Source: Acidimicrobiaceae bacterium
Lineage (GTDB): Bacteria > Actinomycetota > Acidimicrobiia > Acidimicrobiales > RAAP-2
Assembly: GCA_003158855.1 (NCBI GenBank)
Contig: PMLJ01000012.1
Span: forward strand, 1,516 to 65,515
DNA length: 64,000 nucleotides
Direction of reading: 5' to 3'
The notes under the pieces were generated by a model, which searched no databases, was not told the DNA's origin, and saw nothing but the letters and a program-made list of their open reading frames with translations. The position numbers and the translations under genes were made by a program. This document shows positions 1 to 64,000 of the stretch, piece after piece; within the stretch, counting starts at the first letter, position 1; every line of letters begins with the position of its first letter.

Positions 1-1266
1 AGCGTCATAGCCCTCGCGCTCCTCGGCCTCTTCGGAGCACGCCTTCGACCGCTTCGGATCTTCCTCGGCCTGTGGGCGCTCGTGGGAACCTTGAGCATCT
101 TCAGCGTCGCGAACCTGCGTGAAGCGTGGAACATCCTGCCGCTCGCCGAGAGCGCGGCCCTTTCTCGCTACCTGATGCCGAGTTGCGAGCTGGCCCTCAT
201 CGTGCTCGCCGGACTCGGCGTCATGGACTTCGCCAGCGACCGCCGCGCGAAGAGGCTCTTCACGTCCACCACCGCCTTCGCGCTTCTCTTGCTGCTCTGG
301 GCGGCGTTGGAGGCACACGCGTGGAACGTGGGCCAGTCCCACGCTTTCAAGACCCATCTGGTCTACGACATCCTGGACGCGAGCCCCTTCTTCGCCGCCT
401 TCGTGCTGCTCGTCATCGGGCGATTCTCGCGCGCGAAGATCGCGCCGCTGCTCGTCACCATTCTGCTGGTCGGCGAGTCAGTGGTGATGTTCCAGGTGCC
501 CACGGGCGGAGCCGCCAAGCAGATCAACATCGACATGGCCCCTATCCACTTCCTGCAGACCCATCAAGGCAAGGAGCGGTTCTTGGACCTGGGCATCCTC
601 ACCGCCAACTGGGGATCCGAATTCAACCTCAATTCCTTGAGCGCGATCGATCTGCCGTTCCCGAAGACCTTCGCCCACCTCATCGAATCCCAGCTGTACC
701 CGAACTTTCCCTGGCCCATCAATCAGTTCGTGATCCACGCCGGTATGGCGGGCATCGAAGCCCAGGAGCAGGAAGTCGTCGACCACTTCTCCGCCTACCA
801 GGACGCGAGCGTCAAGTATCTGGTGGCGCCGAGCTCCATTACCGTGCTGCCGGCGTTAACCGGGTTGGGTGTGCAGCAGGTCTTCGCGGACTCGATCGTC
901 GCCATCTACGAGATACCGAATCCCCGCCCGCTGTTCTCGACGGCCTCCACGTCGTGCACCGTGACCAGTTCCTCGCAGAACGCGGCGACGGTGTCGTGTC
1001 CGGCGGGCGCCACGACGCTGGTGCGCACCGAGCTCTACATGGCCGGCTGGCACGCCGACGTGAACGGCAAACCCGTCACGATCACCAAGTCCGATGGCGC
1101 CTATCAGAGCATCCCGGTGCCCGGCGGAACTTCCAAGGTCGAGTTCAGCTTCTTGCCCCCGCACGAGAAGTACGCCATCCTGGCCGGACTGCTCGCGGCC
1201 TTGTTCTTGGTCTTCACGTGGCTCCGCGAGCGGATCCCAACAAGACGGCCCCGCCACGAGCGCTGA
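1..1266 (+). CDS. YfhO-like polytopic membrane protein (putative GT-C glycosyltransferase), 5'-truncated by the window edge
   Basis: Frame is open from base 1. Several TM segments, a large extracytoplasmic domain with the YfhO-type ending (L..TELYMAGWHA.VNG...V.VP.G...V.F.F.P) and a final TM helix. Confidence 0.7.
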   Translation, partial: SVIALALLGLFGARLRPLRIFLGLWALVGTLSIFSVANLREAWNILPLAESAALSRYLMPSCELALIVLAGLGVMDFASDRRAKRLFTSTTAFALLLLLWAALEAHAWNVGQSHAFKTHLVYDILDASPFFAAFVLLVIGRFSRAKIAPLLVTILLVGESVVMFQVPTGGAAKQINIDMAPIHFLQTHQGKERFLDLGILTANWGSEFNLNSLSAIDLPFPKTFAHLIESQLYPNFPWPINQFVIHAGMAGIEAQEQEVVDHFSAYQDASVKYLVAPSSITVLPALTGLGVQQVFADSIVAIYEIPNPRPLFSTASTSCTVTSSSQNAATVSCPAGATTLVRTELYMAGWHADVNGKPVTITKSDGAYQSIPVPGGTSKVEFSFLPPHEKYAILAGLLAALFLVFTWLRERIPTRRPRHER

Positions 1267-1284
1267 GACCGCAAGCTCCTCGCC

Positions 1285-1491
1285 ATGAGTGTCACCCTCT
1301 TCGGAGCGCTCGCGGTCAGCTTCATGATGCTGATGTACGCGCTCGAATCCAAGGGGCGCCACTTCGTTGCCCTCTTCGCCCTCGGCTGCGTTCTCTCGAG
1401 CACGTACGGTTTTCTGAGCGGCGCCTGGCCCTTCGGGGTGGTCGAGGCGATCTGGACACTCGTTGCCCTGCAGCGGTGGCGCTCCAGTTGA
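1285..1491 (+). CDS. Small hydrophobic membrane protein (68 aa, CBU_0592-like)
   Basis: ATG start, 2-3 TM-like segments, GAWPFGVVEAIW motif, fills the intergenic gap. Confidence 0.7.
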   Translation: MSVTLFGALAVSFMMLMYALESKGRHFVALFALGCVLSSTYGFLSGAWPFGVVEAIWTLVALQRWRSS

Positions 1492-1564
1492 TAGCAGTAT
1501 TGGGACGTTCCGGCCACGACCGGAGGGCGATGTCGTGACTTTGGGATGCGCTACGGTGACACTG

Positions 1565-2347
1565 ATGTCAAATCGACTCGACAACCTTGATCTCAGCCAG
1601 TCGCTGACCCACGAGGAGTCCGAGCTGCGCATCCAAGCCGCCCAGCACCGGCTCACCCAGTTACGCCTCTTCACCGGGGGCCTGCTGGAGCCGTCCGAGG
1701 TGGGGCCGGGCCTGATCGTCCTCTTCGAGGGGTTCGACGCCGCCGGAAAGGGCGGCGCCATCCGACGGCTCATCGGCGGTATCGACCCTCGCCACGTTCG
1801 CGTCGTCCCGATCAGCACGCCGACCGACGAGGAATCGCGCCACCATTTCCTCTGGCGCTTCCAGGAGTCGGTGCCGGGCAAGGGCGAGATGACGGTCTAC
1901 GACCGCTCGTGGTACGGGCGCCTGCTGGTCGAGCGCGTGGAGGGCCTGATCCACTCGTCGGACCTGAAGCTCTCCGCCAGCGAGATCGTCGACTTCGAGG
2001 ACATGCTCGTCAACGACGGCGTGACCGTCGTGAAGTTCTGGCTGCACATCTCGGACCACGAGCAGCTCCGCCGATTCAACGAGCGGGCGAGCGATCCGCT
2101 GAAGCAGTGGAAGCTGACCCCCGAAGACTGGCGCAACCGAGAGCACCGCGCGCAGTACCTCGAGGCCGTCACCGACATGATCTCGACCACCGACCACCGC
2201 CACGCCCACTGGGACCTCATCGCCGCCGAGGACAAGCACTTCGCGCGCGTGGCGGTGCTCGAGACCCTCGTCGACCGCTGGGTCCACGACCTCGAGCGCC
2301 GCGACTACAGGGTTCCCCAGCCCATCGCCGGTGACTACCTGCGCTAG
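1565..2347 (+). CDS. ppk2: Polyphosphate kinase 2 family protein (single domain)
   Basis: Walker A EGFDAAGKGG, Walker B DRSWYGR, KFWLHIS and WKLTPED motifs. Start is ATG 1565 or GTG 1535 (GGAGG upstream). Confidence 0.92.
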   Translation: MSNRLDNLDLSQSLTHEESELRIQAAQHRLTQLRLFTGGLLEPSEVGPGLIVLFEGFDAAGKGGAIRRLIGGIDPRHVRVVPISTPTDEESRHHFLWRFQESVPGKGEMTVYDRSWYGRLLVERVEGLIHSSDLKLSASEIVDFEDMLVNDGVTVVKFWLHISDHEQLRRFNERASDPLKQWKLTPEDWRNREHRAQYLEAVTDMISTTDHRHAHWDLIAAEDKHFARVAVLETLVDRWVHDLERRDYRVPQPIAGDYLR

Positions 2348-2383
2348 GTGACGGCGCAACCCGGTGCTTTCTGAAACACTGAC

Positions 2384-3340
2384 ATGATGGACTCTCGCTA
2401 CGGCATCACCATTCCCTTCGACGGCGTTTCACTTCTCGAGCACCGGGACTGGTTCCACCGGCTCGCCGATCTCGGCTACACCGACGTCTGGTCCGCCGAG
2501 GTCGACGGCGCGGACGGATTCACGCCCCTGACCCTCGCCGCCGCGTGGGAAGCGCGGCTGCACCTGGGCGTCGCCGTGACGCCGGTCTACACGCGCGGTC
2601 CGGGTCTCATGGCCATGAGCATCGCCGCTCTCGCCGAGGTCGCCGGGGGCCGCTTCATCATGGGGCTCGGCGCGTCGAGCCTCCCGGTCGTCGAACGCTG
2701 GAACGGCATTGCCTACGACAAGCCCTACGCGCACACCCGCGACGTGCTCCGGTTCGTGAAGAAGGCGCTCGACGGCGAGAAGATCGACGAGGTCTTCGAG
2801 ACGTTCGAGGTGCACGGCTTCAAGCTCTCGCGCCCGGTGCTCGAACGCCCGCCCATACTGCTCGGCGCCCTGCGTCCGCGCATGCTGCGCCTCGCCGGCG
2901 AAGAGGCCGACGGGGCCATCCTCAACTGGCTCGCCGCCACGGACGTCGCCCAGTGCATCGCCGAGGTCGGAGCGGGCAAGATCATCGCCGCGCGCCTCTT
3001 CGTCATCCCGACCGAAGACGCCGACGCCGCGCGCTACATAGCCCGGCGGATGATCTCGTCGTACCTCACGGTCGCCACCTACGCCGAGTTCCACCGCTGG
3101 CTCGGGCGCGCCGAGCTCCTCCAGCCCATGTGGGACGCGTGGGCTGAGGGCGACCGCAAGCTCGCTAACGAGGCCATCCCCGACTCCGTCGTCGACGAGC
3201 TCATCATCCACGGCTCCTACGCCCAGTGCCGCGATCACGTCGCGCGCTTCATCGAAAACGGCGTGCAGATCCCCACCCTCGCCATTGTCCCCTTCGGTGT
3301 CGATCTGAAGGACGCCGTCGAGGGTCTCGCCCCGCGCTGA
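2384..3340 (+). CDS. LLM-class (luciferase-like) F420-dependent oxidoreductase
   Basis: GYTDVWSAE, GRFIMGLGAS and PILLGALRPRMLRLAGEEADG motifs; cofD/cofE occur in the same window. Confidence 0.85.
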   Translation: MMDSRYGITIPFDGVSLLEHRDWFHRLADLGYTDVWSAEVDGADGFTPLTLAAAWEARLHLGVAVTPVYTRGPGLMAMSIAALAEVAGGRFIMGLGASSLPVVERWNGIAYDKPYAHTRDVLRFVKKALDGEKIDEVFETFEVHGFKLSRPVLERPPILLGALRPRMLRLAGEEADGAILNWLAATDVAQCIAEVGAGKIIAARLFVIPTEDADAARYIARRMISSYLTVATYAEFHRWLGRAELLQPMWDAWAEGDRKLANEAIPDSVVDELIIHGSYAQCRDHVARFIENGVQIPTLAIVPFGVDLKDAVEGLAPR

Positions 3341-3726
3341 GCCGAGCCCGTTTCGAGAAACTCCGGAGTACCCGCGAACTTCGCGCGCCGCCGGGGTCGA
3401 GACGTGGTCGGTCGCCAGTTCGCTCGGCGTCGCCGCCCGAGTCCCCTAAGGCTCCCGTCCACGGTCCGCGCGCCTTCACCTCTCCTCGCACGGGCCTGAC
3501 GATGCGTCGCGCTTGGTCCCAACCGTGGCGAAGGGACTCGATGGGCATGACCTGCCCACGCACGAATCCGCCCATCCACGCCACTCTTCCTTCGAACTCC
3601 GCTTCGGCTTCACGGTCCCCCGCCAGGGACCACCCGCCTTGTCCGGCTCACTCTGCGCTCGCGAGATGGGCCGGGACCGGGGCTCCCCTTGTTCCCTACA
3701 CTTGTGGCGTGAACGATCGGAGCACC

Positions 3727-4233
3727 ATGGCCAAGAAGAAGAAGTCCCCCAAGAAGGTGAAGATCGGCGTCGTCGACACGATGTTCGCGCGCTACGACAT
3801 GGGCGCGGCGGCCAGCGCCGAGCTGGCGGAGTGCCCCGGCTACGGAAAGAAGTTCGAGGTCGTCGCCGTGACCGTGCCCGGGTTCAAGGACCTGGCGGTC
3901 GCCGCCAAGAACCTGATCGAGAAGGACGGCTGCTCGATCGTGGTGGCGCTCGGCATGCCCGGGTCCGCGCCCATCGACAAGCAGTGCGCCCACGAGGCCG
4001 CCCAGGGCATCATGCAGGCGCAGCTGCTCACCTCGACGCCGATCCTGGAGGTCTTCGTGCACGAGGACGAGTCTGACGATCCCAGGGTGCTCGCCTCGGT
4101 CTTCGAGAGCCGCTCGCGCAAGCACGCCCGAAACGCCTACTGGATGCTCTTCGAGCCCGAGCAGCTGCGCCAACGCGCTGGTCAAGGCGTGCGCCAGGGA
4201 TTCGGCGACGCCGGTCCCCTCGAATTCACGTGA
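3727..4233 (+). CDS. ribC: Archaeal-type riboflavin synthase (lumazine-synthase fold)
   Basis: IGVVDTMFARYDM, TVPGFKDLAVAAK.LIE..GC.IV.ALGMPG, CAHEA..G...AQL, EVFVHEDE and RAGQGVRQGFGDAGP are colinear with the methanogen riboflavin synthase as recalled. GGAG SD upstream. Confidence 0.9.
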   Translation: MAKKKKSPKKVKIGVVDTMFARYDMGAAASAELAECPGYGKKFEVVAVTVPGFKDLAVAAKNLIEKDGCSIVVALGMPGSAPIDKQCAHEAAQGIMQAQLLTSTPILEVFVHEDESDDPRVLASVFESRSRKHARNAYWMLFEPEQLRQRAGQGVRQGFGDAGPLEFT

Positions 4234-4274
4234 GCATTCCCAGCGAGCTCGCGACATTCACTATGCTCGCCAGA

Positions 4275-4290
4275 GTTACCCTGCAGTAAC
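4275..4290 (+). promoter_or_regulatory. GTTAC-N6-GTAAC inverted/direct repeat upstream of the thiolase (GlnR/MtrA-type box candidate)
   Basis: GTTAC 4275-4279 and GTAAC 4286-4290 lie between a TATGCT -10-like hexamer (4262-4267) and an AGGAGG SD. Confidence 0.35.
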
Positions 4291-4305
4291 CACTAGGAGG
4301 AACCC

Positions 4306-5514
4306 ATGCCCGAAGCCGTAATCGTCGCCACCGGCCGCACCCCGATCGGGCGCGCCTTCAAGGGATCGCTCGTCGACGTGCGACCCGACGACCTCGCGGC
4401 CCACGTCGTGCGCGCAGTGCTCGCGAAGATCCCCGAGCTCGATCCCCACACCGTCGAGGACCTGATCATGGGCTGCGGCTCGCCCGCCGGCGAATCCGGT
4501 TTCAACGTCGGGCGCGTCACGGCGATACTCGCCGGACTCGACAATGTCCCGGGGGTGACGGTCAACCGGTACTGCTCCTCGTCGCTGCAGACCATCCGCA
4601 TGGCCGCCCACGCCATCCGATCGGGCGAAGGCGACGTCTTCGTCGCCGCCGGTGTCGAGACCGTCTCGCGTTACGGGTCGGGCGCCTCGGACAGTGGCAA
4701 GGCCCTGAATCCGCTCTTCAGTGACGCCCTCGCGCGCACGCAGAGCCGTTCCGAGAAGGTGACCGTGCCCTGGACCGCGCAGCCCGGGCTCCCCGACATC
4801 TACATCGCCATGGGCCAGACCGCCGAGAACGTCGCCGAGTTGGAGAACGTCTCGCGTCTGGAGATGGACGAGTTCGCCGTGCGCAGCCAGGCGCTCGCCG
4901 TCGCGCACCAGGAGAACGGCTTCTTCGAACGTGAGATCATCCCCGTCACTCTCCCCGACGGCACCGTGATCTCCAAGGACGACGGCCCGCGCGCCGGCAC
5001 GACGCTGGAGAAGCTTTCGGCGCTGCTGCCGGTGTTTCGCGAGGGCGGCAAGGTCACGGCCGGCAACGCCTGCCCGCTGAACGACGGCGCGGCCGCCGTG
5101 GTCGTCATGAGCGACACCCGCGCGAAGGAACTCGGCCTCAAGCCCCTGGCGCGAATCGTCGCGAGCGGCGTGAGCGGGCTCAACCCCGAGATCATGGGGC
5201 TCGGCCCGATCGAGGCGTGCCGCCAGGCGCTGAAGCGCGCCGGACTCACCATCGACGACATCGACCTCGTCGAGATCAACGAGGCCTTCGCGGCCCAGGT
5301 GATCCCGTCGGCCAAGCACCTCGGGATCAGCCTCGAGAAGCTGAACATCCGCGGTGGCGGCATTGCGCTGGGCCACCCCTTCGGAATGACCGGGGCGCGC
5401 ATCATGACGACGCTGCTCAACTCGCTCGAGGACGCGGGTGCTCGCTACGGCATGGAGACCATGTGCGTCGGCGGCGGCCAGGGCATGGCGATGATCGTCG
5501 AGCGTTTGGACTGA
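4306..5514 (+). CDS. Acetyl-CoA C-acyltransferase (thiolase)
   Basis: TVNRYCSSS (catalytic Cys), NEAFAAQ, GHPFGMTG and MCVGGGQG motifs; strong SD. Confidence 0.95.
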   Translation: MPEAVIVATGRTPIGRAFKGSLVDVRPDDLAAHVVRAVLAKIPELDPHTVEDLIMGCGSPAGESGFNVGRVTAILAGLDNVPGVTVNRYCSSSLQTIRMAAHAIRSGEGDVFVAAGVETVSRYGSGASDSGKALNPLFSDALARTQSRSEKVTVPWTAQPGLPDIYIAMGQTAENVAELENVSRLEMDEFAVRSQALAVAHQENGFFEREIIPVTLPDGTVISKDDGPRAGTTLEKLSALLPVFREGGKVTAGNACPLNDGAAAVVVMSDTRAKELGLKPLARIVASGVSGLNPEIMGLGPIEACRQALKRAGLTIDDIDLVEINEAFAAQVIPSAKHLGISLEKLNIRGGGIALGHPFGMTGARIMTTLLNSLEDAGARYGMETMCVGGGQGMAMIVERLD

Positions 5515-5543
5515 CCCGGGCAGTTACCGCCGCGACGGCGCGG

Positions 5544-5771
5544 CTACTGCGGGCCGGTCGTGCGCCCGGTCGGGTCCTGGGTAAGGGTGAGGTGCTCCTC
5601 GTCGGCGACGGGCCTCGACTCGTCGGGCAGCAGCACCGGAATCGAGTCGCGGACCTCGTAGGCCACGCGAAGCCGCGGGTTGTAGAGGACGTTCTTCGAG
5701 TCGATGTAGATCAACGTGCCGTGATCCACCGGGTCTTCCAGGAGGTCGAGAAGGAAACTGTCGAGAGCCAT
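5544..5771 (-). CDS. Trm112-family protein
   Basis: LLDLLEDP.DHG.L ... YEVRDSIPVLLPDE; usual position downstream of manB in actinobacteria. Confidence 0.88.
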   Translation of the reverse strand: MALDSFLLDLLEDPVDHGTLIYIDSKNVLYNPRLRVAYEVRDSIPVLLPDESRPVADEEHLTLTQDPTGRTTGPQ

Positions 5772-5776
5772 TGCGC

Positions 5777-7123
5777 TTACGCCCCTTTGATCATGGTCAG
5801 CACTTCTTGCACCCGCTGCTGGCAGGCCGCTTCGTCTGCGGCTTCCACGTTGAGGCGAAGCAGCGGTTCGGTGTTGGACGGGCGCAGGTTGAACCACCAG
5901 GGTCCGTAGTCGGCGGTGATGCCATCGAGCTCGTCGACGCTGACGCCAGCGGCCTTCAACGACGCCGCGATCCTCTCCACGGTCGCGAGCGGGTTCGCCA
6001 CCTCGGTGTTGATCTCGCCCGACGCCGCGAAACGCTTGAACGGCCGGGCCAGCTCGGAGAGCGGAAGCGTCGACTGGCTGAGCATCTCGAGCACGATGAG
6101 CGCGGTGATGATGCCCGAGTCCGCGCGGAAGTTGTCGCGGTAGTAGTAGTGGCCGGAGTGCTCGCCGCCGAAGACCGCATCGGTGTCGGCCATCACCTTC
6201 TTGATATAGCTGTGGCCCACCCGCGTGCGGATCGCGACGCCGCCGGCTGCTTCGATCGACTCCGGCACGGACTTCGAGCAGATCAGGTTGTAGAGGATCT
6301 TGGCGCCGGGGTTGCGCTTCAGCATCGCGGTCGCCACCATGGCCGTGGTCGTGGACCCGCTGATCGGCTGGGCCTTCTCGTCGATCAGGAAGACGCGGTC
6401 GGCGTCGCCGTCAAAGGCCAGCCCCACGTCGGCGCCGGTTTCGAGGACCCGGCGCTGGAGATCACGGATGTTCTCCGGGTTGATCGGATCGGCGGGGTGG
6501 TTCGGAAACGTTCCGTCGAGGGCCTCGTAGATGATCTCGACGTCGAAGGGCAGGTCCCGGAAGATCTCGGGCACGATGAAGCCGCCCATCCCGTTGGCGG
6601 TGTCGGCGACGATGCTGAGGTGGCGCAGGGTGGAGCGGTCGACGAACGAGTGCACGTGGCGCACCCACTCGGCCATGAGGTCGATCTTCTTGTACGGCGC
6701 CGCGTCGCCCGAGGCGGGCTCGTCGTAGTAGGTGTTGGCCATCGCCTCGATCTCGACGAGGCCGGTGTCGACGCCGACGGGCTTGGCTCCCGCGAGGCAG
6801 AGCTTGATCCCGTTGTACTGGGCGGGGTTGTGCGAGGCGGTGAACATCGCGCCCGGCGCGTCGAGGTGGCCCGAGGCGTAGTAGAGGAAGTCCGTTGAGG
6901 CGAGACCGAGGTCGAGGACCTCGACGCCGACGTGGCGCGCGCCGTCGGCGAAGGCTTCGCAGAGGCTCACCCCCGAGGGGCGCATGTCGCGCGCGATGAC
7001 GACCCGGGGGGCGCCGACGAACGTGGCGAAGGCCGATCCGACGGCGCGGGCCAGCCGTTCGTTGAGTTGATCGGGGTAGGTGCCCCTGATGTCGTAAGCC
7101 TTGAAGATGTCAGTTGTGTCCAC
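5777..7123 (-). CDS. manB: Phosphomannomutase/phosphoglucomutase
   Basis: IFKAYDIRG, FTASHNP (phospho-Ser), FDGDADR and GGEHSGH motifs. GTG start at 7123 inferred. Confidence 0.95.
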   Translation of the reverse strand: MDTTDIFKAYDIRGTYPDQLNERLARAVGSAFATFVGAPRVVIARDMRPSGVSLCEAFADGARHVGVEVLDLGLASTDFLYYASGHLDAPGAMFTASHNPAQYNGIKLCLAGAKPVGVDTGLVEIEAMANTYYDEPASGDAAPYKKIDLMAEWVRHVHSFVDRSTLRHLSIVADTANGMGGFIVPEIFRDLPFDVEIIYEALDGTFPNHPADPINPENIRDLQRRVLETGADVGLAFDGDADRVFLIDEKAQPISGSTTTAMVATAMLKRNPGAKILYNLICSKSVPESIEAAGGVAIRTRVGHSYIKKVMADTDAVFGGEHSGHYYYRDNFRADSGIITALIVLEMLSQSTLPLSELARPFKRFAASGEINTEVANPLATVERIAASLKAAGVSVDELDGITADYGPWWFNLRPSNTEPLLRLNVEAADEAACQQRVQEVLTMIKGA

Positions 7124-7134
7124 GACCAACCACT

Positions 7135-9582
7135 CTACCTGCGGGCGTTTCGGCGCCTCCGCAGGACGAACCACGACGTCACGAGCAACGCCACCGTCGC
7201 CACGTCGCTGATGACGTTGCCGAGCACGAGCGCCGGGGTGCTTCCGTAGGTCAGCGAGACGTCGCGCGACGTCGGAACGACGACCATGAGGTTGGGGCTC
7301 ACCCGGTACGGGCCCGTGGCGCCCGAGGCGTGCCAGCGCGGGTAGTACGAGATCTTCACGAGCACCGGCACCCCGACCCGGCTCACGTGGAACGAGACCG
7401 TCTGGGTGCCCACGTGAACATCGGTGACCGTCACGGCGGGCAGGCGCCGCGTGGTCTTCATGTGGCTGACCGAACTCACGCGCGGCCACGAGCTCGGGCC
7501 GCTCTCGGCGGCGAGCACCGACCATGCGTCTTTCTGGAGCCACCAGGTCTCGTTGGCGCTGAGCCACTGGACGCGACTGCCTATCGCGGCCACGACGTTG
7601 GGCGAGTACGCGAGCGGCTGGACCACGGGGCTGTCCTTGATCAGATAGATCCGCCACGTATCGCCCGGCGACGGCCAGTGCCTGGTCGTGGCGACGAGCT
7701 TCAGCTCCGGGTCGTTGTTGGCTTCGGAGACGGCGTTGGACGAGTACGCGATGTAGTACTTGACGCCCAGCATCTGCAGGTGCTGCACTCCCTCGACGAC
7801 GTCGAGCGACCCGTAGTTGAGTCCGCTCTCGGGATTGCTCGGCGACGCGCTGAGCTCGGCCTGATCCAAGAAGTGGTAGGGGGCCGTGGGCGACGACTCG
7901 AAGAACAGCCCCTCCATCGAGTCAACGCAGTTGTTGGTCCAGTAGGGCAGGAGCATGAGGGCTTCGGGCGTGCCGAAGCGATTCTGGTTCGCGTTGTATT
8001 CCCACATCGCCCTACCGCAGCCGTAGCGCCGGGCGACCTTCGCCATGGTGACCATGATGTCGTGGTACTCCGGCCACGCCGGCTTCGCCTGGTAGCCCGA
8101 GTAGTTCCACGCCGCCCAGCTCGTGACCTGATTGCCCGACGTATCGAGGTGCAGGTCCTTCGCCACAGGTGGTATCAGGCCCGGCACGGTCGAGAGCAGG
8201 CCCAGCAGGGCGACGAATGCGGTCGCCTGGAAGGTGCGCCGCGCCGCGCGAACCTGCTCGCTCGCGACTCGGTCCTGCGCGGACTCTTCGAAACGCAACT
8301 GGTCGTAGATCGCGAAATCGTCGAACTGGACGTCGAGCTCGCGGGGCTCGTCTGCTGCGTCGACGCTCACGTAGTCAATGCGGTCGCCCTCCAGGTACCG
8401 AACCTCGAACCCACGTCTCCTCTTTCGCCTGATCCACCTCATCGCCACGTAGCCAACGAGCCAGCCCGCGATGAGGTGGATCGAGATGAACCAGAAGGGC
8501 ACGAACCGCTCGTTCCAGAGCGCGCTCTGGGGATCGAAGACGTAGGCGAGGAAGGAGAGGACCGTGAGGGTCGCGAGCACCATTCCGAGGCGGTCGCGCA
8601 CGACGAAGGCCAGGACGATGGCGACGCCCGCCAGGATGATCACCCACCGGTCGCCGCCCGCGGTGATGGCCCCCGTGGTGGGATCGCGAAAGTACCAGCC
8701 GAGCTGGGCGAAGATCTGCTTCAGGTCGCTGACGTTCTGGTTGGTGTAGCCCATGGAGTTCGTGAGGCTCTGGGAGGTGGCGAACGAGACCAGCCACCAC
8801 GCGCTGAGGGCGAACGAGAGAATCCCCGCGCCGACGGCGAAGCGCACCGGGCGCGCGTAGTCTCCACGGGCCATGTCGAGGTCGCTCGGGTCCCCGATGC
8901 CGCGTCGCTGCAGCAGCTCGAAGACAACGAGCACGCCCACCGCGCCGACCGTGAACATCCAGGGCAGGATGTGCGACGCCAGCGTCGCGCTCAGACCGAG
9001 CGCCGCCCACCAGTAGCCCCGCCCCGTCCTCACGCCCCGGGCGAACAGACCGATGGTCAGGAGGCTCAACGCCAACGACAGCGAGAACGAGTACTCCCCC
9101 GCCATGGTCGAGAAGAGGTTCCCACCGTCGATCGTGAATGAGGCGTCGAAGAGGAACGGCAGGGTCGCGACGGCGAGCGCGGCGGGAATCGGTCGAGGGG
9201 CCCGGAAGAGCCGGCCCATCGCGTACGCGGTGATCGGCATCAGCACCGAGCCGAGGATCGTCGCCAGCTTGAAGGCGACGGCGAAGTTGATGACGTAGCT
9301 CGCCCACGTCGCGAGCACGTCGGGCAGGACGAAGTAATAGGTGTACGCGGGCATTCCCGCGAACCAACCGGGGTACCAGGGGGTGAGGTTGAAGAGGTTG
9401 CCCTGGGTCTGCAGGTACGCCGGCAGCGCCAGGTGCGAGCCCGTGTCGCCCCCGGTGATAAGGGTGGAGGAAAAGACCATCGAAGGGTGCAGCGACCAGA
9501 CGGTGACGTAGATCACGGCGAAGACCACGACCGCGTCGAAGGCCCCCGCCGGCGTCCAGATGTCCTTCAGCCGCCGGATCAT
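7135..9582 (-). CDS. Large polytopic membrane protein, PTPS-related/GT-C-like glycosyltransferase
   Basis: GGDTGSH and WYPGWFAGMP..TYY N-terminal loop, about 12 TM segments, extracytoplasmic domain, YfhO-like C-terminus. TGATG overlap with the upstream gene. Confidence 0.75.
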   Translation of the reverse strand: MIRRLKDIWTPAGAFDAVVVFAVIYVTVWSLHPSMVFSSTLITGGDTGSHLALPAYLQTQGNLFNLTPWYPGWFAGMPAYTYYFVLPDVLATWASYVINFAVAFKLATILGSVLMPITAYAMGRLFRAPRPIPAALAVATLPFLFDASFTIDGGNLFSTMAGEYSFSLSLALSLLTIGLFARGVRTGRGYWWAALGLSATLASHILPWMFTVGAVGVLVVFELLQRRGIGDPSDLDMARGDYARPVRFAVGAGILSFALSAWWLVSFATSQSLTNSMGYTNQNVSDLKQIFAQLGWYFRDPTTGAITAGGDRWVIILAGVAIVLAFVVRDRLGMVLATLTVLSFLAYVFDPQSALWNERFVPFWFISIHLIAGWLVGYVAMRWIRRKRRRGFEVRYLEGDRIDYVSVDAADEPRELDVQFDDFAIYDQLRFEESAQDRVASEQVRAARRTFQATAFVALLGLLSTVPGLIPPVAKDLHLDTSGNQVTSWAAWNYSGYQAKPAWPEYHDIMVTMAKVARRYGCGRAMWEYNANQNRFGTPEALMLLPYWTNNCVDSMEGLFFESSPTAPYHFLDQAELSASPSNPESGLNYGSLDVVEGVQHLQMLGVKYYIAYSSNAVSEANNDPELKLVATTRHWPSPGDTWRIYLIKDSPVVQPLAYSPNVVAAIGSRVQWLSANETWWLQKDAWSVLAAESGPSSWPRVSSVSHMKTTRRLPAVTVTDVHVGTQTVSFHVSRVGVPVLVKISYYPRWHASGATGPYRVSPNLMVVVPTSRDVSLTYGSTPALVLGNVISDVATVALLVTSWFVLRRRRNARR

Positions 9583-10331
9583 CAGTGGCCCGATCTCTGG
9601 GCGATCAAGGAGACCATCGCAACGGCGTTGAACGAGACGTGGGTAATGATGCTCGGGGTGAGGCGTTGGGTGCGCTTCACCACGACCGCCAGGACCACGC
9701 CGAGAAGCGCGAGCCCCGCGAACTGCAGTGGCTCGCCGTGCGCCAGGGCGAAGAGGCACGCGCTCAGCAGCACCGCGGCGACCGTCCCGGCGCGCGCGAG
9801 CGACTTCGAGAGCCCGGCGTCGAGGGCCCTGAAGAGAACACCGCGAAAGAACCACTCCTCGACGATCGGCGCCCCCACGGTCGTCATGAGCGCCACGAGC
9901 ACGAACGTTGCGCCGTGGGCCGAACCGAAGAGGTGGTTCACTGGCTTCTGGAGGTGTTTGAAGTGAAAGGGCGCGTAGATCAGGTCAATGACGATCTGGC
10001 ACGCGACCCCGAGCACGGCGAAGAGAACGTCGGTCGGGCGCAGCGTCCACTGGTGCTCGAGGGGGGGAAGGTCTCCCTGCGTTCTGGAGAAGAAAATCGC
10101 CGCGCCAAAGCCCACCCAGAGACCGATCAGGCCGAGCGCGTTCGACCACCACGGCGGCTCGGTGAGCTTCGAGAGGGCGCCCAGGCCTCCGGGGAAATGG
10201 GCCAGCTGGGCGCCGACATCGATCAGCAACGTCGCGACGATGTTGCCCAGCACGTACCCGGCGAGGCAGCCTACGAAGATCGCCACGGCGCGTGGCTGAT
10301 TCTTAGAATCCGTCGGCGATAATGAAGTCAC
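9582..10331 (-). CDS. CPBP/CAAX (Abi) intramembrane glutamic endopeptidase
   Basis: PIVEEWFFRG, FALAH and SIITHVSFN motifs. Confidence 0.92.
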   Translation of the reverse strand: MTSLSPTDSKNQPRAVAIFVGCLAGYVLGNIVATLLIDVGAQLAHFPGGLGALSKLTEPPWWSNALGLIGLWVGFGAAIFFSRTQGDLPPLEHQWTLRPTDVLFAVLGVACQIVIDLIYAPFHFKHLQKPVNHLFGSAHGATFVLVALMTTVGAPIVEEWFFRGVLFRALDAGLSKSLARAGTVAAVLLSACLFALAHGEPLQFAGLALLGVVLAVVVKRTQRLTPSIITHVSFNAVAMVSLIAQRSGH

Positions 10332-10357
10332 TAGCCTTTACGCTAACAACTCAAGTG

Positions 10358-10366
10358 TTATCCACA
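10358..10366 (+). promoter_or_regulatory. Perfect DnaA box (TTATCCACA) in the CPBP/ftsH divergent intergenic region
   Basis: Exact match to the 9-mer consensus in a 78-bp intergenic gap; only a single box was seen. Confidence 0.4.
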
Positions 10367-10409
10367 GGCCCCAGTCCGCCTGTAGCAGTTCACCCCTAGA
10401 TTGGAGAGC

Positions 10410-12416
10410 GTGAGTACACCACCAACTGAAAAATCCGGCCTGAAGAAGTTCCTTCCAGGCGGCGACAAACCCATGGCGCCCGAGTCGCGCCGGCGCTTGA
10501 TCACGATCGCCATCGTGGCATTCGTGCTCGGGATACTGATCATTCCTTCGCTCTTCTCGAACAAGACCGTCAAGACCATCTCCTATTCCGCCCTGATCCA
10601 CGACGCCCGTCACTCTCAAGTGATTTCGGCGAGCATCAACACCTCCTCGGGCGTCATCACGGGCCAGTTGAGCAATGGCACCAACTACACCGCCAACGGA
10701 CCCGCTCCCATCCTCACCGACGAGGTCAGCACCTTTCAAACCAACAACGTCGTGGTGACCTTCGCCAATCCTTCGAGTTTCGCCTCCACCTTCCTCCCGT
10801 ACCTCATCTGGATCCTCATCTTCGTCGGATTCTTCGTTTTCGCGAACCGCCAGGCGAAGGGCCAGATGAACGGGATGATGTCCGTTGGCCGCTCCAAGGC
10901 CAAGCAGTTCAGCGAGGATCGCCCCAAGACCACCTTTGCTGACGTTGCCGGGTATCTGGGGGTCAAACAGGAGATCAGCGAGGTCGTCGAGTTCCTGAAG
11001 ACTCCCGCTCGCTACAAGGAGATCGGCGCCTTGATCCCCAAGGGAATCCTGCTCGTCGGCCCTCCCGGCACCGGCAAGACGATGCTGGCGCGCGCGGTCG
11101 CGGGCGAGGCGGGCGTCCCCTTCTTCTCGGTCTCGGGATCTGACTTCATGGAGATGTTCGTCGGCGTCGGCGCGAGCCGTGTCCGCGACCTCTTCGCCAC
11201 CGCCCGCAAGCAGTCGCCCGCGATCGTCTTCATCGACGAGATCGACTCCATTGGCCGCAAGCGTGGCGCGGGCGTCGGGGGCGGTCACGACGAGCGCGAG
11301 CAGACGCTCAACCAGATGTTGAACGAGATGGACGGCTTCGACCCCACCGAGGGCGTCGTCGTCATCGCCGCGACGAACCGGCCCGACGTGCTGGATCCGG
11401 CGCTGCTGCGTCCGGGCCGCTTCGACCGACAGATCGTTGTTCCCCTGCCCGACCTCGAAGAGCGCCTGCCCATCCTCCAGGTCCACGCCAAGGGCAAGCC
11501 GCTCGACCCCTCAGTGGACCTCGAGATGGTGGCCCGCGGGACGCCCGGGATGAGCGGCGCGGACCTGGCGAACCTCGTCAATGAAGCGGCCCTGCACGCG
11601 GTGCGCCGCCACTCTGAGACCATTGGCATGGAGGATTTCGAATCCGCCCGCGACCGGGTGATGATGGGCCAGCTGCGCGACACCATGGTGCTGAACGACG
11701 AGGAGCGCCAGCGCATCGCCTTCCACGAGAGCGGCCACGCGCTGCTCTCCTACGTCCTGCCCAAGACCGACCCCCTGCACAAGATCACGATCATCCCCAG
11801 GGGCATGGCCCTCGGCGTGACGATGACGCTGCCCGAAGAGGACCGCCACATCATGTCGCGCGAGCACCTCGAGGATTCACTCTGCATGCGCATGGGCGGA
11901 CGCGTCGCGGAGCTGCTCGTCTACGGCGACCTCTCGACGGGCGCCGCGGACGACCTGCAGCGCAACACCGAACTGGCCCGGCGCATGGTGCGCGAGTGGG
12001 GCATGTCGAAGGAGATCGGGCCAATGGCGTGGGGCGCCAACAACCAGGTGTTCCTGGGCGAGGACCTCATGCACACGCGCGACTACTCCGACCACACCTC
12101 CCAGGTAATCGACGATGAGGTTGAACGCATCCTGCGCGAGCAAGAGGCCCGGGCCATCGAAGTCCTCACGCTGCACCGCCGGGGCCTCGAGGCCGTGACC
12201 AGCGCGCTGCTCGAGCACGAAACCCTGGACGGCGAAACCGCGGCCCGTCTCATTGACGAGGCCCACGGCGAACCGGTGCACGCCCACGGAACCAAGACCG
12301 TGAGTTCACTCACTGGCGTCAACCGGGCCGTGGCCAAGAGCCCCAAGCCCGAGCCGGCGCTTTCGCCGGTCGCGACGACGCCGAACTGGCAGCCGCCTAC
12401 CCTACCCGCCGTCTAG
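10410..12416 (+). CDS. ftsH: ATP-dependent zinc metalloprotease FtsH
   Basis: Two TM helices, [17 protein letters not shown] ([20 protein letters not shown]), HESGH. GTG start with GGAGAG SD. Confidence 0.97.
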
Positions 12417-13766
12417 GGGAGCGACCACCGTCGTGCCGATCGGAGAGGTCGGCAGGGTGGTGGTCACGACCAGCGAAGGCTTGGAACCCGTGATGAGCAG
12501 CGTCGCGCCCTTCAACGTGGTGAGGCCGGCGAAGAGCCCGAGGATGCTCTCGGTGGCGTGTGCGCCCAACTGGGTCGAACTCGACGCGCTCTGCTGAGCC
12601 TGCTTGACGATGGTCGTGAATCTCACCGTGATCGCTTTCGACGACGTGTTGGTCACGGTCGCGGCGTCGAAGCCCTTGCCCGAGAAGTCGGCGATCAGGA
12701 AGTCGTTGGAGGGGGCGACCGGTGACGACAGGGCGAATCCGGCGCTCGATCCCACGGCGAGCGACGTGACGACGGCCACGTTCGACGTCAGGTGCACCGT
12801 GGCGTAACCGGCGACGGGAATCGCCGAGTTCGGGGTTATGACGACGTCGCCGCTGCTGTACGGAGCCACGGTCTGGATCTGAGGGGCGACCTTGTAGTTC
12901 GTGTTCGCCAAGCCCACGTTGACGACGACGTCCGCGGGAAACGCGCTGGTGTTCGTGACGCGTATCTGCGCGGTGGCCTGTGAAGCAGTCGTGACGCGGG
13001 GGAACCACACGCTCGTGGACGGTGAGCCGGCGCCGGAGTTGAAGGAGGTCACCGGGCCCGAACCCTGCACCCCGACGATGTCGATCGATCCGCGAAGCAC
13101 CTTCACGTGCACGCCGATGTTGGAGGTATTGACGATCTCGGCGCCCAGGTTGACCTCGAGCTGGGTGTGCGCCGCCACCGCCATGCCCTGGAAGGGCGCG
13201 GGGGCGCCGTAGCCACTCGTCGTGTAGGTGGCGATATTGAACACCGCCGCGGTCGCCGTCGGGTTGTAGATGCTGAGGTGCGCCGAGGAACCGACCGTCG
13301 AGTCAAAGCCGGTGGCGAACCAGTTCGTCACGCCGGCGAACGTACAGGGCGACTCGGCCGTCGCGTTCGCCGCGACTTCCTCGCCCACCACGCCGCCGCC
13401 GTTCACCTGCACGGCGACGGCGAAGTCGTTCCCCTTCGCGAGCGCCTGTGGCTGGACGCTGGCGGTCGCGTGCGCGGCCAGGGTGAGCGACGTCGCGGCA
13501 CGATTGGCGGTGTCCGAGACGACCACGACGTTGAGGGTCCGCGACGAGCTCGTGGTATTCAAGAACGTCACGTGTCCGAGCGCGTCGCCCTTGGCGCCGG
13601 TGAGGCCGGTGCAGTAGAGCGCCGTGGACTCCACGCCCTTGGACAAGGACAGCGACGTTGCCGGCAACGCCGAGTTGGCGGACTTGGACAGCGTGCTCAG
13701 GGTTCCGACGGCGATCAGCGAGACCGCGAGGACCAACAGCAGCGGCGCGCGACGCGGGCTACTCAC
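12402..13766 (-). CDS. DUF5719-like secreted/anchored beta-rich protein
   Basis: N-terminal TM, Cys-containing YCTG and SPC..AG.T.WF motifs, L.IYNP repeat; conserved position after the large GT2 gene. Confidence 0.7.
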   Translation of the reverse strand: MSSPRRAPLLLVLAVSLIAVGTLSTLSKSANSALPATSLSLSKGVESTALYCTGLTGAKGDALGHVTFLNTTSSSRTLNVVVVSDTANRAATSLTLAAHATASVQPQALAKGNDFAVAVQVNGGGVVGEEVAANATAESPCTFAGVTNWFATGFDSTVGSSAHLSIYNPTATAAVFNIATYTTSGYGAPAPFQGMAVAAHTQLEVNLGAEIVNTSNIGVHVKVLRGSIDIVGVQGSGPVTSFNSGAGSPSTSVWFPRVTTASQATAQIRVTNTSAFPADVVVNVGLANTNYKVAPQIQTVAPYSSGDVVITPNSAIPVAGYATVHLTSNVAVVTSLAVGSSAGFALSSPVAPSNDFLIADFSGKGFDAATVTNTSSKAITVRFTTIVKQAQQSASSSTQLGAHATESILGLFAGLTTLKGATLLITGSKPSLVVTTTLPTSPIGTTVVAPLDGG

Positions 13767-16700
13767 CTCGTTCCCTCCTCGCGTGTCGGGCAACGGCGGT
13801 CTTCCGACGTCCCGTGAACAGCCATTCAAGGCGCTGGATCATGCCGAACCCCAGCCAGACGAGGACCCAGAGGATCATGGTGAACAACGCCAGCAGTCCG
13901 TTCAGCGGGAACCGGCGCATCACCAGCTCGGCGGTGGCGCCGGTGCTCACGGCGCCCACCTTGTAGGTCGGGGCCCATCCGTACGAAGTGCTGCGCGGCG
14001 TCGCCTTTCCGTTCACGTCGAGGGTAAACGCGCTCGCCGGGGCGAGGCCGGCGACCACCGTCGCCATCGGGGCCACGGCGCCGGCGTTGGCGGTGCTGGC
14101 GAAGATCGGGGTCCACGCGGAACGGCCGGGCACCTGCTCGGAGACCAGTCCGTGGAACATCGGGTTGGAGTAGACCTCGACGGAGTTGGTCTGCAGCTCG
14201 AGCGCGAGGTCCGTCTGCAGACTGAGGGCCGTGGTGAGGCTCGTCGGCACCGGGCGCAGTGGCACTGACTGCACGCCCGAGAGTTCGGGCCCTGAAGCAT
14301 CCATGACGATGATCGTCGATATTCCCGCACTCGCGAGGAGCTGTCCCAGTTGCACGGTGCGGCCCTTGAGCGCCATCTGCAGCGACGAAAGAAGCTCGTC
14401 GGTCGTCGCGGAGTCCGGCGGCGAGAAGAGGGTGTTCCCCGACGGCAGGCCGTTGGTCGAGGTCGCGGCCTCGAGGCCCGGAGCCACCGACCACCCCTGC
14501 ACGGGAAGGACCGAGGGGTCGCCGAGCCACAGGACCCGGTACCCATTAGCCCCAGCCGGCGCCAGCGCGCTGAGCGATTCGGCGACGCTGGTGGTCGGCA
14601 GGTCGAAGCGGCCGCTCGCGAAGGTCACGAGGAAGGGAACGGTGGCGGCGACGAGGGCTGAAACGATGAGCCCCGCGAACACCTGTCGCCAGCCGAAGCC
14701 GGATTGACGAAGGTCGAGCTCGAGGGCGCTCACCCCGAGCCCGATAAGCAAGGCGATCATCACCGCGTAGAGCGCGAGCAGCATGTCGATGTCGGGGGCG
14801 AACGATCCCATCCAGTGATGGGCGTCGAGGGTGGCCACGATCAACGTCAAGGTGGCAATCGACGCCGCCTTGGTCGCGATGGTCCGGCGTTCGTGGCGAC
14901 AGAGCACGAGACCGAGCACCGCCGCCGCCGGCAGGAGCCACCCGAGCACGTTCGATCCGAACGCCCCGTCCGCACCTCGCAGCATCTCGCTGAAGGTCGG
15001 CGCGGACCACGGTCCCCTCGCGAGGCCGAATACCTCGAGGGCGCGCCGGCCCGCGAGCGCGACGTCGACGCTCATTGGCAGGAGGAAGATGGCCACGTTC
15101 ACCACCAGCGCCCCGAGCAGTCGCCACGGCCGGGCCTGCTCTTGATTCACATCACGTTCGAAGAGGCGCGCCAGCACCACGCCCACGATGATCAGTCCGA
15201 CGAGCACCAGCGTCGCGGGCGCCATGGCGCTCAGCAGCGCAATGATCATGATGGTGCCCATGCGCTGGCCCGCCTCGGTGGCGCGCCAGCCCCGGTGGCC
15301 AAAGGGCAGCGGCTCGGGATAAGGAAGCGAGCGGAACCCCGGAACGCGCAGGAGCTCGAACAGCCTGCGCACGACTGACGGGAAGCCCGCGAGGACGAAG
15401 AGCACGTCGATTCGACCCTGGCTGATCATGTTGAGGCCGAGGGGCAGCGCCATGAAGGCGACCGAGGCGATCACGCGCGCGCGGTTCGAGACGCGGCCCT
15501 TCAAGAGCCGCGCGACGCCGAGCGCCCCGATGGGTATGGACACTATGAGGGCCAGGCGCGGAAGTATCCCCATCCGTCCGAGGACGAAGGTCCCGGCGAA
15601 CCCGAGGACTCCGTAGCCGGGCATTCCCGGCGTTCCCGTCCCCACCCCGTTGGGCGACCACGAGGCGAAGAAGTGACGCCACGTCGTCCACCACGAGTCG
15701 AGCGGCGCGAGCCGGCCAACGAGGGGCAGGTGCATGGCAACGAGGTTTCGCGATCCGATGGCCCAGAGCACGAGCACCGCCAGGACGACCGTCGCCTGCG
15801 AGCGAAACGACGTGAGCACCCGCGAGGGGCGGTTGCGCAGCTCGAGGACGTGGCTTTCGGGGATCTCGTCGAACTCCTCGGCTTCCGAGAACGCGGCCGC
15901 GAAGCCCACGCCCTCGGCTTCGTCGTCCTCGGGCTCCTCCTCGGGCTCGTGCTCGGGGAGGATTCCGCGCGCCCGGTCGAGCCCGTCGCGCAGCAGCGTG
16001 AGGAAGAAGCGCTTCAAGCGGCTCGCGCCGCCAACCTGGAGCCGACGGAGTTCGCCGTCCGAGAGCACCCTGGTCGCCTGCAGTTGTCGACGTCGCTCGC
16101 GGATCTTCTTGCGATTGTGGAAGAGCCATCGCCACGAACCGACGATCGCGCCGATTCGGTCGGTGTCGCGTCCGAGCAGCGCCAGCATGAACTCCATGAG
16201 ATCCATGGCGAGGAGGTAGAAGAGGGTCGAGATGGTGTTGCGCGGGCCCCAGCCGGTGGCAACGACCAGCAGTTGGTGGCGTCGCTGGAGGTCCTGTCGA
16301 CTCGCCCGGCGGGTGCCCACCGCCGAAACCTGGCGCTCCCCGGTCGCGATGGTCTCGCGGTGGGCGACCTTCGCCGACGGCGCCACCACGATGCGCGCAC
16401 CCGCCACCTGGGCGCGCCAGCAGAGGTCGAGGTCCTCGCCGAGCACGGGAATCAGAGGGTCGAAGCCGCGAAGCGTCGCGAAGAGGTCCGAGCGAACCAG
16501 GGTGACGCCTCCGGGGGCGACGAAGACGTCGCGCTCGAGGTCCTGCTGGCCGTGGTCGATTTCGCCCGGCTCCACGCGCTCGTGCGCCACCCCGAAGCGG
16601 TCGCAGGTCTGGCCCACGTGCAGCAGGATGAGCGGATCCTCGTAGGCCACGATCTTGGGCGTGACGATGCCCGCGTTGGTCCGAAAGGCCGCCTCGACCA

Positions 16701-17013
16701 TCATCTGAACGGCATTGTGCTCGAGCAGCACGTCATCGTGGCACAACAGCAAGAACGCCGACCCCTCGACCATCAATGACGCCTCGTTGCAGGCGGTGGC
16801 GAAGCCCTTGTTCTCGTCCAGGATTCGAACAAACGCGCTCGGCGCCACGGCGCTCACCCGTGTCGGAACGTGTTCGGTCTCCCCGTTCGCTATGACGAGC
16901 AGGCTTAGTTCCTCGTAGTCCTGAGCCACCAGCGAAGCCAAAGTGGCTTCGAGGCCGGGGCCAGGACCGGTGGTAACGACGACGGCAACAACGGCCGGAG
17001 CACGAGATTCCAT
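13759..17013 (-). CDS. Glycosyltransferase family 2 fused to a large multi-TM domain
   Basis: N-terminal GT-A fold (LCHDD, GEDLDLCWRA), then an acidic linker, many TM segments and an extracytoplasmic C-terminal region. Confidence 0.88.
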   Translation of the reverse strand: MESRAPAVVAVVVTTGPGPGLEATLASLVAQDYEELSLLVIANGETEHVPTRVSAVAPSAFVRILDENKGFATACNEASLMVEGSAFLLLCHDDVLLEHNAVQMMVEAAFRTNAGIVTPKIVAYEDPLILLHVGQTCDRFGVAHERVEPGEIDHGQQDLERDVFVAPGGVTLVRSDLFATLRGFDPLIPVLGEDLDLCWRAQVAGARIVVAPSAKVAHRETIATGERQVSAVGTRRASRQDLQRRHQLLVVATGWGPRNTISTLFYLLAMDLMEFMLALLGRDTDRIGAIVGSWRWLFHNRKKIRERRRQLQATRVLSDGELRRLQVGGASRLKRFFLTLLRDGLDRARGILPEHEPEEEPEDDEAEGVGFAAAFSEAEEFDEIPESHVLELRNRPSRVLTSFRSQATVVLAVLVLWAIGSRNLVAMHLPLVGRLAPLDSWWTTWRHFFASWSPNGVGTGTPGMPGYGVLGFAGTFVLGRMGILPRLALIVSIPIGALGVARLLKGRVSNRARVIASVAFMALPLGLNMISQGRIDVLFVLAGFPSVVRRLFELLRVPGFRSLPYPEPLPFGHRGWRATEAGQRMGTIMIIALLSAMAPATLVLVGLIIVGVVLARLFERDVNQEQARPWRLLGALVVNVAIFLLPMSVDVALAGRRALEVFGLARGPWSAPTFSEMLRGADGAFGSNVLGWLLPAAAVLGLVLCRHERRTIATKAASIATLTLIVATLDAHHWMGSFAPDIDMLLALYAVMIALLIGLGVSALELDLRQSGFGWRQVFAGLIVSALVAATVPFLVTFASGRFDLPTTSVAESLSALAPAGANGYRVLWLGDPSVLPVQGWSVAPGLEAATSTNGLPSGNTLFSPPDSATTDELLSSLQMALKGRTVQLGQLLASAGISTIIVMDASGPELSGVQSVPLRPVPTSLTTALSLQTDLALELQTNSVEVYSNPMFHGLVSEQVPGRSAWTPIFASTANAGAVAPMATVVAGLAPASAFTLDVNGKATPRSTSYGWAPTYKVGAVSTGATAELVMRRFPLNGLLALFTMILWVLVWLGFGMIQRLEWLFTGRRKTAVARHARRERGE

Positions 17014-17092
17014 CAGTATCTCAAGGCTAGTTCGCTAGGCAGCGACGCCCTGGTCGTGAGAAGGCGCAAAACGCCAAGTTCTGGCAAGTTCT

Positions 17093-17995
17093 TCAGTGTT
17101 TCGCCGACGCAGATCGGAATTCACTCACCACGTCGCGTAGCGACGTCTCGAGGGTGATGACCGGCTCCCAACCCGTCGCGTCGTGAAGCTTCTCGAAGCT
17201 TCCCCGCATCACCGGCACCTCGACCGGGCGCAACAGCGTCGGATCGACGACCAGCTGGACCTCGGGCGCGATCTCCGCGCGAAGGGTGTTCGCGATGTCG
17301 CTGAGGGCGGTGTCGATCCCCGAGGCGACGTTGTAGATCTCGCCCGAACGACCATGCATCGTCAGCAGCCGGTAGGCCCGCACGACGTCGCGAACGTCGC
17401 TGAAGTCCCGACGGGTCGAGAGGTCGCCCACGCGAATCTCGTGGCGGCCCTCGTCGCGCGCTTCGAAGAGGCGGCTGGCGAGGGCGGGAATGGCGAACCT
17501 CGTCGACTGGCCCGGGCCGACGTGATTGAAGGGGCGGATGACAATGACGTGCTGTCCGAATTCTCGAACCGCGTCACGCGCGAAATGCTCGGCTTCGAGC
17601 TTGCTCGAGGCGTAGGGATTCGTTGGCGCCGTGCGAAACGTCTCGCGCACGGGGAGATCCTGCTCGTTCACGATCCCGTAGACGTCGGCTGAGCTGATGA
17701 AGACGACCGTCGCCTGGGGTGCGACCTGGCGCGCCGCGTCGAGCAGGTTCTTCGTGCCGAGGACGTTCACTCTCGTGTACTCGGTCGGATCGGCCCACGA
17801 CTCTCCGACGTGGGTCAAGGCCGCCAAGTGGTAGATGACCTCGGGCTGGCTCTCTGCGAGGAAGGGCCGGACACTCTCCATGCGCGTGACGTCACACTCT
17901 CGGTCCGCCGAGGTAACGACGTCGCCGCACGAATGCAGGTGGTGCTCCAGGTGACGACCAACGAAGCCGCTACCACCGGTGATAAATGCTCGCAT
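17093..17995 (-). CDS. GDP-sugar SDR enzyme (Rmd/Gmd-like; GDP-6-deoxy-hexulose reductase-like)
   Basis: TGGSGFVG, HLAA, SSADVYG, YASSK and RPFNHVGPGQS motifs. Confidence 0.8.
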   Translation of the reverse strand: MRAFITGGSGFVGRHLEHHLHSCGDVVTSADRECDVTRMESVRPFLAESQPEVIYHLAALTHVGESWADPTEYTRVNVLGTKNLLDAARQVAPQATVVFISSADVYGIVNEQDLPVRETFRTAPTNPYASSKLEAEHFARDAVREFGQHVIVIRPFNHVGPGQSTRFAIPALASRLFEARDEGRHEIRVGDLSTRRDFSDVRDVVRAYRLLTMHGRSGEIYNVASGIDTALSDIANTLRAEIAPEVQLVVDPTLLRPVEVPVMRGSFEKLHDATGWEPVITLETSLRDVVSEFRSASAKH

Positions 17996-17998
17996 CTC

Positions 17999-19120
17999 TT
18001 ACTCTCCGCTCCGCGCAAGAGTGTAAGCCACCAGATGCCTCGCGAGCGACGCGTCCCACGTGAACCGCTCCGCTCGCTCGCGCGCGACCCTCGAATGTTG
18101 GTCGCGCCGATCGGGACTCATCGCGCAGCATTGCAGCAACTCCGTCGCGAGTTGCGTGCTGTCGCCGACCGTGACGAGGCTGGCCGCATCGCCGGCGACC
18201 TCGGCCATGACAGTATCGCGGGAGGTGACGACCGGCGCCCCGCAGGCGAGGGCTTCGAGCACCGGCAGTCCAAAACCCTCTCCCCTCGACGGGTACGCCA
18301 CGACCCGCGCCTGGCGCAACAGGGCCGCCAGCACCTCCTCGTCGACGTAGCCGAGGCGCCGGATGCGCGACGAGGCGGGGTGTCGCGCCAGCGTCTCCTC
18401 GAACTCGTTCAGTCCCCAACCCGCCTGGCCCGCGAGCCAGAGTTCCAGCGAGCTGTCGCCGCTCGCGAGTTCCGCGAATGCTTCGAGCAAGACGTCGAGG
18501 CCCTTGCGCGGCTCCACCGTGCCGAGGAAGAACACGTAGGGAACGCCGGCGGCCAGACCGTGCGTGCGAAAGAGTTGCTCGTCGCGCGACGAGTCCGTCG
18601 TGAACCTCTCGAGGTCGACGCCGTGGGGCGCCACGACGACCGGCGCGTGGCGCGGGACGAACTCGTCCAGTTGTTGGGCGGTGAAGTCGCTGACGCTGAT
18701 GAGCACCTTGGCGTGCTCGGCCGAGTAGTTGATGGCGCGACGGAAGAATGCGACCTTCGAGCGTTCGTGCCACTCCGGATTGGTGAAGAACGTCAGGTCG
18801 TGAATGGTTACCACGGCCGGCGTCGAGCCGCGGTGCGGCATGGTGTAGTGCGGTGCGTGCCATACGTCGGCCCGTCGCGCCGGCTCCGAGGTGCCCAGTC
18901 GCCACGCCTCGAAAACGAGCCGCGCGATCGTCCTTTCGGGCACGATGGGCGCGATCGTCGACGCCGGCGACCACTGCGCCCAGCGCCCCGCGTCGTCGCG
19001 GCGCGTCACCAGCGTGGACTGAATCCCGTGTGTGGGAAGGCGTCGCGCCAACTCGGCGGCGTAGCGTCCCGCGCCCGCCAGACGAGGCGGCACCGCCGAG
19101 ACGTCGAGGGCGACCTTCAT
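17999..19120 (-). CDS. Glycosyltransferase family 4
   Basis: TIHDL, GTVEPRKG and EGFGLPVLEA (Ex7E) motifs. Confidence 0.92.
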   Translation of the reverse strand: MKVALDVSAVPPRLAGAGRYAAELARRLPTHGIQSTLVTRRDDAGRWAQWSPASTIAPIVPERTIARLVFEAWRLGTSEPARRADVWHAPHYTMPHRGSTPAVVTIHDLTFFTNPEWHERSKVAFFRRAINYSAEHAKVLISVSDFTAQQLDEFVPRHAPVVVAPHGVDLERFTTDSSRDEQLFRTHGLAAGVPYVFFLGTVEPRKGLDVLLEAFAELASGDSSLELWLAGQAGWGLNEFEETLARHPASSRIRRLGYVDEEVLAALLRQARVVAYPSRGEGFGLPVLEALACGAPVVTSRDTVMAEVAGDAASLVTVGDSTQLATELLQCCAMSPDRRDQHSRVARERAERFTWDASLARHLVAYTLARSGE

Positions 19121-20196
19121 TGCCAGCCAGCCAGGTGATCCAGCGCGGCGTTTCGCCACGTGAGCGCGGCGACCGAAGCCCGTCGAGCCTCGATCGCCTT
19201 CTGATCGGCCTCCTGGCCCGAGGCGTCCAGCAGTCCTTGGGTGATCGACGCGACATCGAGGGGATCGACTTGAACGACGGTGTCGTTGCCGAGCACGCTC
19301 GGCGTCGTCGAGCTCGCCACCACCCTCGTCCCGGCGTGGAGCGCCTCGACGGGCGGCAGTCCCCAGCCTTCCGCGCGCGGCACGTACGCGAACACCGTGG
19401 CGTCGCGGTAGAGCCCGAGCAGTGTCGCGCGCTCCACCATGCCGAGCACGACCGCGTCGGAGGTGCCGACGTCCCCCCAACCCGAGGGACCGACCAGCAC
19501 GAGCGGGCCGAGCTGCGCGTTACGCGCACGAGCGGCGCGGTGCGCCTCGATGAGTCGCTCGAGGTTCTTTCGCGGCTCGCGCGTTCCCGCGTACAAGGTG
19601 AAGGGGCCGTTCACTCCGTGCGCCTCCAGAAGCTCGCGGACCGTCTTCGGTTGCGACGCACCCTGGGTGACGTCATCGACGCCGAGACGCACCATCCGTA
19701 TTCGTGAACCCGCGACCCCGAGCGACGTCAGACGTTCGCCCAGACCCGGCGACGTGGTGAGGACCCTCAGGTCGTCTCTTCGAATGATCAGCTGCAGTCG
19801 CTCCTCGTGGAACTTGATCCCCGCCCGGGTGGACGCCGCGGGCTCGTCGCGCCACATGAGGTCGTGCAGCGCGACCGAGTGGATGGCGTTCCTAGCGCCC
19901 CCGCCGAACGGTCCCGCCATCGATGTGGCGTGCACGACCGCCGAGTCGCGGGGCACGCCGAGCGCCAGCAACGGCCAGACGCGCGTCAGCACGTTGAGGG
20001 GCAGCGGCGCCGGCCTCAGGCGCAGGGGAAGGCTGGTCACCTCGGCGGGAACGTCGCCGCGAGGACCCAGACCCACCAGGTCGATGGGCTCGTCGAGCGA
20101 AGCGAGGCCCTGCGCGAGACCCCGGACGTACGTGCCGATGCCCCCGGGCTGGCGGCGGTACAGCTGGTCGACGCTGATGGTGATCGTCCGCCTCAT
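19117..20196 (-). CDS. Glycosyltransferase family 4
   Basis: LHDL, GTREPRKN and EGWGLPPVEA motifs; ATGA overlaps with its neighbours. Confidence 0.92.
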   Translation of the reverse strand: MRRTITISVDQLYRRQPGGIGTYVRGLAQGLASLDEPIDLVGLGPRGDVPAEVTSLPLRLRPAPLPLNVLTRVWPLLALGVPRDSAVVHATSMAGPFGGGARNAIHSVALHDLMWRDEPAASTRAGIKFHEERLQLIIRRDDLRVLTTSPGLGERLTSLGVAGSRIRMVRLGVDDVTQGASQPKTVRELLEAHGVNGPFTLYAGTREPRKNLERLIEAHRAARARNAQLGPLVLVGPSGWGDVGTSDAVVLGMVERATLLGLYRDATVFAYVPRAEGWGLPPVEALHAGTRVVASSTTPSVLGNDTVVQVDPLDVASITQGLLDASGQEADQKAIEARRASVAALTWRNAALDHLAGWQ

Positions 20197-21206
20197 TGCC
20201 TAGAGCCTCGCACGACGTCGCGGTACAGCGTCACGTAAGCCCTGGCGGCGGTGGCGGGCGCGAAATCGGCGGAACGCGAGTGGCCCGCCGCGATCATGAT
20301 GGCCCGTCGCGACTCGTTCGACCAGACGTCGGGGAGCGTGGCCATCACCTCTTCATCGCTCACGACCAGGGCGGCGGCCCCGCCCAGGAGTTCCCGATTG
20401 ATATCGGTGGCGAGCGCCACCGTCGGCACCCCGGCGCTGAACGCGGCGATGGCGAGCGATGGGAAGCGTGCGCCGTCTGACATGTGAAGCACGACCCGGG
20501 CGCGAGCGAGGGCCGCGCGCGCGTCCCTGCGCGGAAGCACCGTCACGTCGAGCCCGCTCAACCTGATGCGATGGCCAACGGCGCTGCTCGTGACGGCGAT
20601 GAGGCGAACGCCGTGACCCTGGGTGAACCTCAAGAGATCTGGCGCCAACGCGAGGAACCTCTGGTCGAGGCCCGTCAGGTTCACGACGAGGTCCTCCCCG
20701 TTCGTGGTCACGGCTACCAGGGGCACCGCGGGCGGCACCACCACTACCTCGCTGCGCTGGAGCTGAAGAACCCTCTGCACCTCGTGGCTCGCGGCGCGAC
20801 TCGACGCGACGAGGACCGCCCCGCGAGCGACGGCGCGCCGCAGCTGCTTGATTCGTTGGTGCTCGCGGGACTCTCCGCGAAGTGGTCGAAGGTCATCGAC
20901 CGAGATGATCAACGGGATCGCCTTCGTGGGCGGCGTGACCAGGCCCGCGACGTGCACCACGTCGACGGGAGGGAGCATCGAGTCGAGCGACGGTCCGAGG
21001 CTGCGCCGCCAGAGGGGCGTCCAGAGGAATCGGAGGGTCGGTCGCTCCTCGTTGGACGCCTCGGGCCGGCTGACGGTGCGAAAACGCACGAGTTCGCACT
21101 CTCCGGTGAGGCTCAAGGCGTCGGCGAGGTCGGTCATGGTGTTGTCGAGCGACTCGAGCGACCCGTCGAGGTCGAGCGCCACACGCAGTGGTTTCTCGTC
21201 GCTCAC
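20193..21206 (-). CDS. Degenerate GT4-like protein lacking both Ex7E glutamates
   Basis: GT-B-like layout (DVVHV, ISVDDL), but SDGARFPSLAIAAFSAG replaces SRGEGFGLPVLEALACG. GTG start overlaps the upstream stop. Confidence 0.65.
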   Translation of the reverse strand: MSDEKPLRVALDLDGSLESLDNTMTDLADALSLTGECELVRFRTVSRPEASNEERPTLRFLWTPLWRRSLGPSLDSMLPPVDVVHVAGLVTPPTKAIPLIISVDDLRPLRGESREHQRIKQLRRAVARGAVLVASSRAASHEVQRVLQLQRSEVVVVPPAVPLVAVTTNGEDLVVNLTGLDQRFLALAPDLLRFTQGHGVRLIAVTSSAVGHRIRLSGLDVTVLPRRDARAALARARVVLHMSDGARFPSLAIAAFSAGVPTVALATDINRELLGGAAALVVSDEEVMATLPDVWSNESRRAIMIAAGHSRSADFAPATAARAYVTLYRDVVRGSRQ

Positions 21207-22015
21207 GAAGCGAGGGCCAGCTTGCGGACCGCGCTCGTCCAGCCGGGCCACAGTTGCACCGCCCAGGGTCCGAAATCCACGGTGCTCGTCGCGACAACGC
21301 CGATCCCCTCTTCGACGTTGAGCAGCATCAAGGCGCCGCTCTGGCCGAAGTGCCCGAAGCTCTCGGGCGGCCAGTCGCCCATCCAATGTTCCTTCTGCCC
21401 GCGCACTTCGGGTCCGAGCCCCCACGGGCACGGCGAGAACCTTCCAAAGCCCGGCACGATGCCGTCGAGATTGGGAACGTAGGGAGTGATGAAACGATCG
21501 CGGGTCTCCTTGGTGATCGCGTCGGGTCGCAGCCATGCTTCGGCCAGGCTGCGCATGTCCCGCGTCGATCCCTCGACGCCCGACGAGGGGCGACCGGTCA
21601 GCTTGGTGGCGTTCATTCCGAGGGGGCTGAAGACCCGGTCACGCAACCATTCGGAAGGTTCGTTTTGGTTCATGATCGCGTTCACCGCGTAGTCAATTCC
21701 GCAGTTCGAGTAGACGCGCTTGGTCGCGACACCGACAACCGGGTCGTTCTCCTCGAGGCCCAGCCCGCTCGAGTGCGACAAGAGGTTGGCGAGCGTGGCG
21801 CCGCGCGGACCAAAGGTTTCGGAGGGCTGATGGAATCCCCAGTCGACCTCGACGCCGAAGGCGAGCGAGACCGCCATCTTGGAGACCGACGCCCACTGGC
21901 GCACCTCTTCGAGGTCGCCTTCAGCTGAGATGGTCTCTGAGAATCCGTTCTTCATGCGAAAGACGACGAAAGAAGGATCGCCGGGCCAGTCGATTACGAG
22001 CGGATCAGTAGTCAC
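21203..22015 (-). CDS. Serine hydrolase, beta-lactamase/class C-like family
   Basis: SVSK (SxxK), LLSHSSG, YSN and HFGQSG motifs. Confidence 0.85.
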   Translation of the reverse strand: MTTDPLVIDWPGDPSFVVFRMKNGFSETISAEGDLEEVRQWASVSKMAVSLAFGVEVDWGFHQPSETFGPRGATLANLLSHSSGLGLEENDPVVGVATKRVYSNCGIDYAVNAIMNQNEPSEWLRDRVFSPLGMNATKLTGRPSSGVEGSTRDMRSLAEAWLRPDAITKETRDRFITPYVPNLDGIVPGFGRFSPCPWGLGPEVRGQKEHWMGDWPPESFGHFGQSGALMLLNVEEGIGVVATSTVDFGPWAVQLWPGWTSAVRKLALAS

Positions 22016-22053
22016 AACACTCGATGATACCCAGCGCCCCTAAGGTTTCGGAG

Positions 22054-22968
22054 GTGATCACCGTTCTCAGTGGTGGCGTTGGCGCCGCACGACTCCTTCG
22101 AGCCCTCAGCGGCGAAATCGAACCACGCGAGATTTCCGCCATCGTGAACGTGGGCGACGACCTGGTGATGCACGGGCTCACCATCTGCCCCGACCTCGAC
22201 ACCATCTCGTACACGCTCGCGGGGCTCAACAACGACGTACTGGGCTGGGGGCTGGCGGGCGAGACGTGGCGGGTCATGGACGAACTGGCGGGACTCGGGG
22301 GCGCCGCGTGGTTTCGCCTGGGCGATCGCGACCTGGCGACGCACCTCTACCGCTCGCAGCGACTGAGCGAAGGCGCGACCAAGACCGACGTCACCCGCGA
22401 ACTTTGCGAGCACTGGGGCGTCGAGATCACCCTGCTGCCGGTGACTAACGACGAGATCGCGACCGTCTTTGATACCCAGATCGGCGTACTCAGCTTCCAG
22501 GAGTATTTCGTGCGCCACCACCACGACGTGGTGGTGAAGGGCGTCTCGGTGCTCGGCGTCACCGAGTGCTCGCCCACCCACGAGGTCATCAGCGCCCTGG
22601 AGAAGAGCTCACGCATCGTGATCGCCCCTTCGAACCCGCTGATCTCAATTGATCCCATCCTCCAGGTGCCCGGCGTCAGCGAGATACTGCGCGAACGAAG
22701 AGATGACGTCATCGCGGTGTCGCCGATCGTCAACGGCGCCGCCCTGAAGGGTCCCGCCGACCGGCTCCTGATCGAACTCGGCCACGAGGCGACCTGCGAG
22801 GGGGTCGCTGCCTTCTACCAGGGCATCATCGGGACCTTCGTCATCGATGAGGTCGACGCCCGTCACGCCGCGAACATCGAATCTCGTGGTATCAAGGTTC
22901 GCGTGACCACCACGATCATGGCCGAGCCGGAGAACGCCCGGCGCCTCGCGCGGGCGGTGCTCGCGTGA
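22054..22968 (+). CDS. cofD: 2-phospho-L-lactate transferase (F420 biosynthesis)
   Basis: LSGGVGAA, NVGDD, CPDLDT, FRLGDRDLATH, IAPSNP and KGPAD motifs. Start GTG 22054 or ATG 22024. Confidence 0.95.
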   Translation: MITVLSGGVGAARLLRALSGEIEPREISAIVNVGDDLVMHGLTICPDLDTISYTLAGLNNDVLGWGLAGETWRVMDELAGLGGAAWFRLGDRDLATHLYRSQRLSEGATKTDVTRELCEHWGVEITLLPVTNDEIATVFDTQIGVLSFQEYFVRHHHDVVVKGVSVLGVTECSPTHEVISALEKSSRIVIAPSNPLISIDPILQVPGVSEILRERRDDVIAVSPIVNGAALKGPADRLLIELGHEATCEGVAAFYQGIIGTFVIDEVDARHAANIESRGIKVRVTTTIMAEPENARRLARAVLA

Positions 22969-23675
22969 ATGAGCTTCGGGTCATTCCCGTGCGCGGCGTG
23001 GGACCCGTTGCCGGGGGCGACGACCTGGTGACGCTGCTGCTCGACGCGCTCGACGCCCAGGGGCTCCCCCTCGAGCACCACGACCTCGTCATAGTCACGA
23101 GCAAGGTCGTCTCTAAGTCCGAAGGCCGGGTCGTCGACTTCGACGGCACCGAAGGGCACAAGGTCGCCCTCATCGAGCGGGAAGCCAAACGCGTGCTTCG
23201 ACGTCGAGGGCCGCTGCGAATCACCGAGACCGAGCACGGATTCATCAACGCCAACGCCGGCATCGACCTCTCCAACACCGTGGAGGGAACCGCGGTGCTG
23301 CTGCCCAAGGAGCCCGACCGCTCCGCTCGGCGCCTGCGCGCCGAGATTCGAAGGCGCCGTGGCGTCGACGTCGCGGTGGTCGTCACCGACACCTTCGGAC
23401 GCGTGTGGCGACAAGGGGTCACCGACGTGGCCCTCGGATCGGCGGGGATCATTCCGGTCCTGGACCTTCGCGGATCAGCCGACGCCAACGGACGCCTGCT
23501 CGACGCGACCGAGGTCGCCATCGTCGACGAGATCGCGGGCGCCGCGAACCTGGTGCTCGGAAAGGCGATGGGCACGCCCTTCGCCGTGCTTCGCGGCCTC
23601 GACGAATCGTATTTTGGCGAGGGTTCGGTGGCGAAGGACGTCATTCGCTCCGCGAACGAAGACCTCTTTCGTTAG
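22965..23675 (+). CDS. cofE: Coenzyme F420-0:L-glutamate ligase, stand-alone
   Basis: TSKVVSKSEG, ANAGIDLSN, DTFGRVWRQG and VDEIAGAA motifs. No C-terminal nitroreductase domain. Confidence 0.93.
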   Translation: MNELRVIPVRGVGPVAGGDDLVTLLLDALDAQGLPLEHHDLVIVTSKVVSKSEGRVVDFDGTEGHKVALIEREAKRVLRRRGPLRITETEHGFINANAGIDLSNTVEGTAVLLPKEPDRSARRLRAEIRRRRGVDVAVVVTDTFGRVWRQGVTDVALGSAGIIPVLDLRGSADANGRLLDATEVAIVDEIAGAANLVLGKAMGTPFAVLRGLDESYFGEGSVAKDVIRSANEDLFR

Positions 23676-24701
23676 TCACACGCCGCCCAGGCGCACGTCA
23701 CCCGAGAGCTGGGAATGCGCCTCGACGTGCACGCTGGCCCCCACCACGCAGGTGGCACCCAGGTTTGAAAAGGCGCCGATCACCGCGTGGTGGCCAATGA
23801 TGGAGAAACGGACCTGGGCGTCGTTCTGGATCACCACGCCAGGCAGCAGCACCGAATCCTCCAGCACCACGTTCGCCTTCACCACGCAGTTACGATCGAC
23901 CACGGAGTTGATGAGCGTGGCGCTCGGATCCACGGTGCTCGAAGGATGAATCCAGCACCCGTCGACGACGTCCTTTACCAGGTGATTCCGGAATCTCCCG
24001 AGCAGGAAATCAACATTGGCCTGCAGAAAGGCCTGCGGGGTGCCAGTGTCCAGCCAGTAGGAGTCGTCGGGCATGGCGTAGAGCGTCCCCTCGGCGGCGA
24101 GTTCGGGGAAGGTGTCGCGCTCCACGCTCACCCGCCCCGTTGGAGCGATTCGATCGAGGACGCTGGGCTCGAAGACGTACGTGCCCGCGTTGATGAGATT
24201 GGTCGGCGCCTCGTCACGCGGGGGCTTCTCGACGAAGGCGATCACGCGTCCATCTGGCGTCGTTGGCACGACGCCGAATCGTGACGGATCATCGACCGCG
24301 TGCAGGGCGATGGTTGCCTGCGCGCCGTGGTCGCGGTGGAACTTGATCAGCTTCGTGATGTCGAGATCGGTGATGACGTCGCCGTTCAGCACGAGGAACG
24401 TCTCGTCGATCTCGGCGAACTTCGCGGCGAAGCGGATCGCTCCCGACGTGTCGAGCGGTTCGGGCTCGACGGCGTAGGTCACGTTCACCCCGCCGATCAC
24501 GCCGCTCGGGTAGGCCTCGATGAACTGGTCCGGCAGGTACCCGAGCGCCAGCACGGCGTCGGTGATGCCGTGCTGGCAAAGGGTGTCCATGACGCACTCG
24601 ATCATCGGCACGCCCAAGATGGGCAGCATCTGCTTCGGCGTCTCGTACGTCAGGGGGCGCAGTCTTGTCCCGATCCCGCCAACGAGGATCACGGACTTCA
24701 A
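23676..24701 (-). CDS. manC: Mannose-1-phosphate guanylyltransferase-like NDP-sugar synthase
   Basis: GGIGTRLRPLT..PK, NGD, FVEKP, INAGTY, WLDTGTP and C-terminal hexapeptide repeats. Confidence 0.85.
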   Translation of the reverse strand: MKSVILVGGIGTRLRPLTYETPKQMLPILGVPMIECVMDTLCQHGITDAVLALGYLPDQFIEAYPSGVIGGVNVTYAVEPEPLDTSGAIRFAAKFAEIDETFLVLNGDVITDLDITKLIKFHRDHGAQATIALHAVDDPSRFGVVPTTPDGRVIAFVEKPPRDEAPTNLINAGTYVFEPSVLDRIAPTGRVSVERDTFPELAAEGTLYAMPDDSYWLDTGTPQAFLQANVDFLLGRFRNHLVKDVVDGCWIHPSSTVDPSATLINSVVDRNCVVKANVVLEDSVLLPGVVIQNDAQVRFSIIGHHAVIGAFSNLGATCVVGASVHVEAHSQLSGDVRLGGV

Positions 24702-24703
24702 GT

Positions 24704-25495
24704 TCAGCCCTTTGTCGTGGTTGTCGTTGCCTTCGTCGTGGTAGTCGCGCCCGGCGCGGCGGTCGTCGTGGTCGACGCTGTGGTGGTCGTCGTGGTGGTC
24801 GTGGTGCTGGCGCTCGCGACATCCTTCACCATGTTGTTGACCGTGATCTGCTGGGGCAGCATCGGCGTCACTCCCTTGGGATCAAAGGCCATGACGACGC
24901 GCATCTCCTCGGAAAGCTTGATCGACGACGGGTTCGTCGTGATAACGGGCGTCTTCTGTCCGAACGAGGTCCAGTAGGCGTACTCGATCTGGCCGGTCTG
25001 GCCCGGGTACTTCGACGACTTGGCACAGGTGGAGCCGTTGCGGTAGGTCGTTGCCGCGCTGGACTTCGACCCGCCCGGAATCGTCAACTGGGTCGAGCTG
25101 GCGACCATGCCCGGATACTCGTTGGCGAACTGGGCGAGGGTGGCGTTGTTCCCGGCGTCAGCGGACGACACGGGGCTGATCCTCACGACGTTGGCAGCCC
25201 GGATGGTGAGGCCGCCGGTGGACGTCGGGTCGGCGGGGAGGTATGGAAGGTACTTGCCGCACGCCTGGACTGAAAGTCCCGCGTACCAGGTCGTGCCGAT
25301 CGCGGGGGGAGCCCCCTTGGCCTTCTTGCCCGGGTGCTGGTAGTCGTAGCGGGCCAGCACGGTCGCCACCAGACCGAGGACGACGATCACGACAAGGATG
25401 CCGTAATAGTTCCCCGGACGAGACTTCTTGTAGGCCTTGCCGCCTCCCGACGACCCGACCCTGCTTACCCATTTACCTGTTGCGCTCTTAGCCAC
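24704..25495 (-). CDS. Membrane-anchored hypothetical protein with Thr-rich C-terminal tail
   Basis: Basic N-terminus, one TM helix, a two-Cys extracytoplasmic domain and a poly-Thr tail; good high-GC codon bias. Confidence 0.8.
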   Translation of the reverse strand: MAKSATGKWVSRVGSSGGGKAYKKSRPGNYYGILVVIVVLGLVATVLARYDYQHPGKKAKGAPPAIGTTWYAGLSVQACGKYLPYLPADPTSTGGLTIRAANVVRISPVSSADAGNNATLAQFANEYPGMVASSTQLTIPGGSKSSAATTYRNGSTCAKSSKYPGQTGQIEYAYWTSFGQKTPVITTNPSSIKLSEEMRVVMAFDPKGVTPMLPQQITVNNMVKDVASASTTTTTTTTTASTTTTAAPGATTTTKATTTTTKG

Positions 25496-25537
25496 GGGGG
25501 CAACGATACTAAAGAATTGGACCCCACAGACTCCGCG

Positions 25538-25611
25538 TAGGGGCGAAGGGACTCGAACCCTCACTGGAGGCGGTTTAAGCGCCTTGCCTCTGCCAATTGG
25601 GCTACGCCCCC
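25538..25611 (-). tRNA. tRNA-Leu (anticodon TAA), 74 nt, short variable loop, CCA not encoded
   Basis: GGGGGCG/CGCCCCT acceptor stem, GCCCAATTGGCAGAGGC D arm, AGGCG-CTTAAAC-CGCCT anticodon arm, GAGGG-TTCGAGT-CCCTT T arm. Confidence 0.93.
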
Positions 25612-25699
25612 ACGCGCAGATGTCGCGCTGTAACCGTAACGCAATCTAATGACGCGTGGAACTACCTGTTTTCTTACGTTCACTAACTAGGCTGGATGA

Positions 25700-26869
25700 A
25701 TGATTCGCGTGCGTCGTCGGGGCACGACTCGATCAACTCCCCTGTTGGTGATGGCCGCCGTGGTTATTGGCGCCCTGATGCTCCCGGCGGCGGCCCAGGG
25801 CCAAACCATCGCCCAGACCCAGCAGGAGATAGCCAACCTCTCCGCCGAACTCTCCCAGCAGGAGAAGACCAGCGAGATAACGGCAAATGCCTACGACGCC
25901 GCCAAGTCGGACCTCGTCACGTTGAACATCAACATCACCAATCTCCAGGCCAAGGAAGTCAAGATACGCGCGTCCATCAAGAAGACCTCGGCGCAGCTGG
26001 TGACCGCGGTGGTGCGCGCCTACGTCGACGGCGCGGCCGACGCGCAGATACTCTCGCTGTTCAATCAGAACGTGACCCAGAGCGACGCCCGCACCGTCTA
26101 CGAGAACCAGGTGATTGGCGATCTCAACAAACTCCGCGACACGCTCGAGTCGGAGAAGAAGTCACTCGACACGACCATCGCCGACGTCGCCGCCCAGCGC
26201 TCGAAGGTCCAGCAGCAAGAGAACAACATGCAGAACCTCCTCGCCCAGAACGTTCAGAACGAGAACGCCACGCGCTCGACGCTCAACGAGGTGACGGCGA
26301 AACTCAAGACCGAGATCATCACCTACGAGATCAAGGTCGGCGTGATCGCGGCGAAGGAGCACAACCTCTCCGGCGAAGCATCCGCCGTGGCCGCCGCTTC
26401 GGCCGTCGGCGGCCAGTCCGCCGCCAACCTCGTCATCGCCGCCATCCAGGCCGCCACTCCCCCGGTCATCACCGGAACAGCCGCGGGCTCGGCGCAAGGG
26501 CTCGCGGCCCTCAAATGGGCGAAGAGCCAGATCGGCGTCCCCTACGTCTGGGGCGGCGAGACGCCCGGCGTCGGATTCGACTGCTCGGGACTCGTCCAGT
26601 GGGCCTGGGCCAAGGCCGGCTTCACTATTCCTCGCACTACCGAAGAGCAGTACTCTGCACTGCGCCATATTCCGCTCAGCCAGCTCCAGCCAGGCGACCT
26701 TCTCTTCTATTACAATCTCGACGGCGACCACCAGGTCGACCACGTCGTGATGTACGCCGGCAGTGGCGCCTGGGGCACGGACACGATCATCGCCGCCGCC
26801 CACACGGGCACCAACGTCAGCCTGGCGCCGATCTTCACCTTCGGTCTGACTGGTGCAGCTCGACCGTAA
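25700..26869 (+). CDS. NlpC/P60 peptidoglycan endopeptidase with coiled coil (RipA/PcsB-like)
   Basis: Signal peptide, long coiled coil, PYVWGG, FDCSGL, HV.MY motifs. Confidence 0.92.
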   Translation: MIRVRRRGTTRSTPLLVMAAVVIGALMLPAAAQGQTIAQTQQEIANLSAELSQQEKTSEITANAYDAAKSDLVTLNINITNLQAKEVKIRASIKKTSAQLVTAVVRAYVDGAADAQILSLFNQNVTQSDARTVYENQVIGDLNKLRDTLESEKKSLDTTIADVAAQRSKVQQQENNMQNLLAQNVQNENATRSTLNEVTAKLKTEIITYEIKVGVIAAKEHNLSGEASAVAAASAVGGQSAANLVIAAIQAATPPVITGTAAGSAQGLAALKWAKSQIGVPYVWGGETPGVGFDCSGLVQWAWAKAGFTIPRTTEEQYSALRHIPLSQLQPGDLLFYYNLDGDHQVDHVVMYAGSGAWGTDTIIAAAHTGTNVSLAPIFTFGLTGAARP

Positions 26870-27811
26870 GTGAGAATCTCTACCATCGAACTCTCAATCA
26901 TCATCCCCGCGTACAACGAAGCCGGTCGCCTGGCGAATGGCTACGAGCGCCTGCGTCCGGTGCTCGATCAGATGGACATGGCGACGACCGAGATCATCGT
27001 CATCGACGACGGATCGACCGACTCAACGTTGAAGGCAGCGCACGACGTCTACGGCCACCTCGGCGAGACCTTGTTCGTCCAGCAGCCCCGCAACCTCGGC
27101 AAGGGTGCCGCGGTGCGCCTCGGCATCGCGCTCGCCCGGGGCGCCAACGTCATCGCCGCCGACGCCGACATGGCGATCGACCCGTCGCACCTCCCCGAGA
27201 TAGTCAGCGCCCTCAAGGACAGCCCTCTCGCGCCCGGCTCGCGCACCAGCGACGGGCGGATCAACTACGAATCTGCGCTTCGCACGATCGCCGGCGGCGT
27301 CTTTCACCAACTCGTTCGCCACTACGCCCACACTGACGTGCGCGATACGCAGTGCGGCTGCAAGGGCTTCCAGCTCGGACCCGCCCGCGTGCTGGGCCTG
27401 CTCGGGATGATCGACGGCTTCGCCTACGACGTCGAGATCTTCTTCCTCGCCGACCAGCTGGGCCTCGGGGTCCACCCCGTTCCCGTCGAGTGGGACGACG
27501 TGGGCGGCTCGTCGGTGAAGGTGAGCCGGGTTTCGTTCGACATGCTGAGGGACCTGCGCCACCTGTCAAGGACCCGCTACGAGAATCCCGTCGTCGAGTT
27601 CGCAGCCGACGCCGACGCGCGCGCGATGGGCCTCGCCGCCCGCGAGGCCCGCGTCCAGGGTCTGGCCGTTGCCAGGGGGGAAAGCAATGCGCTGCTCGTG
27701 CTGCCCAGGGACGGCGCGCTCGCGGGGCTCGCCATCGCCGAAGCGATGGACGGAACGCTTCGAACCACGGGCCTGGACGAACTTCGAAACAGGACCTACG
27801 AGGCCGTTTAG
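26870..27811 (+). CDS. Polyprenol-phosphate hexose synthase-like GT2
   Basis: IIPAYNE, DDGSTD, NLGKGAAV, DAD, DTQCGCK and FAYDVE motifs. Confidence 0.88.
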   Translation: MRISTIELSIIIPAYNEAGRLANGYERLRPVLDQMDMATTEIIVIDDGSTDSTLKAAHDVYGHLGETLFVQQPRNLGKGAAVRLGIALARGANVIAADADMAIDPSHLPEIVSALKDSPLAPGSRTSDGRINYESALRTIAGGVFHQLVRHYAHTDVRDTQCGCKGFQLGPARVLGLLGMIDGFAYDVEIFFLADQLGLGVHPVPVEWDDVGGSSVKVSRVSFDMLRDLRHLSRTRYENPVVEFAADADARAMGLAAREARVQGLAVARGESNALLVLPRDGALAGLAIAEAMDGTLRTTGLDELRNRTYEAV

Positions 27812-28437
27812 TCGCTGTTCGGTAACAGCCAGTTCGCCACCAGCTCGGGTGCGCGGTCGTTCCACTCCTCGGCGGTGATGGCGTACCGAGCGTGGTCTTC
27901 CCAGGCGCCGTCGATCTCCAGGTACCTCTCCGCCACGCCCTCGAAGCGCAGTCCGAGTTTTTCCACCACCCGGCGTGACGGGGCGTTGCGCGGGATGATG
28001 TTGATCTCGATGCGATGCAGGCGAAGCGACTCGAATGCGTAGTGCATCATCGTCACGACCGCCTCGGGCATGAGGCCCCTGCCCGCCACCGCCTCGTCGA
28101 TCCAGTAGCCGATGTAGGCGGACTGCAGCGGTCCGCGCTGAATGTTCGACAGGGTGATCTCACCAACGAATCGTCCCTGCAGGAAGATCCCGAACCCGAA
28201 CCCGGTGCCCATCTGGCGCTCGCGTTCGCGAATGGCGCAGCGGCTCACGAAGCTTCGCTGATCCTCGGCGAGGTGCGCCGAGTGCGCCGAGCGGGGTTCC
28301 CACTTCAACAGCCAGTCGTGGCCGCGCTCGCGCACTTCGTACCAGCCCTCGTAGTCCTGCTCGGTCATGGTGCGAAGCAGCACGCGCCGTCCGTGCAGCG
28401 AAATTGGCGAATAGATGGAACTGCGCGTCGTCACCAT
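27808..28437 (-). CDS. RimJ/RimL-family GNAT N-acetyltransferase
   Basis: IGYWIDE..AGRGLMPEA, N..SRRVVEKLG and WEDH motifs. Confidence 0.9.
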   Translation of the reverse strand: MVTTRSSIYSPISLHGRRVLLRTMTEQDYEGWYEVRERGHDWLLKWEPRSAHSAHLAEDQRSFVSRCAIRERERQMGTGFGFGIFLQGRFVGEITLSNIQRGPLQSAYIGYWIDEAVAGRGLMPEAVVTMMHYAFESLRLHRIEINIIPRNAPSRRVVEKLGLRFEGVAERYLEIDGAWEDHARYAITAEEWNDRAPELVANWLLPNSD

Positions 28438-28487
28438 GGAGGAGTCCTCACCCCTCCATAGTTACAGGAATTGCCACTTGTCGCACA

Positions 28488-29408
28488 CTAGGACAGGAGC
28501 GACAGCGTGATGCCGTCGAGGATATCGTTCTCCGAACTCAGGAGTTCGGTTGCGTGGAGGCGCTCCATCACCGCATCGAGCACGTACAGCCCCGCGGTCA
28601 GAACGTCCTCGCGGCCAGCGACCATGCCGGGGCGCGCGAGTCGCTCCTGGGGAGTTTCACGGCCGAGGGTGTCGCGCCACTCCTCGACCGTCTCTTTCGT
28701 GATCACCCGGTGGTGCACGGCGTTTCGGTCGTACGTGGCGAGTCCGGCGTCCATCTGGGCGAGCGTCGCCACCGTTCCGGCGAGACCAATCAGGCGAACG
28801 TTGCCCACCAGCTCCTCGAACACGGGCTCGGCCCTCCACGCCTTCTCGAGCTCGCCCGCGATCATGGCCCGAGCGGCGGCGGCGCTGTCGGGGCTCACGA
28901 CGCCGCTGCCGAGCGCCCGTTCGGTCACCCGCACGCACCCCAGTTGCATCGAGTAACTGTGCATCGTGTCGTGAAGGACCACGGCGAGCTCGGTCGATCC
29001 CCCGCCGATGTCGATGATCAGCGTGGGGCGCACGTCCGCCACCAGGTCGGCGGTCGCCCCCGAGTAGGACAACGTCGCCTCCTCGTTCCCGGTGAGGATC
29101 CTCGCCTCGACACCGGTGATGTCGTGCGCCCGCTGGAGGAACTCGGGTCCGTTGGTCGCGTCGCGCACCGCCGAGGTCGCGACCAGCAGCCCACGTTGGA
29201 CTTCGAGCTCGTCCATGCAGGCGCGGTACTCGCCCAGCACGTCGTAGGAGCGCTGCAATGCCTCGCGGGTGAGCGTCCCCGACGAGTCAACCCCCTGGCT
29301 GAGGCGCGTGATGCGCATCTCGCGACGCAACGCCACGTTGGACGAGTTCGCGATCAGGAGTCGCGTGGAGTTGCTGCCGCAGTCGAGGGCGGCGACGTTG
29401 TCAGCCAC
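28488..29408 (-). CDS. ppx: Ppx/GppA exopolyphosphatase
   Basis: DCGSNSTRL, ATSAVRDA, EEA, DIGGGSTE motifs; conserved eno-ftsB-DUF501-ppx order. Confidence 0.93.
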   Translation of the reverse strand: MADNVAALDCGSNSTRLLIANSSNVALRREMRITRLSQGVDSSGTLTREALQRSYDVLGEYRACMDELEVQRGLLVATSAVRDATNGPEFLQRAHDITGVEARILTGNEEATLSYSGATADLVADVRPTLIIDIGGGSTELAVVLHDTMHSYSMQLGCVRVTERALGSGVVSPDSAAAARAMIAGELEKAWRAEPVFEELVGNVRLIGLAGTVATLAQMDAGLATYDRNAVHHRVITKETVEEWRDTLGRETPQERLARPGMVAGREDVLTAGLYVLDAVMERLHATELLSSENDILDGITLSLLS

Positions 29409-29882
29409 GAACGTCCTCGATCACCAGTTCGGGCAGGCCCACCGCATCCGCGACCAGGGCGCCGACCGGATCATCGGCCCCGACGAGGAAGTTCGCCATG
29501 TGGGCGTGCAGGCACTTGATGCCGACCCTCGTCCCGCCGACCCCGCCCGACGCCTGGACACCGCCGGTGCGCATCGTCGCCGCTTGGCGGCGCCTCTGGT
29601 ACTCGTCGTGGGTGCGCTGCAGGACTTCAGCGTCCACCATCTCCTCGAATCGGTGCACCCCCCCGTTGCTCTCGAGCCGGCTCACGGCGTCGTGCAGCTC
29701 CGAGTCCACCAGCCAGTACAGGGTCGGCATCGGGGTCCCGTCGCGCAGGTGCGGCTCGTTCTCGATGACGACGGGGCGGCCATCGCTTCGCCGCACGACG
29801 ACGGCGCAACGTCCCGAGAGCGGGCGCCCTAGGAGTTCCTCCACCGCGGCGAGGTCATCGGGAGACGCATCGTGGAATGTGC

Positions 29883-29886
<4 letters not shown>
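29401..29886 (-). CDS. DUF501 domain protein
   Basis: PTLYWL, GVGG....KCLHAH motifs and synteny. TTG start overlaps the upstream stop. Confidence 0.88.
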
Positions 29887-31644
<1,758 letters not shown>

Positions 31645-31660
31645 CTAGGCCTCAAGGCTA

Positions 31661-33067
31661 CTAGCCGGACGATGACTGCCCTCTTGAGCCTTCCTCGATG
31701 GTCCGTATCTCTTCGCGCAGGTGTCGCGCCCTCTCTCGAAGCACTCCTTCGAGGTCGACGCCCGCCCACTGCGCGGCACCCAGCAGCGACACGAGCGCGT
31801 CGCCCCACTGGTTCGCGACGTCCGACGACGACTCCGCGTCGTCGGCGCTCTTGCCCGCGAACGCGATTTCGCCAAGTGCGCGCACCGCGCTGTCGCGCGC
31901 ATCCCCGCCGCTCAGTGGTGCCTGGTCGACGAGCGCGGCCTTGCGCAGGAGCTTCGCGTAGAGGCTGAGCGCGGGCAACTGCCACGCGATGCCGTCGGTG
32001 ATGCTTTCGCGACCCTTCTCCTTCTGCTTCAGCACCTCCCAACGAGAGGCCACGTCGTTCGATCCGCTCACCTCGACGTCGCCGAACACGTGCGGGTGTC
32101 GGTAGGTCAACTTGTCGCGCACCGCATCGGCGATGGTGACGAAGTTGAACAAGCCTTCCTCGTCGCCCAGTTCCGCGTGAAAGACGATCTGGAAGAGAAG
32201 ATCGCCGAGCTCCTCTTCCACGTGGGTGACCGCCTCGTCGCTCGGCTCGGCGCCCTCGCCGGAGCGCACGAATGCCTCGAGGGCGTCGAGCGTTTCGTAG
32301 GACTCTTCCAGCAGATGACGGGTGAGCGAGGCGTGGGTCTGCTCCTGGTCCCAGGGACACTCGGCGCGAAGCCGGCGCATGAAACTCACGAGGTCGTCCA
32401 TTGCCTCGCCGGCCGTTCTCAATCCTTGCACCCAGAGCGACGTCAGGTGATCAGCGCCTTCGAAGGTCACGAGCTCGCTCGCGGGCAACTCGGCGATGAC
32501 CTGGTCGCTGAGTCCCAGGTGGTGCAGCACCGTCACGATGGTCTGCGCCGGCAACCGGTCGGCGACGCTCACCATGACCTCGGGCGCGTAGGTCTGCAGT
32601 ATCAGCAGCGGTCCCGGACCGCGCAGCGGCTCGCTCGACCCGAGAGCGTCCACGATGCGCAGCCCGACTGACATGGGATCGCAGCCGAGCGCCGCGCACG
32701 CGACGTCGATCACCGACACGGCGGGCTCGCAGACCGTGCGCACGTTCGGGTTCGTTCGAAGCAGCTCGACGGTGCGTTCGGCGACGACCGGCGAGCCCGG
32801 AACGACGTACACGACCTCGCCGTTCGCCGACGTGGTGGCGAGGCCCACGAGATCCTCCGCGATCCTCGCGTACAGCTCCTCGAACGAGTCGGCCTCTTCG
32901 TACCACTGGTCGTAGCTCGCCACGTCGCCCAGTTGGCCGGCGCCGGGGTGCACGCGGGTGCGTAGCCGCACCACCGGTGACTCCCTGATCAGCCGGAGGG
33001 ACCGCTGGGTCGCGAGGCCGAGATCACCCGGTCCGAGTCCGACGACGCGAACCGTTGGCTGACTCAC
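31661..33067 (-). CDS. mazG: MazG nucleotide pyrophosphohydrolase with N-terminal tetrapyrrole-methylase-like domain (YabN type)
   Basis: VVGLGPG and PGSP.VAE N-domain; CPWD..QTH, EESYE, EELGDLL and RHPHVFG motifs. Confidence 0.9.
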   Translation of the reverse strand: MSQPTVRVVGLGPGDLGLATQRSLRLIRESPVVRLRTRVHPGAGQLGDVASYDQWYEEADSFEELYARIAEDLVGLATTSANGEVVYVVPGSPVVAERTVELLRTNPNVRTVCEPAVSVIDVACAALGCDPMSVGLRIVDALGSSEPLRGPGPLLILQTYAPEVMVSVADRLPAQTIVTVLHHLGLSDQVIAELPASELVTFEGADHLTSLWVQGLRTAGEAMDDLVSFMRRLRAECPWDQEQTHASLTRHLLEESYETLDALEAFVRSGEGAEPSDEAVTHVEEELGDLLFQIVFHAELGDEEGLFNFVTIADAVRDKLTYRHPHVFGDVEVSGSNDVASRWEVLKQKEKGRESITDGIAWQLPALSLYAKLLRKAALVDQAPLSGGDARDSAVRALGEIAFAGKSADDAESSSDVANQWGDALVSLLGAAQWAGVDLEGVLRERARHLREEIRTIEEGSRGQSSSG

Positions 33068-34149
33068 TTATACGTTGTCGCCGGGGCCGTCGAGAGGACC
33101 TTCGCCGCATTCACGTTCGACGTGCTCGGCAACGCGTTGGCGAAGACCGACGGGCCCGAGGACCCGAGCCCCCATTTGCCGAAGGCGGGGTTGATGCTCA
33201 CGGCGGCCGCGTAGAGAACTCCCTCTTCCTGGTTCTTCGCGTTCGTCGCGTTGAGCGTCTCGATGTCGGAAAGCACCGCGCTCGCGGCGTCCGCAAACGG
33301 GGTCACCGTCCGGCCGGTGGGGGCGACGAAGAGCGCGTACTCACCCCCGTTGTAGTTGATGACCTGGTAGTTCTTCGGGAACGTGTTGAGCGGCGTGCTG
33401 GCGACATCGGTTCGAACGCTCGAGAAGGAACTGCTGGTCGGGGCGTAACAGCCGTAGGCGCCGCCCTTCTGTCCCGATGAGTCCGACGAGAACTGCTTCG
33501 CCAGTTGCGCGACCGTCTCGCCCTTGGCCTGGGCGGCGCTGAACGCGCTCAGGCTCGACGGCGACACCAACGCGATGCTCACGCAGAGCGTGTCGTACAT
33601 GTTGACGTGCGAGGCGTAGTAGGCCTTGAGCGACGAGAGGGTGACCGGAATCGTGCCGTCGAGGCGGCTCACGTAGTAGGTCGAGGTGGCCTGGTCGTGG
33701 ATCTGGGCGCTGCGCATCTCGGCTGGCATGTCGGCCACCGCTTGCGCGGACGTTCCCGGGCACGACAGGTTGGCGGACTTCGCCGCGCTGGTCAATTCGC
33801 CTTCGAGCGACAGCTTCGCCTGGGCCAGGTCGAGGGCGCTCGGCGTGTACTTGAAGTACTTCTTCACGTACTGGCTGATCGCCAGTCCCTCCACGCGCAG
33901 GTTCGCCCACTCGGCGGCCGACGCGCTCGTGATCGTCGGCGAACCCGCGCCGGGCGCGAAGGTCTCGTGGCCGAGCGCCACCATGAAGCACTGAAGCGTC
34001 GGCGTCGTAGAGATGGCCTGCAATTCACTGGTGAACGAGGAGTTGGAGACCTTCAGCCCGCTCACCGCGATCGCCGAACTGTTGCTGGTGAGCCCGTAGA
34101 GGGTGGCTGCGAGAAGGGCAACGACGAGCAAGGCAATGAGACGGCGCAT
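33064..34149 (-). CDS. PrsA/SurA-like peptidyl-prolyl isomerase/foldase
   Basis: Signal peptide, AKQFSSD.S..KGG.YGC rotamase-like motif; located between mfd and mazG. Confidence 0.65.
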   Translation of the reverse strand: MRRLIALLVVALLAATLYGLTSNSSAIAVSGLKVSNSSFTSELQAISTTPTLQCFMVALGHETFAPGAGSPTITSASAAEWANLRVEGLAISQYVKKYFKYTPSALDLAQAKLSLEGELTSAAKSANLSCPGTSAQAVADMPAEMRSAQIHDQATSTYYVSRLDGTIPVTLSSLKAYYASHVNMYDTLCVSIALVSPSSLSAFSAAQAKGETVAQLAKQFSSDSSGQKGGAYGCYAPTSSSFSSVRTDVASTPLNTFPKNYQVINYNGGEYALFVAPTGRTVTPFADAASAVLSDIETLNATNAKNQEEGVLYAAAVSINPAFGKWGLGSSGPSVFANALPSTSNVNAAKVLSTAPATTYK

Positions 34150-34172
34150 AATCCAATGCTACCGACTTCGAA

Positions 34173-37100
34173 CTATGGGGCTGCCGACTCGGCGACGAGC
34201 TCGCGAAGCAGCGCGAGCAGCGCCCTCGGTGATGCGGCGTCGACGTCGACGTCGACGCGGAACTCCTTCGAGTCCTCGTCGTAGGCGCGCGAGCCGTACT
34301 TGCGTCGCACGCGCATTTGCTGGCTGAGCGTCAGATCGAGCGGGCCCATCTTCACAGTGGGCCTCGAGCGCACCCCGACCCTCGCGGGCAGGATCGAGAG
34401 CGACGTGACGCCGAGTTCGAGGCAGAGGAGTCGAAGTTCCCCCAGGTCCAGGAGTCCTTCGGCGGCCTTGGGCAGCGGCCCGTAGCGGTCGATCCACTCC
34501 GTTCGAAGATCGAGGAGCTCTTCCATCGAAGAGACTCCGGCGAGACGGCGGTAGGCCTCGAGTCGGGCGTCGTCGGCCTCGACGTAGTCCTTCGGCAGGT
34601 GGGCCTCACCCGGAACGTCGAGGTGCACGGTGACGATCTCGGGCGTGACGAAGCCCTTCGCGTCCGCCACCGCCTCGGCGACGAGCTGGACGTAGAGGTC
34701 GTAGCCCACCGCCGCGACCGGACCCGACTGGTCGTGGCCGAGCAGGTTCCCAGCCCCCCGGATCTCGAGATCGCGCATGGCGATCTTGAAGCCGCTGCCG
34801 AGCGCGGTGTTGTCGCCAATGGTGCGCAGCCTCTCGAAGGCGGTCTCGGACAGCACCTGACCGGCCGGGTGGAACAGATAGGCGTACGCGCGCTGTCCGC
34901 TTCGCCCGACCCGTCCGCGCAGCTGGTGCATCTGGCCGAGACCCAGTCGGTCGGCCCGGTCCACGATCAGGGTGTTCACCGACGGCAGGTCGATGCCTGA
35001 TTCGACGATCGTCGTGCAGACGAGCACGTCGAATCTGCGTTCCCAGAAGTCGATCATCACCCGCTCGAGGGTACCTTCGTCCATCTGTCCGTGCGCGACG
35101 GCGATGCGCGCGTCGGGGACCAGTTGGCCCAGCCTTCGCGCCACCACGTCGATATCGGCGACCCGGTTGTGGACGAAGAAGACCTGTCCTTCTCGAAGCA
35201 GTTCGCGACGGATCGCCTCGACGACCGCGGGCTCGCCGTACTCGCCGACGTGCGTGAGGATCGGGCGCCGGTCGGCCGGCGGGGTGGTCACCATCGAAAG
35301 GTCGCGAATCCCGGCGAAGGCCATCTCGAGGGTCCGAGGGATCGGACTCGCGCTGAGCGTCAGCACGTCGACGCCCACCGAACGCGCCTTGATGGCCTCC
35401 TTGTGGCTGACCCCGAAGCGCTGCTCCTCGTCGACGACCAGAAGGCCGAGATCCTTGAAGACCACGTTCTCCGAAAGGAGGCGATGCGTGCCGATCACCA
35501 CGTCGATGGTGCCGTCCTTCAGCCCCTGCATGGTCTGCTTGGCCTCGGCGTCGTCGACGAAGCGGCTGAGCAGGGCCACCTTCACGGGAAAGCCGGCGTA
35601 GCGGTCGGTGAAGGTGGCGAAATGCTGGCTCGCAAGCAGGGTCGTCGGCACGAGGACTGCCGCCTGCTTGTTGTCCTGCACGGCTTTGAAGACGGCCCGC
35701 ACGGCAACCTCGGTCTTGCCGAAGCCCACGTCCGCGCACACCAACCGGTCCATTGGCCTCGCCATCTCCATGTCCGCCTTCACGTCGTCGATGGCTTGCG
35801 CCTGGTCGGCCGTGAGCGTGTAGGGGAACAACGCCTCCATCTCGCGCTGCCACGTGGTGTCGGGGCTGAAGGCGAAGCCCCTCGCCACCGAGCGCTGACG
35901 GTAGAGGTCGACCAGCTCCTGGGCGACGAGGAACGCGGCGGCGCGGGCCTTCGCGCGGGTCTTCTGCCACTCGGCGCCCCCCATGCGCGAGAGGGCCGGT
36001 GCGTCGCCGCCCGAATAGGGCGTCAGGACGTCGATCTGCTCGGTGGGCCAGTAGCTTCGTCCATCCTTGAACTCGAGGATGAGGTAGTCGCGCGTCGTGC
36101 CGTTGATGGCGCGCGTCGTCGTGCCGGAGAACTTCGCCACGCCGTGCTGGCGGTGCACGACGTAGCTGCCGATGGCCAGGTCGTCGAAGAAACCGTCGAC
36201 GTTGCGGGTCCTCGTGCGCGCGACGCGGTGCACCGTGCGCCGTCCGGTCAGGTCGCTCTCGCTCCACACCACGATTTCGGGGTCGTCGAGGCTGAAGCCC
36301 GACGGCAGTGAACTCTCCAGGACGCTGATGCGCACGTCGAGCACCTTGTCGGGGTCGGTCGTGACCTCCAAGCCCTCGGCGCGCAGCTGCTCGGCCATGC
36401 GATCGACCGAGGCCGCGTTCGAGGTGAGAACGACCCCGCGGCGCTTCGTGGACCAGTTGCGCACGTGGGCGGCGATGCGCGAGGCGTCGCCCTGCACGAC
36501 GGGCGGGGAGCTGAGGTTCATGGTGCCGCCCGAGAGCGCCCCCACCGTTGGCTCGAGCGCCACGTCGACGCGACCCTCGAGGACGTCGTCCCACGGCGAG
36601 TGCAGCAGCGCCACCTCGCCGGTCGCCTGCCACGTCGCCGCCACCGCGTCGGTGAGCTCGCGCTCCTCTTCGAGCAAATCGCCGAGGCGCTGGCGTACGC
36701 GTTCGGGCTCGACGACGAGCAGCGTCACGTCGCCCAACTCGTCGAGCAGCGTCGTTGGACGATCGACGAAGAGCGGCATCCAGCCCTCCATGCCGTCGAA
36801 GAGCTGTCCGCTCGCCAAGCGGTCAAAGGTCGCACGTCCCCAGGGCTCGCCCGCAATCAGCTCCTCGGCCCGCGCACGCGTCGCCGCGCCTGGCAGCCAT
36901 TCACGCGCGGGCGCGATGCTCGCCTCGTCCACGTCGTGCAGCGAACGCTGGTTGGCGATGTCGAACGACGTGAGCCGCTCGACCTCGTCGCCGAAGAAGT
37001 CGAGTCGCAGCGGATCGTGGCCCTGGGCCGGCCACACGTCGACGATGCCGCCTCGAACCGCGAACTCGGCGCGATGCTCCACCAGACTCTCGCGCCGGTA

Positions 37101-37571
37101 CCCGAACGCGGCCAGGTCCTCGATGAACCGATCGCGGTCGAGCTCGGCGCCTCGCTGCACGACGAGCGGAGCGGTTGCCGGCTCGGGGGGAAGCACCTGG
37201 GCAATTGAGCGCGCCGACGCCACCACCACGCGCGGGCGGTCCGGTTGGCGCAGCTGGAAACGCAGCAGGGCCCTCGTCGCCATGACCGAACTGTCGGGGC
37301 TCACCCGCTCGAGGGGGTGCGTGTCCCATCCGGGCCAGAGGACCACCTCATCGTCGCCCAGCAGGGCCTCGATCGCGTCGCGCAGCTGCTCGGCTTCGGT
37401 GGACGTGGCGGTGACGACTACCGAGAAGGGCGCGTCGAGCACGTACGCCGCGACCGTGAGGGGCGTGGCGTAACTGCTGGGCGTGAAGGAGCCGGCCGCG
37501 TCGTGCGCCCGAAGCGAGGGGCTGACGAGCTCGAGTACACGGCGAAGGCCCCGTGACTCAGTCACGTACAC
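34173..37571 (-). CDS. mfd: Transcription-repair coupling factor
   Basis: UvrB-like N-terminus, CarD-like RID, DVGFGKT, DEEQRFG, QLRGRVGR and TRCF C-terminus. Confidence 0.98.
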   Translation of the reverse strand: MYVTESRGLRRVLELVSPSLRAHDAAGSFTPSSYATPLTVAAYVLDAPFSVVVTATSTEAEQLRDAIEALLGDDEVVLWPGWDTHPLERVSPDSSVMATRALLRFQLRQPDRPRVVVASARSIAQVLPPEPATAPLVVQRGAELDRDRFIEDLAAFGYRRESLVEHRAEFAVRGGIVDVWPAQGHDPLRLDFFGDEVERLTSFDIANQRSLHDVDEASIAPAREWLPGAATRARAEELIAGEPWGRATFDRLASGQLFDGMEGWMPLFVDRPTTLLDELGDVTLLVVEPERVRQRLGDLLEEERELTDAVAATWQATGEVALLHSPWDDVLEGRVDVALEPTVGALSGGTMNLSSPPVVQGDASRIAAHVRNWSTKRRGVVLTSNAASVDRMAEQLRAEGLEVTTDPDKVLDVRISVLESSLPSGFSLDDPEIVVWSESDLTGRRTVHRVARTRTRNVDGFFDDLAIGSYVVHRQHGVAKFSGTTTRAINGTTRDYLILEFKDGRSYWPTEQIDVLTPYSGGDAPALSRMGGAEWQKTRAKARAAAFLVAQELVDLYRQRSVARGFAFSPDTTWQREMEALFPYTLTADQAQAIDDVKADMEMARPMDRLVCADVGFGKTEVAVRAVFKAVQDNKQAAVLVPTTLLASQHFATFTDRYAGFPVKVALLSRFVDDAEAKQTMQGLKDGTIDVVIGTHRLLSENVVFKDLGLLVVDEEQRFGVSHKEAIKARSVGVDVLTLSASPIPRTLEMAFAGIRDLSMVTTPPADRRPILTHVGEYGEPAVVEAIRRELLREGQVFFVHNRVADIDVVARRLGQLVPDARIAVAHGQMDEGTLERVMIDFWERRFDVLVCTTIVESGIDLPSVNTLIVDRADRLGLGQMHQLRGRVGRSGQRAYAYLFHPAGQVLSETAFERLRTIGDNTALGSGFKIAMRDLEIRGAGNLLGHDQSGPVAAVGYDLYVQLVAEAVADAKGFVTPEIVTVHLDVPGEAHLPKDYVEADDARLEAYRRLAGVSSMEELLDLRTEWIDRYGPLPKAAEGLLDLGELRLLCLELGVTSLSILPARVGVRSRPTVKMGPLDLTLSQQMRVRRKYGSRAYDEDSKEFRVDVDVDAASPRALLALLRELVAESAAP

Positions 37572-38181
37572 CGTTTACGCGGCGCTGCGCATCCTCGAAG
37601 TCGTAGTCGAGCAGCATCTCGAGGGCATCGGCCGCCGCCGCGACGTCGAGTGCGAGGGCGGCCTTGCGCGCCCCGGTCGGGCGCTTCAACACGTAGTCGG
37701 CGCCCTTCTCCTTCGACGGCGGCTTGCCGATCCCGATCCGCAGCCGCGCGAAGTCATGGGTGCCGAGGGCCTGGGCGATGGAGCGAAGCCCGTTGTGCCC
37801 GGCGAGTCCCCCTCCCTGCTTCAGCTGCAGGCGTCCCGGCTCGAGGTCGAGCTCGTCGTGGGCGATCACCAGGTGCGTCATATCCTCCAGCGAGGTGCGG
37901 CGAAGCAGCGGCGGCAGGGCGCTGCCTGATTCGTTCATGTACGTCGTCGGCACGGCGAGCGTGACGGGACCTCGTGGCGTGGAAATCGTGGCGCTGAGGC
38001 AGCGTTGGCGGCTTTCGAGCTTGAGCTTCGCGCCGCGACGTTCCACGACGAGGCGCACGGCGTCGCCGCCCACGTTGTGTCGTGATCCCGCGTACTCTTC
38101 GCCGGGATTGGCGAGTCCCACTATGACGAGCGAACTCGCAGCGCCCCTACGGCCGTCCCCTCGTGAGCGCCGAAGCGCCAC
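37558..38181 (-). CDS. pth: Peptidyl-tRNA hydrolase
   Basis: GLANPG..Y..SRHNVG, YMNESG, HDELD, GHNGLRS motifs. Confidence 0.97.
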   Translation of the reverse strand: MALRRSRGDGRRGAASSLVIVGLANPGEEYAGSRHNVGGDAVRLVVERRGAKLKLESRQRCLSATISTPRGPVTLAVPTTYMNESGSALPPLLRRTSLEDMTHLVIAHDELDLEPGRLQLKQGGGLAGHNGLRSIAQALGTHDFARLRIGIGKPPSKEKGADYVLKRPTGARKAALALDVAAAADALEMLLDYDFEDAQRRVNGVRD

Positions 38182-38187
38182 AACGAA

Positions 38188-38784
38188 CTAGTCCGCGACA
38201 GACTCGGGGCCGCCCGCCGTCTTGGCTACGCGACCGGGACGAGTGGTAACGACCGACAGCGCGTGGTCAACCGCTGGCTCGACGCCCTCGGGAAGGATGA
38301 CGTCGGAAACGCGGATCGCTCCGCCGACCTTCAGGTCCGAGATGTCCACGTCGATGTGGGTCGGGATCCGGTCCGGACGGGTCTTGACCTCGAGGTTGAA
38401 CAGCTGCTGGTCGACCTCCCAGTCGGCGTGGCGGACTTCGACGGCGTCGCCAATGACGTGAAGGGGGACCTCGGCGATGACCGACGAATTGGGGTCGACG
38501 ACCTGGAAGTCGATGTGCGACACCGTGCCGCGAACCGGGTGGCGCTGGATCTCACGGGCCATGACGAGAAACTTCTTGCCGTCGGCGTCAAGCGCGATGA
38601 GCGAGTTCAGTCCCTGTTCGCCCGAAACCGCCGTGCGAAAGGACTTCGCGTCCACCGAAATGGGCAGCGGGCTGATGCCCGGGCCGTAGACCACCCCTGG
38701 AATCGAGCCGGCGCTGCGCAGACGGCGCGAGTTGCTTGAGCCCTTTTCGCGGCTCGTTGACGCGCTCAACGTGACCTGTGACAT
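38188..38784 (-). CDS. rplY: 50S ribosomal protein bL25/Ctc
   Basis: IPGVVYG, REIQRHPV and HIDF motifs; prs-rplY-pth synteny. Confidence 0.96.
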   Translation of the reverse strand: MSQVTLSASTSREKGSSNSRRLRSAGSIPGVVYGPGISPLPISVDAKSFRTAVSGEQGLNSLIALDADGKKFLVMAREIQRHPVRGTVSHIDFQVVDPNSSVIAEVPLHVIGDAVEVRHADWEVDQQLFNLEVKTRPDRIPTHIDVDISDLKVGGAIRVSDVILPEGVEPAVDHALSVVTTRPGRVAKTAGGPESVAD

Positions 38785-38874
38785 GAAAACTCCTCTTACG
38801 AACGGCTGGCGCCCCAGACTGGGCCACGCACAGGGTAGAAAGTCTAGCCGTCCAGCCGCGCTCGCTCCCTCGGG

Positions 38875-39849
38875 CTAGAGAAGGTTCTCGCCGCCGAAGA
38901 TCTCCGAGACCGAGGAATCCTCAAAAATGGCGGAAATCGCGTTGGCGACCAGCGGAGCAACCGAAAGAATCTCCAGCTTTTCGAAGCGTCGCTCGGGTCC
39001 GAGTGGAAGGGTGTCGGTGACGACGACCCGGCTGACGGGAGCGTTGAAGAGCCGGTCGACCGCGGGCGGGGAGAAGACCGCGTGAGTGGCCATGACCCAG
39101 ATCTCGTTGGCCCCGTGGGCCTTCAAGAGGTCGCACCCCGCGACAATGGTTCCGGCAGTGTCGATCATGTCGTCGATGAGGACGCAGTGGCGCCCGTTGA
39201 CGTCACCGACGATGTGACGGGCCTCGGCGATGTTGGTCGTGCCGCGTGGCCGGGTCTTGTGCACGAGGGCGAGGTCGCAGCCCAGGTGCTGGGCGTAGCG
39301 CTCGGCGACCTTCACCCGACCCGCGTCGGGCGCGACCACCACCAGCTCGTGGGGATTGGTGTTGGCCTTCAGGTAGTCCTCGAGCACCGGCGCCGCGACG
39401 AGGTGGTCGACCGGGATGTTGAAGAAACCCTGGATCTGGCCGGAGTGGAAGTCAACGGAGAGCACGCGGTTCGCCCCGGCCGTCTGGAGCATGTCGGCGA
39501 TCAACTTCGCGGTGATGGGCTCGCGACCGGCGGACTTGCGGTCCTGACGGGCGTAGCCGTAGTTCGGGATCACCGCGGTGATGCTCTTGGCCGACGCGCG
39601 CTTGGCGGCGTCGATCATGATGAGCTGTTCCATCACGGCGTCGTTCACCGGCGACGAGTGCGTCTGGACGATGAAGACGTGCGCGCCGCGGATGGATTCG
39701 TCGAACCGGCAGTGGATCTCGCCGTTGGCGAACTCGCGCACGTTCGCCTCGGTGAGCTTGATTCCGAGCTGGTCGGCGATGTCCTGGGCGAGTCCGGGGT
39801 GGCAGCGACCCGTGACGAGAACGAGGCGACGCTTAGCGAGAGACTCCAC
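38875..39849 (-). CDS. prs: Ribose-phosphate pyrophosphokinase
   Basis: FANGE, YARQDRK, DFHSGQIQGFF, PDAG and DDMIDTAGT motifs. GTG start at 39849. Confidence 0.98.
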   Translation of the reverse strand: MESLAKRRLVLVTGRCHPGLAQDIADQLGIKLTEANVREFANGEIHCRFDESIRGAHVFIVQTHSSPVNDAVMEQLIMIDAAKRASAKSITAVIPNYGYARQDRKSAGREPITAKLIADMLQTAGANRVLSVDFHSGQIQGFFNIPVDHLVAAPVLEDYLKANTNPHELVVVAPDAGRVKVAERYAQHLGCDLALVHKTRPRGTTNIAEARHIVGDVNGRHCVLIDDMIDTAGTIVAGCDLLKAHGANEIWVMATHAVFSPPAVDRLFNAPVSRVVVTDTLPLGPERRFEKLEILSVAPLVANAISAIFEDSSVSEIFGGENLL

Positions 39850-39880
39850 GGCGCCAGCGTACAAGGTATGCAAGAGGTGC

Positions 39881-40972
39881 CTATCGAGTGTGGTAATCGA
39901 AGGACGCGATGACGCCGCCGGGCTCCACGTGCGAGCCCTTGCCGATAACGACGAACGACTTGACGAGGGCGTCATCGCCAACGGTGGCGTCGACGGCCTC
40001 GACGGTGCCGACAACGGCGTTCTTCCCGACATGGCAGTCGGTCAGATTGGCGTTCGGTCCGATCCGGGCTCCCCGTTCGACCACGCATCGACCCTTCAGG
40101 ATCGTGCCGGGCAGCAACGACACGTCCGGCTCGATCAGCACGTCGGCGTCAACGTAGGTCTCGGCGGGGTTCCACATCGTCACGCCCAACCTCATCCAGC
40201 CATCGTTGATGCGCTCGCGAAGGGTGCCCTCCGCCTCGGCGAGTTGAGCCCGATCGTTCACTCCCACGGCTTCGCGCGGGTCTTCGAGGAGCATGGAGTT
40301 GGTCTGATGGCCCGCGTCGTGCAGCGAAGCCACGATGTCGGTCAGGTAGTACTCGTTCTGGGAGTTCTGGCGGTTCACCAGTCGCAGGGCTGCGCCCAGG
40401 AGACTCTCTCGCACGACCATGATCGAGGTGTTGATCTCCGTGATCGCCTTCTCGTCGGTCGTCGCGTCGCGCTCTTCCACGATTCGAGCCAGGCTCCCGT
40501 CCTTGGCGTACACCATGCGCCCGTAGCCGAAGGGATCCTCCAGAATCGCCGTGAGCACCGTCAACGCGGCTTGGCTTTCGGCGTGGTACTCGAGCAGCTT
40601 TCCAATGGTGCTGTGGCGAAGGAGTGGGATGTCGCCCGGGAGGATCAGCACGTCGCCGTCGGTCTCGCCGATCTCGTCGCTGATCGTCGGAAGGGCGACC
40701 TTGACGGCGTGCCCGGTGCCCAACTGCTCGGACTGCTCCACGAAGCTGAGCCGGGCGTCGTTACGGCTTCGCTCCTTGAGCGCGGTCTCGACCCAGTTCG
40801 CTTCCTGGCCCACCACGACGACCGTCGCGCGGACCTCGTCGTGCGCGGCGGCGTCGAGCACGTACATGACCATTGGCCGTCCGCAGAGATGGTGAAGGGG
40901 CTTGGGGCGCGAGGAGCGCATCCGTGTTCCCTCGCCCGCGGCGAGGATCACGACGCAGGTCGGTCTAGTCAT
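39881..40972 (-). CDS. glmU: GlmU, C-terminally truncated (uridyltransferase plus partial left-handed beta-helix)
   Basis: LAAGEGTRMRS..PK, QLGTGHA, EINT, EYYLTD and GVNDR motifs; only 363 aa, ending before the acetyltransferase catalytic His region. Confidence 0.9.
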   Translation of the reverse strand: MTRPTCVVILAAGEGTRMRSSRPKPLHHLCGRPMVMYVLDAAAHDEVRATVVVVGQEANWVETALKERSRNDARLSFVEQSEQLGTGHAVKVALPTISDEIGETDGDVLILPGDIPLLRHSTIGKLLEYHAESQAALTVLTAILEDPFGYGRMVYAKDGSLARIVEERDATTDEKAITEINTSIMVVRESLLGAALRLVNRQNSQNEYYLTDIVASLHDAGHQTNSMLLEDPREAVGVNDRAQLAEAEGTLRERINDGWMRLGVTMWNPAETYVDADVLIEPDVSLLPGTILKGRCVVERGARIGPNANLTDCHVGKNAVVGTVEAVDATVGDDALVKSFVVIGKGSHVEPGGVIASFDYHTR

Positions 40973-41001
40973 TGCACCATCTTTAGTCGCCGTCTTCTAC
41001 G

Positions 41002-41898
41002 ATGCAAATTATGACCGACTCCGCGTACGACGAATTCGCCCTGTTCCACGAGAACATGAGCGAGTGGAACCTGCAGGGCCCGGTCCCGCCGGTTCGCCGT
41101 TTCTTCGTGGCCGTGGACGGGCTTCGCCAGTTGAGCGGACTGCAGTGGGGTGAGGGCGAACCCGAACTGGTCCTGGTGCACGGCGGCGCTCAGAACGCCC
41201 ACACCTTCGACACGGTCGCCCTGGCGCTGCGTCGTCCGCTCATCGCCATCGACCTTCCCGGACACGGACACTCGGACGGCTCCCCCTACGGCGGATCGCC
41301 GATCATGAGCCACGCCACTGACCTCATCGCCGCGCTCAAGCCTCTGCTGCACGGCCCGCGTCCGCTCGTGGGCATGTCGCTCGGGGGCCTCGTGTCGCTC
41401 GTCGTCGCCCACAAACGTCCCGACCTGGTGAGTTCACTGGTCCTGATCGACATCACGCCCGGGGTCAACGCCGACAAGGCCAGGCACATCACCGACTTCG
41501 TGAACGGACCGGCCTCGTTCGACGACCTCGACGCGCTGCTCGAACGGACCATCGAGCACAACCCCACCCGATCGGTGTCGTCGCTGCGTCGAGGCATCTT
41601 GCACAACGCCGTGCAGCGAAGCGACGGCACGTGGGTGTGGCGACACCAGCGGCACCCGAGGTCCGAGCTCGTCGCCCCAGACGTCGGCGACCTATGGGCC
41701 AAGCTCGAAGAGCTGAAGATGCCGGTCACGCTGCTGCGCGCAATGGCCGCGGGCTCGGTCGTCGATGACGAGGATGAGGCCGAGTTGCTGCGGCGCTGCC
41801 CCCACGCGCGGGTGGTCCACGTCGCCGGAGCCGGCCATTCGATCCAGGGCGACGCCCCTTTGGAGCTCGCGGCGCTCTTAAACCGCTTCTGCGTCTAG
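41002..41898 (+). CDS. Alpha/beta fold hydrolase
   Basis: HGG, DLPGHGHS, GMSLGG nucleophile elbow and AGHSIQGD motifs. Start 41002 or 41011. Confidence 0.9.
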   Translation: MQIMTDSAYDEFALFHENMSEWNLQGPVPPVRRFFVAVDGLRQLSGLQWGEGEPELVLVHGGAQNAHTFDTVALALRRPLIAIDLPGHGHSDGSPYGGSPIMSHATDLIAALKPLLHGPRPLVGMSLGGLVSLVVAHKRPDLVSSLVLIDITPGVNADKARHITDFVNGPASFDDLDALLERTIEHNPTRSVSSLRRGILHNAVQRSDGTWVWRHQRHPRSELVAPDVGDLWAKLEELKMPVTLLRAMAAGSVVDDEDEAELLRRCPHARVVHVAGAGHSIQGDAPLELAALLNRFCV

Positions 41899-41907
41899 AT
41901 ACCTGGG

Positions 41908-41980
41908 CTGGCGGGGGAGGGCTCGAACCTCCAACCTACGGATTCAAAGTCCGGCGTTCTGCCAATTGAACTACCCGCCA
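41908..41980 (-). tRNA. tRNA-Gln (anticodon TTG), CCA not encoded
   Basis: TGGCGGG/CCCGCCA acceptor stem, GTTC-AATTGGCA-GAAC D arm, CT-TTG-AA anticodon loop, GGAGG-TTCGAGC-CCTCC T arm; usual position upstream of glmU. Confidence 0.94.
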
Positions 41981-41998
41981 CTGCCTTTACTGCGACAA

Positions 41999-42015
41999 TC
42001 TTCAAAGATTCTTAG
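41999..42015 (+). promoter_or_regulatory. TCTTCA-N5-TCTTAG 11-bp-period direct repeat (OmpR/MprA-type box candidate)
   Basis: Upstream of the response regulator. A similar TCTT...TCTTAG occurs at 44142-44159 upstream of the apbE operon. Confidence 0.3.
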
Positions 42016-42086
42016 CGAATGACTTGAGAAGGTTAATACCAACCAGCAACACTAGAGCCTGTAACCCTTATAAAGAAAGCCGCGCC

Positions 42087-42788
42087 GTGACCACAGCTCC
42101 CAGCCTAAAGTCCTACATCGCCATCGTTGACGATGACGGGGCGATCCGGACCGCGCTCGGGCGGGCGCTTCGCATGGAGGACTACGAGGTCGAGCTCTTC
42201 GAGGACGGGATGAGCGCCCTCAAGTCCATTCAGTTGAGGGCCCCCGACGCCATCGTCCTCGACCTCCAACTCCCCGATATCGACGGGTTGGAGATCTGCC
42301 GTCGGATCCGGCGCGCCGGCGACTCGACGCCAATCCTGATGCTCACCGCCCGCGACGCCGTGAACGACCGCGTCGAAGGCCTCGACGTCGGAGCCGACGA
42401 CTACCTCGTGAAGCCCTTCGACCTCGCCGAGTTGCTGGCGCGGTTGCGGGCGCTGCTTCGGCGTCGAAGCGTCGGCGAAGGCGACGAGTTCGTGCTTCGC
42501 TTCGAGGACCTGACCCTCAATCCCCACACCCGCGAGGTTCACCGCGGAGCCCGGAGTATCGAGCTCACGAAGATCGAATTCGATCTGCTCGAGCTGTTCC
42601 TGCAGCACCCGCGCCAGGTGCTCACCCGTGACCAGATCCTCGACCTGGTCTGGGGCTACAACTTCGACTCGGGCACCAACTCCCTCGCCGTCTACATCGG
42701 CTACTTGCGACGCAAGCTCGAAGAGGGTGACGAGGCCCGCCTCATCCAGACCGTGCGCGGTGTTGGATACGCACTTCGCCAGTCGTGA
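42087..42788 (+). CDS. OmpR-family response regulator (MprA-like)
   Basis: IVDDD, VLDLQLP (phospho-Asp), LTAR, DDYLVKPF and winged-helix TVRGVGY motifs. GTG start at 42087. Confidence 0.96.
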   Translation: MTTAPSLKSYIAIVDDDGAIRTALGRALRMEDYEVELFEDGMSALKSIQLRAPDAIVLDLQLPDIDGLEICRRIRRAGDSTPILMLTARDAVNDRVEGLDVGADDYLVKPFDLAELLARLRALLRRRSVGEGDEFVLRFEDLTLNPHTREVHRGARSIELTKIEFDLLELFLQHPRQVLTRDQILDLVWGYNFDSGTNSLAVYIGYLRRKLEEGDEARLIQTVRGVGYALRQS

Positions 42789-44131
42789 CCTTTCGAAGCC
42801 GCGTCATCGCCGCCACCGTCGCGGCGGCTGCCCTCGCGGTCGTTCTGGCCTGCCTCGCCTCGTTTGTCAGCACGCGCAGCGCCCTCATGCACTCGGTGGA
42901 CGAGTCGCTCCTCCAGGCCTCCCACGGACCCATCAACGCCGACGGCGCTGACGATACCCACTACGGTTCCTTCACCGAACTGGTCCTCGCGAACGGGCAG
43001 ACCATCCCGACGTCGGGCGTCCCCATTGACGACACGATTCGCTCATACGCGAAGGGCAAGTCCGGCCAAGTGCTTCGCACCGTTGAAATCGGCAACCAGT
43101 GGTACCGCGAACTGATCGTGCCCCTGCCCGCCAAGTCGCTCGTCAGCTGTTCTTCCGGAATCTGCGAGATCAAGTCCACGTCCGCCCAGCTCTACGTCGT
43201 GAACGTGACGGGCCAGGTCAGCGAACTAAGGAAGCTCGTACGGACCTTGCTGCTCGTCGCGGCGGGAGGACTACTGCTGGCGCTCGCGCTCGGCGTGATC
43301 CTCGCCCGCGCGGCCCTTCATCCGCTCGAGGAGGTCACGGACGAGATTGAGACGATCACCGAGACCAGTGACATGCGTCGTCGGCTCGAAGAGGGCGACG
43401 CCGACGAGCTGGGTCGGCTGCGCCGGGTCTTCAACCGGCTCTTGAGCTCGGTCGAGAGCAGCCAGAACCTCCAACGCCAGCTGGTGCTCGACGCGAGCCA
43501 CGAGCTGCGCACCCCCCTCACGTCGCTGCGCACGAACGCGCAGGTGCTGTCGCGGGCCAACGAACTGGACCCCGATGACCTGCGCCAACTCACCAACGAC
43601 ATGGTGACCCAGGTCGACGAGCTGGCGGCACTCGTCACCGATCTGGGCGAGCTCGCGCGCGGCGAACGCAGCGAGGGCGCTATCGACGAGCTGCGGCTCG
43701 ACGAGTGCGTCGACGAGTGCGTCGACACCGCCAGAACGTACGCGCGGATCAAGGACATCTCGATCGACGCCACCGTCGAGCGCTCGACGGTGCTGGGCCG
43801 GCGCGACCGGCTCATCCGCGCGGTGAGCAACCTGCTCACGAACGCCGTGAAGTTCACCCCGGTCGGCGGCCAGATTCACGTCGCGTCCCACGGCGGCACC
43901 ATCAGCGTGAGCGACAGCGGACCGGGCATCAGCGACGAGGACCTGCCCTACGTCTTCAATCGGTTCTGGCGTTCGGCGTCGTCGCGCTCGCTGCCCGGGT
44001 CCGGATTGGGCCTCTCCATCGTGGCCCAGGTGGTCGCGGAGTTCCAGGGTACCGTCTCGGTCGATCGCGATCCCGTCCTCGGCGGCGCACGTTTCACGGT
44101 GACCCTGCCCACTCCCGCATTCGAAGAGTAA
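42785..44131 (+). CDS. HAMP-containing sensor histidine kinase (MprB-like)
   Basis: Two TM helices, HAMP, DASHELRTP, NAVKF, DSGPGI, GSGLGL; GTGA overlap with the regulator. Confidence 0.96.
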   Translation: MTFRSRVIAATVAAAALAVVLACLASFVSTRSALMHSVDESLLQASHGPINADGADDTHYGSFTELVLANGQTIPTSGVPIDDTIRSYAKGKSGQVLRTVEIGNQWYRELIVPLPAKSLVSCSSGICEIKSTSAQLYVVNVTGQVSELRKLVRTLLLVAAGGLLLALALGVILARAALHPLEEVTDEIETITETSDMRRRLEEGDADELGRLRRVFNRLLSSVESSQNLQRQLVLDASHELRTPLTSLRTNAQVLSRANELDPDDLRQLTNDMVTQVDELAALVTDLGELARGERSEGAIDELRLDECVDECVDTARTYARIKDISIDATVERSTVLGRRDRLIRAVSNLLTNAVKFTPVGGQIHVASHGGTISVSDSGPGISDEDLPYVFNRFWRSASSRSLPGSGLGLSIVAQVVAEFQGTVSVDRDPVLGGARFTVTLPTPAFEE

Positions 44132-44218
44132 CTACGACTCTTCTTGTCGATTTTCTTAGGCCGTAATTGCCGGCTCTTTAGGCGCACGTGCCAGACTCTT
44201 TCTTGAAAGCGAAACCCT

Positions 44219-44530
44219 ATGAGCCCCTCCATTCGAACCCCCCAGCAACGCGACCGCCGATTCGCGCGAGTACGCAATCTGACGATGTCCATCCTTCTGG
44301 GTTCCGGCGTCGCCTCGGCCTTGTTCGTTGGTTACGCCGCGACCACCGCCAAGCCGGTGTCCACCACGACCCCCAGTCCGACGACGTCAAGCACGACGAT
44401 GGCGACGACCACGACCCGCGGATCATCGCACAGCACCTCGTCAACGACGTACTCGCCGCCCACGACCGTGCCGGTCACGGTCACCACCGTCTGCACCACG
44501 ACCCCGTCGGGCACGACGGTTTGCCACTAG
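44219..44530 (+). CDS. Small membrane-anchored Thr/Ser-rich protein with C-terminal Cys pair
   Basis: Basic N-terminus, one hydrophobic helix, low-complexity Thr/Ser/Pro linker, ends VCTTTPSGTTVCH; first gene of the operon. Confidence 0.8.
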   Translation: MSPSIRTPQQRDRRFARVRNLTMSILLGSGVASALFVGYAATTAKPVSTTTPSPTTSSTTMATTTTRGSSHSTSSTTYSPPTTVPVTVTTVCTTTPSGTTVCH

Positions 44531-44537
44531 GTGCCAG

Positions 44538-45440
44538 ATGAACTTCAAGATATGGGGACTCACCGGTTCACTCAACACCGAGCGTGAGGACCAGTTGGCC
44601 TTCGCCGAGGAACGGCTCTGGCACTGGATCGACGCCGTCGACGCCGCGTGCAATCGGTTCCGACTCGACTCGGAGATCACCCGCTTGAATTCGCTCCACG
44701 ACGAGCCCGTCGCAGTGAGCGACACCTTCGCGCTCGCGCTCGACGCCGCGCTTCGCGCGTCGGCAGCCACCGGAGGCCTCTGCGATCCCACGGTGCTCGA
44801 CTCGCTCCTCGCGCTCGGCTACGACCGCGACTACGACGAGCTGGTGACGCAGGTGAACCCCGCCCCGCTCGCGACGAGGCCGTCGCCAGGCCCGCGCGCC
44901 ATCACCTTCGACCGCGTCGAGCAGACCGTGGCGCTCGCTCCGGGTTGCCGGCTGGACCTCGGAGCGAGCGCCAAGGCGCTGGTGGCGGACCTCGTCGCCG
45001 CGGACACCGCCGCGTTCGGAGGGGTCGTCGTCGAGTTGGGCGGCGACGTCGCCGTTCGAGGACGGGGTCCCACAGGACCCTGGGTGATCGGCGTCTCTGA
45101 TTCGCTCACGATCACCGGGGACGAACCCCGAGTCAGCTTCACCAACGGCGGGATCGCGACCTCGTCGTGCGTCACGCGCAGCTGGAACGCGGGCGGAACG
45201 ACCGTGAACCACATCATTGACCCGCGCACCGGCTCGTTCGCCAAAGGGACCTACGCGACCGCGACGGTGAGTGCATCGAGCTGCGTCGTCGCGAATGCCT
45301 TCGCGACCGCCGCCCTCCTGTGGGACGAGGAAGCCGCCTTCCACATCCCCCAGGCCGGCTGGTCCGGCCGGCTGGTGCGCCGCGACGGTAAGGTCGACTT
45401 CGTAGGTGGCTGGCCCTTGGAAGAAACGTTGAATCCATGA
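44538..45440 (+). CDS. apbE: FAD:protein FMN transferase (ApbE family), no signal peptide
   Basis: RFRLDSEITRLN, DPTV, DLGASAK, ELGGDV, ATSS, HIIDPRTG and ANAFATA motifs. Confidence 0.92.
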   Translation: MNFKIWGLTGSLNTEREDQLAFAEERLWHWIDAVDAACNRFRLDSEITRLNSLHDEPVAVSDTFALALDAALRASAATGGLCDPTVLDSLLALGYDRDYDELVTQVNPAPLATRPSPGPRAITFDRVEQTVALAPGCRLDLGASAKALVADLVAADTAAFGGVVVELGGDVAVRGRGPTGPWVIGVSDSLTITGDEPRVSFTNGGIATSSCVTRSWNAGGTTVNHIIDPRTGSFAKGTYATATVSASSCVVANAFATAALLWDEEAAFHIPQAGWSGRLVRRDGKVDFVGGWPLEETLNP

Positions 45441-46129
45441 TAGCACTCACGACGCCATACCTCTGGTACACGACGCGCGCGACCGGCATGGTCGCTCTCA
45501 TCCTCTTCACCCTCGTCGCCTCGCTCGGCACGCTGGTCGCCAACCGGATCGGCGGCACCATCGTCGGTCGCTTCGAGATCAACGAGCTCCACCGCTCGCT
45601 CTCGATGGTGGCGGTGACCTTCCTCGTGATCCACATACTCACGACCGTGCTGGACAGTTACGTGGCCACCGGATGGATATCGGCCTTCGTGCCCATGACG
45701 TCGGCCTACAAGCGACTGGCGGTGGGCATCGGCGCGGTCGCCTTCGACCTGATCCTGGCGGTATGGATCTCGAGCCTGCTCAAGCTGCGCATCGCGAACA
45801 CGACGTGGCGCTTCATCCACTGGTTCAGCTGGATGGGATTCGCGACCGCGCTGGTGCACGGCTACATGACCGGCACCGACAGCCGCTCCGGCTTCGGGCT
45901 CGTCGTGGTCGCCTCATGCGCCGCGGTCGTCGCCTGCGCCGCGTTGTGGCGTTTCTTCGGTCGACCGACCCGGGCGGCGGGGAGAACCGCTCTTTCGCCG
46001 CTCGCGACGACCAAGGCCGGGCCGCGCGCGACGCGCGCGACTCCCGTGCCGCCCCGGGCGGCCCCTCCCGCGTCGCGGCCGTTTCCGACCAGCCCCGCGC
46101 GGCCCGCGAAACAACGAGGCCCGCGGTGA
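45437..46129 (+). CDS. Ferric reductase-like/MsrQ-like di-heme cytochrome b membrane protein
   Basis: WYTTRATG, four His in TM helices (LHRSL, IHILT, WRFIHW, VHGY); ATGA overlap with apbE. Confidence 0.85.
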   Translation: MIALTTPYLWYTTRATGMVALILFTLVASLGTLVANRIGGTIVGRFEINELHRSLSMVAVTFLVIHILTTVLDSYVATGWISAFVPMTSAYKRLAVGIGAVAFDLILAVWISSLLKLRIANTTWRFIHWFSWMGFATALVHGYMTGTDSRSGFGLVVVASCAAVVACAALWRFFGRPTRAAGRTALSPLATTKAGPRATRATPVPPRAAPPASRPFPTSPARPAKQRGPR

Positions 46130-47403
46130 TTCGTCCAAACTCCCTCCCCCGTCTGATGCACGCGGCATCCGACCGTCCACTCACCTTGGCCCTGCACGAG
46201 GCGGCGTTCGCGTCGTCGACGTCGGTGACCTCCCTGCTGGACGAGCTCGAGGCGTCCGGTCTCACGGGACGCGGTGGCGCGGGATTCCCGACCGCGCTAA
46301 AGGCCCGCCTCATTCGCGAACAGCGGGGGCACAACAAATTCATGGTGGTGAACGCCATGGAGGGCGAGCCCGCCTCCCACAAGGATCAGACACTGCTGAG
46401 CGCGAACCCTCACCTCGTGCTCGACGGCGCGGAGTACCTCGCTTCCATGATCGGCGCCAACAACATCGCCGTCTGCGTCGCGCGCGACAACCCCTCGGTG
46501 GTCAATCACGTCGGGCGGGCGATCCACGAGCGCACGAGGCGAAGCTTGCGCGGTCCGAAGCTCGAACTTCACACTCCCCCGTGGCGCTACGTCGCCGGGG
46601 AAGAGTCCGCACTCGTGCACTGGCTGGACGACAACGAGTCGCTGCCCCAGTACCGACCCAACCGCCCTCACATCTTGAAGATCGGCCACGGCCCCGCACT
46701 CGTCGACAACGCCGAGACGTGCGCGAACGTTGGCCTCATCGGACGCTACGGCGCCCAGTGGTACCGCAGCCTCGGCACCGCCGCAACCCCGGGCAGCACC
46801 CTGGTGTCGGTGACGGGCGCGGTGGACCATCCGACGGTCGTCGAGGTCGAACTCGGGACACCGCTTCGCTCGATCCTGGCGACGGCCGGTGCGGACCTCG
46901 ACCCCCAGGCGGTGCTACTCGGGGGCTACGGAGGCAGTTGGCTCGGCGCGTCGCACCTCGACGTCGCCTACGACAACGAGTCGTTGAAGCCCGTCGGGGT
47001 CTCGACGGGCGCCGGGGTGATCGTGGTACTTCCCAGGAGCGCGTGCGGAATCGTCGAGACCCAGCGGATCGTTCACTGGATGGCGAACGAGAGCGCGCGC
47101 CAGTGCGGCCCGTGCGCCTTCGGGCTGCCCGCGCTCGCTGAGGACCTCTCGCACATCGCGCACCAGTCACGCGACCCCAAGGCCGCCCACGTCCGCCTGG
47201 TCGAGCGCTGCGCGGTCATCGAGGGCCGCGGGGCGTGCCGCCACCCCGACGGCGTCATTCGCTTGGTGCGCTCGGCGCTCGAGGTTTTCACCGACGACTT
47301 CTCGAACCACGTACGCGGGTCGTTCTGCAATGGAACGCGCGCGACGAGGCACTTCGCGACCGTTCCGTCGCTCGAGCGAGAGGAGGAGCTCGTATGGGAG
47401 TGA
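46126..47403 (+). CDS. Stand-alone NuoF-like FMN/NAD(P)H-binding Fe-S flavoprotein
   Basis: SGLTGRGGAGFPT, NAMEGEP, YVAGEESA, NAET, SLBB region, ESARQCGPC...GAC. No other nuo genes nearby. Confidence 0.88.
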   Translation: MIRPNSLPRLMHAASDRPLTLALHEAAFASSTSVTSLLDELEASGLTGRGGAGFPTALKARLIREQRGHNKFMVVNAMEGEPASHKDQTLLSANPHLVLDGAEYLASMIGANNIAVCVARDNPSVVNHVGRAIHERTRRSLRGPKLELHTPPWRYVAGEESALVHWLDDNESLPQYRPNRPHILKIGHGPALVDNAETCANVGLIGRYGAQWYRSLGTAATPGSTLVSVTGAVDHPTVVEVELGTPLRSILATAGADLDPQAVLLGGYGGSWLGASHLDVAYDNESLKPVGVSTGAGVIVVLPRSACGIVETQRIVHWMANESARQCGPCAFGLPALAEDLSHIAHQSRDPKAAHVRLVERCAVIEGRGACRHPDGVIRLVRSALEVFTDDFSNHVRGSFCNGTRATRHFATVPSLEREEELVWE

Positions 47404-47642
47404 GACGCCGTTCCGGATCATTCGTGCTGCGGGTGAACCCGATCCTCTGCGACGGGTTCGGGCACTGCGCCGAACTCGCGCCCGAACTCGTGCAGACCGA
47501 CGAATGGGGCTATCCCATCCTGAGGAGCGAGCCGGTGCCCCTCACCGACGCGGGCGCCTACGAATCCGCGCGCTACGCCGAGCGTGGATGTCCGCGCCAG
47601 GCGCTGCACATCCACCGGATCAGCGAGAAGAAGCCTCACTAA
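47394..47642 (+). CDS. Single-cluster [3Fe-4S]-type ferredoxin
   Basis: CDGFGHC....P...WGYP...CPRQAL; the middle Cys of CxxCxxC is replaced by Phe. GAGGAGG SD. Confidence 0.88.
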   Translation: MGVRRRSGSFVLRVNPILCDGFGHCAELAPELVQTDEWGYPILRSEPVPLTDAGAYESARYAERGCPRQALHIHRISEKKPH

Positions 47643-47852
47643 GCTCCATCCGGTTCGCGTCGGGATCGTCGTTCGCGCGGATCGTGGCGACTACGACTTG
47701 AAGGCACGACAAGCCCAGAAGTTCCAAGCAAGAAGCGTCGCACGACCCTTCTGATTCGGCGCGATTCGCCACCGGAACGCCGACGAGTTGACGGCCGTCC
47801 GTGATGGCGCTTTTCTTGGGACCACTCAAAACCTAGTAGTGTCATACGAGCC

Positions 47853-47954
47853 ATGGGATCACTAATTAAGAAGCGCCGTAAGCGCATGCGCAAGAAGAAG
47901 CACAAGAAGATGCTGAAGCGAACTCGCTTCCAGCGTCGCGCCGCCGGTAAATAG
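47853..47954 (+). CDS. 30S ribosomal protein bS22 (AURKAIP1/COX24 family), 33 aa
   Basis: Manual translation MGSLIKKRRKRMRKKKHKKMLKRTRFQRRAAGK matches the family signature; too short for the ORF track. Confidence 0.93.
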   Translation: MGSLIKKRRKRMRKKKHKKMLKRTRFQRRAAGK

Positions 47955-47967
47955 CTCTCCTGCGCGC

Positions 47968-48717
47968 CTAACGCGGCGTGGTAGTTGTCTGGCGAAACCG
48001 CACAGTGCCTTCGGGACCGGTCACGTCCCACTGAACGGCGCCGGAATCAAGCCTCCCCTCGAGGAACATCGTCGAACCCGATCCGCAGAGCTCCACGCCG
48101 CGCGAGTACTCGCCGCGCAGCCAATCAAGCGTGCGCGCCAGGCGCGGCTCGACTCTGCGGGCGGCCATTTCGAGATGGTTTCTTCCCATCGGGCGCGCTC
48201 CGTTCGCCACCAACTCGTCGTACGCCTCGTAGCAGCGTCGGGTTTCGACCGAGAAGCTGGGCATCATCAGAGTGACGTCGCGCTTCTCGAAGGAGAGAGG
48301 GGTCAGCTTCTCTCCGGCCCCCTCGACGAGCGCGCGCCCGCCCAGTTGACAGAACGGCACGTCGCCGCCGAGCGTCAGGGCCTCTTCGACGCTGACTCCC
48401 CCGGCCCAGCGAAGCACCGCGCCCGCGTCGGCGCTGCCCCCGCCGAGCCCGCCCCCGGGCGGGATCACCTTCTCGATCGTCACGCCCGCTCGTCGAGCGA
48501 CCAGGCGCAGCGCGCGCGCGACGAGGTTCGTCTCGTCGAGCGGAACGTCGGGGTTCTCTTCGCTGAGCCGCAGGTAGTCGCCGCCGGGCTCGAGCGTCAG
48601 CCGGTCGGCGAAATCGAGCGTCACCATCTCGCTTCGCAGCTCGTGGTACCCGTTGGCGCGAACGCCCGTGATCTCGAGGAACCACGTCAGCTTCGCGGGG
48701 GCCACCAGCTCGATCAT
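47968..48717 (-). CDS. ispE: 4-diphosphocytidyl-2-C-methyl-D-erythritol kinase
   Basis: APAKL, GYHEL, GGGLGGGSADA, GGDVPF and CGSGS motifs; follows rsmA. Confidence 0.93.
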   Translation of the reverse strand: MIELVAPAKLTWFLEITGVRANGYHELRSEMVTLDFADRLTLEPGGDYLRLSEENPDVPLDETNLVARALRLVARRAGVTIEKVIPPGGGLGGGSADAGAVLRWAGGVSVEEALTLGGDVPFCQLGGRALVEGAGEKLTPLSFEKRDVTLMMPSFSVETRRCYEAYDELVANGARPMGRNHLEMAARRVEPRLARTLDWLRGEYSRGVELCGSGSTMFLEGRLDSGAVQWDVTGPEGTVRFRQTTTTPR

Positions 48718-49529
48718 CGAGACGAGGCCAATCGCGCGAACTCCTCCAGGGTCAACTCTTCTGGCCGGCGCGTCTCGGCGACGTCGGCGCGTTCGAACAC
48801 TCCCTCGGTGACCCAGCCCGCGAGCGAGCGCCGGAGCATCTTTCGACGCTGGGCGAACGAGGTTCGTATCACTTCGAAGAGCGCGGACTCGCTCACCAGC
48901 TCCGGGTCGACGCGCAGCGTCTCCCTTCGAATGATCGACACCAGCGCCGAGTCCACGTTGGGCTTGGGGACAAAGACGTTGGGACCCACTTTTCCCACCA
49001 CGCGCGCGTCGGCGAAGTACTGGACCCTGAGCGACGCCGCGCCGTAGGCCTCGTCGCCGGCCTGGGCGGCGAAGCGATCGCCCACCTCCTTTTGCACCAT
49101 CACGAGCATCCGCGTGATTAGGGGCTCTGCTTCGAGCAGGTGCAGAACAAGCGGCGTCGCCACGTTGTACGGCAGGTTCGCCACGACGATCGCCTCGCGG
49201 CCTCCGAGAATCTCGTCGTAGTTCGCGTTCAGGGCGTTGGCGTGGTGAACGGGCACCCCGTAGGGGGCGACCACCGACGTAAGCGGCCCGAGCAGGTACT
49301 TGTCGATCTCCATGGCGCGCACCTCAGCCCCGGTCTCCACCAGCGCCAGGGTGAGCGAGCCGAGTCCCGCGCCGATTTCGAGCACCAGGTCGCCCGGTCC
49401 GACGTCGGCGAGGCGCGCAATTCGTCGAACGGTGTTGGGATCGACGACGAAGTTCTGACCGAGGGCTCGCGATGGTTTGAGTCCGTGCTCCTGCATGAGA
49501 GCGACGAGTTCGGTGCGGGTATGGGTCAC
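48714..49529 (-). CDS. rsmA: 16S rRNA m6,2A dimethyltransferase
   Basis: LGQNF, EIGAGLG, ANLPYNV, MVQKEV, FAQRRKML motifs. Confidence 0.97.
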   Translation of the reverse strand: MTHTRTELVALMQEHGLKPSRALGQNFVVDPNTVRRIARLADVGPGDLVLEIGAGLGSLTLALVETGAEVRAMEIDKYLLGPLTSVVAPYGVPVHHANALNANYDEILGGREAIVVANLPYNVATPLVLHLLEAEPLITRMLVMVQKEVGDRFAAQAGDEAYGAASLRVQYFADARVVGKVGPNVFVPKPNVDSALVSIIRRETLRVDPELVSESALFEVIRTSFAQRRKMLRRSLAGWVTEGVFERADVAETRRPEELTLEEFARLASSR

Positions 49530-50713
49530 CAAGAGACCTTGACGCGAATGACGCCCTTGGCGAGCGGCGCCAGCCGGGCGAACTCAGTATCGGAGAGGTC
49601 GACGACGCGATCTCCGCGGGCAGCCTCCTTGTCGGTCACCGTGCAGACGACGGCCCGTCCGGTCGCCAGATCACGAACCGTGATTCGCGTGCCGTAGGGA
49701 AGGAACCACGTGGCGCAGTGGCCCGGGATGTACGAATACCAGGTTGCCGCGCCGATGCGGTAGTCGTTGATCTTCGAGGGCTTGCGAGTCGTCGTCGTCA
49801 CCGGCACCGTCGTCGTGGTCGTGGAGCTGGTAGAGGTCGTCGTCTCACCCGGGTACGTCGTCGTGGTTGTCGCCGGCACCGTCGTCGTGGTTGTCGCCGG
49901 CACCGTCGTCGTGGTTGTGGGTCTGGTGGAGGACAAGGACTTGGGCGGCGACCTCTTCACGCTCACCGTCACGACGGCGTGCCACGCAACGAGCGTGCCC
50001 GCCGCGGGTGACTGGCGCGCCGCGCTGGTCCAGGAGTTGTTGGACGCCCCCGCGCCCACGGCTCGAAGCACCAGCTGGCTCGAATGCATGACCGCGATGG
50101 CCCGGGCCCTGCTCATACCCACCACGTTCGGCACCCGGCGCTTGGGGTGAGGAGCGCTCATGGTCGTCGTGATGGTCACGGTCGCGTGCCAGGCGACCAC
50201 GGTACCCGGAGCCGGCGACTGGCGCGCTACCGCCACCCACTTCGCGTCGGCGCTGCCGGGCCCTCGGGTCTTGAAGAAGAGCTGCGCGGACTTCATGGCG
50301 GCGTAGACCCTGGTCCTCGTGAGCCCGATCACGCGCGGCACGCGCCGTGAGGCGTGCACCGCGCTCATCGAGGTCGTGAGGGTCACCGTCGAACGCCACG
50401 GGACGAGGGTGCCCGCCCCCGGGAGCTCGTGGGTCACCGACACCCACTTCGCGTCGGCGCTGCCGGGCCCTCGGGTCTTGAAGAACAGCTGCGCGGCCTT
50501 CATGGCGGCGTAAACCTGGGCCCTCGTGAGGCCGACGACGTTGGGCATGTGCACCGGGGCGTGATTCGAGGAGGCGCCCGCGTCAGGCGTAGTGAATACC
50601 AGTGAACTCATCAACAGGATGACCACGGTAAAAAGTGACAACGGTCGACAAAGCGCCCGCCGAGTCAGTGTCCTCAGTTCTCCACCCTCCGTCTGGACAA
50701 CGAGTTGTTCCAA
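49526..50713 (-). CDS. Secreted protein with three PASTA-like repeats, Thr-rich linker and RlpA-like DPBB domain
   Basis: MPNVVGL / VPRVIGL / VPNVVGM ... QSPA.GT.V repeats; C-terminal GAATWY...LPYGT.ITV...GR.V.C.VTD...R.VDLS. Start codon uncertain. Confidence 0.78.
   Translation of the reverse strand: MEQLVVQTEGGELRTLTRRALCRPLSLFTVVILLMSSLVFTTPDAGASSNHAPVHMPNVVGLTRAQVYAAMKAAQLFFKTRGPGSADAKWVSVTHELPGAGTLVPWRSTVTLTTSMSAVHASRRVPRVIGLTRTRVYAAMKSAQLFFKTRGPGSADAKWVAVARQSPAPGTVVAWHATVTITTTMSAPHPKRRVPNVVGMSRARAIAVMHSSQLVLRAVGAGASNNSWTSAARQSPAAGTLVAWHAVVTVSVKRSPPKSLSSTRPTTTTTVPATTTTTVPATTTTTYPGETTTSTSSTTTTTVPVTTTTRKPSKINDYRIGAATWYSYIPGHCATWFLPYGTRITVRDLATGRAVVCTVTDKEAARGDRVVDLSDTEFARLAPLAKGVIRVKVSW
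49856..49918. repeat. 24-bp tandem repeat, about 2.6 copies (encodes TTTTTVPA on the minus strand)
   Basis: cgtcgtcgtggttgtcgccggcac at 49856 and 49880, partial copy at 49904. Confidence 0.9.
50234..50530. repeat. About 90-bp direct repeat at 207-bp spacing (PASTA domain duplication)
   Basis: 45 identical bp at 50234-50278 and 50441-50485, with near-identity continuing to 50323 and 50530. Confidence 0.9.
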
Positions 50714-50802
50714 ACTTCCCGCCCCACAACGCTAGGCAAGGGAGGCCCCAAAGGCAATTCGGAGAAAGTAATTACTTAATTAACCTCATCAAAGGCTATT
50801 TA

Positions 50803-51594
50803 CTAGTGCGGCAAGTGGAAAAGGCGCGCCGTATTCCTGGCCGTGGCCTCGCGTACGGCCGCGACCTCCTCGCCACGCAACTGAGCCACGAATTCGCCCA
50901 CGATGCTCACGAACGCTGGTTCATTGACCCGTCCGCGGTGCGGCACGGGAGCGAGGAACGGGCTGTCGGTCTCCACGTGGAGTCGATCGAGCGGCACGAG
51001 CCTCGCGGCTTCGCGAAGTGTCTCAGCGTTCTTGAAGGTGACGACGCCGGATAGCGAGATGTCGCATCCGAGGGCGAGGCAGGTCATCACGTCGTCCGGA
51101 GTGCCGGTGAAGCAGTGGATCACCGTACGCGCAGGAACGCCCTCGCTCCCTAGAACGTCAAAAAGGTCGTCGAAAGCGTCACGGGCGTGGATGACGAGCG
51201 CCAAATCCAACTCGTGGGCCAGCCCAATCTGGGTGGCGAATGCCTGGCGCTGGACCGAGCGCGGCGAGTGCTCGTAGTAGTAGTCCAGCCCGCATTCGCC
51301 AATGCCCACCAGTCGCCGGTGACCGGTCCGCGCGAGCGAGAGCGTCGGCTCGATGTCGTCCAGCGCGTCGTGCGGGTGCAGGCCCACCGTGGCGTAGATC
51401 TCGACGGGACCTTCCAACTCGGTGATCGCGAGGGCCTCTGCCGACGTCTGGGCGTCGGTGCCGATCACGACCACCCGGTCGACCCCGGCCTCGAAGGCGC
51501 GTTGCAGCGCCTCGCGGGCGTTGATCGCCACCTGCTCGTCGTTCGACAAGAAACGGTCCTGCAGGTGGCAGTGGGCGTCGGTCCAGTTGCTCAC
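50803..51594 (-). CDS. tatD: TatD-family hydrolase
   Basis: DAHCH, GLHPH, GECGLDY, IHARDA, IHCF, ETDSPFLAP motifs. Confidence 0.96.
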   Translation of the reverse strand: MSNWTDAHCHLQDRFLSNDEQVAINAREALQRAFEAGVDRVVVIGTDAQTSAEALAITELEGPVEIYATVGLHPHDALDDIEPTLSLARTGHRRLVGIGECGLDYYYEHSPRSVQRQAFATQIGLAHELDLALVIHARDAFDDLFDVLGSEGVPARTVIHCFTGTPDDVMTCLALGCDISLSGVVTFKNAETLREAARLVPLDRLHVETDSPFLAPVPHRGRVNEPAFVSIVGEFVAQLRGEEVAAVREATARNTARLFHLPH

Positions 51595-53123
51595 GCGTCG
51601 CTCTTCATGCGCGGAAAGAGAGGGTCGCCCTTCCCCACCCGATGGCCGCCCGCGTACTGGCCCCACGTGGCGCTCTGATCGAACGTCTTGTCGGCTGGCG
51701 TGCCGCTCAGTCCAATTCGCCGCCAGATCTCCTCGCAGACGCCGGGCATCGCCGGGGTCGCGAGGATCGCCACGAGCCTGATCGCCTCGAGCGCGTCGCC
51801 CATCACCGCGTCAACGGCGTCGCCGGACTCCATCTTCCACGGGGCGTGCTGTTCGAGGTAGGCGTTCGTGGCGCCGATGAGGCTCCACGTCGCCTCGAGC
51901 GCGCTCTGGGGCGCGAAGCGATTCCACGCCGCCGCCGTGTCGGCAATGGCCTTTTCGGCCTCGTGTCGAAGCGCCGAGTCCGTCTTCGCCGCCGGGCTGA
52001 TGCCCGCGCACTTGGAGCCGACGACCGTCGTCACCCGCGCGACGAGGTTGCCCAGGTTGTTCGCGAGGTCGGTGTTGTAGCGAGACGTGATGCCCTCGTG
52101 GGAGAACTCGCCGTCGTTGCCGAGCACGGTCTCTCGAAGCAGGTAGTAGCGGATCGGATCGACGCCGAACTCGTTGGTGAGCACGACCGGCGCGATGTCG
52201 GTCAGGCGCACCCCGCCCTCGGCGGCCATGGTCTTGGAGAGCTTCTGGCCGCCGACGAGCAGCCAGCCGTGCACTTGCACGTGGCTCGCGGGCTCGAGAC
52301 CCGCGGCCATGCACATTGCCGGCCACCAGACGCAGTGGAACCGGATGATCTCCTTGCCGATCAGATGATGCGACGCCGGCCACCACTCTTCGACCTCGTC
52401 GTCGTCGCGTCCGTAGCCAATGGCGGTCAGGTAGTTGATCAGCGCGTCGTACCAGACGTAGAAGACGTGCTTCTCGTCCCAGGGGACGGGGATGCCCCAG
52501 GAGATCGACGTGCGGGTGATCGAGATGTCGTGTAGTCCGCCCTTGATGAACGAATACGCCTCGTTGCGCTTGGTGTCGGGCGTGACGAACCCGGGGTGCT
52601 CCGCGTAGTACTCGAGCAGGCGGTCCTCGAAGGCGCTCAGCCTGAAGAACCAGTTCTCCTCTTCCATCTCGGTGAGCTCGCGACCGTGGATCGGGCACTT
52701 GCCGTCGATGCTTGACTCGATGGTGTAGTAGTCCTCGCAGCTCACACAGTAGAGGCCCTGGTAGACGTCCTTGTAGATGTAGCCGTTCTCGTAGATCCTG
52801 GTCAGAAACTTCTGCACGCTCTCGTAGTGGCGGGGTTCGGTGGTTCGGATGAAGTCGTCGTAACTGATGCCGAGTGCGTCCCACGCTTCGCGGAACCGGG
52901 CGGACGTCCTGTCCGTCCACTCCTTGGGCGTAAGCCCGTTCTTCTCGGCGGCGTCGGCCACCTTCTGGCCGTGCTCGTCGGTTCCGGTGAGGAACTTGGT
53001 CTCGTCGCCGATGAGTCGGTGCCAACGCGCCATGGCGTCGGCGTTGACGGTGCAGTAGGCGTGGCCTACGTGCGGGGCGTCATTGACGTAATAGATGGGA
53101 GTAGTGACATAGAAGCGACCCAT
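51591..53123 (-). CDS. metG: Methionyl-tRNA synthetase
   Basis: PIYYVN..PHVGH, GTDEHG, CVSC...CPIH knuckle, YVWYDAL, KLSKT (KMSKS variant). Confidence 0.98.
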   Translation of the reverse strand: MGRFYVTTPIYYVNDAPHVGHAYCTVNADAMARWHRLIGDETKFLTGTDEHGQKVADAAEKNGLTPKEWTDRTSARFREAWDALGISYDDFIRTTEPRHYESVQKFLTRIYENGYIYKDVYQGLYCVSCEDYYTIESSIDGKCPIHGRELTEMEEENWFFRLSAFEDRLLEYYAEHPGFVTPDTKRNEAYSFIKGGLHDISITRTSISWGIPVPWDEKHVFYVWYDALINYLTAIGYGRDDDEVEEWWPASHHLIGKEIIRFHCVWWPAMCMAAGLEPASHVQVHGWLLVGGQKLSKTMAAEGGVRLTDIAPVVLTNEFGVDPIRYYLLRETVLGNDGEFSHEGITSRYNTDLANNLGNLVARVTTVVGSKCAGISPAAKTDSALRHEAEKAIADTAAAWNRFAPQSALEATWSLIGATNAYLEQHAPWKMESGDAVDAVMGDALEAIRLVAILATPAMPGVCEEIWRRIGLSGTPADKTFDQSATWGQYAGGHRVGKGDPLFPRMKSDA

Positions 53124-53140
53124 GCATCAAGGGTACTGAC

Positions 53141-54010
53141 TTACGCGCCACCGCCCGCTCGCACCTCGAGCGCCAACTGGTACGCGCTGCGGTGCGAAGT
53201 GCCGAACTCGTCGGCCACCGACGCCACTGCGTCGCGGACGCTCGCCCCGCTCGCCAGCTGCTCGCGCAGCGCCGCGCGGATCGTCTCGTCGTCGGCCTGC
53301 GGCGCTTCGGGAGCGCCCTCGAGCACGACAACGATCTCGCCGAGCACGTCGCGTGTGGCGATGACGTCCGCGACTTCACGCAAGGTGCCCCGAAGCACCT
53401 CCTCGTGCATCTTCGTGATCTCGCGCGCCACCGCGACGCGCCGGTTCTCGAAGTGCCCCGCCAGTTCGCTCAACGTCGCGCCCAGGCGCTGGGGCGACTC
53501 GTAGAAGACAATGGTGCGGGCCTCTCGGGCCCACTGGGCGTAGAGGGCCTCTCTCTCCCCGCGCTTTCGCGGCACGAATCCGTCCATGACAAACCGCTCG
53601 GTCGGCAGTCCGCTGATGGTCAGCGCGGCGATGACCGCCGAGGGCCCGGGGGCGGTGCTGACAACGAGACCCGCCTGAGCGACCGCAGCGACGACGCGGC
53701 TGCCCGGATCACTGATGCCCGGCGTGCCGGCGTCGCTGATGAGCACGACCAACTGGCCGTCCTGGACCCGTCCCACGATCTGCGCGCACAAGGACGCCTC
53801 GTTGTGCTCGTGCAAGGCCTGGAGGCGACCGTGGACGGGGATGGCGTTGGCGCTGAACAACGTCCTCGAATGACGGGTGTCCTCGCAGTAGACGACGTCG
53901 GCCTTCGCGAGCAGTTCGAGGGCCCGACGCGAGATGTCACCCAGGTTCCCCAAGGGGGTCGCCACGAGCACCAACTGTCCAGCGACACGCTCATCACCCA
54001 GAACTTGCAC
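53141..54010 (-). CDS. rsmI: 16S rRNA C1402 2'-O-methyltransferase
   Basis: VATPLGNLGDIS.RA, CEDTR, SDAGTPGISDPG, YESPQR, REITK.HEE motifs. Confidence 0.96.
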   Translation of the reverse strand: MQVLGDERVAGQLVLVATPLGNLGDISRRALELLAKADVVYCEDTRHSRTLFSANAIPVHGRLQALHEHNEASLCAQIVGRVQDGQLVVLISDAGTPGISDPGSRVVAAVAQAGLVVSTAPGPSAVIAALTISGLPTERFVMDGFVPRKRGEREALYAQWAREARTIVFYESPQRLGATLSELAGHFENRRVAVAREITKMHEEVLRGTLREVADVIATRDVLGEIVVVLEGAPEAPQADDETIRAALREQLASGASVRDAVASVADEFGTSHRSAYQLALEVRAGGGA

Positions 54011-54063
54011 ACTCGCCCCCTCGTTTGGCCTTTTGACCCCTGCACCCACTAACATTGTCACCT

Positions 54064-54147
54064 ATGTCAAAGCGGACTGTGAAGCGCAAGCTACGCGCAA
54101 AGAAAAAGGCTAACCACGGCAAGAAGCCGAACTGCGGTCGCGGCTAG
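54064..54147 (+). CDS. 50S ribosomal protein bL37, 27 aa
   Basis: Manual translation MSKRTVKRKLRAKKKANHGKKPNCGRG contains the KANHGK[KR]PN signature of actinobacterial bL37. Confidence 0.88.
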   Translation: MSKRTVKRKLRAKKKANHGKKPNCGRG

Positions 54148-54158
54148 CGCCGTTCCCG

Positions 54159-55016
54159 TTACTGCGCACCGTCCCACGCACAACCCCGTTCCTCCAGGAG
54201 CTTGGCGAGTCGCGTTGGCGTGTCGCTGATGATGCCGTCAACACCCAAATCGAGCAGTCGGTTCATTTCGCCGACGTCGTTTATCGTCCACACGTGCACC
54301 GCGACGCCCGCCTGGTGGGCGGCGTCGACGAATCGCTCGTCCACCACCGTCACGTCACCGTACGTGGGGGGCACCTGGAAGGCGCACGCCGGCGGCACTT
54401 CCGGCTCAGAATCTTCGATGAGCGAGAAGAAGAACGCGGCCGTCTCGCCGGTGGCGGCAGAGGTCAGGATCTCTGGAGCGAGGGCGCGGAACCTCTGAAT
54501 CGCGTCATCGTGAAACGACGCCACGATCACCGATGAGGTGCGATCGAGCCGGCGTAATTCGTCGACGAGCAGTTGCTCGTAGGGCTCGACGTCGGGCGCG
54601 GTGCGCTTGATGTCCATGTTGAGCGCGACACCGGGAAACGCCTCGGACACCTCTTCGAGCGTCGCCACCCCGTAGCTTCGATCACCCGGAGCCTTCCCGC
54701 GATGAACGTACTCGCGTGGGTCCCTGCCGTGCGTGACCGCCTCGCCCTCGATCCACCAGTAGGCGTTGTCCATCTCTCGAAGCTGGCTCAGCGTGAGTGC
54801 GGCGATCTCGCCGTGATGGTTCGTCGTTCGGTCGACCGTGTCGTCGTGGCAGACGACGATGCGCCCGTCCTTCGTGGCGTGCACGTCCAATTCAACCGCG
54901 GTGGCGCCGCTCTCGATCGCGCGGGCGATCGCGGCCATCGTCGAGGATGGACCCTCGAACGACCCGCCCTGGTGTGCGAAGGCCACCACCCGTCGCGCGA
55001 GCCACGGGTTGGTCAC
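54159..55016 (-). CDS. Glycerophosphodiester phosphodiesterase
   Basis: AHQGG, ELDV, CHD, MDIK, VWTIN, GIISD motifs. Confidence 0.92.
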   Translation of the reverse strand: MTNPWLARRVVAFAHQGGSFEGPSSTMAAIARAIESGATAVELDVHATKDGRIVVCHDDTVDRTTNHHGEIAALTLSQLREMDNAYWWIEGEAVTHGRDPREYVHRGKAPGDRSYGVATLEEVSEAFPGVALNMDIKRTAPDVEPYEQLLVDELRRLDRTSSVIVASFHDDAIQRFRALAPEILTSAATGETAAFFFSLIEDSEPEVPPACAFQVPPTYGDVTVVDERFVDAAHQAGVAVHVWTINDVGEMNRLLDLGVDGIISDTPTRLAKLLEERGCAWDGAQ

Positions 55017-55339
55017 GCTATGCGAAACCCGTTCGGATACAACTTCACGCGCATGCGGTGCTCCATGTAGAACGCGAGGCCCGGCACGAAACCGGCGAGC
55101 AGCATCAGGGCGATGTAGCCCACGTGGAGTCGGGCCTTCAGCGCCAGTTGGAAGGACATCACGAGGTAGATCGGATAGAGCACCACGCCGTGGCCAATGC
55201 CCACGACGTCGACGAAGACCTTGATGTCCTGCCACAGCTTCAGGTCGAGCGAGTGCAGGAGGAGGGTACAGCAAAGGATCAACAACGTTGTTCCGGTGAC
55301 GAACGACATAATTCGATAACGCTGAAAGGCGCCGTCCAC
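55013..55339 (-). CDS. DUF3817 membrane protein
   Basis: YRIMSFVTG, HG..YPIYL, AGFVP..AF..E motifs. Confidence 0.85.
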   Translation of the reverse strand: MDGAFQRYRIMSFVTGTTLLILCCTLLLHSLDLKLWQDIKVFVDVVGIGHGVVLYPIYLVMSFQLALKARLHVGYIALMLLAGFVPGLAFYMEHRMRVKLYPNGFRIA

Positions 55340-55713
55340 TAGTGACCCCAGAGTTTCTTCTTGGGATGCGTCGAAAGCTCGGCCATGTGGTCGTTGTACG
55401 CCGAGAGCGTGGGGTCTTCGGCTTCCTCGCTCGCTCGGCGAGCGGCGAGCGCCTCGGCGCGCATCTTCTCTTCGTACTCACGCCGCGCAACCTCTTGGTG
55501 CTCGGTGACCTTCTCCATGTTGAGAAGCGCGTACCAGCCGAGCACGCCGAGCACGCCGATGACGGGCCACTCGATGGAATAGAGAAAACTCAGTGAGTTG
55601 CCTTGAACCGCGCGGCCCACCTGCCACCACGCCGCCGACGCGCACATTGCGATCCAAAGGACGAGCACGACGTGCAGGCCAATGGCCCGACGAGAAAGAT
55701 ACTTCGACTTCAC
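55339..55713 (-). CDS. Conserved actinobacterial membrane protein with a SURF1-like WQ motif
   Basis: AWWQVGRA..GN..S..Y..EWP motif, two TM helices, acidic tail; usual partner of DUF3817. Confidence 0.75.
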   Translation of the reverse strand: MKSKYLSRRAIGLHVVLVLWIAMCASAAWWQVGRAVQGNSLSFLYSIEWPVIGVLGVLGWYALLNMEKVTEHQEVARREYEEKMRAEALAARRASEEAEDPTLSAYNDHMAELSTHPKKKLWGH

Positions 55714-55769
55714 GCTGACATCCTACCGACGCCGGAACCGCCCCCGAATACCGGGCGTAGGATTGGGCG

Positions 55770-56612
55770 GTGCCCGCAATGAACATGACGCGACCGTTTT
55801 CTTGGCACCACCTCAACCAGTGGCACCTCGGCATAGTGGCGAATGTCCTGTTGATCGGGGCTGCAGTCGTCTACGGACTGGCTGCTCGCCGGGTGCCCGC
55901 GTGGCGGGTTTCGCGCAGCGTCTGGTTCTACCTGGGACTGGTCGTCACCTTCCTCGCGACCCAGTCGGTGCTTGGCGCATACGACATGGAGTACTTCAGC
56001 GACCACATGATCCAGCACCTGCTGCTGATCATGGTCGCGGCCCCGCTCTTCGCGCTCAGCGCCCCGCTCGACCTCGCCTACGAGGCCGGTGACGAACGTG
56101 TTCGCCACTTCCTCGACGGCCGGCTCATGCAGGTCGTGACCCACCCCCTCTTCGGGTTCGCCACGTACTTCGTCTTCATCCCGATCACCCACCTCACGGG
56201 TCTCTTCAACCTCATGATGGAGCACGAATGGGTGCACCACCTCGAGCAGATCGGCTTTCTCGTGACGGGCTACCTCTTCTTTCGCGTGGCCTTCGGCCTC
56301 GAACGCGGCTTCAAGATCCATCGCGGGCTTCGACTCGTCTACGTCATGGCGGCCGTGCCGGTCGACACCTTCACCGGGCTCGCGCTCGTCATGTCTTCGA
56401 ACAATCCCTTTCCGCGCTACACGACGATGTCGCCCGCGGGCTCGACCAAGTCGTCGATACTGGCGAACATCCACCTGGGTGGCGCCATCATGTGGATCGG
56501 CGGGGACGCGCTGATGCTGCTCGCGTGCATCCCCATCGCCGTCGCGTGGGTGAAGTGGGAGACGATTCGAACCAAGGAGCTCGACGCCGTGCTCGACGCT
56601 CAGGGACTGTAG
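55770..56612 (+). CDS. ctaG: Cytochrome c oxidase assembly factor (Caa3_CtaG family)
   Basis: HMIQHLLLIMVAAPL, HHLEQ, GGAIMW.GGD motifs; multiple TM helices. Confidence 0.88.
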   Translation: MPAMNMTRPFSWHHLNQWHLGIVANVLLIGAAVVYGLAARRVPAWRVSRSVWFYLGLVVTFLATQSVLGAYDMEYFSDHMIQHLLLIMVAAPLFALSAPLDLAYEAGDERVRHFLDGRLMQVVTHPLFGFATYFVFIPITHLTGLFNLMMEHEWVHHLEQIGFLVTGYLFFRVAFGLERGFKIHRGLRLVYVMAAVPVDTFTGLALVMSSNNPFPRYTTMSPAGSTKSSILANIHLGGAIMWIGGDALMLLACIPIAVAWVKWETIRTKELDAVLDAQGL

Positions 56613-56614
56613 GC

Positions 56615-57652
56615 CTAGAGAAGTCCCGCGTTGATCGCAAGCTCTTCGAGGTCGCTCTCGGGACGAGCTCCCAAGTGCGTGATGATCTCTCCCGCGCAGA
56701 GCGACCCCAGCTCAGCGGACTCGACAGGATCGGCGCCGAGCGCCAGGCCGTAGAGGAATCCCGAGGCGAACATGTCGCCAGCTCCGTTCTGGTCGAGCAC
56801 GTGCTCGACCTCGTGGGCGGGCACCGACACGACACCGGAGAACGTGGCGACATCCGCGCCCCTGGGACCGCGGGTGACGACCGCGAGGACCCCCAGCTCC
56901 TCGAGGGCGAGGAAGGCCCGCTCCAGCGAGTCGACCTGGAAGAGTGCCTTGATCTCGGACTCGTTCGAGAGCAGGACGTCGACGTCGCTCGTCACCAGGT
57001 CCAAGAAGTCGCGGCGGTGGCGCTCGACGCAGAACATGTCAGAAAGCGACAACGCGACCATCGAGTCGTGCTCGTGGGCGAAGTTCACGACCTTGCGGAT
57101 CGCCTCCTTCGCGGGGGGAAGGTCGAACAGGTAGCCCTCCACGTAGGTGATCTCGGAACGCGAGATCAGGTCTTCCTTGATGTCGTTCACGTGCAGCTGG
57201 TTCGAAGCACCCAGGTACGTCGCCATCGTGCGCTGGGCGTCGTCGGTGATGAAGACGTGGCAACGTCCCGTCGCTCCCTCGTGACTCTGGGCGATGGCAA
57301 GGTCGAGGTCGACGCCCATCGAACGAAGGTCGTGCGTGAAGCGCTCGCCGAATTCGTCGTCAGCCACCTTGCCGATATAGCCGCACGTGCCACCGAGCGC
57401 CGCAACGCCCGCGATGGAGTTGGCGACCGACCCTCCGGACATCTGAATCGTCGGGCCCATGGCGTTGTAGAACGTCTGGAGCTGGTCCACTTCGAGCAGA
57501 GTCATCGCCGCTTTCACGAGTCCGAGTTGTCGATACACCTCGTTCGAATCCTGAGTGATGATGTCGAGCATGGCGTTGCCGATGCCGGTGACGGCGAGGC
57601 GGTTGGGGCCGGGCTTGACGCGAAGTGAAACGGGCGTTGGCGGAATTGTCAC
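56615..57652 (-). CDS. PfkB-family kinase (adenosine kinase-like)
   Basis: GNAMLD, SGGSVANS, RTMATYLGA, EGYLFD, DQNGAGD motifs. Confidence 0.88.
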   Translation of the reverse strand: MTIPPTPVSLRVKPGPNRLAVTGIGNAMLDIITQDSNEVYRQLGLVKAAMTLLEVDQLQTFYNAMGPTIQMSGGSVANSIAGVAALGGTCGYIGKVADDEFGERFTHDLRSMGVDLDLAIAQSHEGATGRCHVFITDDAQRTMATYLGASNQLHVNDIKEDLISRSEITYVEGYLFDLPPAKEAIRKVVNFAHEHDSMVALSLSDMFCVERHRRDFLDLVTSDVDVLLSNESEIKALFQVDSLERAFLALEELGVLAVVTRGPRGADVATFSGVVSVPAHEVEHVLDQNGAGDMFASGFLYGLALGADPVESAELGSLCAGEIITHLGARPESDLEELAINAGLL

Positions 57653-57691
57653 TTAGCGAGCGTAGAACTTTTCGCTCTAAGGTTGCGAGTT

Positions 57692-60193
57692 ATGAGTTCC
57701 ATTTCCAACCCTTATCGCTTGAACCGCAACGTCCTCCCGTCCGCCTACCGCATCTTCTTGACCCCCGACCTCGACGCCGCCACCTTCGCCGGACGGGTCG
57801 AAATCGACGTAGCCATCAGCGAATCCGCGTCGTCGTTCACCCTGCACGCCATTGAACTGGCGCTCGGCGCCGCCACCGTCAGCGTCGGCGGCACGACGCT
57901 TCGCTCGAGCGAGCCGACCTTCGACGAGACCTACGAAACGGCCACCTTCTCCTTCCATGATCCGCTGCCCGCCGGCGCCGCCACCGTCGAAATCGCCTTC
58001 ACCGGCATCTTGAACGACCAGCTGCACGGCTTCTACCGCTCGACCTTCGTCGACTCCTCGGGGGCCACGCACACGATCGCCACCACCCAGTTCGAGCACT
58101 CCGACGCGCGACGCGCCTTTCCGTGCTGGGACGAACCCTCCTTCAAGGCCACGTATCAGGTGAATCTGACCGTGCCGAGCCACTTGGCCGCGTACTCGAA
58201 CTCGCCCGAGCTCTCCAACACCGATCTCGCCAACGGGCAACGCACCGTGAGCTACGCCCCCACCATGAAGATGTCGACCTACCTGGTGGCCTTCATCGTC
58301 GGGCCCTTCGAGGAGACCCCGGCGCTGGACGTCGACGGAACCCCGCTGCGGATCGTCTTTCCCGTGGGCAAGGCCCACCTGACCGACCTGGCCCTCGAAT
58401 CGGGCGCGTTCGCCCTTCGCTTCTTCTCCCAGTACTTCGACATCCCCTACCCCGGCGACAAGCTCGACATGATCGCGATTCCGGACTTCGCCTTTGGCGC
58501 CATGGAGAACCTGGGATGCGTCACGTACCGCGAGACCGCCCTGCTCGTCGATCCGGCGTCGGCGTCGCTCGCCGAGAAGGAGCGCGTCGCGACCGTGGTG
58601 GCGCACGAAATCGCCCACATGTGGTTCGGCGACCTCGTCACCATGGAATGGTGGGAGGGGATCTGGCTCAACGAGGCGTTCGCCACGTTCATGGAGGTGC
58701 TCTGCACCAACGCTCTTCGCCCGCAGTGGAAGATGTGGGTGGGCTTCGGAGTCGACCGTGACGCCGCACTCCAGATCGACGGTCTGCACTCGACGCGGCC
58801 AATCGAATACGAGGTCATCTCGCCCGACGACACCCGGGGTATGTTCGACGTCCTCACCTACGAAAAGGGCGGCTCGGTCCTTCGCATGCTCGAGCAGTAC
58901 CTTGGCGAGGAGACCTTCCGCGACGGCATCCGCCACTACCTGCGCAGGCACAGCTACGCCAACACCGTCACCACCGACCTCTGGGACGCGCTCGAAGAGA
59001 CGTCCGGCCAGCCCGTTCGAAGCCTCATGAACACTTGGATTCTCCAGGGCGGCCACCCTCTCGTGACGCTCGCGGACGGCGAACTCACCCAGCAGCCGTT
59101 CGCCTACGGCGAGCCCCGCGGCGCCAGCGCGATCGGCTCGTCGTGGCTCGTGCCCGTGCTCACCCGCTCCCTGAAGGGCGGCGCCACCAGCAAGCATCTC
59201 CTCGCCGACGAGCCCCTGAAGATCACCGACGAGCTCCCGGTCGTCCTGAACGCCGGGGGTTCGGGCGTGTTTCGTTCACGCTACGGCACGAACGAGCTCG
59301 CGGCGCTCGCCGGGCACATCGAGGAGCTCGAGGAGTTGGAGCGCGCCACCCTCGTCGCGGACAGCTGGGCGTCGCTCCTGGCGGGCCAGATCAAGTGGGA
59401 CGCCTTCCTCGCCATCGCGCGAGGACTCGGAAACCAGGACGAGCCGACCCCGTGGGGCACCGTCGCGACCGCCTTCGACTACGTGCACCGCGCCCTCGAA
59501 CCGGACCAGCGCGCGTTGCTCGCCGACGCGGTGCGCGACCTCTTCGGCCCGCAGTTCGCCCGCCTCGGTTGGGACGCCCGGCCCGGCGAAAGCGAGCTCA
59601 CTCCCCAGATGCGAGCCATCGTGCTCGGCGCGCTCGGCACCCTGGGGCGCGACGAGGCAATCCAGGCCGAAGCGGTGAGGAGATTCGAGGCGAACGACAT
59701 GGACGGCGACCTGGCGCGCGCGATCCTGCGCATCGTCGCGACCCAGAACCGGCCCGGCGACTACGACGTCTTCCTCGAGCGCTACCACCACGCGGCGAAC
59801 CCCCAGGAGGAGCAGCGCTACCAGTGGGGCCTGGCGGACTTCGCCGACGAGAAGGCCGCGCTCGACGCGGCGCAGAAGTGCTTCTCCGAGTTCCGCAACC
59901 AGGACGCCGCCATCGTGCTCGGCCTGCTCACCCGAAACGCCACGACCGGTCCCCTGGTGTGGAAGTACTTCACCGGCCGCTGGGACGAGGTGCTGGAGAA
60001 GTTCCCGTTGAACTCGCACTCGCGCCTGGCCCTCGGCCTTCCGACCTTCCTAGGTGACGAGGCATTCGCCGACGAGGTGGAGAAGTTCCACACCGAGCAT
60101 CCGCTCGGCGGCGAGCAGCGCACCGTCGAGCAGCAGATCGAGCGAATGCGCGTGGGCCTCACCTTCGCCGGTGCGATTCGCCCGCAGTTCTAG
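57692..60193 (+). CDS. pepN: M1-family aminopeptidase with ERAP1-like C-terminal domain
   Basis: GAMEN, HEIAHMW...WLNEAFA, YEKG motifs. Confidence 0.95.
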   Translation: MSSISNPYRLNRNVLPSAYRIFLTPDLDAATFAGRVEIDVAISESASSFTLHAIELALGAATVSVGGTTLRSSEPTFDETYETATFSFHDPLPAGAATVEIAFTGILNDQLHGFYRSTFVDSSGATHTIATTQFEHSDARRAFPCWDEPSFKATYQVNLTVPSHLAAYSNSPELSNTDLANGQRTVSYAPTMKMSTYLVAFIVGPFEETPALDVDGTPLRIVFPVGKAHLTDLALESGAFALRFFSQYFDIPYPGDKLDMIAIPDFAFGAMENLGCVTYRETALLVDPASASLAEKERVATVVAHEIAHMWFGDLVTMEWWEGIWLNEAFATFMEVLCTNALRPQWKMWVGFGVDRDAALQIDGLHSTRPIEYEVISPDDTRGMFDVLTYEKGGSVLRMLEQYLGEETFRDGIRHYLRRHSYANTVTTDLWDALEETSGQPVRSLMNTWILQGGHPLVTLADGELTQQPFAYGEPRGASAIGSSWLVPVLTRSLKGGATSKHLLADEPLKITDELPVVLNAGGSGVFRSRYGTNELAALAGHIEELEELERATLVADSWASLLAGQIKWDAFLAIARGLGNQDEPTPWGTVATAFDYVHRALEPDQRALLADAVRDLFGPQFARLGWDARPGESELTPQMRAIVLGALGTLGRDEAIQAEAVRRFEANDMDGDLARAILRIVATQNRPGDYDVFLERYHHAANPQEEQRYQWGLADFADEKAALDAAQKCFSEFRNQDAAIVLGLLTRNATTGPLVWKYFTGRWDEVLEKFPLNSHSRLALGLPTFLGDEAFADEVEKFHTEHPLGGEQRTVEQQIERMRVGLTFAGAIRPQF

Positions 60194-60202
60194 GTTGACG
60201 CA

Positions 60203-60796
60203 GTGAGCATCGGGGCGTTCCTCGGCATCTTCGCCCTCATGTTCTTGTTGGAGCTTCCCGACAAGACCATGATCGCGACGATCGTGATGAGCACGAAGGC
60301 CCGGCCGACTTCGATCGTGATCGGCGCGTCGGCGGGCTTCATTGTCCAGATGGCGCTCGCGGTCGCGGCGGGAAGCCTGCTCACGCTGCTTCCGGTGCAC
60401 ATCAAGGACTTCATCGTGGCGCTGCTCTTCCTCGCCGGGGCCGCGTATCTGTTCCTGTCGTCCGAGGAAGAGGCCGAGGAGGAAGGAGCCCACGAGGCTG
60501 AAGCCGAGCGGGCCGCCTCTCGTGCGCGCGAGATCGCCACGGCCTTCGCCGTGATCTTCGTCGGCGAGTTCGGCGACCTCACCCAGATCCAGGCCGCCAA
60601 CTTCTCCGCCAAGACCCACCAGCCGCTCGAGGTCTTTCTCGCCTCGTCGCTCGCGCTCGTCCTCGTCTCGTTCGTCGGCGCCTACGGCGGCCAGCTGCTG
60701 CAGCGCGTGGTGCCCCTGAAGAAGATCCGACTCGCCGGCGGGTTCATCTTCGCGGGCCTCGGCATCTACACGCTGGTGAAGCTGTTTGCCTCATGA
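60203..60796 (+). CDS. TMEM165/GDT1 (UPF0016) Mn2+/Ca2+ transporter
   Basis: ELPDKT and EFGDLTQ repeats, two TM bundles separated by an acidic loop. Confidence 0.9.
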   Translation: MSIGAFLGIFALMFLLELPDKTMIATIVMSTKARPTSIVIGASAGFIVQMALAVAAGSLLTLLPVHIKDFIVALLFLAGAAYLFLSSEEEAEEEGAHEAEAERAASRAREIATAFAVIFVGEFGDLTQIQAANFSAKTHQPLEVFLASSLALVLVSFVGAYGGQLLQRVVPLKKIRLAGGFIFAGLGIYTLVKLFAS

Positions 60797-61428
60797 GCCG
60801 GTCCGATGAGCTCCTGGCGTTCGCCGACACGGTGAAGGGCTTCATGCCCCGCGACGAGGGCCTCGCGTTGTACCGCGGCGCCCTCGAGCACGCCCGAGGC
60901 GGCGCGGGCGGAACCTGGCTGGAGGTCGGGGCGTGGTGCGGCAAGTCGGCCGTCTACCTCGGGGCGGCCGCCGAGCAGAACAACGCCGTGCTCTATTCGC
61001 TCGACCATCATCACGGCAGCGAGGAGAACCAGGAGGGTTGGGAGCACTTCGACCACACCCTCGTCGACCCCGTCGACGGACGGCTGAATACCCTCCCCAC
61101 GTGGCAGCGTACGATCGCCGACGCAGCCCTCGAATCGACGGTGATCGGACTCGTCGGGCCCTCGCTCGTGGTGGCGGCCCACTTCGCCCAGCCCCTCGAC
61201 ATCTTGTTCATCGACGGCGGCCACGGCGCCGAGGTCGCGTGGGCCGACTACGAGGCGTGGACGCCCAAGGTCGTCGTCGGAGGACTCCTGATGATCCACG
61301 ACGTGTTCGCGGACCCCGCCGACGGCGGGCGCCCGCCCTACGAGATCTACCTCGCGGCGCTGAAGAGTGGGACGTTCGTCGATCTGGCGAGCGAGGGCTC
61401 GCTGCGCGTGCTCACGCGCGTCAGCTAG
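60793..61428 (+). CDS. SAM-dependent sugar O-methyltransferase resembling mycobacterial MMP 1-O-methyltransferase MeT1
   Basis: GFMP.DEG, EVG..CGKS, DHHHGSEE.Q.GWE, LFIDGGH, HDVF.DP.DGG.PP are colinear with MeT1 as recalled. Confidence 0.8.
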   Translation: MSRSDELLAFADTVKGFMPRDEGLALYRGALEHARGGAGGTWLEVGAWCGKSAVYLGAAAEQNNAVLYSLDHHHGSEENQEGWEHFDHTLVDPVDGRLNTLPTWQRTIADAALESTVIGLVGPSLVVAAHFAQPLDILFIDGGHGAEVAWADYEAWTPKVVVGGLLMIHDVFADPADGGRPPYEIYLAALKSGTFVDLASEGSLRVLTRVS

Positions 61429-62507
61429 CTGGTCCGCGTAAGCGGGCAGCCCGGCTCGAATAGGTCGAGCGGCATGGGAAGCTCGCCGTGGCGAAAGAGC
61501 CCCGCCGCGGGCGACGAGGAGGTCAAGGCGTCGACCGCGAGGATGATCGCCGCCGAGGTGTAGGACGTGGTCTCACGGTCCGGGAACGTCACCACCCCGG
61601 GATAGGCGATGCCCGTCCAGTAGGCGCCGTCTTCGCGCCGGTGGCGTTGGGTGCAGCTGAAGAGGTCGAGCGCCACGTTGTTGAGCCCGAGCCCTTCGAG
61701 GGCGAGCACGCACTCCGCGGTCTCGGCGGCGGTGACCCAGTCGTTGGTCGACACGCAGCGCACCCCGTAACCATCCATGACGTGGCGCTCCCAACCGTCG
61801 CTGATGCGCTTCTCCCCCTCGGCGCCGGTGAGCGCTCCGGAGAAGATCGGGTAGTACCAATCCATGGCGAACTCGTTCTTCGGGGCGAACGCCCCCGGAT
61901 GGTGCGCCACGGCGTGGCCGAGACGGCCCGCGGCTAACTCCCACGACGCCCTCTGGTGGCCGAGTCGTTCCGCGAGCGCCACGGCGCAGCGCAGCGAATG
62001 AAAGATCGATGACGACCCCGTGAGCAGCGCGTAGGCCTCGGGCCGTCCCATCGAGTCGAGCGACCATCGAATCGTGCCGTCATCGAGCTGCCAGCGAAGG
62101 ACCCACTCCGTGGCGCTTTCGACGTACGCCCACATGCTCTGGGCGAAGTCGACGTCGCCGGTGGCGAGCAGGTAGTGGTAGATGCCCGTCGCGACATAGG
62201 CGCACACGTTGGTGTCGAGTCGGGTGTCCTTGACGCTGCCGCCCAGGTAGTAGTTGAACCAACTGCCGTCGCCGAGCTGGGTCGCGGCGAGCCATCGGTA
62301 CGCGGCGCGCGCCTCCTCCTGGTAACCGGTGATCGTGAGGGCCATCGCCGCTTCCACGTGGTTCCAGGGGTCGCAGTGGCCGCCCGGGAACCACGGAATC
62401 TGGCCGCTCGTGACCTGGAGCGACGCCAGGTGCGACGCCGTCAGGGCCACGTCGCTGGCGCTCAGAATTCCCGGCACCCCGGACAGGTGGTTCGTCGAGA
62501 GGCTCAT
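61425..62507 (-). CDS. (alpha/alpha)6-barrel protein (prenyltransferase-like annotation; probable MMP hydrolase MmpH homolog)
   Basis: GHCDPWNH.EAAMAL, QL.DGSW, ALLTGSSSI, FAMDWYYP, WVTAAETAEC motifs; cluster context. Confidence 0.65.
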   Translation of the reverse strand: MSLSTNHLSGVPGILSASDVALTASHLASLQVTSGQIPWFPGGHCDPWNHVEAAMALTITGYQEEARAAYRWLAATQLGDGSWFNYYLGGSVKDTRLDTNVCAYVATGIYHYLLATGDVDFAQSMWAYVESATEWVLRWQLDDGTIRWSLDSMGRPEAYALLTGSSSIFHSLRCAVALAERLGHQRASWELAAGRLGHAVAHHPGAFAPKNEFAMDWYYPIFSGALTGAEGEKRISDGWERHVMDGYGVRCVSTNDWVTAAETAECVLALEGLGLNNVALDLFSCTQRHRREDGAYWTGIAYPGVVTFPDRETTSYTSAAIILAVDALTSSSPAAGLFRHGELPMPLDLFEPGCPLTRTS

Positions 62508-63223
62508 CGCTCGGGCTTCGCCAGGTAGACGATGACCGACTTGCCGATCAGGGGCGCGAGGACCCGCTCCATGTAGCGCGTCGTTCTGGGCGCCTTCATG
62601 ATGTCCCACACCAGGAGGCGGTGGTAGTTCCTTACGAAGAAGTTCTTGTCGTTCTTCGTGCCGACGAGGCACTTCAACCACCAGTAGGGGCTGTGCAGGC
62701 CGTGCGCGTAGTGGTGGCCCGTCACGCGCACGCCCACCGAACCCAGCCGCGCCTCCAGCACGGAGCGGCGGTAGATGCGGATGTGCCCGCCCGGCACGTT
62801 GTGATACGCGTCCGACAGCGCCCAGTTGACCACCTCGGGCCCGAAACGCGGCACGGTGATGGCCATTGTCCCGCCGGGACGAAGCACCCTCGCCAACTCG
62901 CGCATCGCCGCCACGTCGTCGGGGATGTGTTCGAGGACCTCCGAACAGATCACCCGGTCGAAGGTGCCGTCGGGAAAGGGCAGATGCAGGGCGTCACCCT
63001 GCACGGCCGCCGTGTGCAGGCCCGGCGAGGTCAGCTCGCCCGCTTCGAGCATCGCGGCGAACGTCGCCGCCACGCCCTCGACCTCGTCGCGGCCCGCGTC
63101 GAGCGCCACCACGTTCGCCCCGCGCCGGGCGGCTTCGAACGCGTGGCGGCCGAAGCCGCAGCCCAAGTCGAGGATCTTGTCCCCGCTCGCGAGCCCCAGC
63201 AGGTCGTAGTCCGCCGTCAGCAT
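62504..63223 (-). CDS. Class I SAM-dependent methyltransferase (candidate mannose 3-O-methyltransferase)
   Basis: LDLGCGFGRH, GDALHLPF, SEVLEHI, GGHIRIY, HSPYWWLKC; TGATG overlap with the GT4. Confidence 0.85.
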   Translation of the reverse strand: MLTADYDLLGLASGDKILDLGCGFGRHAFEAARRGANVVALDAGRDEVEGVAATFAAMLEAGELTSPGLHTAAVQGDALHLPFPDGTFDRVICSEVLEHIPDDVAAMRELARVLRPGGTMAITVPRFGPEVVNWALSDAYHNVPGGHIRIYRRSVLEARLGSVGVRVTGHHYAHGLHSPYWWLKCLVGTKNDKNFFVRNYHRLLVWDIMKAPRTTRYMERVLAPLIGKSVIVYLAKPER

Positions 63224-64000
63224 CAGTCGAAGTCCACCGAGGCCGGAAGAGGTTCTCCGCTCAGGATGGCGTCGTAGCAAGCGGCCGTGCCGCGCGCCGT
63301 CACCTGCCAGGTGAAGCGTTCGATGACGCGCTCGCGGCCGTTGGCCCCGAGGCGGTCGGCCAGCTCGCGGTCGTCGAGCAGCAGACGGATGGCCTTCACG
63401 AGGGCATCGGGGTTGTTGGGCTCGACCAGCATGCCCGTCTCGCCGCTCGTTCCGACAACCTCGGGCAGCGCGCCACCGGTCGTCGCGACCACGGGCACGC
63501 CGCAGCTCATGGCCTCGATGGCGGGCAACGAGAAACCCTCGTAGAGGCTCGGGACGATGGCGACCTCGGCTTCGCCGTAGAGTCGGGCCAGCTCCTCGTC
63601 GGTCACGCCAGAGATCGTGGTCACGATGTCGTTGAGGCCGAGGCGTTCCATGGTCGAGGCCACGCGCCCCTTGGCCTTGGGCTTGCCGATCACCACGAGG
63701 TCGATGTCGCGCTCGACGCGCAGCTTGGCAATCGCCTCGAGCAGGGGCACCAGCCCCTTCATGGGAACGTCCGAGGAAGAAGTGACCATCAGGCGGCCCT
63801 TCTTCTTCACCACGTCGTCGTAGGGCTTGAAGACCGTGTGGTCGACCCCGACCGGCACGACCGTGAGGCGATCGAGGGGAACCTTCATCTGGGCGTTGAT
63901 GTCGATCCTCGAGTTGTTCGACACCGTCAGCACCGCCGGCAGCTGCTTCACCACCCGCACCTGCATCCGCAAGAAACCGAACCAGCGGCGGGTCGTGAAC
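63223..64000 (-). CDS. GT4 glycosyltransferase (ManT-like mannosyltransferase), 5'-truncated by the window edge
   Basis: RRWFGFLRMQ, SSSDVPMKG, YEGFSLPAIEA; the frame stays open to the window end. Confidence 0.85.
   Translation of the reverse strand, partial: FTTRRWFGFLRMQVRVVKQLPAVLTVSNNSRIDINAQMKVPLDRLTVVPVGVDHTVFKPYDDVVKKKGRLMVTSSSDVPMKGLVPLLEAIAKLRVERDIDLVVIGKPKAKGRVASTMERLGLNDIVTTISGVTDEELARLYGEAEVAIVPSLYEGFSLPAIEAMSCGVPVVATTGGALPEVVGTSGETGMLVEPNNPDALVKAIRLLLDDRELADRLGANGRERVIERFTWQVTARGTAACYDAILSGEPLPASVDFD

Follow-up and report, generated by a model that had tools for sequence, protein, structure and literature searches.

The window analysed here is a stretch of 64,000 nucleotides that belongs to a 118.5-kb contig of an Acidimicrobiaceae metagenome-assembled genome (MAG; 2.72 Mb in 50 contigs, with an estimated completeness of 96.5%). 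Positions 3727..4233 of its forward strand (+) hold an open reading frame of 168 codons plus stop, the translation of which begins MAKKKKSPKKVKIGVVDTMFARYDM. It is assigned as the coding sequence of an archaeal-type riboflavin synthase (RibC), i.e. the pentameric enzyme with the lumazine synthase fold, on the basis of the TIGR01506 profile, of the match to PDB entry 2b98 and of the predicted fold. The gene lies between that of an LLM-class F420-dependent oxidoreductase (2384..3340, +; TIGR03841, 280.8 bits) and that of an acetyl-CoA C-acetyltransferase, or thiolase (4306..5514, +; NF005890, 686 bits), and a PPK2 gene is also found in the neighbourhood. The rib operon is on another contig, and the statement of a preliminary description, made from the window only, that the gene stands alone is thus borne out. 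Its GC3 value (0.93) is the same as that of the neighbouring genes. In a distant part of the window (49526-50713, −) a secreted-looking protein is encoded with three repeats of approximately 65 residues, a Thr-rich TTTTTVPA linker, encoded by a tandem repeat of 24 nt (49788-49932), and a C-terminal domain; the Val-rich open reading frame at 49767-50150 (+) is the antisense shadow of this gene.

Alignment of the regions upstream of ribC in 14 orthologous loci revealed just two blocks in common, namely GATCGGAGC and CTACAC(T). The former contains the GGAG sequence at 3719..3722 (+), assigned as the Shine-Dalgarno sequence, 4 nt 5' of the ATG at 3727, and the latter corresponds to TACACT at 3697..3702 (+), a candidate −10 element of the actinobacterial TANNNT type. 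Conservation of the Shine-Dalgarno sequence supports the start codon at 3727 and, therefore, translation of the Lys-rich stretch that follows it, in agreement with the N-terminal extension initially proposed. Conservation of the TACACT element suggests that the gene has a promoter to itself and a short leader. A scan of the surroundings of the gene for strict sigma-70 consensus promoters and for terminators gave no match, and the Rfam search (gathering thresholds) found two tRNAs and nothing else in the window; an FMN riboswitch or any further RNA element was detected neither there nor in the region of the rib operon.

The trimeric riboflavin synthase (RibE) is the type usually found in bacteria. 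The archaeal pentameric enzyme is unrelated to it, being a paralogue of lumazine synthase (RibH), and the identity of the protein had to be weighed against that of a divergent lumazine synthase (RibH2-like), or of another lumazine or flavin binder with the same fold, in an organism in which the last step of the pathway is missing or riboflavin is imported. The fold and the Pfam superfamily are indeed common to lumazine synthase: with Pfam models, only the shared DMRL_synthase superfamily is detected (56 bits), with no PF00677 Lum_binding barrel domain in the protein, and one of the Arg residues conserved in the RibC family is replaced. However, the NCBIfam equivalog TIGR01506 (ribC_arch) matches over its entire length (model positions 1-151 of 151, protein residues 12-165) with 172.4 bits (cut-off 100.55), while the score with the lumazine synthase equivalog TIGR00114 is 31.2 bits, below the cut-off of 84.6. 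The top natural sequence match in the PDB is the Methanocaldococcus jannaschii riboflavin synthase (2b98, E 3e-48), as opposed to E values of 7e-4 or higher for lumazine synthases, and sequence identity is 53% with the M. jannaschii enzyme and 20% with the RibH of the same genome. An AlphaFold model of the monomer, obtained with 31 homologues as the input, has a pLDDT of 88, with low confidence for the first 10 residues and for the C-terminal segment 158-168, as modelled in isolation. The first Foldseek matches to this model are 2b99 and 2b98 (target-normalised TM 0.95, rmsd 1.2-1.3 Å), and lumazine synthases rank below them (TM 0.66-0.75). In phylogenetic reconstruction the protein is found inside the RibC tree along with the crystallized M. 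jannaschii enzyme, and the genome's own RibH forms a very long outgroup branch. Thus, profiles and phylogeny place the protein among riboflavin synthases rather than with RibH, and the resemblance to the archaeal enzyme along the whole length, as initially proposed, is confirmed. A bona fide ribH (150 bits) exists in the genome, and an intact set of ribD, ribBA and ribH genes would make little sense in an organism lacking the final enzyme, so that a lumazine synthase or a mere binding protein at this position is hardly credible.

The residues that characterize the family lead to the same assignment. Across 38 family members from outside the Acidimicrobiales, 28 positions show a conservation of at least 85%, including the motifs DT.F, TVPG.KDL, G..G....D, VH.E, R...H..N and AG.G.RQG, and the window protein maintains 27 of them. 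The sole exception is R36 of the M. jannaschii enzyme, an Arg found in 95% of the other members, which is replaced by A47 (window 3865-3867), two residues before TVPG; across the window's family, the one that bears the Lys-rich tail, this position is occupied by Ser, Ala or Thr. With the M. jannaschii enzyme (PDB 2B98/2B99; Ramsperger et al. 2006, cited in PMC13151069) taken as the model, the protein should form homopentamers whose active sites lie at the contacts between subunits. The two enzymes share the TIGR01506 assignment, the 53% identity over the core and the fold, and are expected to catalyse the same reaction. They differ in that the window protein belongs to a mesophilic bacterial host of high GC content, carries the 11-residue Lys-rich tail and has Ala in place of R36; at the level of the gene, the Shine-Dalgarno sequence is of the bacterial type, the candidate −10 element is present and the partners are the bacterial RibD, RibBA and RibH.

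The tail comprises residues 1-11 (MAKKKKSPKKV; 3727..3759, +), as delimited by the start of the TIGR01506 match at residue 12 and by the low pLDDT values, and the conserved core of the protein begins at K12-I13. Basic, low-complexity N-terminal tails of variable length (approx. 10-30 residues) are found in most of 80 loci of the same lineage, as exemplified by L077, which reads MMAKKNSEKKSSKKKSSKKKSSKKAPKVL. They are absent from 18 Acidimicrobiales genomes of other families in which the N-terminus is readable and the protein starts with MDR-IGVVDT, and from the M. jannaschii enzyme, which starts with MTKK. As judged from these sequences, the tail is an addition confined to the window's own family (f1), its character being conserved and its sequence not. 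A distinct N-terminal feature was noticed in the RibH proteins of genomes that carry RibC, which have approximately 20 extra residues compared with those of RibE-type genomes (loci L110-L155): members of the window's genus have an acidic extension with the sequence MTSTSETEFDPSVGEVIRAQVGEYLEG (C48 14150-14689), that of several other carrier families starts with MTSSDATAL..RVG, and the RibH of RibE-type relatives starts approximately 13 residues before the core. It has been considered that the Lys-rich tail of RibC and the acidic extension of RibH might hold the pentameric enzyme and lumazine synthase together, which, if true, would represent a convergent electrostatic re-invention, after the enzyme swap, of the 'heavy riboflavin synthase' channelling complex of Bacillus. 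The proposal was weakened by the finding that the RibH extensions are present in most carrier families and the Lys-rich tail in family f1 only; because the extension is found also where RibC has no tail, the charge-pairing complex is kept as a low-probability idea and, even when counted jointly with the non-archaeal origin of the family discussed below, it is judged unlikely.

The genome as a whole provides the metabolic context. Two genes with the DMRL_synthase fold are present, the archaeal-type gene and the true ribH, which is on contig C48 in the order def-fmt-rpe-ribD(11957-12943)-ribBA(12943-14166)-ribH. RibD, RibBA and RibH all score above the respective NCBIfam equivalog cut-offs. A six-frame search for PF00677 (Lum_binding, diagnostic of RibE) found no match anywhere in the genome, and the same search gave matches in 11 control genomes, which answers the question raised at the outset of whether a canonical riboflavin synthase is also encoded. 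No candidate other than the archaeal-type gene is present for the final step of the riboflavin pathway, which is complete except for RibE. Furthermore, the stop codon of ribD overlaps the ATG of ribBA, which closes the ribE slot of the operon; the sizes of the open reading frames in a Lum_binding-bearing relative from another family fit the order ribD-ribE-ribBA-ribH, and the ribD/ribBA junction appears to be the place where relatives carry ribE. With ribD, ribBA and ribH retained and no other riboflavin synthase detected, the protein would catalyse the dismutation of 6,7-dimethyl-8-ribityllumazine to riboflavin.

The distribution of the two enzyme types was determined at several taxonomic levels. 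In the window's genus, ribC_arch is found above the cut-off in 32 of 37 genomes and Lum_binding in none of the 37, single-contig assemblies included. When one genome for each of 24 other families was inspected, ribC_arch was present in a single one (G043) and Lum_binding in 22, G043 being among those that lack it; one further genome of this sample (G050) has neither riboflavin synthase nor ribH and looks auxotrophic for riboflavin. In an even sample of the order (301 genomes), ribC_arch was detected in 38 genomes, corresponding to 23 of 185 genera and at least 12 GTDB families. Lum_binding is absent from 24 of the 26 carriers outside the genus, and ribH is kept in all 26. In an even sample of the phylum (401 genomes), only two genomes contain ribC_arch, both of the window's genus. 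The two types are, therefore, close to mutually exclusive across the order, although exclusivity is not absolute, since both are found in the two remaining carriers, which belong to family f73 and have an estimated contamination of 5-6%. In these dual carriers (G168:C3:48806-49336 and G218:C319:5416-5946) the Lum_binding match is in a 434-residue open frame away from ribH, and they could be replacement intermediates, contain a fused or different protein, or result from contamination. On a poorly resolved RibH tree the trait is clustered, with 4 changes compared with 12.6 in shuffles, a result compatible with a single origin. Such a complementary phyletic pattern points to non-orthologous displacement and, along with the lack of Lum_binding and the empty ribE slot, bears out the horizontal acquisition with displacement of RibE put forward in the preliminary description.

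These data also bear on the possibility that the archaeal-type protein acts as a second or accessory enzyme beside a canonical RibE, which would be encoded in the part of the genome missing from the assembly. The incomplete, 50-contig state of the MAG leaves room for such a gene, and the coexistence of the two types has precedents in the f73 genomes, in Alphaproteobacteria MAGs (L179/L180) and in the published Streptomyces davaonensis RibE2, an extra copy according to PMC11039241. However, neither the absence of Lum_binding from the whole genus and from nearly all carriers elsewhere in the order, nor the closure of the ribE slot by the ribD/ribBA overlap, is what would be expected of an organism with two enzymes, and this explanation is regarded as very unlikely.

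The genomic neighbourhood provides information on the origin and age of the gene. Close relatives were found in at least 495 species-level genome records, and the top 80 of them have 76-92% amino-acid identity to the window protein. The nearest genomes are those of uncultured Acidimicrobiales/Acidimicrobiaceae, and many of their titles point to peat, bog or palsa. The thiolase gene is the most conserved neighbour: in 63 of the 74 loci that could be evaluated it is the next gene downstream. Genes for PPK2 and/or the LLM oxidoreductase are found upstream of ribC at what is a conserved chromosomal site. Archaeal DNA mis-binned into an actinobacterial MAG had to be considered, given the nature of the assembly and the finding of archaeal-looking ribC genes in bins with bacterial labels, i.e. 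L216, on an 8.2-kb contig labelled Bifidobacteriaceae, which groups with Methanomassiliicoccales, and L251, on a 2.1-Mb contig labelled Veillonellaceae, which groups with a Thermococci MAG; both are likely cases of mis-binning or mislabelling. The window gene, however, is inside a 118.5-kb contig, surrounded by actinobacterial genes with the same GC3, and the same gene arrangement is seen again in 80 independent genomes, one of which is a 2.4-Mb chromosome, so that synteny effectively refutes mis-binning and leaves it a negligible probability. The GC3, which does not differ from that of the adjacent genes, and the conserved synteny also led to the rejection of a recent transfer.

A maximum-likelihood tree was calculated with 88 sequences, most of the representative ones being without taxonomy (support values are given as UFboot/SH-aLRT). 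All Acidimicrobiales copies form one clade (92/83) with family-coherent subclades. It falls outside a well-supported euryarchaeal clade (96/88), to which every archaeal sequence of the sample belongs, 23 in total and drawn from Methanococcales, Methanomassiliicoccales, Thermoplasmata, Methanomicrobiales, Methanotrichales, Thermococci and Hydrothermarchaeota. The occurrence of one clade, the conserved site, the matching GC3 and the sequence conservation indicate an old acquisition followed by vertical inheritance under purifying selection, and the acquisition was probably a single one, as far as can be deduced from the sequences. The backbone of the tree is a polytomy, within which the Acidimicrobiales clade is placed, and it favours no particular donor or root. 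An origin of the gene from archaea is, therefore, suggested by the overwhelmingly archaeal distribution of the family and not by the tree. The converse view, that pentameric riboflavin synthases include long-standing bacterial clades and that the family is non-archaeal in origin, shares with the RibC-RibH tether the low probability assigned above. A genome scan with P0055, from a candidate Streptomyces-like clade, as the query found no close genome. A distant archaeal-type RibC homologue with 46% identity to P0055 was observed in another bacterial phylum, in a MAG of Candidatus Dormiibacterota (L262), which suggests further sporadic bacterial occurrences.

Taking all this information into account, it is highly probable that the gene encodes a functional archaeal-type riboflavin synthase, the sole one in the genome, which was acquired horizontally and displaced the resident ribE. 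In the proposed sequence of events, the ancestor of a subset of Acidimicrobiales would have gained the gene by horizontal transfer; the gene would have settled, with its own promoter, beside genes of fatty-acid metabolism, and the resident ribE would then have been deleted from a ribD-ribE-ribBA-ribH operon. In the resulting pathway, the RibH encoded on the other contig would make 6,7-dimethyl-8-ribityllumazine, two molecules of which would be dismutated by RibC to riboflavin and 5-amino-6-ribitylaminouracil, with the latter being re-used by RibH.

That 5-amino-6-ribitylaminouracil is also the precursor of F420 had led to the suggestion that the archaeal type was retained through a coupling to F420 biosynthesis, by supplying this compound to FO synthase, or to the flavin demand of ApbE. 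The genome does contain cofD (22024-22968, +; TIGR01819, 307 bits), cofE (22965-23675, +; TIGR01916, 227.5 bits) and FO synthase genes, and an LLM oxidoreductase gene is upstream of ribC in 53 of 69 evaluable loci. It is, however, the immediate neighbour of ribC in no more than 24 of the 69 and absent within 2.6 kb upstream in 16, and relatives exemplified by L029 have a gene for an acyl-CoA dehydrogenase between the two, so that the LLM enzyme is not an obligatory partner of RibC. Moreover, cofD and cofE are 18 kb from ribC and not clustered with it, ApbE is approximately 40 kb away, the FO synthase genes map to other contigs, and neither the Rfam search nor the alignment of the 14 upstream regions revealed a shared regulatory element. 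Every riboflavin synthase, RibE included, regenerates 5-amino-6-ribitylaminouracil, so the chemistry offers no reason to prefer the archaeal type, and F420 is made by many actinobacteria that possess RibE. None of the links initially proposed, i.e. to cofD and cofE, to the upstream LLM enzyme, to ApbE or through the by-product, is upheld by these observations, and the coupling appears decidedly improbable. As for FO synthase itself, two strong cofH-type matches were noticed, of which the one at C29:72244-74442 is an apparent cofG-cofH fusion (FbiC-like) and the other (C10:1247-2287) is a second copy at the start of its contig.

The enzyme family, its structure and the paralogy with lumazine synthase are textbook knowledge (PMC13151069, PMC10366380). 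Compared with the bacterial trimeric enzyme (RibE/RibC-alpha, PF00677), the archaeal type catalyses the same reaction at the same position of the pathway with an unrelated sequence and fold and as a pentamer instead of a trimer, with pentacyclic intermediates of opposite stereochemistry in the two enzymes (PMC13151069). An archaeal-like riboflavin synthase, RibE2, is also known from the roseoflavin rosB cluster of Streptomyces davaonensis and S. berlinensis, where, according to PMC11039241 (citing Jankowitsch et al. 2012), it is an additional copy beside the normal RibE that serves antibiotic biosynthesis and was attributed by its authors to horizontal transfer. The two cases, compared by description only, have in common an archaeal-type riboflavin synthase in an actinobacterium, but that of the window is the only such enzyme, serves primary metabolism and has become fixed throughout a lineage. 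The closest full-length representative found outside the Acidimicrobiales, P0007 (63% identity), belongs to Alphaproteobacteria MAGs, the homologues of which in L179/L180 are 57-59% identical to the window protein; a sister relationship of the P0007 group was seen in a quick tree only and not in the careful one. These MAGs differ from the window genome in that RibE is kept beside the archaeal type. In L180 (3473-5477) the archaeal-type RibC gene is divergent from that of an adjacent RibBA paralogue with an N-terminal excisionase-type HTH domain, and the pair may constitute a second, separately regulated rib module in a genome that also encodes RibE.

Several representatives of the family were observed to have additional domains or extensions. 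P0026, P0028, P0035, P0036, P0045, P0047, P0052, P0070 and P0071 are apparent natural fusions of RibC with a lumazine-synthase-like domain (approx. 250-330 residues), with RibC first in most of them and the RibH-like domain first in P0071, and P0011 and P0013 have Pro-rich N-terminal extensions of 220-250 residues.

A full-text literature search found nothing on an archaeal-type riboflavin synthase in Acidimicrobiales. Both the family and its occurrence in actinobacteria were already known, and no new enzyme, chemistry or regulatory principle is revealed; what is new is the complete, lineage-wide replacement of an enzyme of primary metabolism. It represents a well-documented natural experiment of non-orthologous gene displacement in an essential vitamin pathway, and shows that the pentameric enzyme type reaches beyond archaea. 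The lineage also supplies bacterial, mesophilic variants of a scaffold that protein-cage design has already exploited. From a practical standpoint, metabolic reconstructions and auxotrophy predictions that consider RibE only would wrongly score these organisms as riboflavin auxotrophs, when this uncultured clade of peat and soil Acidimicrobiales runs a hybrid pathway in which bacterial RibD, RibBA and RibH are combined with an archaeal-type final enzyme.

What the first reader, a model, noticed from the sequence alone, without database searches (positions are those of the whole stretch)
42087..47642. Regulated five-gene transmembrane redox module: small Cys-loop protein, ApbE, di-heme cytochrome b, orphan NuoF-like flavoprotein, ferredoxin
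Seen: genes 44219-47642 are tightly packed on one strand (ATGA/GTGA overlaps from apbE onward, 7 nt between the small gene and apbE) and follow an OmpR/HK pair. The block lies between ispE and tRNA-Gln, in otherwise housekeeping synteny. Established: ApbE attaches FMN covalently to Thr/Ser residues, MsrQ/ferric-reductase folds pass electrons across membranes through two hemes, and NuoF folds oxidise NAD(P)H via FMN and an Fe-S cluster. Inference: NAD(P)H -> NuoF-like -> ferredoxin -> cytochrome b -> flavinylated surface protein, a minimal outward electron wire for Fe(III) reduction, iron uptake or envelope redox repair, independent of quinone and complex I. ApbE-linked clusters have been surveyed in general, but I know of no functional characterisation of this architecture. 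This is the best candidate for an undescribed system here.
Basis: partly seen in the sequence, partly recalled or inferred. Interest (0 to 1): 0.82.

Follow-up and report, generated by a model that had tools for sequence, protein, structure and literature searches.

The report
Regulated electron-export operon with flavin-tip protein
This is a real, strongly conserved actinobacterial operon that probably carries electrons from NAD(P)H across the membrane through a two-heme protein; its class was catalogued in 2021 but never tested, and its small first protein may be a new fold-less carrier of a covalently attached flavin.

Summary
Seven genes lie on the + strand: OmpR-type regulator, histidine kinase, 103-aa anchored Thr-rich protein, signal-less ApbE, four-His ferric-reductase-fold cytochrome, NuoF-like flavoprotein and 3-Cys ferredoxin. 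The last five are separated by 7 nt or overlap. The block is syntenic in about 60 Acidimicrobiales species. Its core recurs in at least 537 species-level loci of other Actinomycetota.

The architecture is not undescribed. Méheust et al. 2021 listed "MsrQ-like" flavinylation clusters, 31 of them with a NuoF-like gene. I found no functional study.

What is new concerns the parts:
- No FMN_bind domain is present. The small protein belongs to an unnamed family with a conserved leader, one helix and a disordered stalk. The tip is [ST]-G-G-S-COOH in other clades and a Cys-closed C-x-[ST][ST]-P-S-G-x3-C loop here. Both resemble the ApbE target motif.
- The ApbE, NuoF-like protein and ferredoxin are distinct subfamilies.
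- A shared TTCTTA-N17-TTA element precedes both the regulator gene and the small gene.

Caveats: flavinylation is unproven, the canonical acceptor position is Thr in only 33 of 53 orthologues, ApbE looks cytoplasmic while the tip is outside, and a large subclade keeps the tail gene with no ApbE nearby. The terminal acceptor is unknown.

The parts
42008..42062 (+). Conserved non-coding element upstream of the regulator gene: ATTCTTAG, about 17 nt, TTAAT, then CCAACCAGCAACACTAGAGCCTG. Candidate autoregulatory operator and promoter.
   Evidence: Alignment of 46 orthologous upstream regions; TTCTTA is present in 45 of 46. The word is rare in the window.
42087..42788 (+). OmpR-family response regulator.
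   Evidence: PF00072 1.5e-33 and PF00486 8.9e-28. 81-98% identical across the clade. No NCBIfam equivalog reaches its cut-off.
42785..44131 (+). Sensor histidine kinase with two helices, an extracytoplasmic loop, HAMP, HisKA and HATPase_c. The loop carries C122-SSGI-C127.
   Evidence: Pfam. C-x-[ST]-G-x-C is present in the sensor loop of 36 of 47 orthologues.
44152..44198 (+). Conserved element upstream of the small gene: TTTCTTAG, N17, TTTAG, N8, TG-n-CAGACT. This reads as a direct repeat 22 bp apart overlapping the -35 position of an extended -10 promoter.
   Evidence: Alignment of 47 orthologous intergenic regions; TTCTTA in 45 of 47 and the full element in 24 by a strict pattern. Its function is inferred.
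44219..44530 (+). Small single-pass protein (103 aa). It has an Arg-rich leader RTPQQRDRRFARVR, one hydrophobic helix, a Thr/Ser/Pro stalk of about 45 aa, and the terminal loop C92-TTTP-S97-G98-T99-T100-V-C102-H103. Candidate flavin carrier.
   Evidence: Conserved in 53 orthologues; S-G is invariant. Leader plus helix is homologous to the SGGS-tail proteins (hhalign 95.9%). No Pfam family, and databases call it 'hypothetical'.
44492..44527 (+). Codons for the Cys-closed tip C-T-T-T-P-S-G-T-T-V-C-H. T100 is at the canonical ApbE acceptor position (G+2).
   Evidence: Motif tally. Canonical motif D-x-x-[S/T]-G-A-[S/T] from PMC12052999.
44538..45440 (+). ApbE-family FAD:protein FMN transferase homologue. 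It has no signal peptide, and the Mg ligand Asp is replaced by Asn (ANAFAT).
   Evidence: PF02424 2.9e-40. Alignment to V. cholerae, T. maritima and Listeria structures shows the catalytic His conserved. N...T in 128 of 131 loci and His in all. It starts 4-21 nt after the small gene in most orthologues.
45437..46129 (+). Ferric-reductase-domain (MsrQ-like) di-heme membrane protein. His52/His128 would hold the inner heme and His66/His141 the outer heme. The conserved cytoplasmic tail reads WR...RPxRAAGRTALSPL.
   Evidence: PF01794 26.2 bits; distant orthologues score 31-38 bits, above the cut-off. H66, H128 and H141 are invariant and H52 at least 90% conserved. AF2 pLDDT 80.8. Foldseek top 10 are SpNOX, STEAP1/2, cytochrome b561, Dcytb and NOX5.
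46126..47403 (+). NuoF-like NAD(P)H-binding flavoprotein. GRGGAGFPT (FMN) and EGEP (NADH) motifs are intact. The Fe-S motif is ESARQCGPC, with the first Cys replaced by Ala.
   Evidence: PF01512, PF10531 and PF10589. TIGR01959 scores 204 bits against a cut-off of 559. Best PDB relatives are HydB/NuoF-type subunits. Cys1 is Ala in 159 of 161 loci.
47394..47642 (+). Single-cluster ferredoxin with three Cys (C19, C25, C66: C-x5-C...CP). An alternative start is GTG 47400, which gives a GTGA overlap.
   Evidence: PF13459 29 bits against a cut-off of 22.4. The three Cys are conserved in 57 orthologues. The gene is present in 78 of 80 loci in each of the two distant sets.

Best explanation
The block is one regulated unit encoding an outward, quinone-independent electron conduit of the 'MsrQ-like, NuoF-like subtype'.

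Proposed path:
1. The NuoF-like protein oxidises NAD(P)H at non-covalent FMN and passes single electrons through its variant Fe-S cluster.
2. The electrons go to the 3-Cys ferredoxin.
3. The ferredoxin or NuoF-like protein docks on the conserved cytoplasmic tail of the ferric-reductase-fold cytochrome.
4. The electrons cross the membrane through two b-hemes (His52/His128, then His66/His141).
5. On the outside they are taken by the tip of the small single-pass protein. This protein is a subunit held by its conserved leader and helix.
6. The tip is proposed to carry FMN phosphoester-linked by the operon's ApbE to a Thr or Ser next to the invariant S97-G98, most likely T100.
7. In this clade the tip is closed by a C92-C102 disulfide.
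8. The Thr/Pro stalk would let the flavin reach acceptors in or beyond the wall.

The OmpR/HK pair, whose sensor loop also has a Cys pair, probably switches on both its own promoter and the operon promoter through a shared TTCTTA-N17-TTA repeat.

Shown: gene content, ligand conservation, fold, synteny, homology of the small proteins, the conserved DNA motifs, and transcription in situ.

Inferred: direction of flow, flavinylation and its site, the compartment where ApbE acts, regulation by this RR, and the terminal acceptor, which is unknown.

Sub-confidences: transmembrane NAD(P)H-driven conduit about 0.7; small protein is a subunit of it about 0.75; small protein is flavinylated in this clade about 0.4.
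For: - Domains and tight coupling.
- Synteny in about 60 species, and the core in at least 537 more loci.
- Conserved cofactor ligands: four His, the FMN and NADH motifs, and three-Cys clusters.
- AF2 model with NOX, STEAP and b561 matches.
- The catalytic His of ApbE is invariant.
- Small-protein homologues sit immediately upstream of ApbE or the cytochrome. They end in [ST]-G-G-S-COOH or carry VTSGGSG. That motif is the most conserved part of an otherwise hypervariable stalk.
- Leader plus helix homology between the clades.
- ApbE accepts 7-residue terminal tags, and Asp is dispensable (PMC12052999).
- Validated flavinylation on an unstructured C-terminal extension of FMN_red proteins (Huang et al. 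2024).
- No FMN_bind domain in any of these loci, while this genome's canonical locus has one.
- The class is described as a putative NAD(P)H-driven exporter in PMC8238504.
- Conserved TTCTTA elements before both transcription units.
- Exact-match metatranscriptome contigs over five genes.
Against: - No experiment exists for any member.
- In this clade the tip deviates from D-x-x-[ST]-G-A-[ST]. There is no Asp, the residue after G is variable, and the acceptor position G+2 is Thr in only 33 of 53. One orthologue has no Ser or Thr after S-G.
- ApbE has no signal peptide, whereas the positive-inside rule puts the tip outside. Flavinylation before export, or an unknown export route, must therefore be assumed.
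- The leader does not fit the Tat consensus, although TatC exists.
- The ApbE Mg ligand is Asn, not Asp, so activity is unverified.
- A large Streptosporangiaceae-like subclade keeps the tail gene with no ApbE within 10 kb (47 of 48). This is only partly rescued, by six assemblies with a paralogous ApbE-bearing module elsewhere.
- The window cytochrome is just below Pfam's cut-off.
- Foldseek E-values are weak (3.6e-3 at best).
- No terminal acceptor gene is linked.
Confidence: 0.5

Rival explanations
1. The conduit is real, but the small protein is not flavinylated. It would be an accessory or stabilising subunit of the cytochrome, comparable in role to p22phox for NOX2. Its tip would dock on the outer face, or act through the C92/C102 dithiol-disulfide pair. 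ApbE would then serve another target, such as the FMN_bind protein of the genome's second locus, or an unrecognised site on the cytochrome or the NuoF-like protein.
For: - The non-canonical, poorly conserved acceptor position.
- The signal-less ApbE.
- The tail gene persists without a neighbouring ApbE in a large subclade and sits directly before the cytochrome there.
- The conserved leader and helix suggest a structural partnership.
- The Cys pair is invariant in this clade.
- The genome has a classical FMN_bind substrate elsewhere, and its own ApbE also lacks a signal peptide.
Against: - The most conserved feature of the family across hundreds of species is precisely an [ST]-G-G-S-like tip.
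- ApbE is translationally coupled to the small gene in most lineages.
- The second locus has its own ApbE.
- No other [ST]GA[ST]-like conserved site was seen in the cytochrome, NuoF-like protein or ferredoxin (by inspection).
Confidence: 0.27
2. The module is a split bacterial NADPH-oxidase-like enzyme. The outer heme (or tip flavin) reduces O2 to superoxide or peroxide outside the cell, for signalling, competition or oxidative chemistry on peat and soil substrates. It would not reduce Fe(III) or repair proteins.
For: - The best structural matches are SpNOX and NOX5 transmembrane domains.
- The donor side (NAD(P)H flavoprotein) replaces the fused dehydrogenase domain of NOX.
- Many hosts of the module belong to largely aerobic soil lineages: Solirubrobacterales, Gaiellales, Streptosporangiaceae, Streptacidiphilus. 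Their aerobic lifestyle is from my own knowledge.
- No acceptor enzyme is encoded.
Against: - STEAP, Dcytb and b561 (metal and ascorbate systems) match about as well.
- NOX enzymes need no outer flavin or ApbE.
- There is no evidence on O2 reactivity.
Confidence: 0.12
3. The module is an assimilatory or dissimilatory extracellular Fe(III)/humic reductase.
For: - The ferric-reductase fold.
- Méheust et al. link some MsrQ-like clusters to VIT1 iron transporters.
- Relatives include Ferrimicrobium-like genomes from peat, bog and acid-mine sources, by their record titles.
Against: - No iron transporter, siderophore or Fur-type gene lies in or next to the block in any locus examined.
- Control is by a Cys-bearing envelope sensor kinase, not an iron regulator.
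- The module is widely distributed in lineages not known for iron respiration.
Confidence: 0.1
4. The genes are merely adjacent housekeeping genes without a common function.
For: The block sits in housekeeping synteny, between tRNA-Gln and ispE.
Against: - Start/stop overlaps.
- The same gene set recurs in different genomic contexts across the phylum, sometimes twice in one genome.
Confidence: 0.01

Closest known systems
'MsrQ-like' flavinylation-associated transmembrane electron-transfer clusters, NuoF-like subtype (Méheust et al. 2021, eLife 10:e66878, PMC8238504; Huang et al. 2024, bioRxiv 10.1101/2024.03.13.584918)
   Same: - ApbE next to a PF01794-type two-heme membrane protein, mainly in Actinobacteria.
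- A NuoF-like (PF10589) gene in the cluster as the presumed NAD(P)H entry point.
- Proposed outward electron flow to a flavinylated extracytosolic acceptor.
- Not functionally characterised.
   Different: - The published description has an FMN_bind (PF04205) protein as the typical substrate, and none is present here.
- The published survey filtered for signal-peptide-bearing ApbE or FMN_bind, whereas here ApbE is signal-less.
- In the text I read, the small tail or Cys-loop protein, the ferredoxin partner, the Asn-variant ApbE, the three-Cys NuoF-like cluster and the linked two-component system are not described.
Canonical actinobacterial MsrQ-like system: Ferric_reduct-FAD-NAD fusion + anchored FMN_bind protein + ApbE. 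It is present in this same genome on contig C15 (L001).
   Same: - A two-heme ferric-reductase domain.
- An anchored protein with a Thr/Pro stalk as presumed acceptor.
- An ApbE without a signal peptide.
   Different: - There the NAD(P)H dehydrogenase is fused to the cytochrome, and here it is split into the NuoF-like protein plus ferredoxin.
- There the stalk ends in a folded FMN_bind domain with VSGAS, and here it ends in a 12-residue Cys-closed loop.
- That ApbE keeps the ADALAT Mg site.
Engineered 'Flavin-tag' (Tong et al. 2021; reviewed in PMC12052999) and the validated C-terminal flavinylation extensions of FMN_red proteins (Huang et al. 2024)
   Same: A short, unstructured, terminal [S/T]-G-x-[S/T] peptide as a sufficient ApbE target.
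   Different: - Flavin-tags are artificial.
- In FMN_red proteins the tail returns the flavin to a folded flavin-binding site.
- Here no flavin-binding fold exists in the protein, the motif lacks Asp and Ala, and modification is unproven.
NOX/STEAP/MsrQ ferric-reductase-domain superfamily (SpNOX 8qta, STEAP2 7tai, NOX5 5o0t)
   Same: The transmembrane fold, and two His pairs 13-14 residues apart on two helices that would hold two stacked b-hemes.
   Different: - There is no fused FAD/NADPH or F420-type domain.
- The first helix of the six-helix NOX core appears to be missing.
- The electron donor is a separate NuoF-like/ferredoxin pair, and there is no MsrP partner.
NuoF / HydB / HoxF NADH-binding flavoproteins
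   Same: The Complex1_51K, SLBB and NADH_4Fe-4S domains, and the FMN and NADH motifs.
   Different: - It is far below the NuoF equivalog cut-off.
- No NuoE-like partner lies in the block.
- The first Cys of the N3 cluster motif is Ala throughout the subfamily.

Membership tests
MsrQ-like flavinylation-associated cluster (Méheust 2021 operational definition) | [quoted passage not shown] | tested here: met
   ApbE is adjacent. PF01794 scores 26.2 bits, just below the cut-off of 28, in the window protein. Orthologues in other clades score 31-38 bits, and the fold matches NOX and STEAP.
MsrQ-like flavinylation-associated cluster (Méheust 2021 operational definition) | NuoF-like (PF10589) gene in the cluster (the subtype with 31 reported clusters) | tested here: met
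   PF10589 7.8e-15 and PF01512 1.8e-33.
MsrQ-like flavinylation-associated cluster (Méheust 2021 operational definition) | FMN_bind (PF04205) substrate protein in the cluster (typical, not obligatory) | tested here: not met
   No hit in the block. The only PF04205 hit in the genome is on contig C15. No FMN_bind hit in about 240 related loci.
MsrQ-like flavinylation-associated cluster (Méheust 2021 operational definition) | Extracytosolic machinery: signal peptide or lipobox on ApbE or on the substrate | tested here: inconclusive
   ApbE starts MNFKIWGLTGSLNTERED..., with no hydrophobic N-terminus, in all orthologues. The small protein has an N-terminal hydrophobic helix followed by A-x-A-KP. 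No signal-peptide predictor was available.
ApbE FAD:protein FMN transferase | ApbE fold/domain and the catalytic His (V. cholerae His257) | tested here: met
   PF02424 138.9 bits. His225 aligns to His257, and the His is invariant in 131 loci.
ApbE FAD:protein FMN transferase | Mg2+-ligand Asp in the A-D-x-x-x-T motif | tested here: not met
   The window protein reads ANAFAT. Asn is found in 128 of 131 loci of this subfamily. The genome's second ApbE has ADALAT.
ApbE FAD:protein FMN transferase | FMN transfer activity | not testable with these tools
   This needs biochemistry.
ApbE substrate (flavinylation motif D-x-x-[S/T]-G-A-[S/T], PMC12052999) | [S/T]-G core | tested here: met
   S97-G98 is invariant in 53 orthologues. 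S-G or T-G is found in the tips of the other clades.
ApbE substrate (flavinylation motif D-x-x-[S/T]-G-A-[S/T], PMC12052999) | Acceptor Ser or Thr two residues after Gly | tested here: inconclusive
   The window has T100. Across the clade the position is T in 33 of 53, otherwise V, R, Q, F or L. In the SGGS clades the Ser is essentially invariant.
ApbE substrate (flavinylation motif D-x-x-[S/T]-G-A-[S/T], PMC12052999) | Asp at -4 and Ala at +1 relative to Gly | tested here: not met
   The tip reads T-T-P-S-G-T-T, with no Asp, and +1 is variable. The literature reports that D->A has a minor effect and A->V gives about 50%.
NuoF (complex I 51-kDa subunit) equivalog | Score above the TIGR01959 cut-off, and four-Cys N3 cluster ligands | tested here: not met
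   204 bits against a cut-off of 558.65. Cys1 is Ala in 159 of 161 loci. The protein is NuoF-like, not NuoF.
Ferric-reductase-domain di-heme cytochromes (NOX/STEAP/MsrQ) | Two His pairs on two transmembrane helices, spaced 13-14 residues | tested here: met
   H52/H66 and H128/H141. H66, H128 and H141 are invariant and H52 at least 90% conserved across both clades. The helices are 45-72 and 121-149. Heme binding itself was not tested.
Tat-exported protein (for the small protein) | [ST]-R-R-x-F-L-K consensus before the hydrophobic region | tested here: not met
   The leader is RD-x-x-[LF]-x-R-[VLI]-x-R, and the twin Arg is not at a conserved position between the clades. TatC is present in the genome.
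OmpR/EnvZ-type two-component system | Receiver plus winged-helix regulator, and a HAMP-HisKA-HATPase kinase | tested here: met
   No named equivalog reaches its cut-off.

The most novel reading that the evidence does not exclude
The small proteins would be natural, fold-less 'flavin tags' and so a new class of ApbE substrate.
- A signal-less, Asn-variant ApbE would attach FMN in the cytoplasm to the tip of an intrinsically disordered stalk.
- The tip would then be threaded across the membrane. This would avoid the need to export FAD.
- The flavin would work as a tethered shuttle between the outer heme and acceptors in or beyond the cell wall.
- In this Acidimicrobiales clade the flavin would sit inside a disulfide-closed ten-residue loop. 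That makes a minimal flavin/dithiol relay, which could convert one-electron heme chemistry into two-electron chemistry.
- The system would be switched by a kinase that senses the same extracytoplasmic redox state through its own Cys-closed loop.
Probability: 0.2. Interest if true: 0.85.

Novelty: new variant of a known kind. Interest (0 to 1): 0.6.

Why it matters
MsrQ-like flavinylation clusters are among the most common uncharacterised extracytosolic electron-transfer systems in Actinomycetota, and none has been tested.

This locus and its relatives define a coherent, regulated subtype. It is found in hundreds of soil, peat and acid-environment species, including cultured Streptacidiphilus. 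Every redox part has a recognisable cofactor site, and the "missing" flavin acceptor has a concrete, cheaply testable candidate.

If the tip is flavinylated, three things follow:
- ApbE substrates would extend to peptides without any flavin-binding fold.
- Cytoplasmic flavinylation before export would be a possible answer to how monoderm bacteria supply FAD to ApbE.
- There would be a natural counterpart to the engineered Flavin-tag.

If it is not, the family is still an unnamed conserved subunit of a widespread NAD(P)H-driven transmembrane cytochrome.

Tried and rejected
- **Supplement of Méheust et al.** I searched it for the 31 NuoF-like clusters, but the stored file is truncated and held only an unrelated PF10589 row.
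- **Homologue search with the NuoF-like protein.** It returned only close relatives (at least 69% identity) in the listed rows, so it did not help with distant context.
- **Promoter and terminator consensus scan.** No sigma-70-like site was found, and terminators were not above chance. This is uninformative for a 65% GC actinobacterium.
- **Rfam.** The block holds no riboswitch, FMN or otherwise. Only tRNA-Gln was found.
- **Tat signal idea for the leader.** Rejected, because the twin Arg is not positionally conserved between clades.
- **ApbE as a decayed pseudo-enzyme.** Rejected, because the Asn variant is a clade-wide hallmark and the catalytic His is invariant.
- **Genes inserted inside or after the block as clues to the acceptor.** Those between the small gene and apbE are tandem copies of the small gene. 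Those after the ferredoxin are unrelated: MFS, Pst, PadR and a peptidase.
- **Strict enzyme-substrate co-occurrence.** This failed. The tail gene occurs without a neighbouring ApbE, and this is only partly rescued by paralogous modules in the same assemblies.

Full report
**1. Observation**

ORF listing and reading of the junctions give the following genes on the + strand:
- RR 42087-42788.
- HK 42785-44131.
- A 103-aa protein, 44219-44530.
- ApbE 44538-45440, 7 nt after the small gene's stop.
- A membrane protein 45437-46129, with an ATGA overlap.
- A NuoF-like protein 46126-47403, with a GTGA overlap.
- A ferredoxin 47394-47642. An alternative GTG start at 47400 gives a GTGA overlap.

tRNA-Gln lies at 41906-41980 on the minus strand and ispE at 47968-48717.

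Pfam confirms the domains: Response_reg/Trans_reg_C; HAMP/HisKA/HATPase_c; ApbE (138.9 bits); Ferric_reduct (26.2 bits, cut-off 28); Complex1_51K + SLBB + NADH_4Fe-4S; Fer4_15. The small protein matches nothing in Pfam or NCBIfam.

**2. Conservation**

A scan of one genome per species found 62 loci encoding close relatives of the NuoF-like protein (61-96% identity). Almost all are labelled Acidimicrobiaceae or Acidimicrobiales, and many by their titles come from palsa, bog and other environmental samples. In essentially every locus long enough to show it, the order abhydrolase-RR-HK-small-ApbE-cytb-NuoF-Fdx-bS22-ispE-rsmA is kept. The block is therefore a fixed feature of this lineage.

Exact-match contigs from two wetland or peat metatranscriptomes cover parts of the RR, HK, cytochrome, NuoF-like and ferredoxin genes. 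This is modest evidence of expression, because DNA carry-over cannot be excluded.

**3. Cofactor sites**

Across 55-59 orthologues, and across both clades:
- The membrane protein keeps H52, H66, H128 and H141, that is two pairs 14 and 13 residues apart on two helices.
- The NuoF-like protein keeps GRGGAGFPT (FMN) and EGEP (NADH).
- The ferredoxin keeps three Cys (C-x5-C...CP).

An AlphaFold2 model of the membrane protein, built from 30 sequences, has pLDDT 80.8 and pTM 0.72. It shows five long helices and one short one, followed by a disordered Arg/Pro-rich tail. The ten best Foldseek hits in the PDB (probability 0.96-1.0, E 3.6e-3 to 0.55) are all two-heme electron carriers: SpNOX, STEAP1/2, cytochrome b561, Dcytb and NOX5. 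Orthologues in other clades exceed Pfam's Ferric_reduct cut-off.

By the positive-inside rule the C-terminal tail is cytoplasmic. That is where NOX enzymes carry their fused dehydrogenase domain. The tail holds a conserved WR...RPxRAAGRTALSPL motif, which I take, by inference, as the docking site for the soluble donors.

**4. What is already known**

Méheust et al. 2021 (PMC8238504) defined 'MsrQ-like' flavinylation clusters:
- 1797 clusters, mostly actinobacterial.
- Typically apbE plus an FMN_bind gene.
- [quoted passage not shown].

The 2024 follow-up discusses MsrQ-like models only structurally. Full-text searches found no functional study, and no other paper linking these parts. So the architecture is catalogued but uncharacterised.

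The same genome also has the canonical version on another contig: a Ferric_reduct-FAD-NAD fusion, an anchored Thr/Pro-stalk protein ending in an FMN_bind domain with VSGAS, and an ApbE.

**5. The small protein**

No FMN_bind domain is present in the block. In 53 orthologues the small protein has four parts:
- A conserved Arg-rich leader (RTPQQRDRRFARVRRLTQ).
- One hydrophobic helix followed by A-x-A-KP.
- A hypervariable Thr/Ser/Pro stalk.
- A nearly invariant end, C-[YT]-[TS]-[TS]-[PA]-S-G-x-x-x-C-x.

A survey of 401 genomes of the phylum showed a second tier of NuoF-like proteins at 39-47% identity, in many other families. Fetching their surroundings gave these results:
- 13 of 19 distant loci have ApbE-cytb-NuoF-Fdx. 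In 12 of the 13, the ORF just upstream of ApbE is a small protein of the same design that ends exactly in [VTQ]-S-G-G-S-stop.
- A wider scan found at least 537 such loci in Gaiellales, Solirubrobacterales, other Thermoleophilia, Streptosporangiaceae, Frankiaceae, Mycobacteriales and some records labelled Dormibacterota.
- Among 80 of them, the ferredoxin was present in 78, the cytochrome in 77, ApbE in 60 and an SGGS-ending ORF in 38. Other tips included internal or duplicated TSGGSG.
- Cultured Streptacidiphilus strains have the full set, with a tip TTTGGS.

The leader-plus-helix segments of the Cys-loop and SGGS proteins are homologous (hhalign 95.9%, E 6e-9). They share RD-x-x-[LF]-x-R-[VLI]-x-R. 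Databases call these proteins hypothetical, and they have no Pfam family. Three Acidimicrobiales loci carry a tandem second copy.

**6. Is the tip an ApbE target?**

The canonical motif is D-x-x-[S/T]-G-A-[S/T], and the last residue receives FMN. Seven residues suffice, terminal positions work best, D->A has little effect, and G->A or A->V halve the yield (PMC12052999). Huang et al. validated flavinylation on an unstructured C-terminal extension of FMN_red proteins.

[ST]-G-G-S-COOH fits this well. The window's T-P-S97-G98-T99-T100 fits less well:
- S-G is invariant.
- The acceptor position G+2 is Thr in only 33 of 53 orthologues.
- 52 of 53 have some Ser or Thr between S-G and the closing Cys.

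I therefore rate flavinylation as likely for the SGGS clades and about 0.4 for this clade.

**7. The ApbE**

- It has no signal peptide in any orthologue.
- The catalytic His (V. cholerae His257) is invariant.
- The Mg-ligand Asp is Asn in 128 of 131 loci, whereas the genome's second ApbE has the usual Asp.

This is a distinct subfamily, not a decayed copy. Cytosolic ApbEs are known.

The leader is strongly positive and the stalk nearly uncharged, so the tip should be outside. The enzyme and its proposed target are thus on opposite sides of the membrane, unless modification precedes export. The leader does not fit the Tat consensus, although TatC exists. This is the weakest link of the model.

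**8. A test that went against the simple model**

If ApbE and the tail were enzyme and substrate, they should co-occur. In 13 of 15 loci lacking ApbE in the block, the SGGS gene is still there, directly before the cytochrome. In a Streptosporangiaceae-like subclade, 47 of the 48 full-flank loci that carry a tail gene have no ApbE within 10 kb.

Using the one member with an ApbE 8 kb away as a probe, I found that this genome has two paralogous modules side by side. Five further assemblies with an ApbE-less module carry a complete ApbE-bearing paralogous module on another contig. The six assemblies are CAVWKF01, CAWKKA01, CAVSRT01, CAVSQI01, CAWBXJ01 and DATELR01. So ApbE is available in trans in at least six cases.

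The result shows that the tail protein is tied first of all to the cytochrome. This supports 'subunit' more firmly than 'substrate'.

**9. The donors**

The NuoF-like protein is far below the NuoF equivalog cut-off. Its closest solved relatives are HydB/NuoF-type subunits. The first Cys of the N3 motif is Ala in 159 of 161 loci, while C327, C330 and C371 are invariant. The cluster therefore has three Cys plus an unknown fourth ligand, or it is a 3Fe-4S cluster. The ferredoxin also has three Cys.

The ferredoxin is present in 78 of 80 loci in each of the two distant sets, so the donor pair is a fixed part of the module.

**10. Regulation**

RR and HK precede the operon throughout the clade, and an RR/HK pair lies nearby in about half of the distant loci. 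The sensor loop carries C-x-[ST]-G-x-C in 36 of 47 orthologues.

Two conserved non-coding elements exist:
- Before the small gene: tTTCTTA-N17-c.TtA-N8-TG.cAgACT, about 20 nt from the ATG.
- Before the RR gene: ATTCTTAg, about 17 nt, then TTAAtaCCaA.caGC.ACACTAGAGCCTG.

TTCTTA occurs in 45 of 47 and 45 of 46 loci respectively. The exact 8-mer occurs only once in the 64-kb window. A direct repeat about two helical turns apart, overlapping the -35 position, is the usual layout for OmpR-type activators (my own knowledge). I infer an autoregulated system that also drives the operon. No riboswitch is present.

**11. Function**

Nothing in or around the block points to the terminal acceptor. Genes inserted downstream in some relatives are unrelated. 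Fe(III) or humic reduction, O2 reduction in the manner of NOX, and thiol/disulfide chemistry through the flavin plus Cys pair all remain possible. I rank them in the rival explanations.

**12. Earlier notes of this scan**

After I had found the SGGS tips, a look-up showed that follow-up agents on at least eight other genomes reached the same 'flavin-tail' reading. A first-stage note on this genome also proposes the Cys loop as an ApbE substrate. These are unchecked AI notes and do not count as independent evidence.

New here:
- The Cys-closed tip variant and its motif statistics.
- The formal homology of the leaders.
- The Asn-ApbE and Ala-N3 hallmarks, counted over many loci.
- The ApbE-less subclade and its paralogous modules.
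- The two conserved TTCTTA elements.

**13. Verdict**

This is a real, regulated, widely conserved module. It is a new variant of a catalogued but untested kind. The mechanism is well supported up to the outer heme and hypothetical beyond it.

Noticed in passing
window 47853-47954 (+): A 33-codon ORF, [33 protein letters not shown], lies between the ferredoxin and ispE. It looks like the actinobacterial small ribosomal protein bS22 (from my own knowledge). It keeps its position in nearly all related loci.
   Followed up: partly
own genome contig C15, locus L001 698-3198 (-): A second, canonical MsrQ-like flavinylation locus. It has a Ferric_reduct-FAD-NAD fusion, an anchored Thr/Pro-stalk FMN_bind protein (VSGAS) and an ApbE that also lacks a signal peptide. 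Signal-less ApbE paired with an exported substrate is thus not peculiar to the window's module.
   Followed up: partly
window 43148-43165 (HK residues C122-C127): The extracytoplasmic loop of the histidine kinase carries a small Cys-closed motif, C-x-[ST]-G-x-C, in 36 of 47 orthologues. It loosely echoes the Cys-closed S-G loop of the small protein and suggests redox sensing.
   Followed up: partly
window 42008-42062 and 44152-44198: Two strongly conserved non-coding elements share TTCTTA(G)-N17-TTA. One lies before the regulator gene and one before the small gene.
   Followed up: yes
window 45294-45311 (ApbE ANAFAT) and 47089-47115 (NuoF-like ESARQCGPC): Two subfamily hallmarks. The ApbE Mg-ligand Asp is Asn in 128 of 131 loci. 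The first Cys of the NuoF N3 cluster motif is Ala in 159 of 161 loci.
   Followed up: yes
L011 3850-4383, L013 3799-4383, L064 3875-4399: Some Acidimicrobiales carry a tandem second copy of the small gene, with a slightly longer Cys-closed loop (C-TTTTTPSGK...C).
   Followed up: partly
L210 1687-4821 and about 8900-11472; L277-L282: Streptosporangiaceae-like genomes hold two paralogous modules. One has ApbE and a small protein with an internal VVTSGGSGV and a WRD[NSD] end. The other has no ApbE and a terminal SGGS.
   Followed up: partly
L104, L107, L178 and other distant loci: In several clades the cytochrome is about 365 aa long. It has a C-terminal extension of roughly 190 aa that matches no Pfam family.
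   Followed up: no
window 41002-41898 (+): An alpha/beta-hydrolase gene precedes tRNA-Gln and is syntenic with the block in most related loci. No functional link is evident.
   Followed up: no

Follow-up and report, generated by a model that had tools for sequence, protein, structure and literature searches.

Which protein would accept the flavin from an ApbE-family FAD:protein FMN transferase whose operon encodes no FMN-binding domain? The question is raised by a locus on contig PMLJ01000012.1 of an Acidimicrobiaceae bacterium (assembly GCA_003158855.1), of which we analysed a stretch of 64,000 nucleotides, here called the window. All genes of the locus lie on the forward strand: an OmpR-type response regulator (42024-42788) and a HAMP histidine kinase (42785-44131), both assigned by Pfam, are followed by a small gene (44219..44530), the apbE gene (44538..45440; 300 aa, Pfam E 2.9e-40), an MsrQ-like or ferric-reductase-type membrane protein (FRD; 45437..46129, Pfam PF01794), a NuoF-like NAD(P)H-binding flavo-iron-sulfur protein (46132..47403, the start codon being approximate; Complex1_51K, SLBB and NADH_4Fe-4S) and a small single-cluster ferredoxin (47400..47642; Fer4_15). 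The apbE ATG is found 7 nt past the stop of the small gene, and the start of the membrane-protein gene overlaps the apbE stop (ATGA). Four His residues of the MsrQ-like protein (H52, H66, H128 and H141) are invariant and are taken to be the di-haem b ligands.

With apbE, a PF01794 membrane protein and a NuoF-like PF10589 partner, the operon has the composition by which MsrQ-like flavinylation clusters are recognised; Meheust et al. (2021, eLife) described 1797 of these, 31 of them with a NuoF-like protein (PMC8238504). The likeness to the NuoF-like subtype (PMC8238504; 10.1101/2024.03.13.584918) extends from the actinobacterial set of apbE, PF01794 di-haem protein and PF10589 donor to the proposed logic, in which a cytosolic donor feeds a transmembrane cytochrome and this in turn an anchored, flavinylated acceptor. 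However, whereas the published clusters typically carry an FMN-binding-domain gene, Pfam detected none in the window operon and the only PF04205 gene of the genome sits on another contig. The anchored partner would instead be a domain-less low-complexity protein, and our search of the literature on ApbE flavinylation motifs and on MsrQ-like/NuoF clusters found no description of such domain-less tails.

The canonical flavinylation motif is D-x-x-[ST]-G-A-[ST], with the flavin on the last residue (PMC12052999). A sequence-only reading of the window had reported no [ST]GA[ST] in any protein of the operon, with SGTT in the small protein as the closest approach, and both observations hold across all seven operon proteins: [ST]G.[ST] occurs only as SGTT, from residue 97 of the small protein, and as SGLT in the NuoF-like protein, where it is part of the usual GRGGAGFP site for FMN. 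A hidden canonical motif was also sought in ApbE, FRD, the NuoF-like protein, the ferredoxin, the response regulator and the kinase, and none was found; orthologues of the first four contained no conserved flavinylation motif. In the small protein itself, D-x-x-[ST]-G-A-[ST] and an upstream Asp are absent, the nearest matches being SGTT or, in an alternative register, T-T-P-S. From the operon context and this motif resemblance we infer that the small protein is flavinylated. Our main reading, to which we assign a probability of roughly 0.55, is that it would carry flavin on a tether for an NAD(P)H-driven conduit, flavinylated by the adjacent ApbE on a C-terminal hairpin, probably at Ser97.

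The small gene and its product

The small gene (44219-44530) is a real gene under selection, as judged from the ORF call, GC by codon position, homologues, AlphaFold2 and profile-profile comparison. Its GC content at codon positions 1/2/3 is 0.43/0.71/0.84; the third-position value is in line with the neighbouring genes (0.82-0.89), and the overlapping frames do not match. A spurious ORF, or a gene in an overlapping frame, is ruled out by this third-position GC and by conservation. The 87-nt gap upstream was scanned for promoters, terminators and repeats and held nothing informative.

The 103-aa product begins with MSPSIRTPQQRDRRFARVRNLT and consists of a predicted Arg-rich cytoplasmic helix (residues 1-22), a hydrophobic segment forming the membrane anchor (residues 23-43), a disordered Thr/Ser/Pro linker (residues 44-91; 48 residues, S+T = 60% and S+T+P = 73%) and a predicted Cys-bracketed hairpin, C-TTTPSGTTV-C-H (residues 92-103). 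These last twelve residues, C92-T-T-T-P-S97-G-T-T-V-C102-H, are encoded at 44492..44527 on the forward strand. The anchor, the flexible Thr/Ser stalk and the terminal two-Cys segment that had been proposed from the sequence were thus all recovered on the 103-aa ORF. In an AlphaFold2 model built on a 64-sequence alignment, a continuous helix spans residues 8-43 (pLDDT 91-98), the linker is of low confidence (pLDDT 46-77) and two strands form at residues 92-94 (pLDDT about 94) and 100-102 (about 87). The predicted hairpin places C92 and C102 on facing strands, with T95-P-S-G-T99 as the turn and Ser97 at its apex. The model contains only the helix, the disordered linker and the 11-residue hairpin, with no folded FMN-binding domain, and the protein has no Pfam match at E <= 0.01 and no PF04205 domain. 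Altogether, a conserved Arg-rich helix and a single transmembrane helix hold the small protein in the membrane and are followed by a disordered Thr-rich tether.

A disulfide hairpin had been proposed for the Cys-bracketed C-terminus. The hairpin is supported by the model (facing strands, pLDDT about 90), and the C92-C102 disulfide probably forms outside the cell; the genome encodes two VKOR homologues, which makes extracytoplasmic disulfide formation plausible. The 20 residues that precede the anchor carry a net charge of +5.7, compared with +1.1 behind the anchor. We predict that the N-terminus is cytoplasmic and the tail extracytoplasmic because of this charge bias, of the exported-type Thr/Pro linker and of a disulfide hairpin that would be sensible only outside. 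A twin Arg is present in 81/82 homologues, and the Tat consensus R-R-x-hydrophobic-hydrophobic, scored here without a dedicated Tat predictor, in only 1/82. A Tat signal, or an uncleaved Tat anchor, was considered and set aside: the Arg pair is there, but the consensus is not. TatC is encoded in the genome. That the cytoplasmic helix is so strongly conserved speaks for an anchor that stays uncleaved and takes part in docking.

The genome also encodes a canonical FMN_bind protein, on contig C15 in a NOX-like FRD / FMN_bind / ApbE system. It is built along similar lines: a long linker of Thr, Ser and Pro follows an anchor at the N-terminus, and here too the adjacent genes encode an ApbE without signal peptide and a membrane protein of the ferric-reductase type. 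It differs from the window protein in ending with a PF04205 domain that contains GVSGASYTS; in addition, its ApbE keeps an Asp in 'ADALAT' and its membrane partner has its own FAD/NAD domain. This common design of anchor and Thr-rich linker could be taken to mean that the window ORF is spurious, or a decaying FMN_bind remnant that kept its anchor and linker and lost its domain. However, both ends of the protein are under strong purifying selection in at least 77 homologues, the position of the stop is conserved, third-position GC is that of coding sequence, the hairpin is predicted with confidence and the family reaches far beyond one genus. A decaying remnant is effectively refuted by this conservation, and we regard it as extremely improbable.

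The Cys loop within a family of SGGS tails

We searched a 5.8-billion-protein collection and obtained 82 homologues of the small protein. These are metagenomic sequences that are unnamed, annotated as 'hypothetical' or given a function unrelated to flavin chemistry, and MAGs of Acidimicrobiales are the main source of those with a taxonomic assignment. The N-terminal RTPQQRDRRFARVRRLT is common to 81/83 sequences and the C-terminus C-x3-[PA]-S-G-x3-C-x to 77/83, that is to all the complete ones, the remaining six having a truncated or divergent C-terminus. In the complete homologues, C92, P96, S97, G98 and C102 are invariant (77/77), the residue two before the loop Pro is S or T throughout, and the residue after the second Cys is Tyr, His or Phe in 64/77 (His in 13/77). 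The linker is free to vary in length and sequence, so that total length ranges from 71 to 163 aa. The deepest lineage reads C-[HY]-T-[SN]-A-S-G-x-F-x-G-C-W, and this subclade has SGQF or SGTF in place of SGTT.

Loci of the same type were then compared across the phylum. For this, 151 genomes of the order were searched with the window ApbE and the best 20 loci were examined, together with 18 further loci of the same genus and 20 from other families of the phylum that were found via the NuoF-like protein. The apbE / MsrQ-like / NuoF-like / ferredoxin cluster is a recurrent one, within Acidimicrobiales as well as in Actinomycetota at large. When 38 loci were tested by tblastn with the genome's own FMN_bind domain as query, no FMN_bind gene was found in any, and in most of these 38 a response-regulator/kinase pair adjoins the cluster, in either orientation. 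Outside the window genus, most full-cluster loci have a small ORF directly upstream of apbE; at two loci it lies between apbE and the membrane protein instead. The products of these small ORFs combine a single hydrophobic helix with an Arg-rich motif such as RDAGLRRVSRLTRW and with a low-complexity S/T/A/P/G/Q linker, and they end exactly in, for instance, VTSGGS, VVSGGS, AVSGGS, VVSGGT or TSGAS.

A k-mer search with an SGGT-type orthologue returned just 8 close relatives, and further members were therefore collected by gene context, with a 7-sequence alignment of the membrane protein as the query for loci. This uncovered at least 591 loci in the species-genome collection, mostly in Solirubrobacterales/Thermoleophilia, with others in Acidimicrobiia, Gaiellaceae, Dormibacterota and Limnocylindria. 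In 70 of the best 80, an ORF located upstream of the membrane-protein gene on the same strand has [ST]G[GA][ST] as its exact C-terminus, VSGGS in 53 of the 70; the background frequency of such an end was 5 in about 7100-7198 other six-frame ORFs (>= 45 aa). A profile of 68 tail proteins was run against cluster representatives (50% identity); 1773 of them matched at E <= 1e-3, of which 566 remained at E <= 1e-10. The best 150 of these matches include 136 that end in the motif (122 of them VSGGS) and 14 that lack it, several of which stop abruptly just before it. Neither Pfam nor NCBIfam has a model for these small proteins, the only matches being sub-threshold low-complexity noise.

The [VIT]-S-G-G-S tail, compared at the level of sequence, closely resembles the [ST]-G-A-[ST] recognised by ApbE. 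ApbE modifies 7-residue tags best at protein termini; replacing the Asp of the motif by Ala has minor effects, and the changes of Gly to Ala and of Ala to Val merely lower the yield (PMC12052999). This tolerance and this preference for termini make V-S-G-G-S-COOH a credible ApbE site. The SGGS-tail proteins are probably a large family that bears covalent flavin without a flavin-binding fold.

How does the window protein relate to this family? It fills the same slot, directly upstream of apbE, and shares the Arg-rich helix, the single transmembrane anchor and the low-complexity disordered linker. When its helix and anchor were compared with the SGGS family by hhalign, the match had 96% probability (E 4.2e-9 over 40 columns); an HMM of the SGGS family run against the window genome gave no match to the window protein at E <= 0.1. 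The homology is proposed on the strength of the N-terminal 40 residues and of synteny. The exact C-terminus [VIT]-[ST]-G-[GA]-[ST]-COOH is absent from the window protein, and its place is taken by the Cys loop in 77/77 complete homologues, which makes the window protein a derived variant and an atypical member of the family.

In a tree of ApbE sequences, the enzymes that adjoin Cys-loop proteins form one clade (98/97 support), all from the window's genus; a single label deviates, that of a copy of the small protein truncated at a contig end, and the fragment that is left also ends in the loop. The sister group is made up of ApbEs associated with SGG[ST] tails, from several classes. Tails in other Acidimicrobiales read VVSGGT, VSGGTSW, VSGGTSSS and VVSGGTGGTGH, and that of a sister genus in the same family reads ...YTPPVYSSGS. 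By tree and tail comparison, the Cys loop is a single-origin rebuilding of the C-terminal element, confined to one Acidimicrobiales genus; given this one-genus clade and the other tails in its relatives, it is not the general design of the family.

The acceptor residue and the adjacent ApbE

Two registers can be laid over the loop. In the first, [ST]94-x-[P/A]96-S97-G98, the pattern [ST]-x-[P/A]-S-G would be comparable with canonical [ST]-G-A-[ST] and the flavin would be carried by Ser97; this register holds in 77/77 complete homologues and in all 17 of the genus loci (17/17). In the deepest lineage, an Ala occupies the canonical Ala position, and a Phe is found where the second register would have its acceptor. 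Extended tails elsewhere, S-G-G-T-G and T-G-S-S-G-F, likewise have a Gly after the presumed acceptor. The second register, S97-G98-x-[T100], is the SGTT favoured by the sequence-only reading, and this part of the proposal was not supported. C-terminal conservation among homologues, by which the proposal was to be checked, is complete for C-x3-P-S-G-x3-C (77/77), whereas the SGTT acceptor position is S or T in 39/77 (51%) and 12/77 homologues have no S/T at all between the Gly and the second Cys; the deep lineage reads T-[SN]-A-S-G-x-F. What survives, on comparative evidence, is the wider claim, that a protein with no folded FMN-binding domain is the best candidate substrate for the adjacent ApbE. 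Ser97 is the best acceptor candidate because it is the sole invariant hydroxyl of the loop and, provided that the protein is flavinylated, we somewhat prefer it over a Thr of SGTT.

Flavinylation at a Thr after the Gly (in SGTT, or in an S-G-T resembling the SGS of the sister genus) would follow if Ser97-Gly98 were the S-G of S-G-G-S. As the most conserved dipeptide in both families, S-G provides the most parsimonious alignment; the window protein has both T99 and T100, an S/T is retained at one or more of the three positions past the Gly in 65/77 homologues, and the sister-genus tail is S-S-G-S. However, an essential acceptor would be expected to be invariant, which fits neither the half-conserved position and the homologues that lack a hydroxyl nor the deep SGQF/SGTF subclade, and we consider this reading unlikely. 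Two observations on the loop count against a flavin carrier as such. First, it lacks the canonical D, G and A, and a Pro at -1 is an untried context for any ApbE. Second, the alignment on S-G, which keeps the two most conserved residues, leaves an acceptor that is only 51% S/T, so that either the acceptor is ambiguous or flavinylation was lost in this genus.

We next considered the enzyme itself. The window ApbE can be aligned with ApbEs of solved structure, T. maritima 1vrm and V. cholerae 6nxi among them. Two of three conserved active-site residues (PMC12052999), Ser241 and His257 of V. cholerae, are matched by Ser209 and His225 of the window enzyme. His257 is the proposed general base, its position marked by the H257G mutant 6nxj. 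Across related ApbEs, Ser209 is kept in 142/143 and His225 in 143/143, and both catalytic residues are present in all 17 genus members examined. The third position, V. cholerae Asp285 of 'ADxxxT', corresponds to Asn253 in the window ApbE; it is Asn in 127/143 sequences and Glu in the other 16, which form an outgroup clade from clusters without NuoF, with small proteins ending ...S. In work on Treponema Ftp, the Asp that matches Asp285 is reportedly a metal ligand, and its replacement by Asn in this clade might reflect an altered activity. Four positions differ in a fixed manner between Cys-loop- and SGGS-associated ApbEs (S39N, V82C, G87L and G181P), two of which flank the invariant D83-P84-T85.

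These fixed differences near the DPT motif would also fit a quite different state of affairs, in which the flavin was given up, the Cys pair became a redox centre fed by the outer haem, or a metal site, and ApbE serves some other target; the earlier reading had itself mentioned the Cys pair as a possible redox centre. In the model the two invariant Cys face each other across the hairpin, and conservation is lacking at the canonical acceptor position. Nevertheless, apbE is retained 7 nt away, with catalytic Ser and His in 17/17 genus members, the other operon proteins offer no conserved candidate motif, and P-S-G is as invariant as the Cys pair, which a pure disulfide centre would not need. Moreover, we know of no precedent for one-electron transfer from haem b to a disulfide in MsrQ-type systems. 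We hold a flavin-free Cys centre to be very unlikely.

The location of the enzyme is less easily reconciled with the tail. The window ApbE has no signal peptide. Over 61 loci, the implied first ApbE residue lies a median of 39 nt past the stop of the small gene (3-98 nt in 59/61), a distance that leaves no room for one. An N-terminal extension of the window ApbE to reach a signal peptide was also rejected: the in-frame stretch that begins at 44328 runs over the small gene and is rich in Arg and Pro. The canonical ApbE on contig C15 is signal-less too, and the puzzle may thus be general to actinobacterial MsrQ-like systems. A signal-less ApbE facing a tail predicted to be outside, a Tat consensus in a single homologue and an active-site Asp changed to Asn together weigh against the flavin-carrier reading; flavinylation may precede export, or ApbE may have an unconventional location.

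The lack of a signal peptide and the Asn for Asp would also fit a small protein that stays unmodified, as a structural or assembly subunit of the cytochrome or as an envelope spacer. ApbE would then work in the cytoplasm on the flavin that the NuoF-like protein needs, for instance by FAD pyrophosphatase activity as in Treponema Ftp. In addition, 9/70 small genes adjoin the membrane-protein gene without apbE directly downstream, and the cytoplasmic N-terminal helix is the most conserved part of the protein, which fits docking. Such a role, however, leaves unexplained both the exact C-terminal V-S-G-G-S, kept behind unalignable linkers in more than a thousand cluster representatives, and the invariant P-S-G of the variant; the cytoplasm already has FMN, and canonical MsrQ-like clusters hold a flavinylated anchored protein in this very slot (PMC8238504). 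We therefore judge an unmodified protein improbable.

A proposed leashed flavin at the outer end of an electron conduit

Returning to the flavin-carrier reading, electrons from NAD(P)H would enter at the NuoF-like protein (FMN, 4Fe-4S), pass to the ferredoxin and from there to the two haems of the MsrQ-like membrane protein. The haems would reduce an FMN bound covalently to the small protein's tail on the outer side of the membrane, from which an external acceptor would be served. The adjacent ApbE would join this FMN by a phosphoester to a hydroxyl residue of the C-terminal element, which is a bare V-S-G-G-S in most Actinomycetota and the 11-residue C-x-[ST]-x-P-S-G-x3-C in this genus.

A bolder version, which we put forward tentatively, is that the last 12 residues are the smallest natural flavin module known: a disulfide-stapled 11-residue hairpin with FMN phosphoester-linked to the invariant apex Ser. 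The aromatic residue after the second Cys (Tyr/Phe; His in 13/77) might stack on the flavin, and the hairpin would swing on its 48-residue Thr-rich tether above the di-haem membrane protein. A signal-less ApbE of the Asn type would add the flavin in the cytoplasm, ahead of export of the tail.

Flavinylation of such a short element has both engineered and natural relatives. The Flavin-tag (Tong, Lee, Drenth, Fraaije 2021), as far as it is described in PMC12052999, is likewise a short unstructured terminal peptide with no flavin-binding fold; it differs in being engineered and in carrying canonical D-x-x-[ST]-G-A-[ST], whereas the natural tails end in V-S-G-G-S-COOH and the window loop lies in a hairpin. 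In ApbE-associated FMN_red proteins, flavinylation occurs on an unstructured C-terminal extension beside a folded flavin site (Huang et al. 2024, 10.1101/2024.03.13.584918). They share with the window protein a motif on a disordered C-terminal extension and a gene that adjoins apbE, but their tail folds back on a folded flavin domain, whereas here nothing is folded but the 11-residue hairpin. In every ApbE substrate whose description we found, the flavin is housed within a folded flavin-binding domain or rests against one.

If the tails are flavinylated, NAD(P)H-driven conduits in a widespread group of soil bacteria, which takes in Thermoleophilia, Acidimicrobiia and further Actinomycetota and amounts to at least 591 loci at species level and about 1800 protein clusters, would have a leashed flavin as their outer station. 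This would be a natural counterpart to the engineered Flavin-tag and would mean that covalent flavin carriers need no flavin-binding fold, be it with a hairpin or with bare V-S-G-G-S-COOH tails. It would also pose the concrete question of where in the cell flavinylation takes place, ApbE being signal-less. The Cys-loop variant, which kept P-S-G and not the canonical acceptor position, constitutes a natural experiment that could inform on the residue targeted by this clade of ApbE.

Active site of the operon ApbE and the canonical cluster of the genome

In the ApbE clade of the window's operon type, the catalytic Ser and His are retained and the counterpart of the active-site Asp is Asn in 127 of 143 proteins and Glu in 16. 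The window ApbE has Asn253 here (codon at 45294-45296, + strand; compared with related loci L035-L172), the reference for this position being V. cholerae Asp285 in 'ADxxxT', which is conserved across solved ApbEs. In contrast, the canonical ApbE of the same genome keeps the Asp. The second, canonical flavinylation cluster of this genome lies on another contig (C15, own-genome locus L001, 698-3198, minus strand) and comprises an ApbE without signal peptide, a NOX-like ferric reductase that contains FAD/NAD domains, and an anchored 215-aa FMN_bind protein that has a long Thr/Ser/Pro linker and carries GVSGASYTS.

Small anchored proteins of related operons

Besides both conserved ends, the SGGS-type proteins (alignment A4, L093-L172) share a short conserved L-x-x-P-x-Q-A-P element (for example GLQPAAQAPVP or LQAPASAPS), located some 20-40 residues ahead of the C-terminus within an otherwise unalignable linker. 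Some loci hold two small SGGS-tail genes, either in tandem (L105, 1991-2470 and 2566-3009) or each upstream of its own membrane-protein gene (L166, 2705-3028 and 3629-3982). In a sister genus of the same family, the small protein encoded upstream of apbE (L053, about 6480-6840, reverse strand) has a linker rich in Ala/Gln instead of Thr; it ends in ...SYSYTPPVYSSGS and shares a YTPP element with the Cys-loop proteins. The small tail gene was not detectable in two Solirubrobacterales clusters (L119, L128), which retain apbE and the MsrQ-like, NuoF-like and ferredoxin genes; upstream of these clusters lies a large ORF with ...RSDLSRRLGLTR at its C-terminus, together with a second, putatively DprE1/DprE2-like ORF.

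MsrQ-like tails and Glu-type clusters

At its C-terminus the window MsrQ-like protein carries 55 residues rich in Arg/Pro/Ala/Thr (45960-46129, + strand), a tail that has no counterpart in most orthologues, several of which (L037, L038, L043) have long Gly/Ser-rich C-terminal tails instead. A distinct 'Glu-type' ApbE clade was also observed in apbE/MsrQ-like clusters (L051, L052 and L054; also L019-L034) from which the NuoF-like and ferredoxin genes are absent. Upstream, these clusters encode small anchored low-complexity proteins whose C-termini read ...TMSEPS, ...TQTQGS and ...TASRAS and have in common a terminal Ser.

Follow-up and report, generated by a model that had tools for sequence, protein, structure and literature searches.

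Methylmannose polysaccharide (MMP) is usually regarded as peculiar to Streptomyces and to mycobacteria, mostly fast-growing ones, and the decades-long debate on its function has centred on the type I fatty acid synthase (FAS-I). The locus described here raises the question whether an MMP-type polymer is also made in Acidimicrobiales, a large environmental group of actinobacteria that inhabits soil and peat, fresh and sea water, sponges and, with members such as Microthrixaceae, activated sludge. A further question is what such a polymer would do there. The window, the whole stretch of 64,000 nucleotides that was analysed, comes from an uncultured Acidimicrobiales MAG lineage known from peat, permafrost and soil; an Acidimicrobiia-type host had been suggested from the sequence alone, and the nearest named relatives indeed place it in Acidimicrobiales. 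On the sequence evidence, the locus is probably the Acidimicrobiales version of the mycobacterial cluster for MMP biosynthesis and recycling, inherited vertically. The features concerned are listed in Table 1.

Table 1. MMP-type genes, the adjoining membrane-protein gene and the candidate GDP-mannose supply genes in the window.
Feature	Position in window	Strand	Description
manB-like phosphomannomutase/phosphoglucomutase	5777-7120 (start approximate)	-	NCBIfam NF007088, E 8e-176
manC-like mannose-1-phosphate guanylyltransferase	23676-24701	-	NCBIfam NF052502, E 1.9e-90
Multi-pass membrane protein	60203-60796	+	197 aa; neighbour of MeT1, no known MMP gene
MeT1 orthologue	60793-61428	+	211 aa, Methyltransf_24
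MmpH orthologue	61425-62507	-	360 aa, (alpha/alpha)6 barrel
pMeT3 orthologue	62504-63223	-	239 aa, class I SAM methyltransferase
ManT orthologue, 3' part	63223-64000 (window end)	-	GT4; full gene 456 aa on contig

The sequence-only reading had described a complete four-gene cluster, in which the genes for the GT4 protein, a methyltransferase and the (alpha/alpha)6 protein are coupled on the minus strand and face MeT1. All four genes were found, but ManT runs about 590 nt beyond the window end and is complete on the contig (L002 4739-6109, corresponding to window 63223-64593). The coupling was confirmed by inspection of the junction sequences: the stop codon of ManT overlaps the start codon of pMeT3 as TGATG, that of pMeT3 overlaps the start codon of MmpH as ATGA, and the palindrome CTAG at 61425-61428 provides the stop codon of both of the convergent genes, MeT1 and MmpH. 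All four frames are intact and of full length. The neighbours of the cluster are genes for an acyl-CoA dehydrogenase, a putative transporter, a membrane protein and an aminopeptidase. The membrane protein, which may be UPF0016/GDT1-like, is strongly hydrophobic and gave no match in NCBIfam; the stop codon of its gene overlaps the ATG of MeT1, again as ATGA.

The presence of manB and manC in the window, proposed as the supply of GDP-mannose, was supported by NCBIfam matches under the respective cut-offs, 303 bits against an equivalog cut-off of 440 bits for the manC-like protein and 585 against 618 bits for the manB-like protein (residues 180-625 of a long open frame). The manC-like gene is a likely source of GDP-mannose. 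Both genes, however, are located 37-55 kb away from the cluster and look like housekeeping genes, and were not accepted as part of the MMP locus.

Pfam and NCBIfam gave generic names only for the four proteins, and their identity was examined by comparison with the mycobacterial enzymes. In M. smegmatis the cluster is MSMEG_6484, 6483, 6481 and 6482, and the MeT1 enzyme of mycobacterial MMP is reportedly the subject of a 2019 paper by Ripoll-Rozada. In M. hassiacum the cluster ManT-pMeT3-MmpH-MeT1 is MHAS_04402-04405 (Maranha 2023, PMC9883506). The best matches among solved structures were the M. hassiacum enzymes in three cases, MeT1 (PDB 6g7d, E 1.2e-62, residues 4-211, 51% identity over 208 aa), MmpH (PDB 7qsj, E 3.6e-102, 345 bits, 48% identity) and ManT (PDB 7qsg, E 2.7e-128, 431 bits, 50% identity); E-values from 1e-62 to 3e-128 exclude a chance similarity. 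The reciprocal search proposed earlier was carried out against Mycobacterium-type genomes, the reference locus of which encodes an MmpH 85% identical to that of M. hassiacum. Each of the four genes has a reciprocal best hit there, with margins over paralogues of at least fourfold in bits, including ManT (388-411 bits, the next GT4 scoring 77-98), pMeT3 (254-273 bits, the next paralogue scoring about 50) and MeT1, which is present as a single copy in the genome. The order and orientation of these one-to-one orthologues, with convergent MeT1, are equal to those of the mycobacterial cluster.

Characteristic residues of ManT and MeT1 are also kept. In ManT, the alignment with 7qsg showed the counterpart of M. 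hassiacum Lys240 (in DVPmKG) and the YEGFSLP motif with Glu313, and K279 is invariant in the family. In MeT1, both of the motifs noted earlier were found, DHHHGSEE at 71-78 with GWE at 82-84, and HDVFADPADGG at 169-179. The catalytic residues of this enzyme were judged by conservation across the family, and D71, H72, H73, G75, S76, E78, H169, D170, F172, P175 and G179 belong to its most conserved positions (64 loci). DHHHGSEE and HDVF.DP.DGG are invariant in these loci, and the mycobacterial MeT1 has identical signature motifs. For pMeT3, family searches gave generic methyltransferase matches only; by position and sequence, it is the orthologue of the putative 3-O-methyltransferase, the activity of which is unproven even in mycobacteria (PMC9883506). 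Compared with the mycobacterial protein, ManT is longer by about 35 aa at its N terminus, a feature shared by the members of the genus.

For MmpH, we compared the active site residue by residue. The catalytic base Glu262 and the putative acid Asp47 of the M. hassiacum enzyme correspond to E262 and D46 of the window protein, and both are invariant among 64 homologues. The other substrate-site residues are W49, D50, N101, F102, T163, M215, Y219, E265 and W315, among which D50, F102 and W315 were described as highly conserved (PMC9883506). Six of these nine are identical in the window protein, while D50, F102 and W315 are replaced by N, V and Y, respectively. Across the family, Asp46, Trp48, Asn100, Met215, Tyr219, Glu262 and Glu265 (D47, W49, N101, M215, Y219, E262 and E265 in M. 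hassiacum numbering) are invariant. Asn takes the place of D50 in roughly half of the family, also in classes other than Acidimicrobiia, and D50 is therefore not family-defining; Tyr at the position of W315 is typical of the whole order. The catalytic acid was left open in the structure paper (PMC9883506), and the invariance of Asp47, together with the frequent replacement of Asp50 by Asn, supports Asp47 in this role.

If they work like their M. hassiacum counterparts, the four proteins would act in a cycle. Cytosolic ManT would extend alpha-(1->4)-mannoside primers with GDP-mannose, pMeT3 would methylate the 3-OH of the added mannoses, and MeT1 would methylate the 1-OH of the reducing end. 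Mature chains would then be cut by MmpH into short oligomannosides, from which new chains would be primed. The predicted product is a small, helical, polymethylated mannan able to wrap acyl chains; canonical MMP is an alpha-(1->4)-mannan of about 11-14 units with 3-O-methylation and a 1-O-methyl cap.

The set of genes is by no means an oddity of a single organism. Within the order, the MmpH gene was detected in 187 of 201 sampled genomes (93%), representing 129 of 142 genera. Among 69 long loci, which include one of Streptomyces, 64 show the order ManT-pMeT3-MmpH, mostly with convergent MeT1; pMeT3 is a positional orthologue in all of the 64 complete loci. Two tractable, non-pathogenic test organisms, Ilumatobacter coccineus YM16-304 and the isolate IMCC26256, also carry the cluster. 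Across the phylum, the gene is scattered (68 of 401 sampled genomes), and every one of the 68 positive genomes contains MeT1. The proposal that the cluster lies outside the taxa known for MMP holds in so far as, in the literature searched, we found no paper that links methylmannose or MMP to Acidimicrobiia and no report of 3-O-methylmannose from this class, but the occurrence proved to be nearly universal in the order, as opposed to patchy in mycobacteria; the polymer in Acidimicrobiales is a predicted one. As to the known producers, mycobacteria and Streptomyces griseus, the latter with an acetylated form, stand as listed in the sequence-only reading. The listing of Nocardia needs correction: a homologue of ManT is recorded for Nocardia otitidiscaviarum, a species described as 'not known to synthesize MMP' (PMC9883506).

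Such a distribution bears on the possibility that the genes were acquired recently from Mycobacteriales or Streptomyces, or represent a decaying remnant, and play no role in this lineage. A scattered distribution of the cluster is known for mycobacteria (PMC9883506), and one genome of another family (G138) has stop codons and a split MeT1. The nearest relatives are nevertheless all from Acidimicrobiales, at 60-88% identity, and the G+C content of the cluster resembles that of the remainder of the window. The concatenated gene tree sets Acidimicrobiia apart from the other classes on one side of a branch, as do 72% of bootstrap trees, although the branch uniting them is weakly supported (65/33). 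The label of non-Acidimicrobiia required two changes in the first quick tree and one in the careful tree, from which ambiguously labelled MAGs were excluded. The tree fits vertical descent, and, together with the relatives, the G+C content, the intact frames and the presence in most genomes of the order, it leaves transfer or decay with hardly any probability.

The host order differs from mycobacteria in one property that concerns the function of the polymer. The classical model of MMP as a modulator of FAS-I needs a type I fatty acid synthase in the host, but the hallmark domain PF08354 was detected neither in the source genome nor in any of 101 sampled genomes of the order, under conditions where the control, C. 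glutamicum, was positive. The largest open frame in the source genome encodes 1834 aa. Without FAS-I, the polymer cannot act as its regulator here, and this role was rejected. General buffering of acyl chains or lipids, or cold adaptation, is the most likely role; a link of MMP to cold adaptation was made recently (PMC9883506), and an order-wide cluster in the absence of FAS-I is in agreement with it. We consider it rather probable that nearly all Acidimicrobiales contain, as an ancestral component of the cytosol, a methylated mannan of the MMP type. If so, its primary function would not be regulation of FAS-I but that of a general acyl-chain chaperone or a factor of cold adaptation, and mycobacteria would be merely one among many holders of MMP. 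The intact set of four genes in an order devoid of FAS-I separates the polymer from the FAS-I model.

Two other readings concern the product itself. The genes might act on a mannan that is exported or part of the envelope, for example in a lipoglycan or capsule, instead of a cytosolic acyl-binding polymer, since GT4 mannosyltransferases are common in the synthesis of envelope glycans and the generic family matches of ManT (Pfam Glycos_transf_1, E 1e-37) include EPS and PIM enzymes. Other glycosyltransferase genes are present in the window (13759-17013 and 26870-27811), and the start of MeT1 overlaps a membrane-protein gene, which is not the case in the mycobacterial cluster. The position of this neighbour next to MeT1 is, however, confined to the family-level clade that contains the window. 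No transmembrane segment was found in any of the four proteins, which were therefore taken as cytosolic, like their mycobacterial counterparts, and the cluster contains no flippase, polyprenol-linked step or exporter. The similarity of ManT to PimA or MshA (51-81 bits) is also far below that to the cytosolic MMP enzyme. We thus regard a role in the envelope as very unlikely.

More room is left for a polymer that is related to MMP but not identical, the same four enzymes giving a different position or degree of methylation, a different chain length or extra acyl groups. The proteins share only about 50% identity with those of mycobacteria, the regiospecificity of pMeT3 is unproven, and the three replacements in the MmpH substrate site mean that its substrate could differ in detail. 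Moreover, Streptomyces produces the acetylated form (AMMP in S. griseus) with the same four-gene set, the genes of which show 45-60% identity to those of the window, a similar distance; in the sampled Streptomyces locus (L018), a distance of about 10 kb separates MeT1 from the rest of the set, whereas all four adjoin in the window. On the other hand, no acyltransferase or other tailoring gene adjoins the window cluster, the catalytic and most of the binding residues are unchanged, the MeT1 motifs are invariant, and the Asn in place of D50 is shared with much of the MmpH family. A chemically different product is accordingly considered improbable, and a polymer of the mycobacterial MMP type is preferred. 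An analogous function has been proposed for the other polymethylated polysaccharide of mycobacteria, methylglucose lipopolysaccharide (MGLP), likewise a methylated glycan of the cytosol with helical shape and the ability to bind acyl chains; MGLP is specified by unrelated genes, has a glucose backbone and is acylated.

The gene that looks like a prenyltransferase had been suspected to encode a glycoside hydrolase, and this was supported: the protein is a homologue of MmpH, the MMP endo-alpha-(1->4)-mannosidase. Its matches to SQHop_cyclase_N (19 bits) and to the oligosaccharide amylase family TIGR01577 (59 bits) are both far under the cut-offs, and the identity as squalene cyclase or prenyltransferase was rejected against the score to MmpH. 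The (alpha/alpha)6 toroid fold is common to this protein, the GH15 and GH125 glycosidases and the proteins labelled 'prenyltransferase/squalene cyclase repeat', but the protein belongs to the MmpH family. Its relatives are misnamed at NCBI as 'prenyltransferase' and 'GH15 family protein', and thousands of database entries so named could be renamed; in IMG, one homologue is already annotated as MMP mannosidase.

The final 3.2 kb of the window is occupied by four genes with a G+C content of 0.68, similar to that of the remaining window; these and neighbouring genes are listed in the table. For the proteins of this group, the Pfam and NCBIfam libraries gave generic names only, and the sequence search against solved structures (PDB) was decisive. 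Three of the proteins matched the M. hassiacum enzymes for methylmannose polysaccharide (MMP), the GT4 protein scoring 432 bits with ManT as opposed to 92 bits with the runner-up structure. For the pMeT3-like methyltransferase, the same search gave nothing closer than generic enzymes; by position, however, it is orthologous to pMeT3 in all loci that were examined. The gene order is identical to that of the mycobacterial MMP cluster, MHAS_04402 (ManT), 04403 (pMeT3), 04404 (MmpH) and 04405 (MeT1) (PMC9883506).

Genes of the four-gene cluster and other genes discussed in the text
Gene product	Position	Strand	Length and features	Best PDB match (E value, identity)
GlmU-like protein	39881-40972	-	363 aa	
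Multi-pass membrane protein	60203-60796	+	197 aa; stop overlaps MeT1 start as ATGA	
MeT1	60793-61428	+	211 aa; Methyltransf_24	6g7d, M. hassiacum MeT1 (1.2e-62, 51%)
MmpH-like (alpha/alpha)6 protein	61425-62507	-	360 aa; no above-threshold Pfam family	7qsj, M. hassiacum, deposited as 'Methylmannose polysaccharide hydrolase (MmpH)' (3.6e-102, 48%)
pMeT3-like class I SAM methyltransferase	62504-63223	-	239 aa	
ManT, GT4 glycosyltransferase	63223 onwards, past window end	-	456 aa at full length in L002	7qsg, M. hassiacum ManT structure of PMC9883506 (2.7e-128, 50%)
Acyl-CoA dehydrogenase	L002 6192-7445, just past window end	+	divergent from ManT	

The sequence-only reading had described a complete MMP-like cluster at 60793-64000. 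The genes, coordinates and features it described were all correct, while completeness was confirmed only beyond the window, in the following 20 kb of contig sequence (L002), where ManT reaches its full length. The assignment was also examined by reciprocal searches with a Mycobacterium-type locus (L034), the MmpH of which is 85% identical to that of M. hassiacum. In the genome of the window (G000), the four genes were the sole or by far the best matches to the L034 proteins (254 bits versus 51 for pMeT3, 388 bits versus 77 for ManT), and all four proved to be reciprocal best hits. When the window proteins were searched in six other genomes, the cluster gene gave 269-313 bits for pMeT3 (others, at most 55) and 375-441 bits for ManT (others, at most 98); MmpH and MeT1 were single copy everywhere. 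The suggestion that the prenyltransferase look-alike is a glycoside hydrolase agrees with its best match being MmpH. Judged from these comparisons, the assignment is one of plain orthology, already made by one public pipeline (IMG).

The genes are tightly packed. ManT and pMeT3 overlap by TGATG, pMeT3 and MmpH by ATGA, and the palindromic CTAG at 61425-61428 serves as the stop codon of both the convergent MeT1 and MmpH. With overlapping stops, a terminator has no room between the two genes, and their transcripts must overlap or run into one another. Most other loci have 30-80 bp or more between MeT1 and MmpH.

The functional residues are largely retained. ManT has the same residues as the M. 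hassiacum enzyme at Lys240 and in the Glu313-Gly-Phe-x-Leu motif, and the MeT1 motifs quoted in the sequence-only reading are the most conserved positions of that family. No transmembrane segments were found in any of the four proteins. For MmpH, the catalytic base is Glu262, the acid is either Asp47 or Asp50, and the substrate site is surrounded by W49, N101, F102, T163, M215, Y219, E265 and W315 (PMC9883506). The window MmpH retains D47, W49, N101, T163, M215, Y219, E262 and E265 (M. hassiacum numbering), whereas D50, F102 and W315 are replaced by Asn, Val and Tyr, respectively, Tyr at the last position being typical of the window's order (Acidimicrobiales). Among 64 MmpH homologues, conservation is 97% or higher at D46(47), W48(49), N100(101), M215, Y218/219, E262 and E265. 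At the position of Asp50, the family alignment (A1) shows either Asp or Asn, outside Acidimicrobiia as well, and roughly half of the homologues have Asn. This natural variation, with Asp47 being invariant, favours Asp47 rather than Asp50 as the putative catalytic acid.

Of 401 genomes (248 genera) sampled evenly across the phylum Actinomycetota, 68 (42 genera) had MmpH: 23/23 in the window's order, 2/8 in the other orders of the class and 43/370 in other classes. MeT1 was present in all 68, nearly always convergent and at most a few kb away. In a larger sample of the order, 187 of 201 genomes had MmpH, as did 129 of the 142 genera. Metagenomes are the source of the most similar MmpH homologues (75-88% identity), those named being 'Acidimicrobiales' or 'Acidimicrobiaceae bacterium'. 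The best 80 loci of at least 600 pattern-scan matches in species-representative genomes are nearly all from Acidimicrobiia MAGs; these 80 include permafrost (Chersky), bog, palsa and SPRUCE-labelled samples, isolate series labelled MFD and SMAG, and members of Ilumatobacteraceae, Microthrixaceae, Iamiaceae, Sva0996, MedAcidi-G2B and the sponge symbiont Ca. Poriferisocius. Holders named by exact-sequence look-up were Ilumatobacter coccineus YM16-304 (complete genome), isolate IMCC26256, Aeromicrobium erythreum and Streptomyces spp. Within the same protein cluster, NCBI and UniProt use the names 'prenyltransferase', 'GH15 family protein' ('glycoside hydrolase family 15 protein') and 'hypothetical protein'; an IMG entry in the I. 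coccineus protein cluster reads 'MMP endo-(1,4)-3-O-methyl-alpha-D-mannosidase'. The published survey covered only mycobacteria and eight related genera, with MmpH homologues mentioned in Corynebacterium, Rhodococcus, Streptomyces and Nocardia (PMC9883506). The literature collection searched contained no paper joining methylmannose with Acidimicrobi* and no report on 3-O-methylmannose concerning Acidimicrobiia.

MeT1 is detached from MmpH in two genomes of the order (at a distance of over 1 Mb in G390, on a separate contig in G368), and lies 2-10 kb away in Streptomyces-type and some other loci, so within the set MeT1 is the mobile gene. In G138, from another family of the phylum (75% complete genome), the copy at C1:462051-465926 is apparently decaying, with two in-frame TGA codons in MmpH (33% identity) and MeT1 split over two frames. 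Clusters of the Acidimicrobiales type are present in two MAGs labelled Acidobacteriota/Acidobacteria, L067 (JAGWSF010000005.1) and L100 (JAGWWV010000001.1). For L100, a sister relationship to a genome of the Ilumatobacteraceae family is fully supported; both MAGs are probably mislabelled or contaminated bins, giving no evidence for the cluster in Acidobacteriota.

In a tree of the four concatenated proteins (IQ-TREE with bootstraps; 31 rows, 1218 columns), full support was obtained for the clade that joins the window to its congener and to MAGs from bog, palsa and soil. A single branch parts all Acidimicrobiia from other classes (72% of bootstrap trees, branch support 65/33), an arrangement compatible with the data, not proven. 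There is no sign of recent transfer from Mycobacteriales.

By orthology with the assayed enzymes, ManT would polymerise alpha-(1->4)-mannose from GDP-mannose, MeT1 would cap the reducing end, and MmpH would cut mature chains into primers (PMC9883506). The pMeT3 protein is the presumed 3-O-methyltransferase, and the window also carries, away from the cluster, manB- and manC-like genes that can provide GDP-mannose. The classical role proposed for MMP is sequestration of long acyl-CoAs, which relieves product inhibition of FAS-I. The FAS-I hallmark domain PF08354 was, however, absent from G000 and from 101 of 101 sampled genomes of the order, the C. glutamicum control being positive, so regulation of FAS-I is ruled out as the role of the cluster here; G000 contains no open frame longer than 1834 aa. 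Because the classical role is inapplicable, more general acyl-chain buffering or cold adaptation appears more likely, and the mutant phenotype at 15 C (PMC9883506) is in line with this. The origin of the closest relatives in cold soils is at most suggestive of cold adaptation. It is this order-wide conservation of the cluster without FAS-I that deserves further attention.

The 197-aa membrane protein upstream of MeT1, tentatively labelled UPF0016/GDT1-like, is strongly hydrophobic and has no match in NCBIfam; it might conceivably bear on the metal requirement of MeT1. Its gene adjoins MeT1 in the family-level clade of the window (46-75% identity, about 18 loci) and is not so placed in the loci of other families. 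The GlmU-like protein aligns with the best GlmU model (488 positions) only over the first ~354 and seems to be without the C-terminal acetyltransferase part. On the other side of the cluster, the acyl-CoA dehydrogenase has as its top NCBIfam match the pimeloyl-CoA dehydrogenase large subunit (251 bits, below cut-off). Its position beside ManT is kept in about 12 related MAG loci, and a putative transporter gene follows it in L002.
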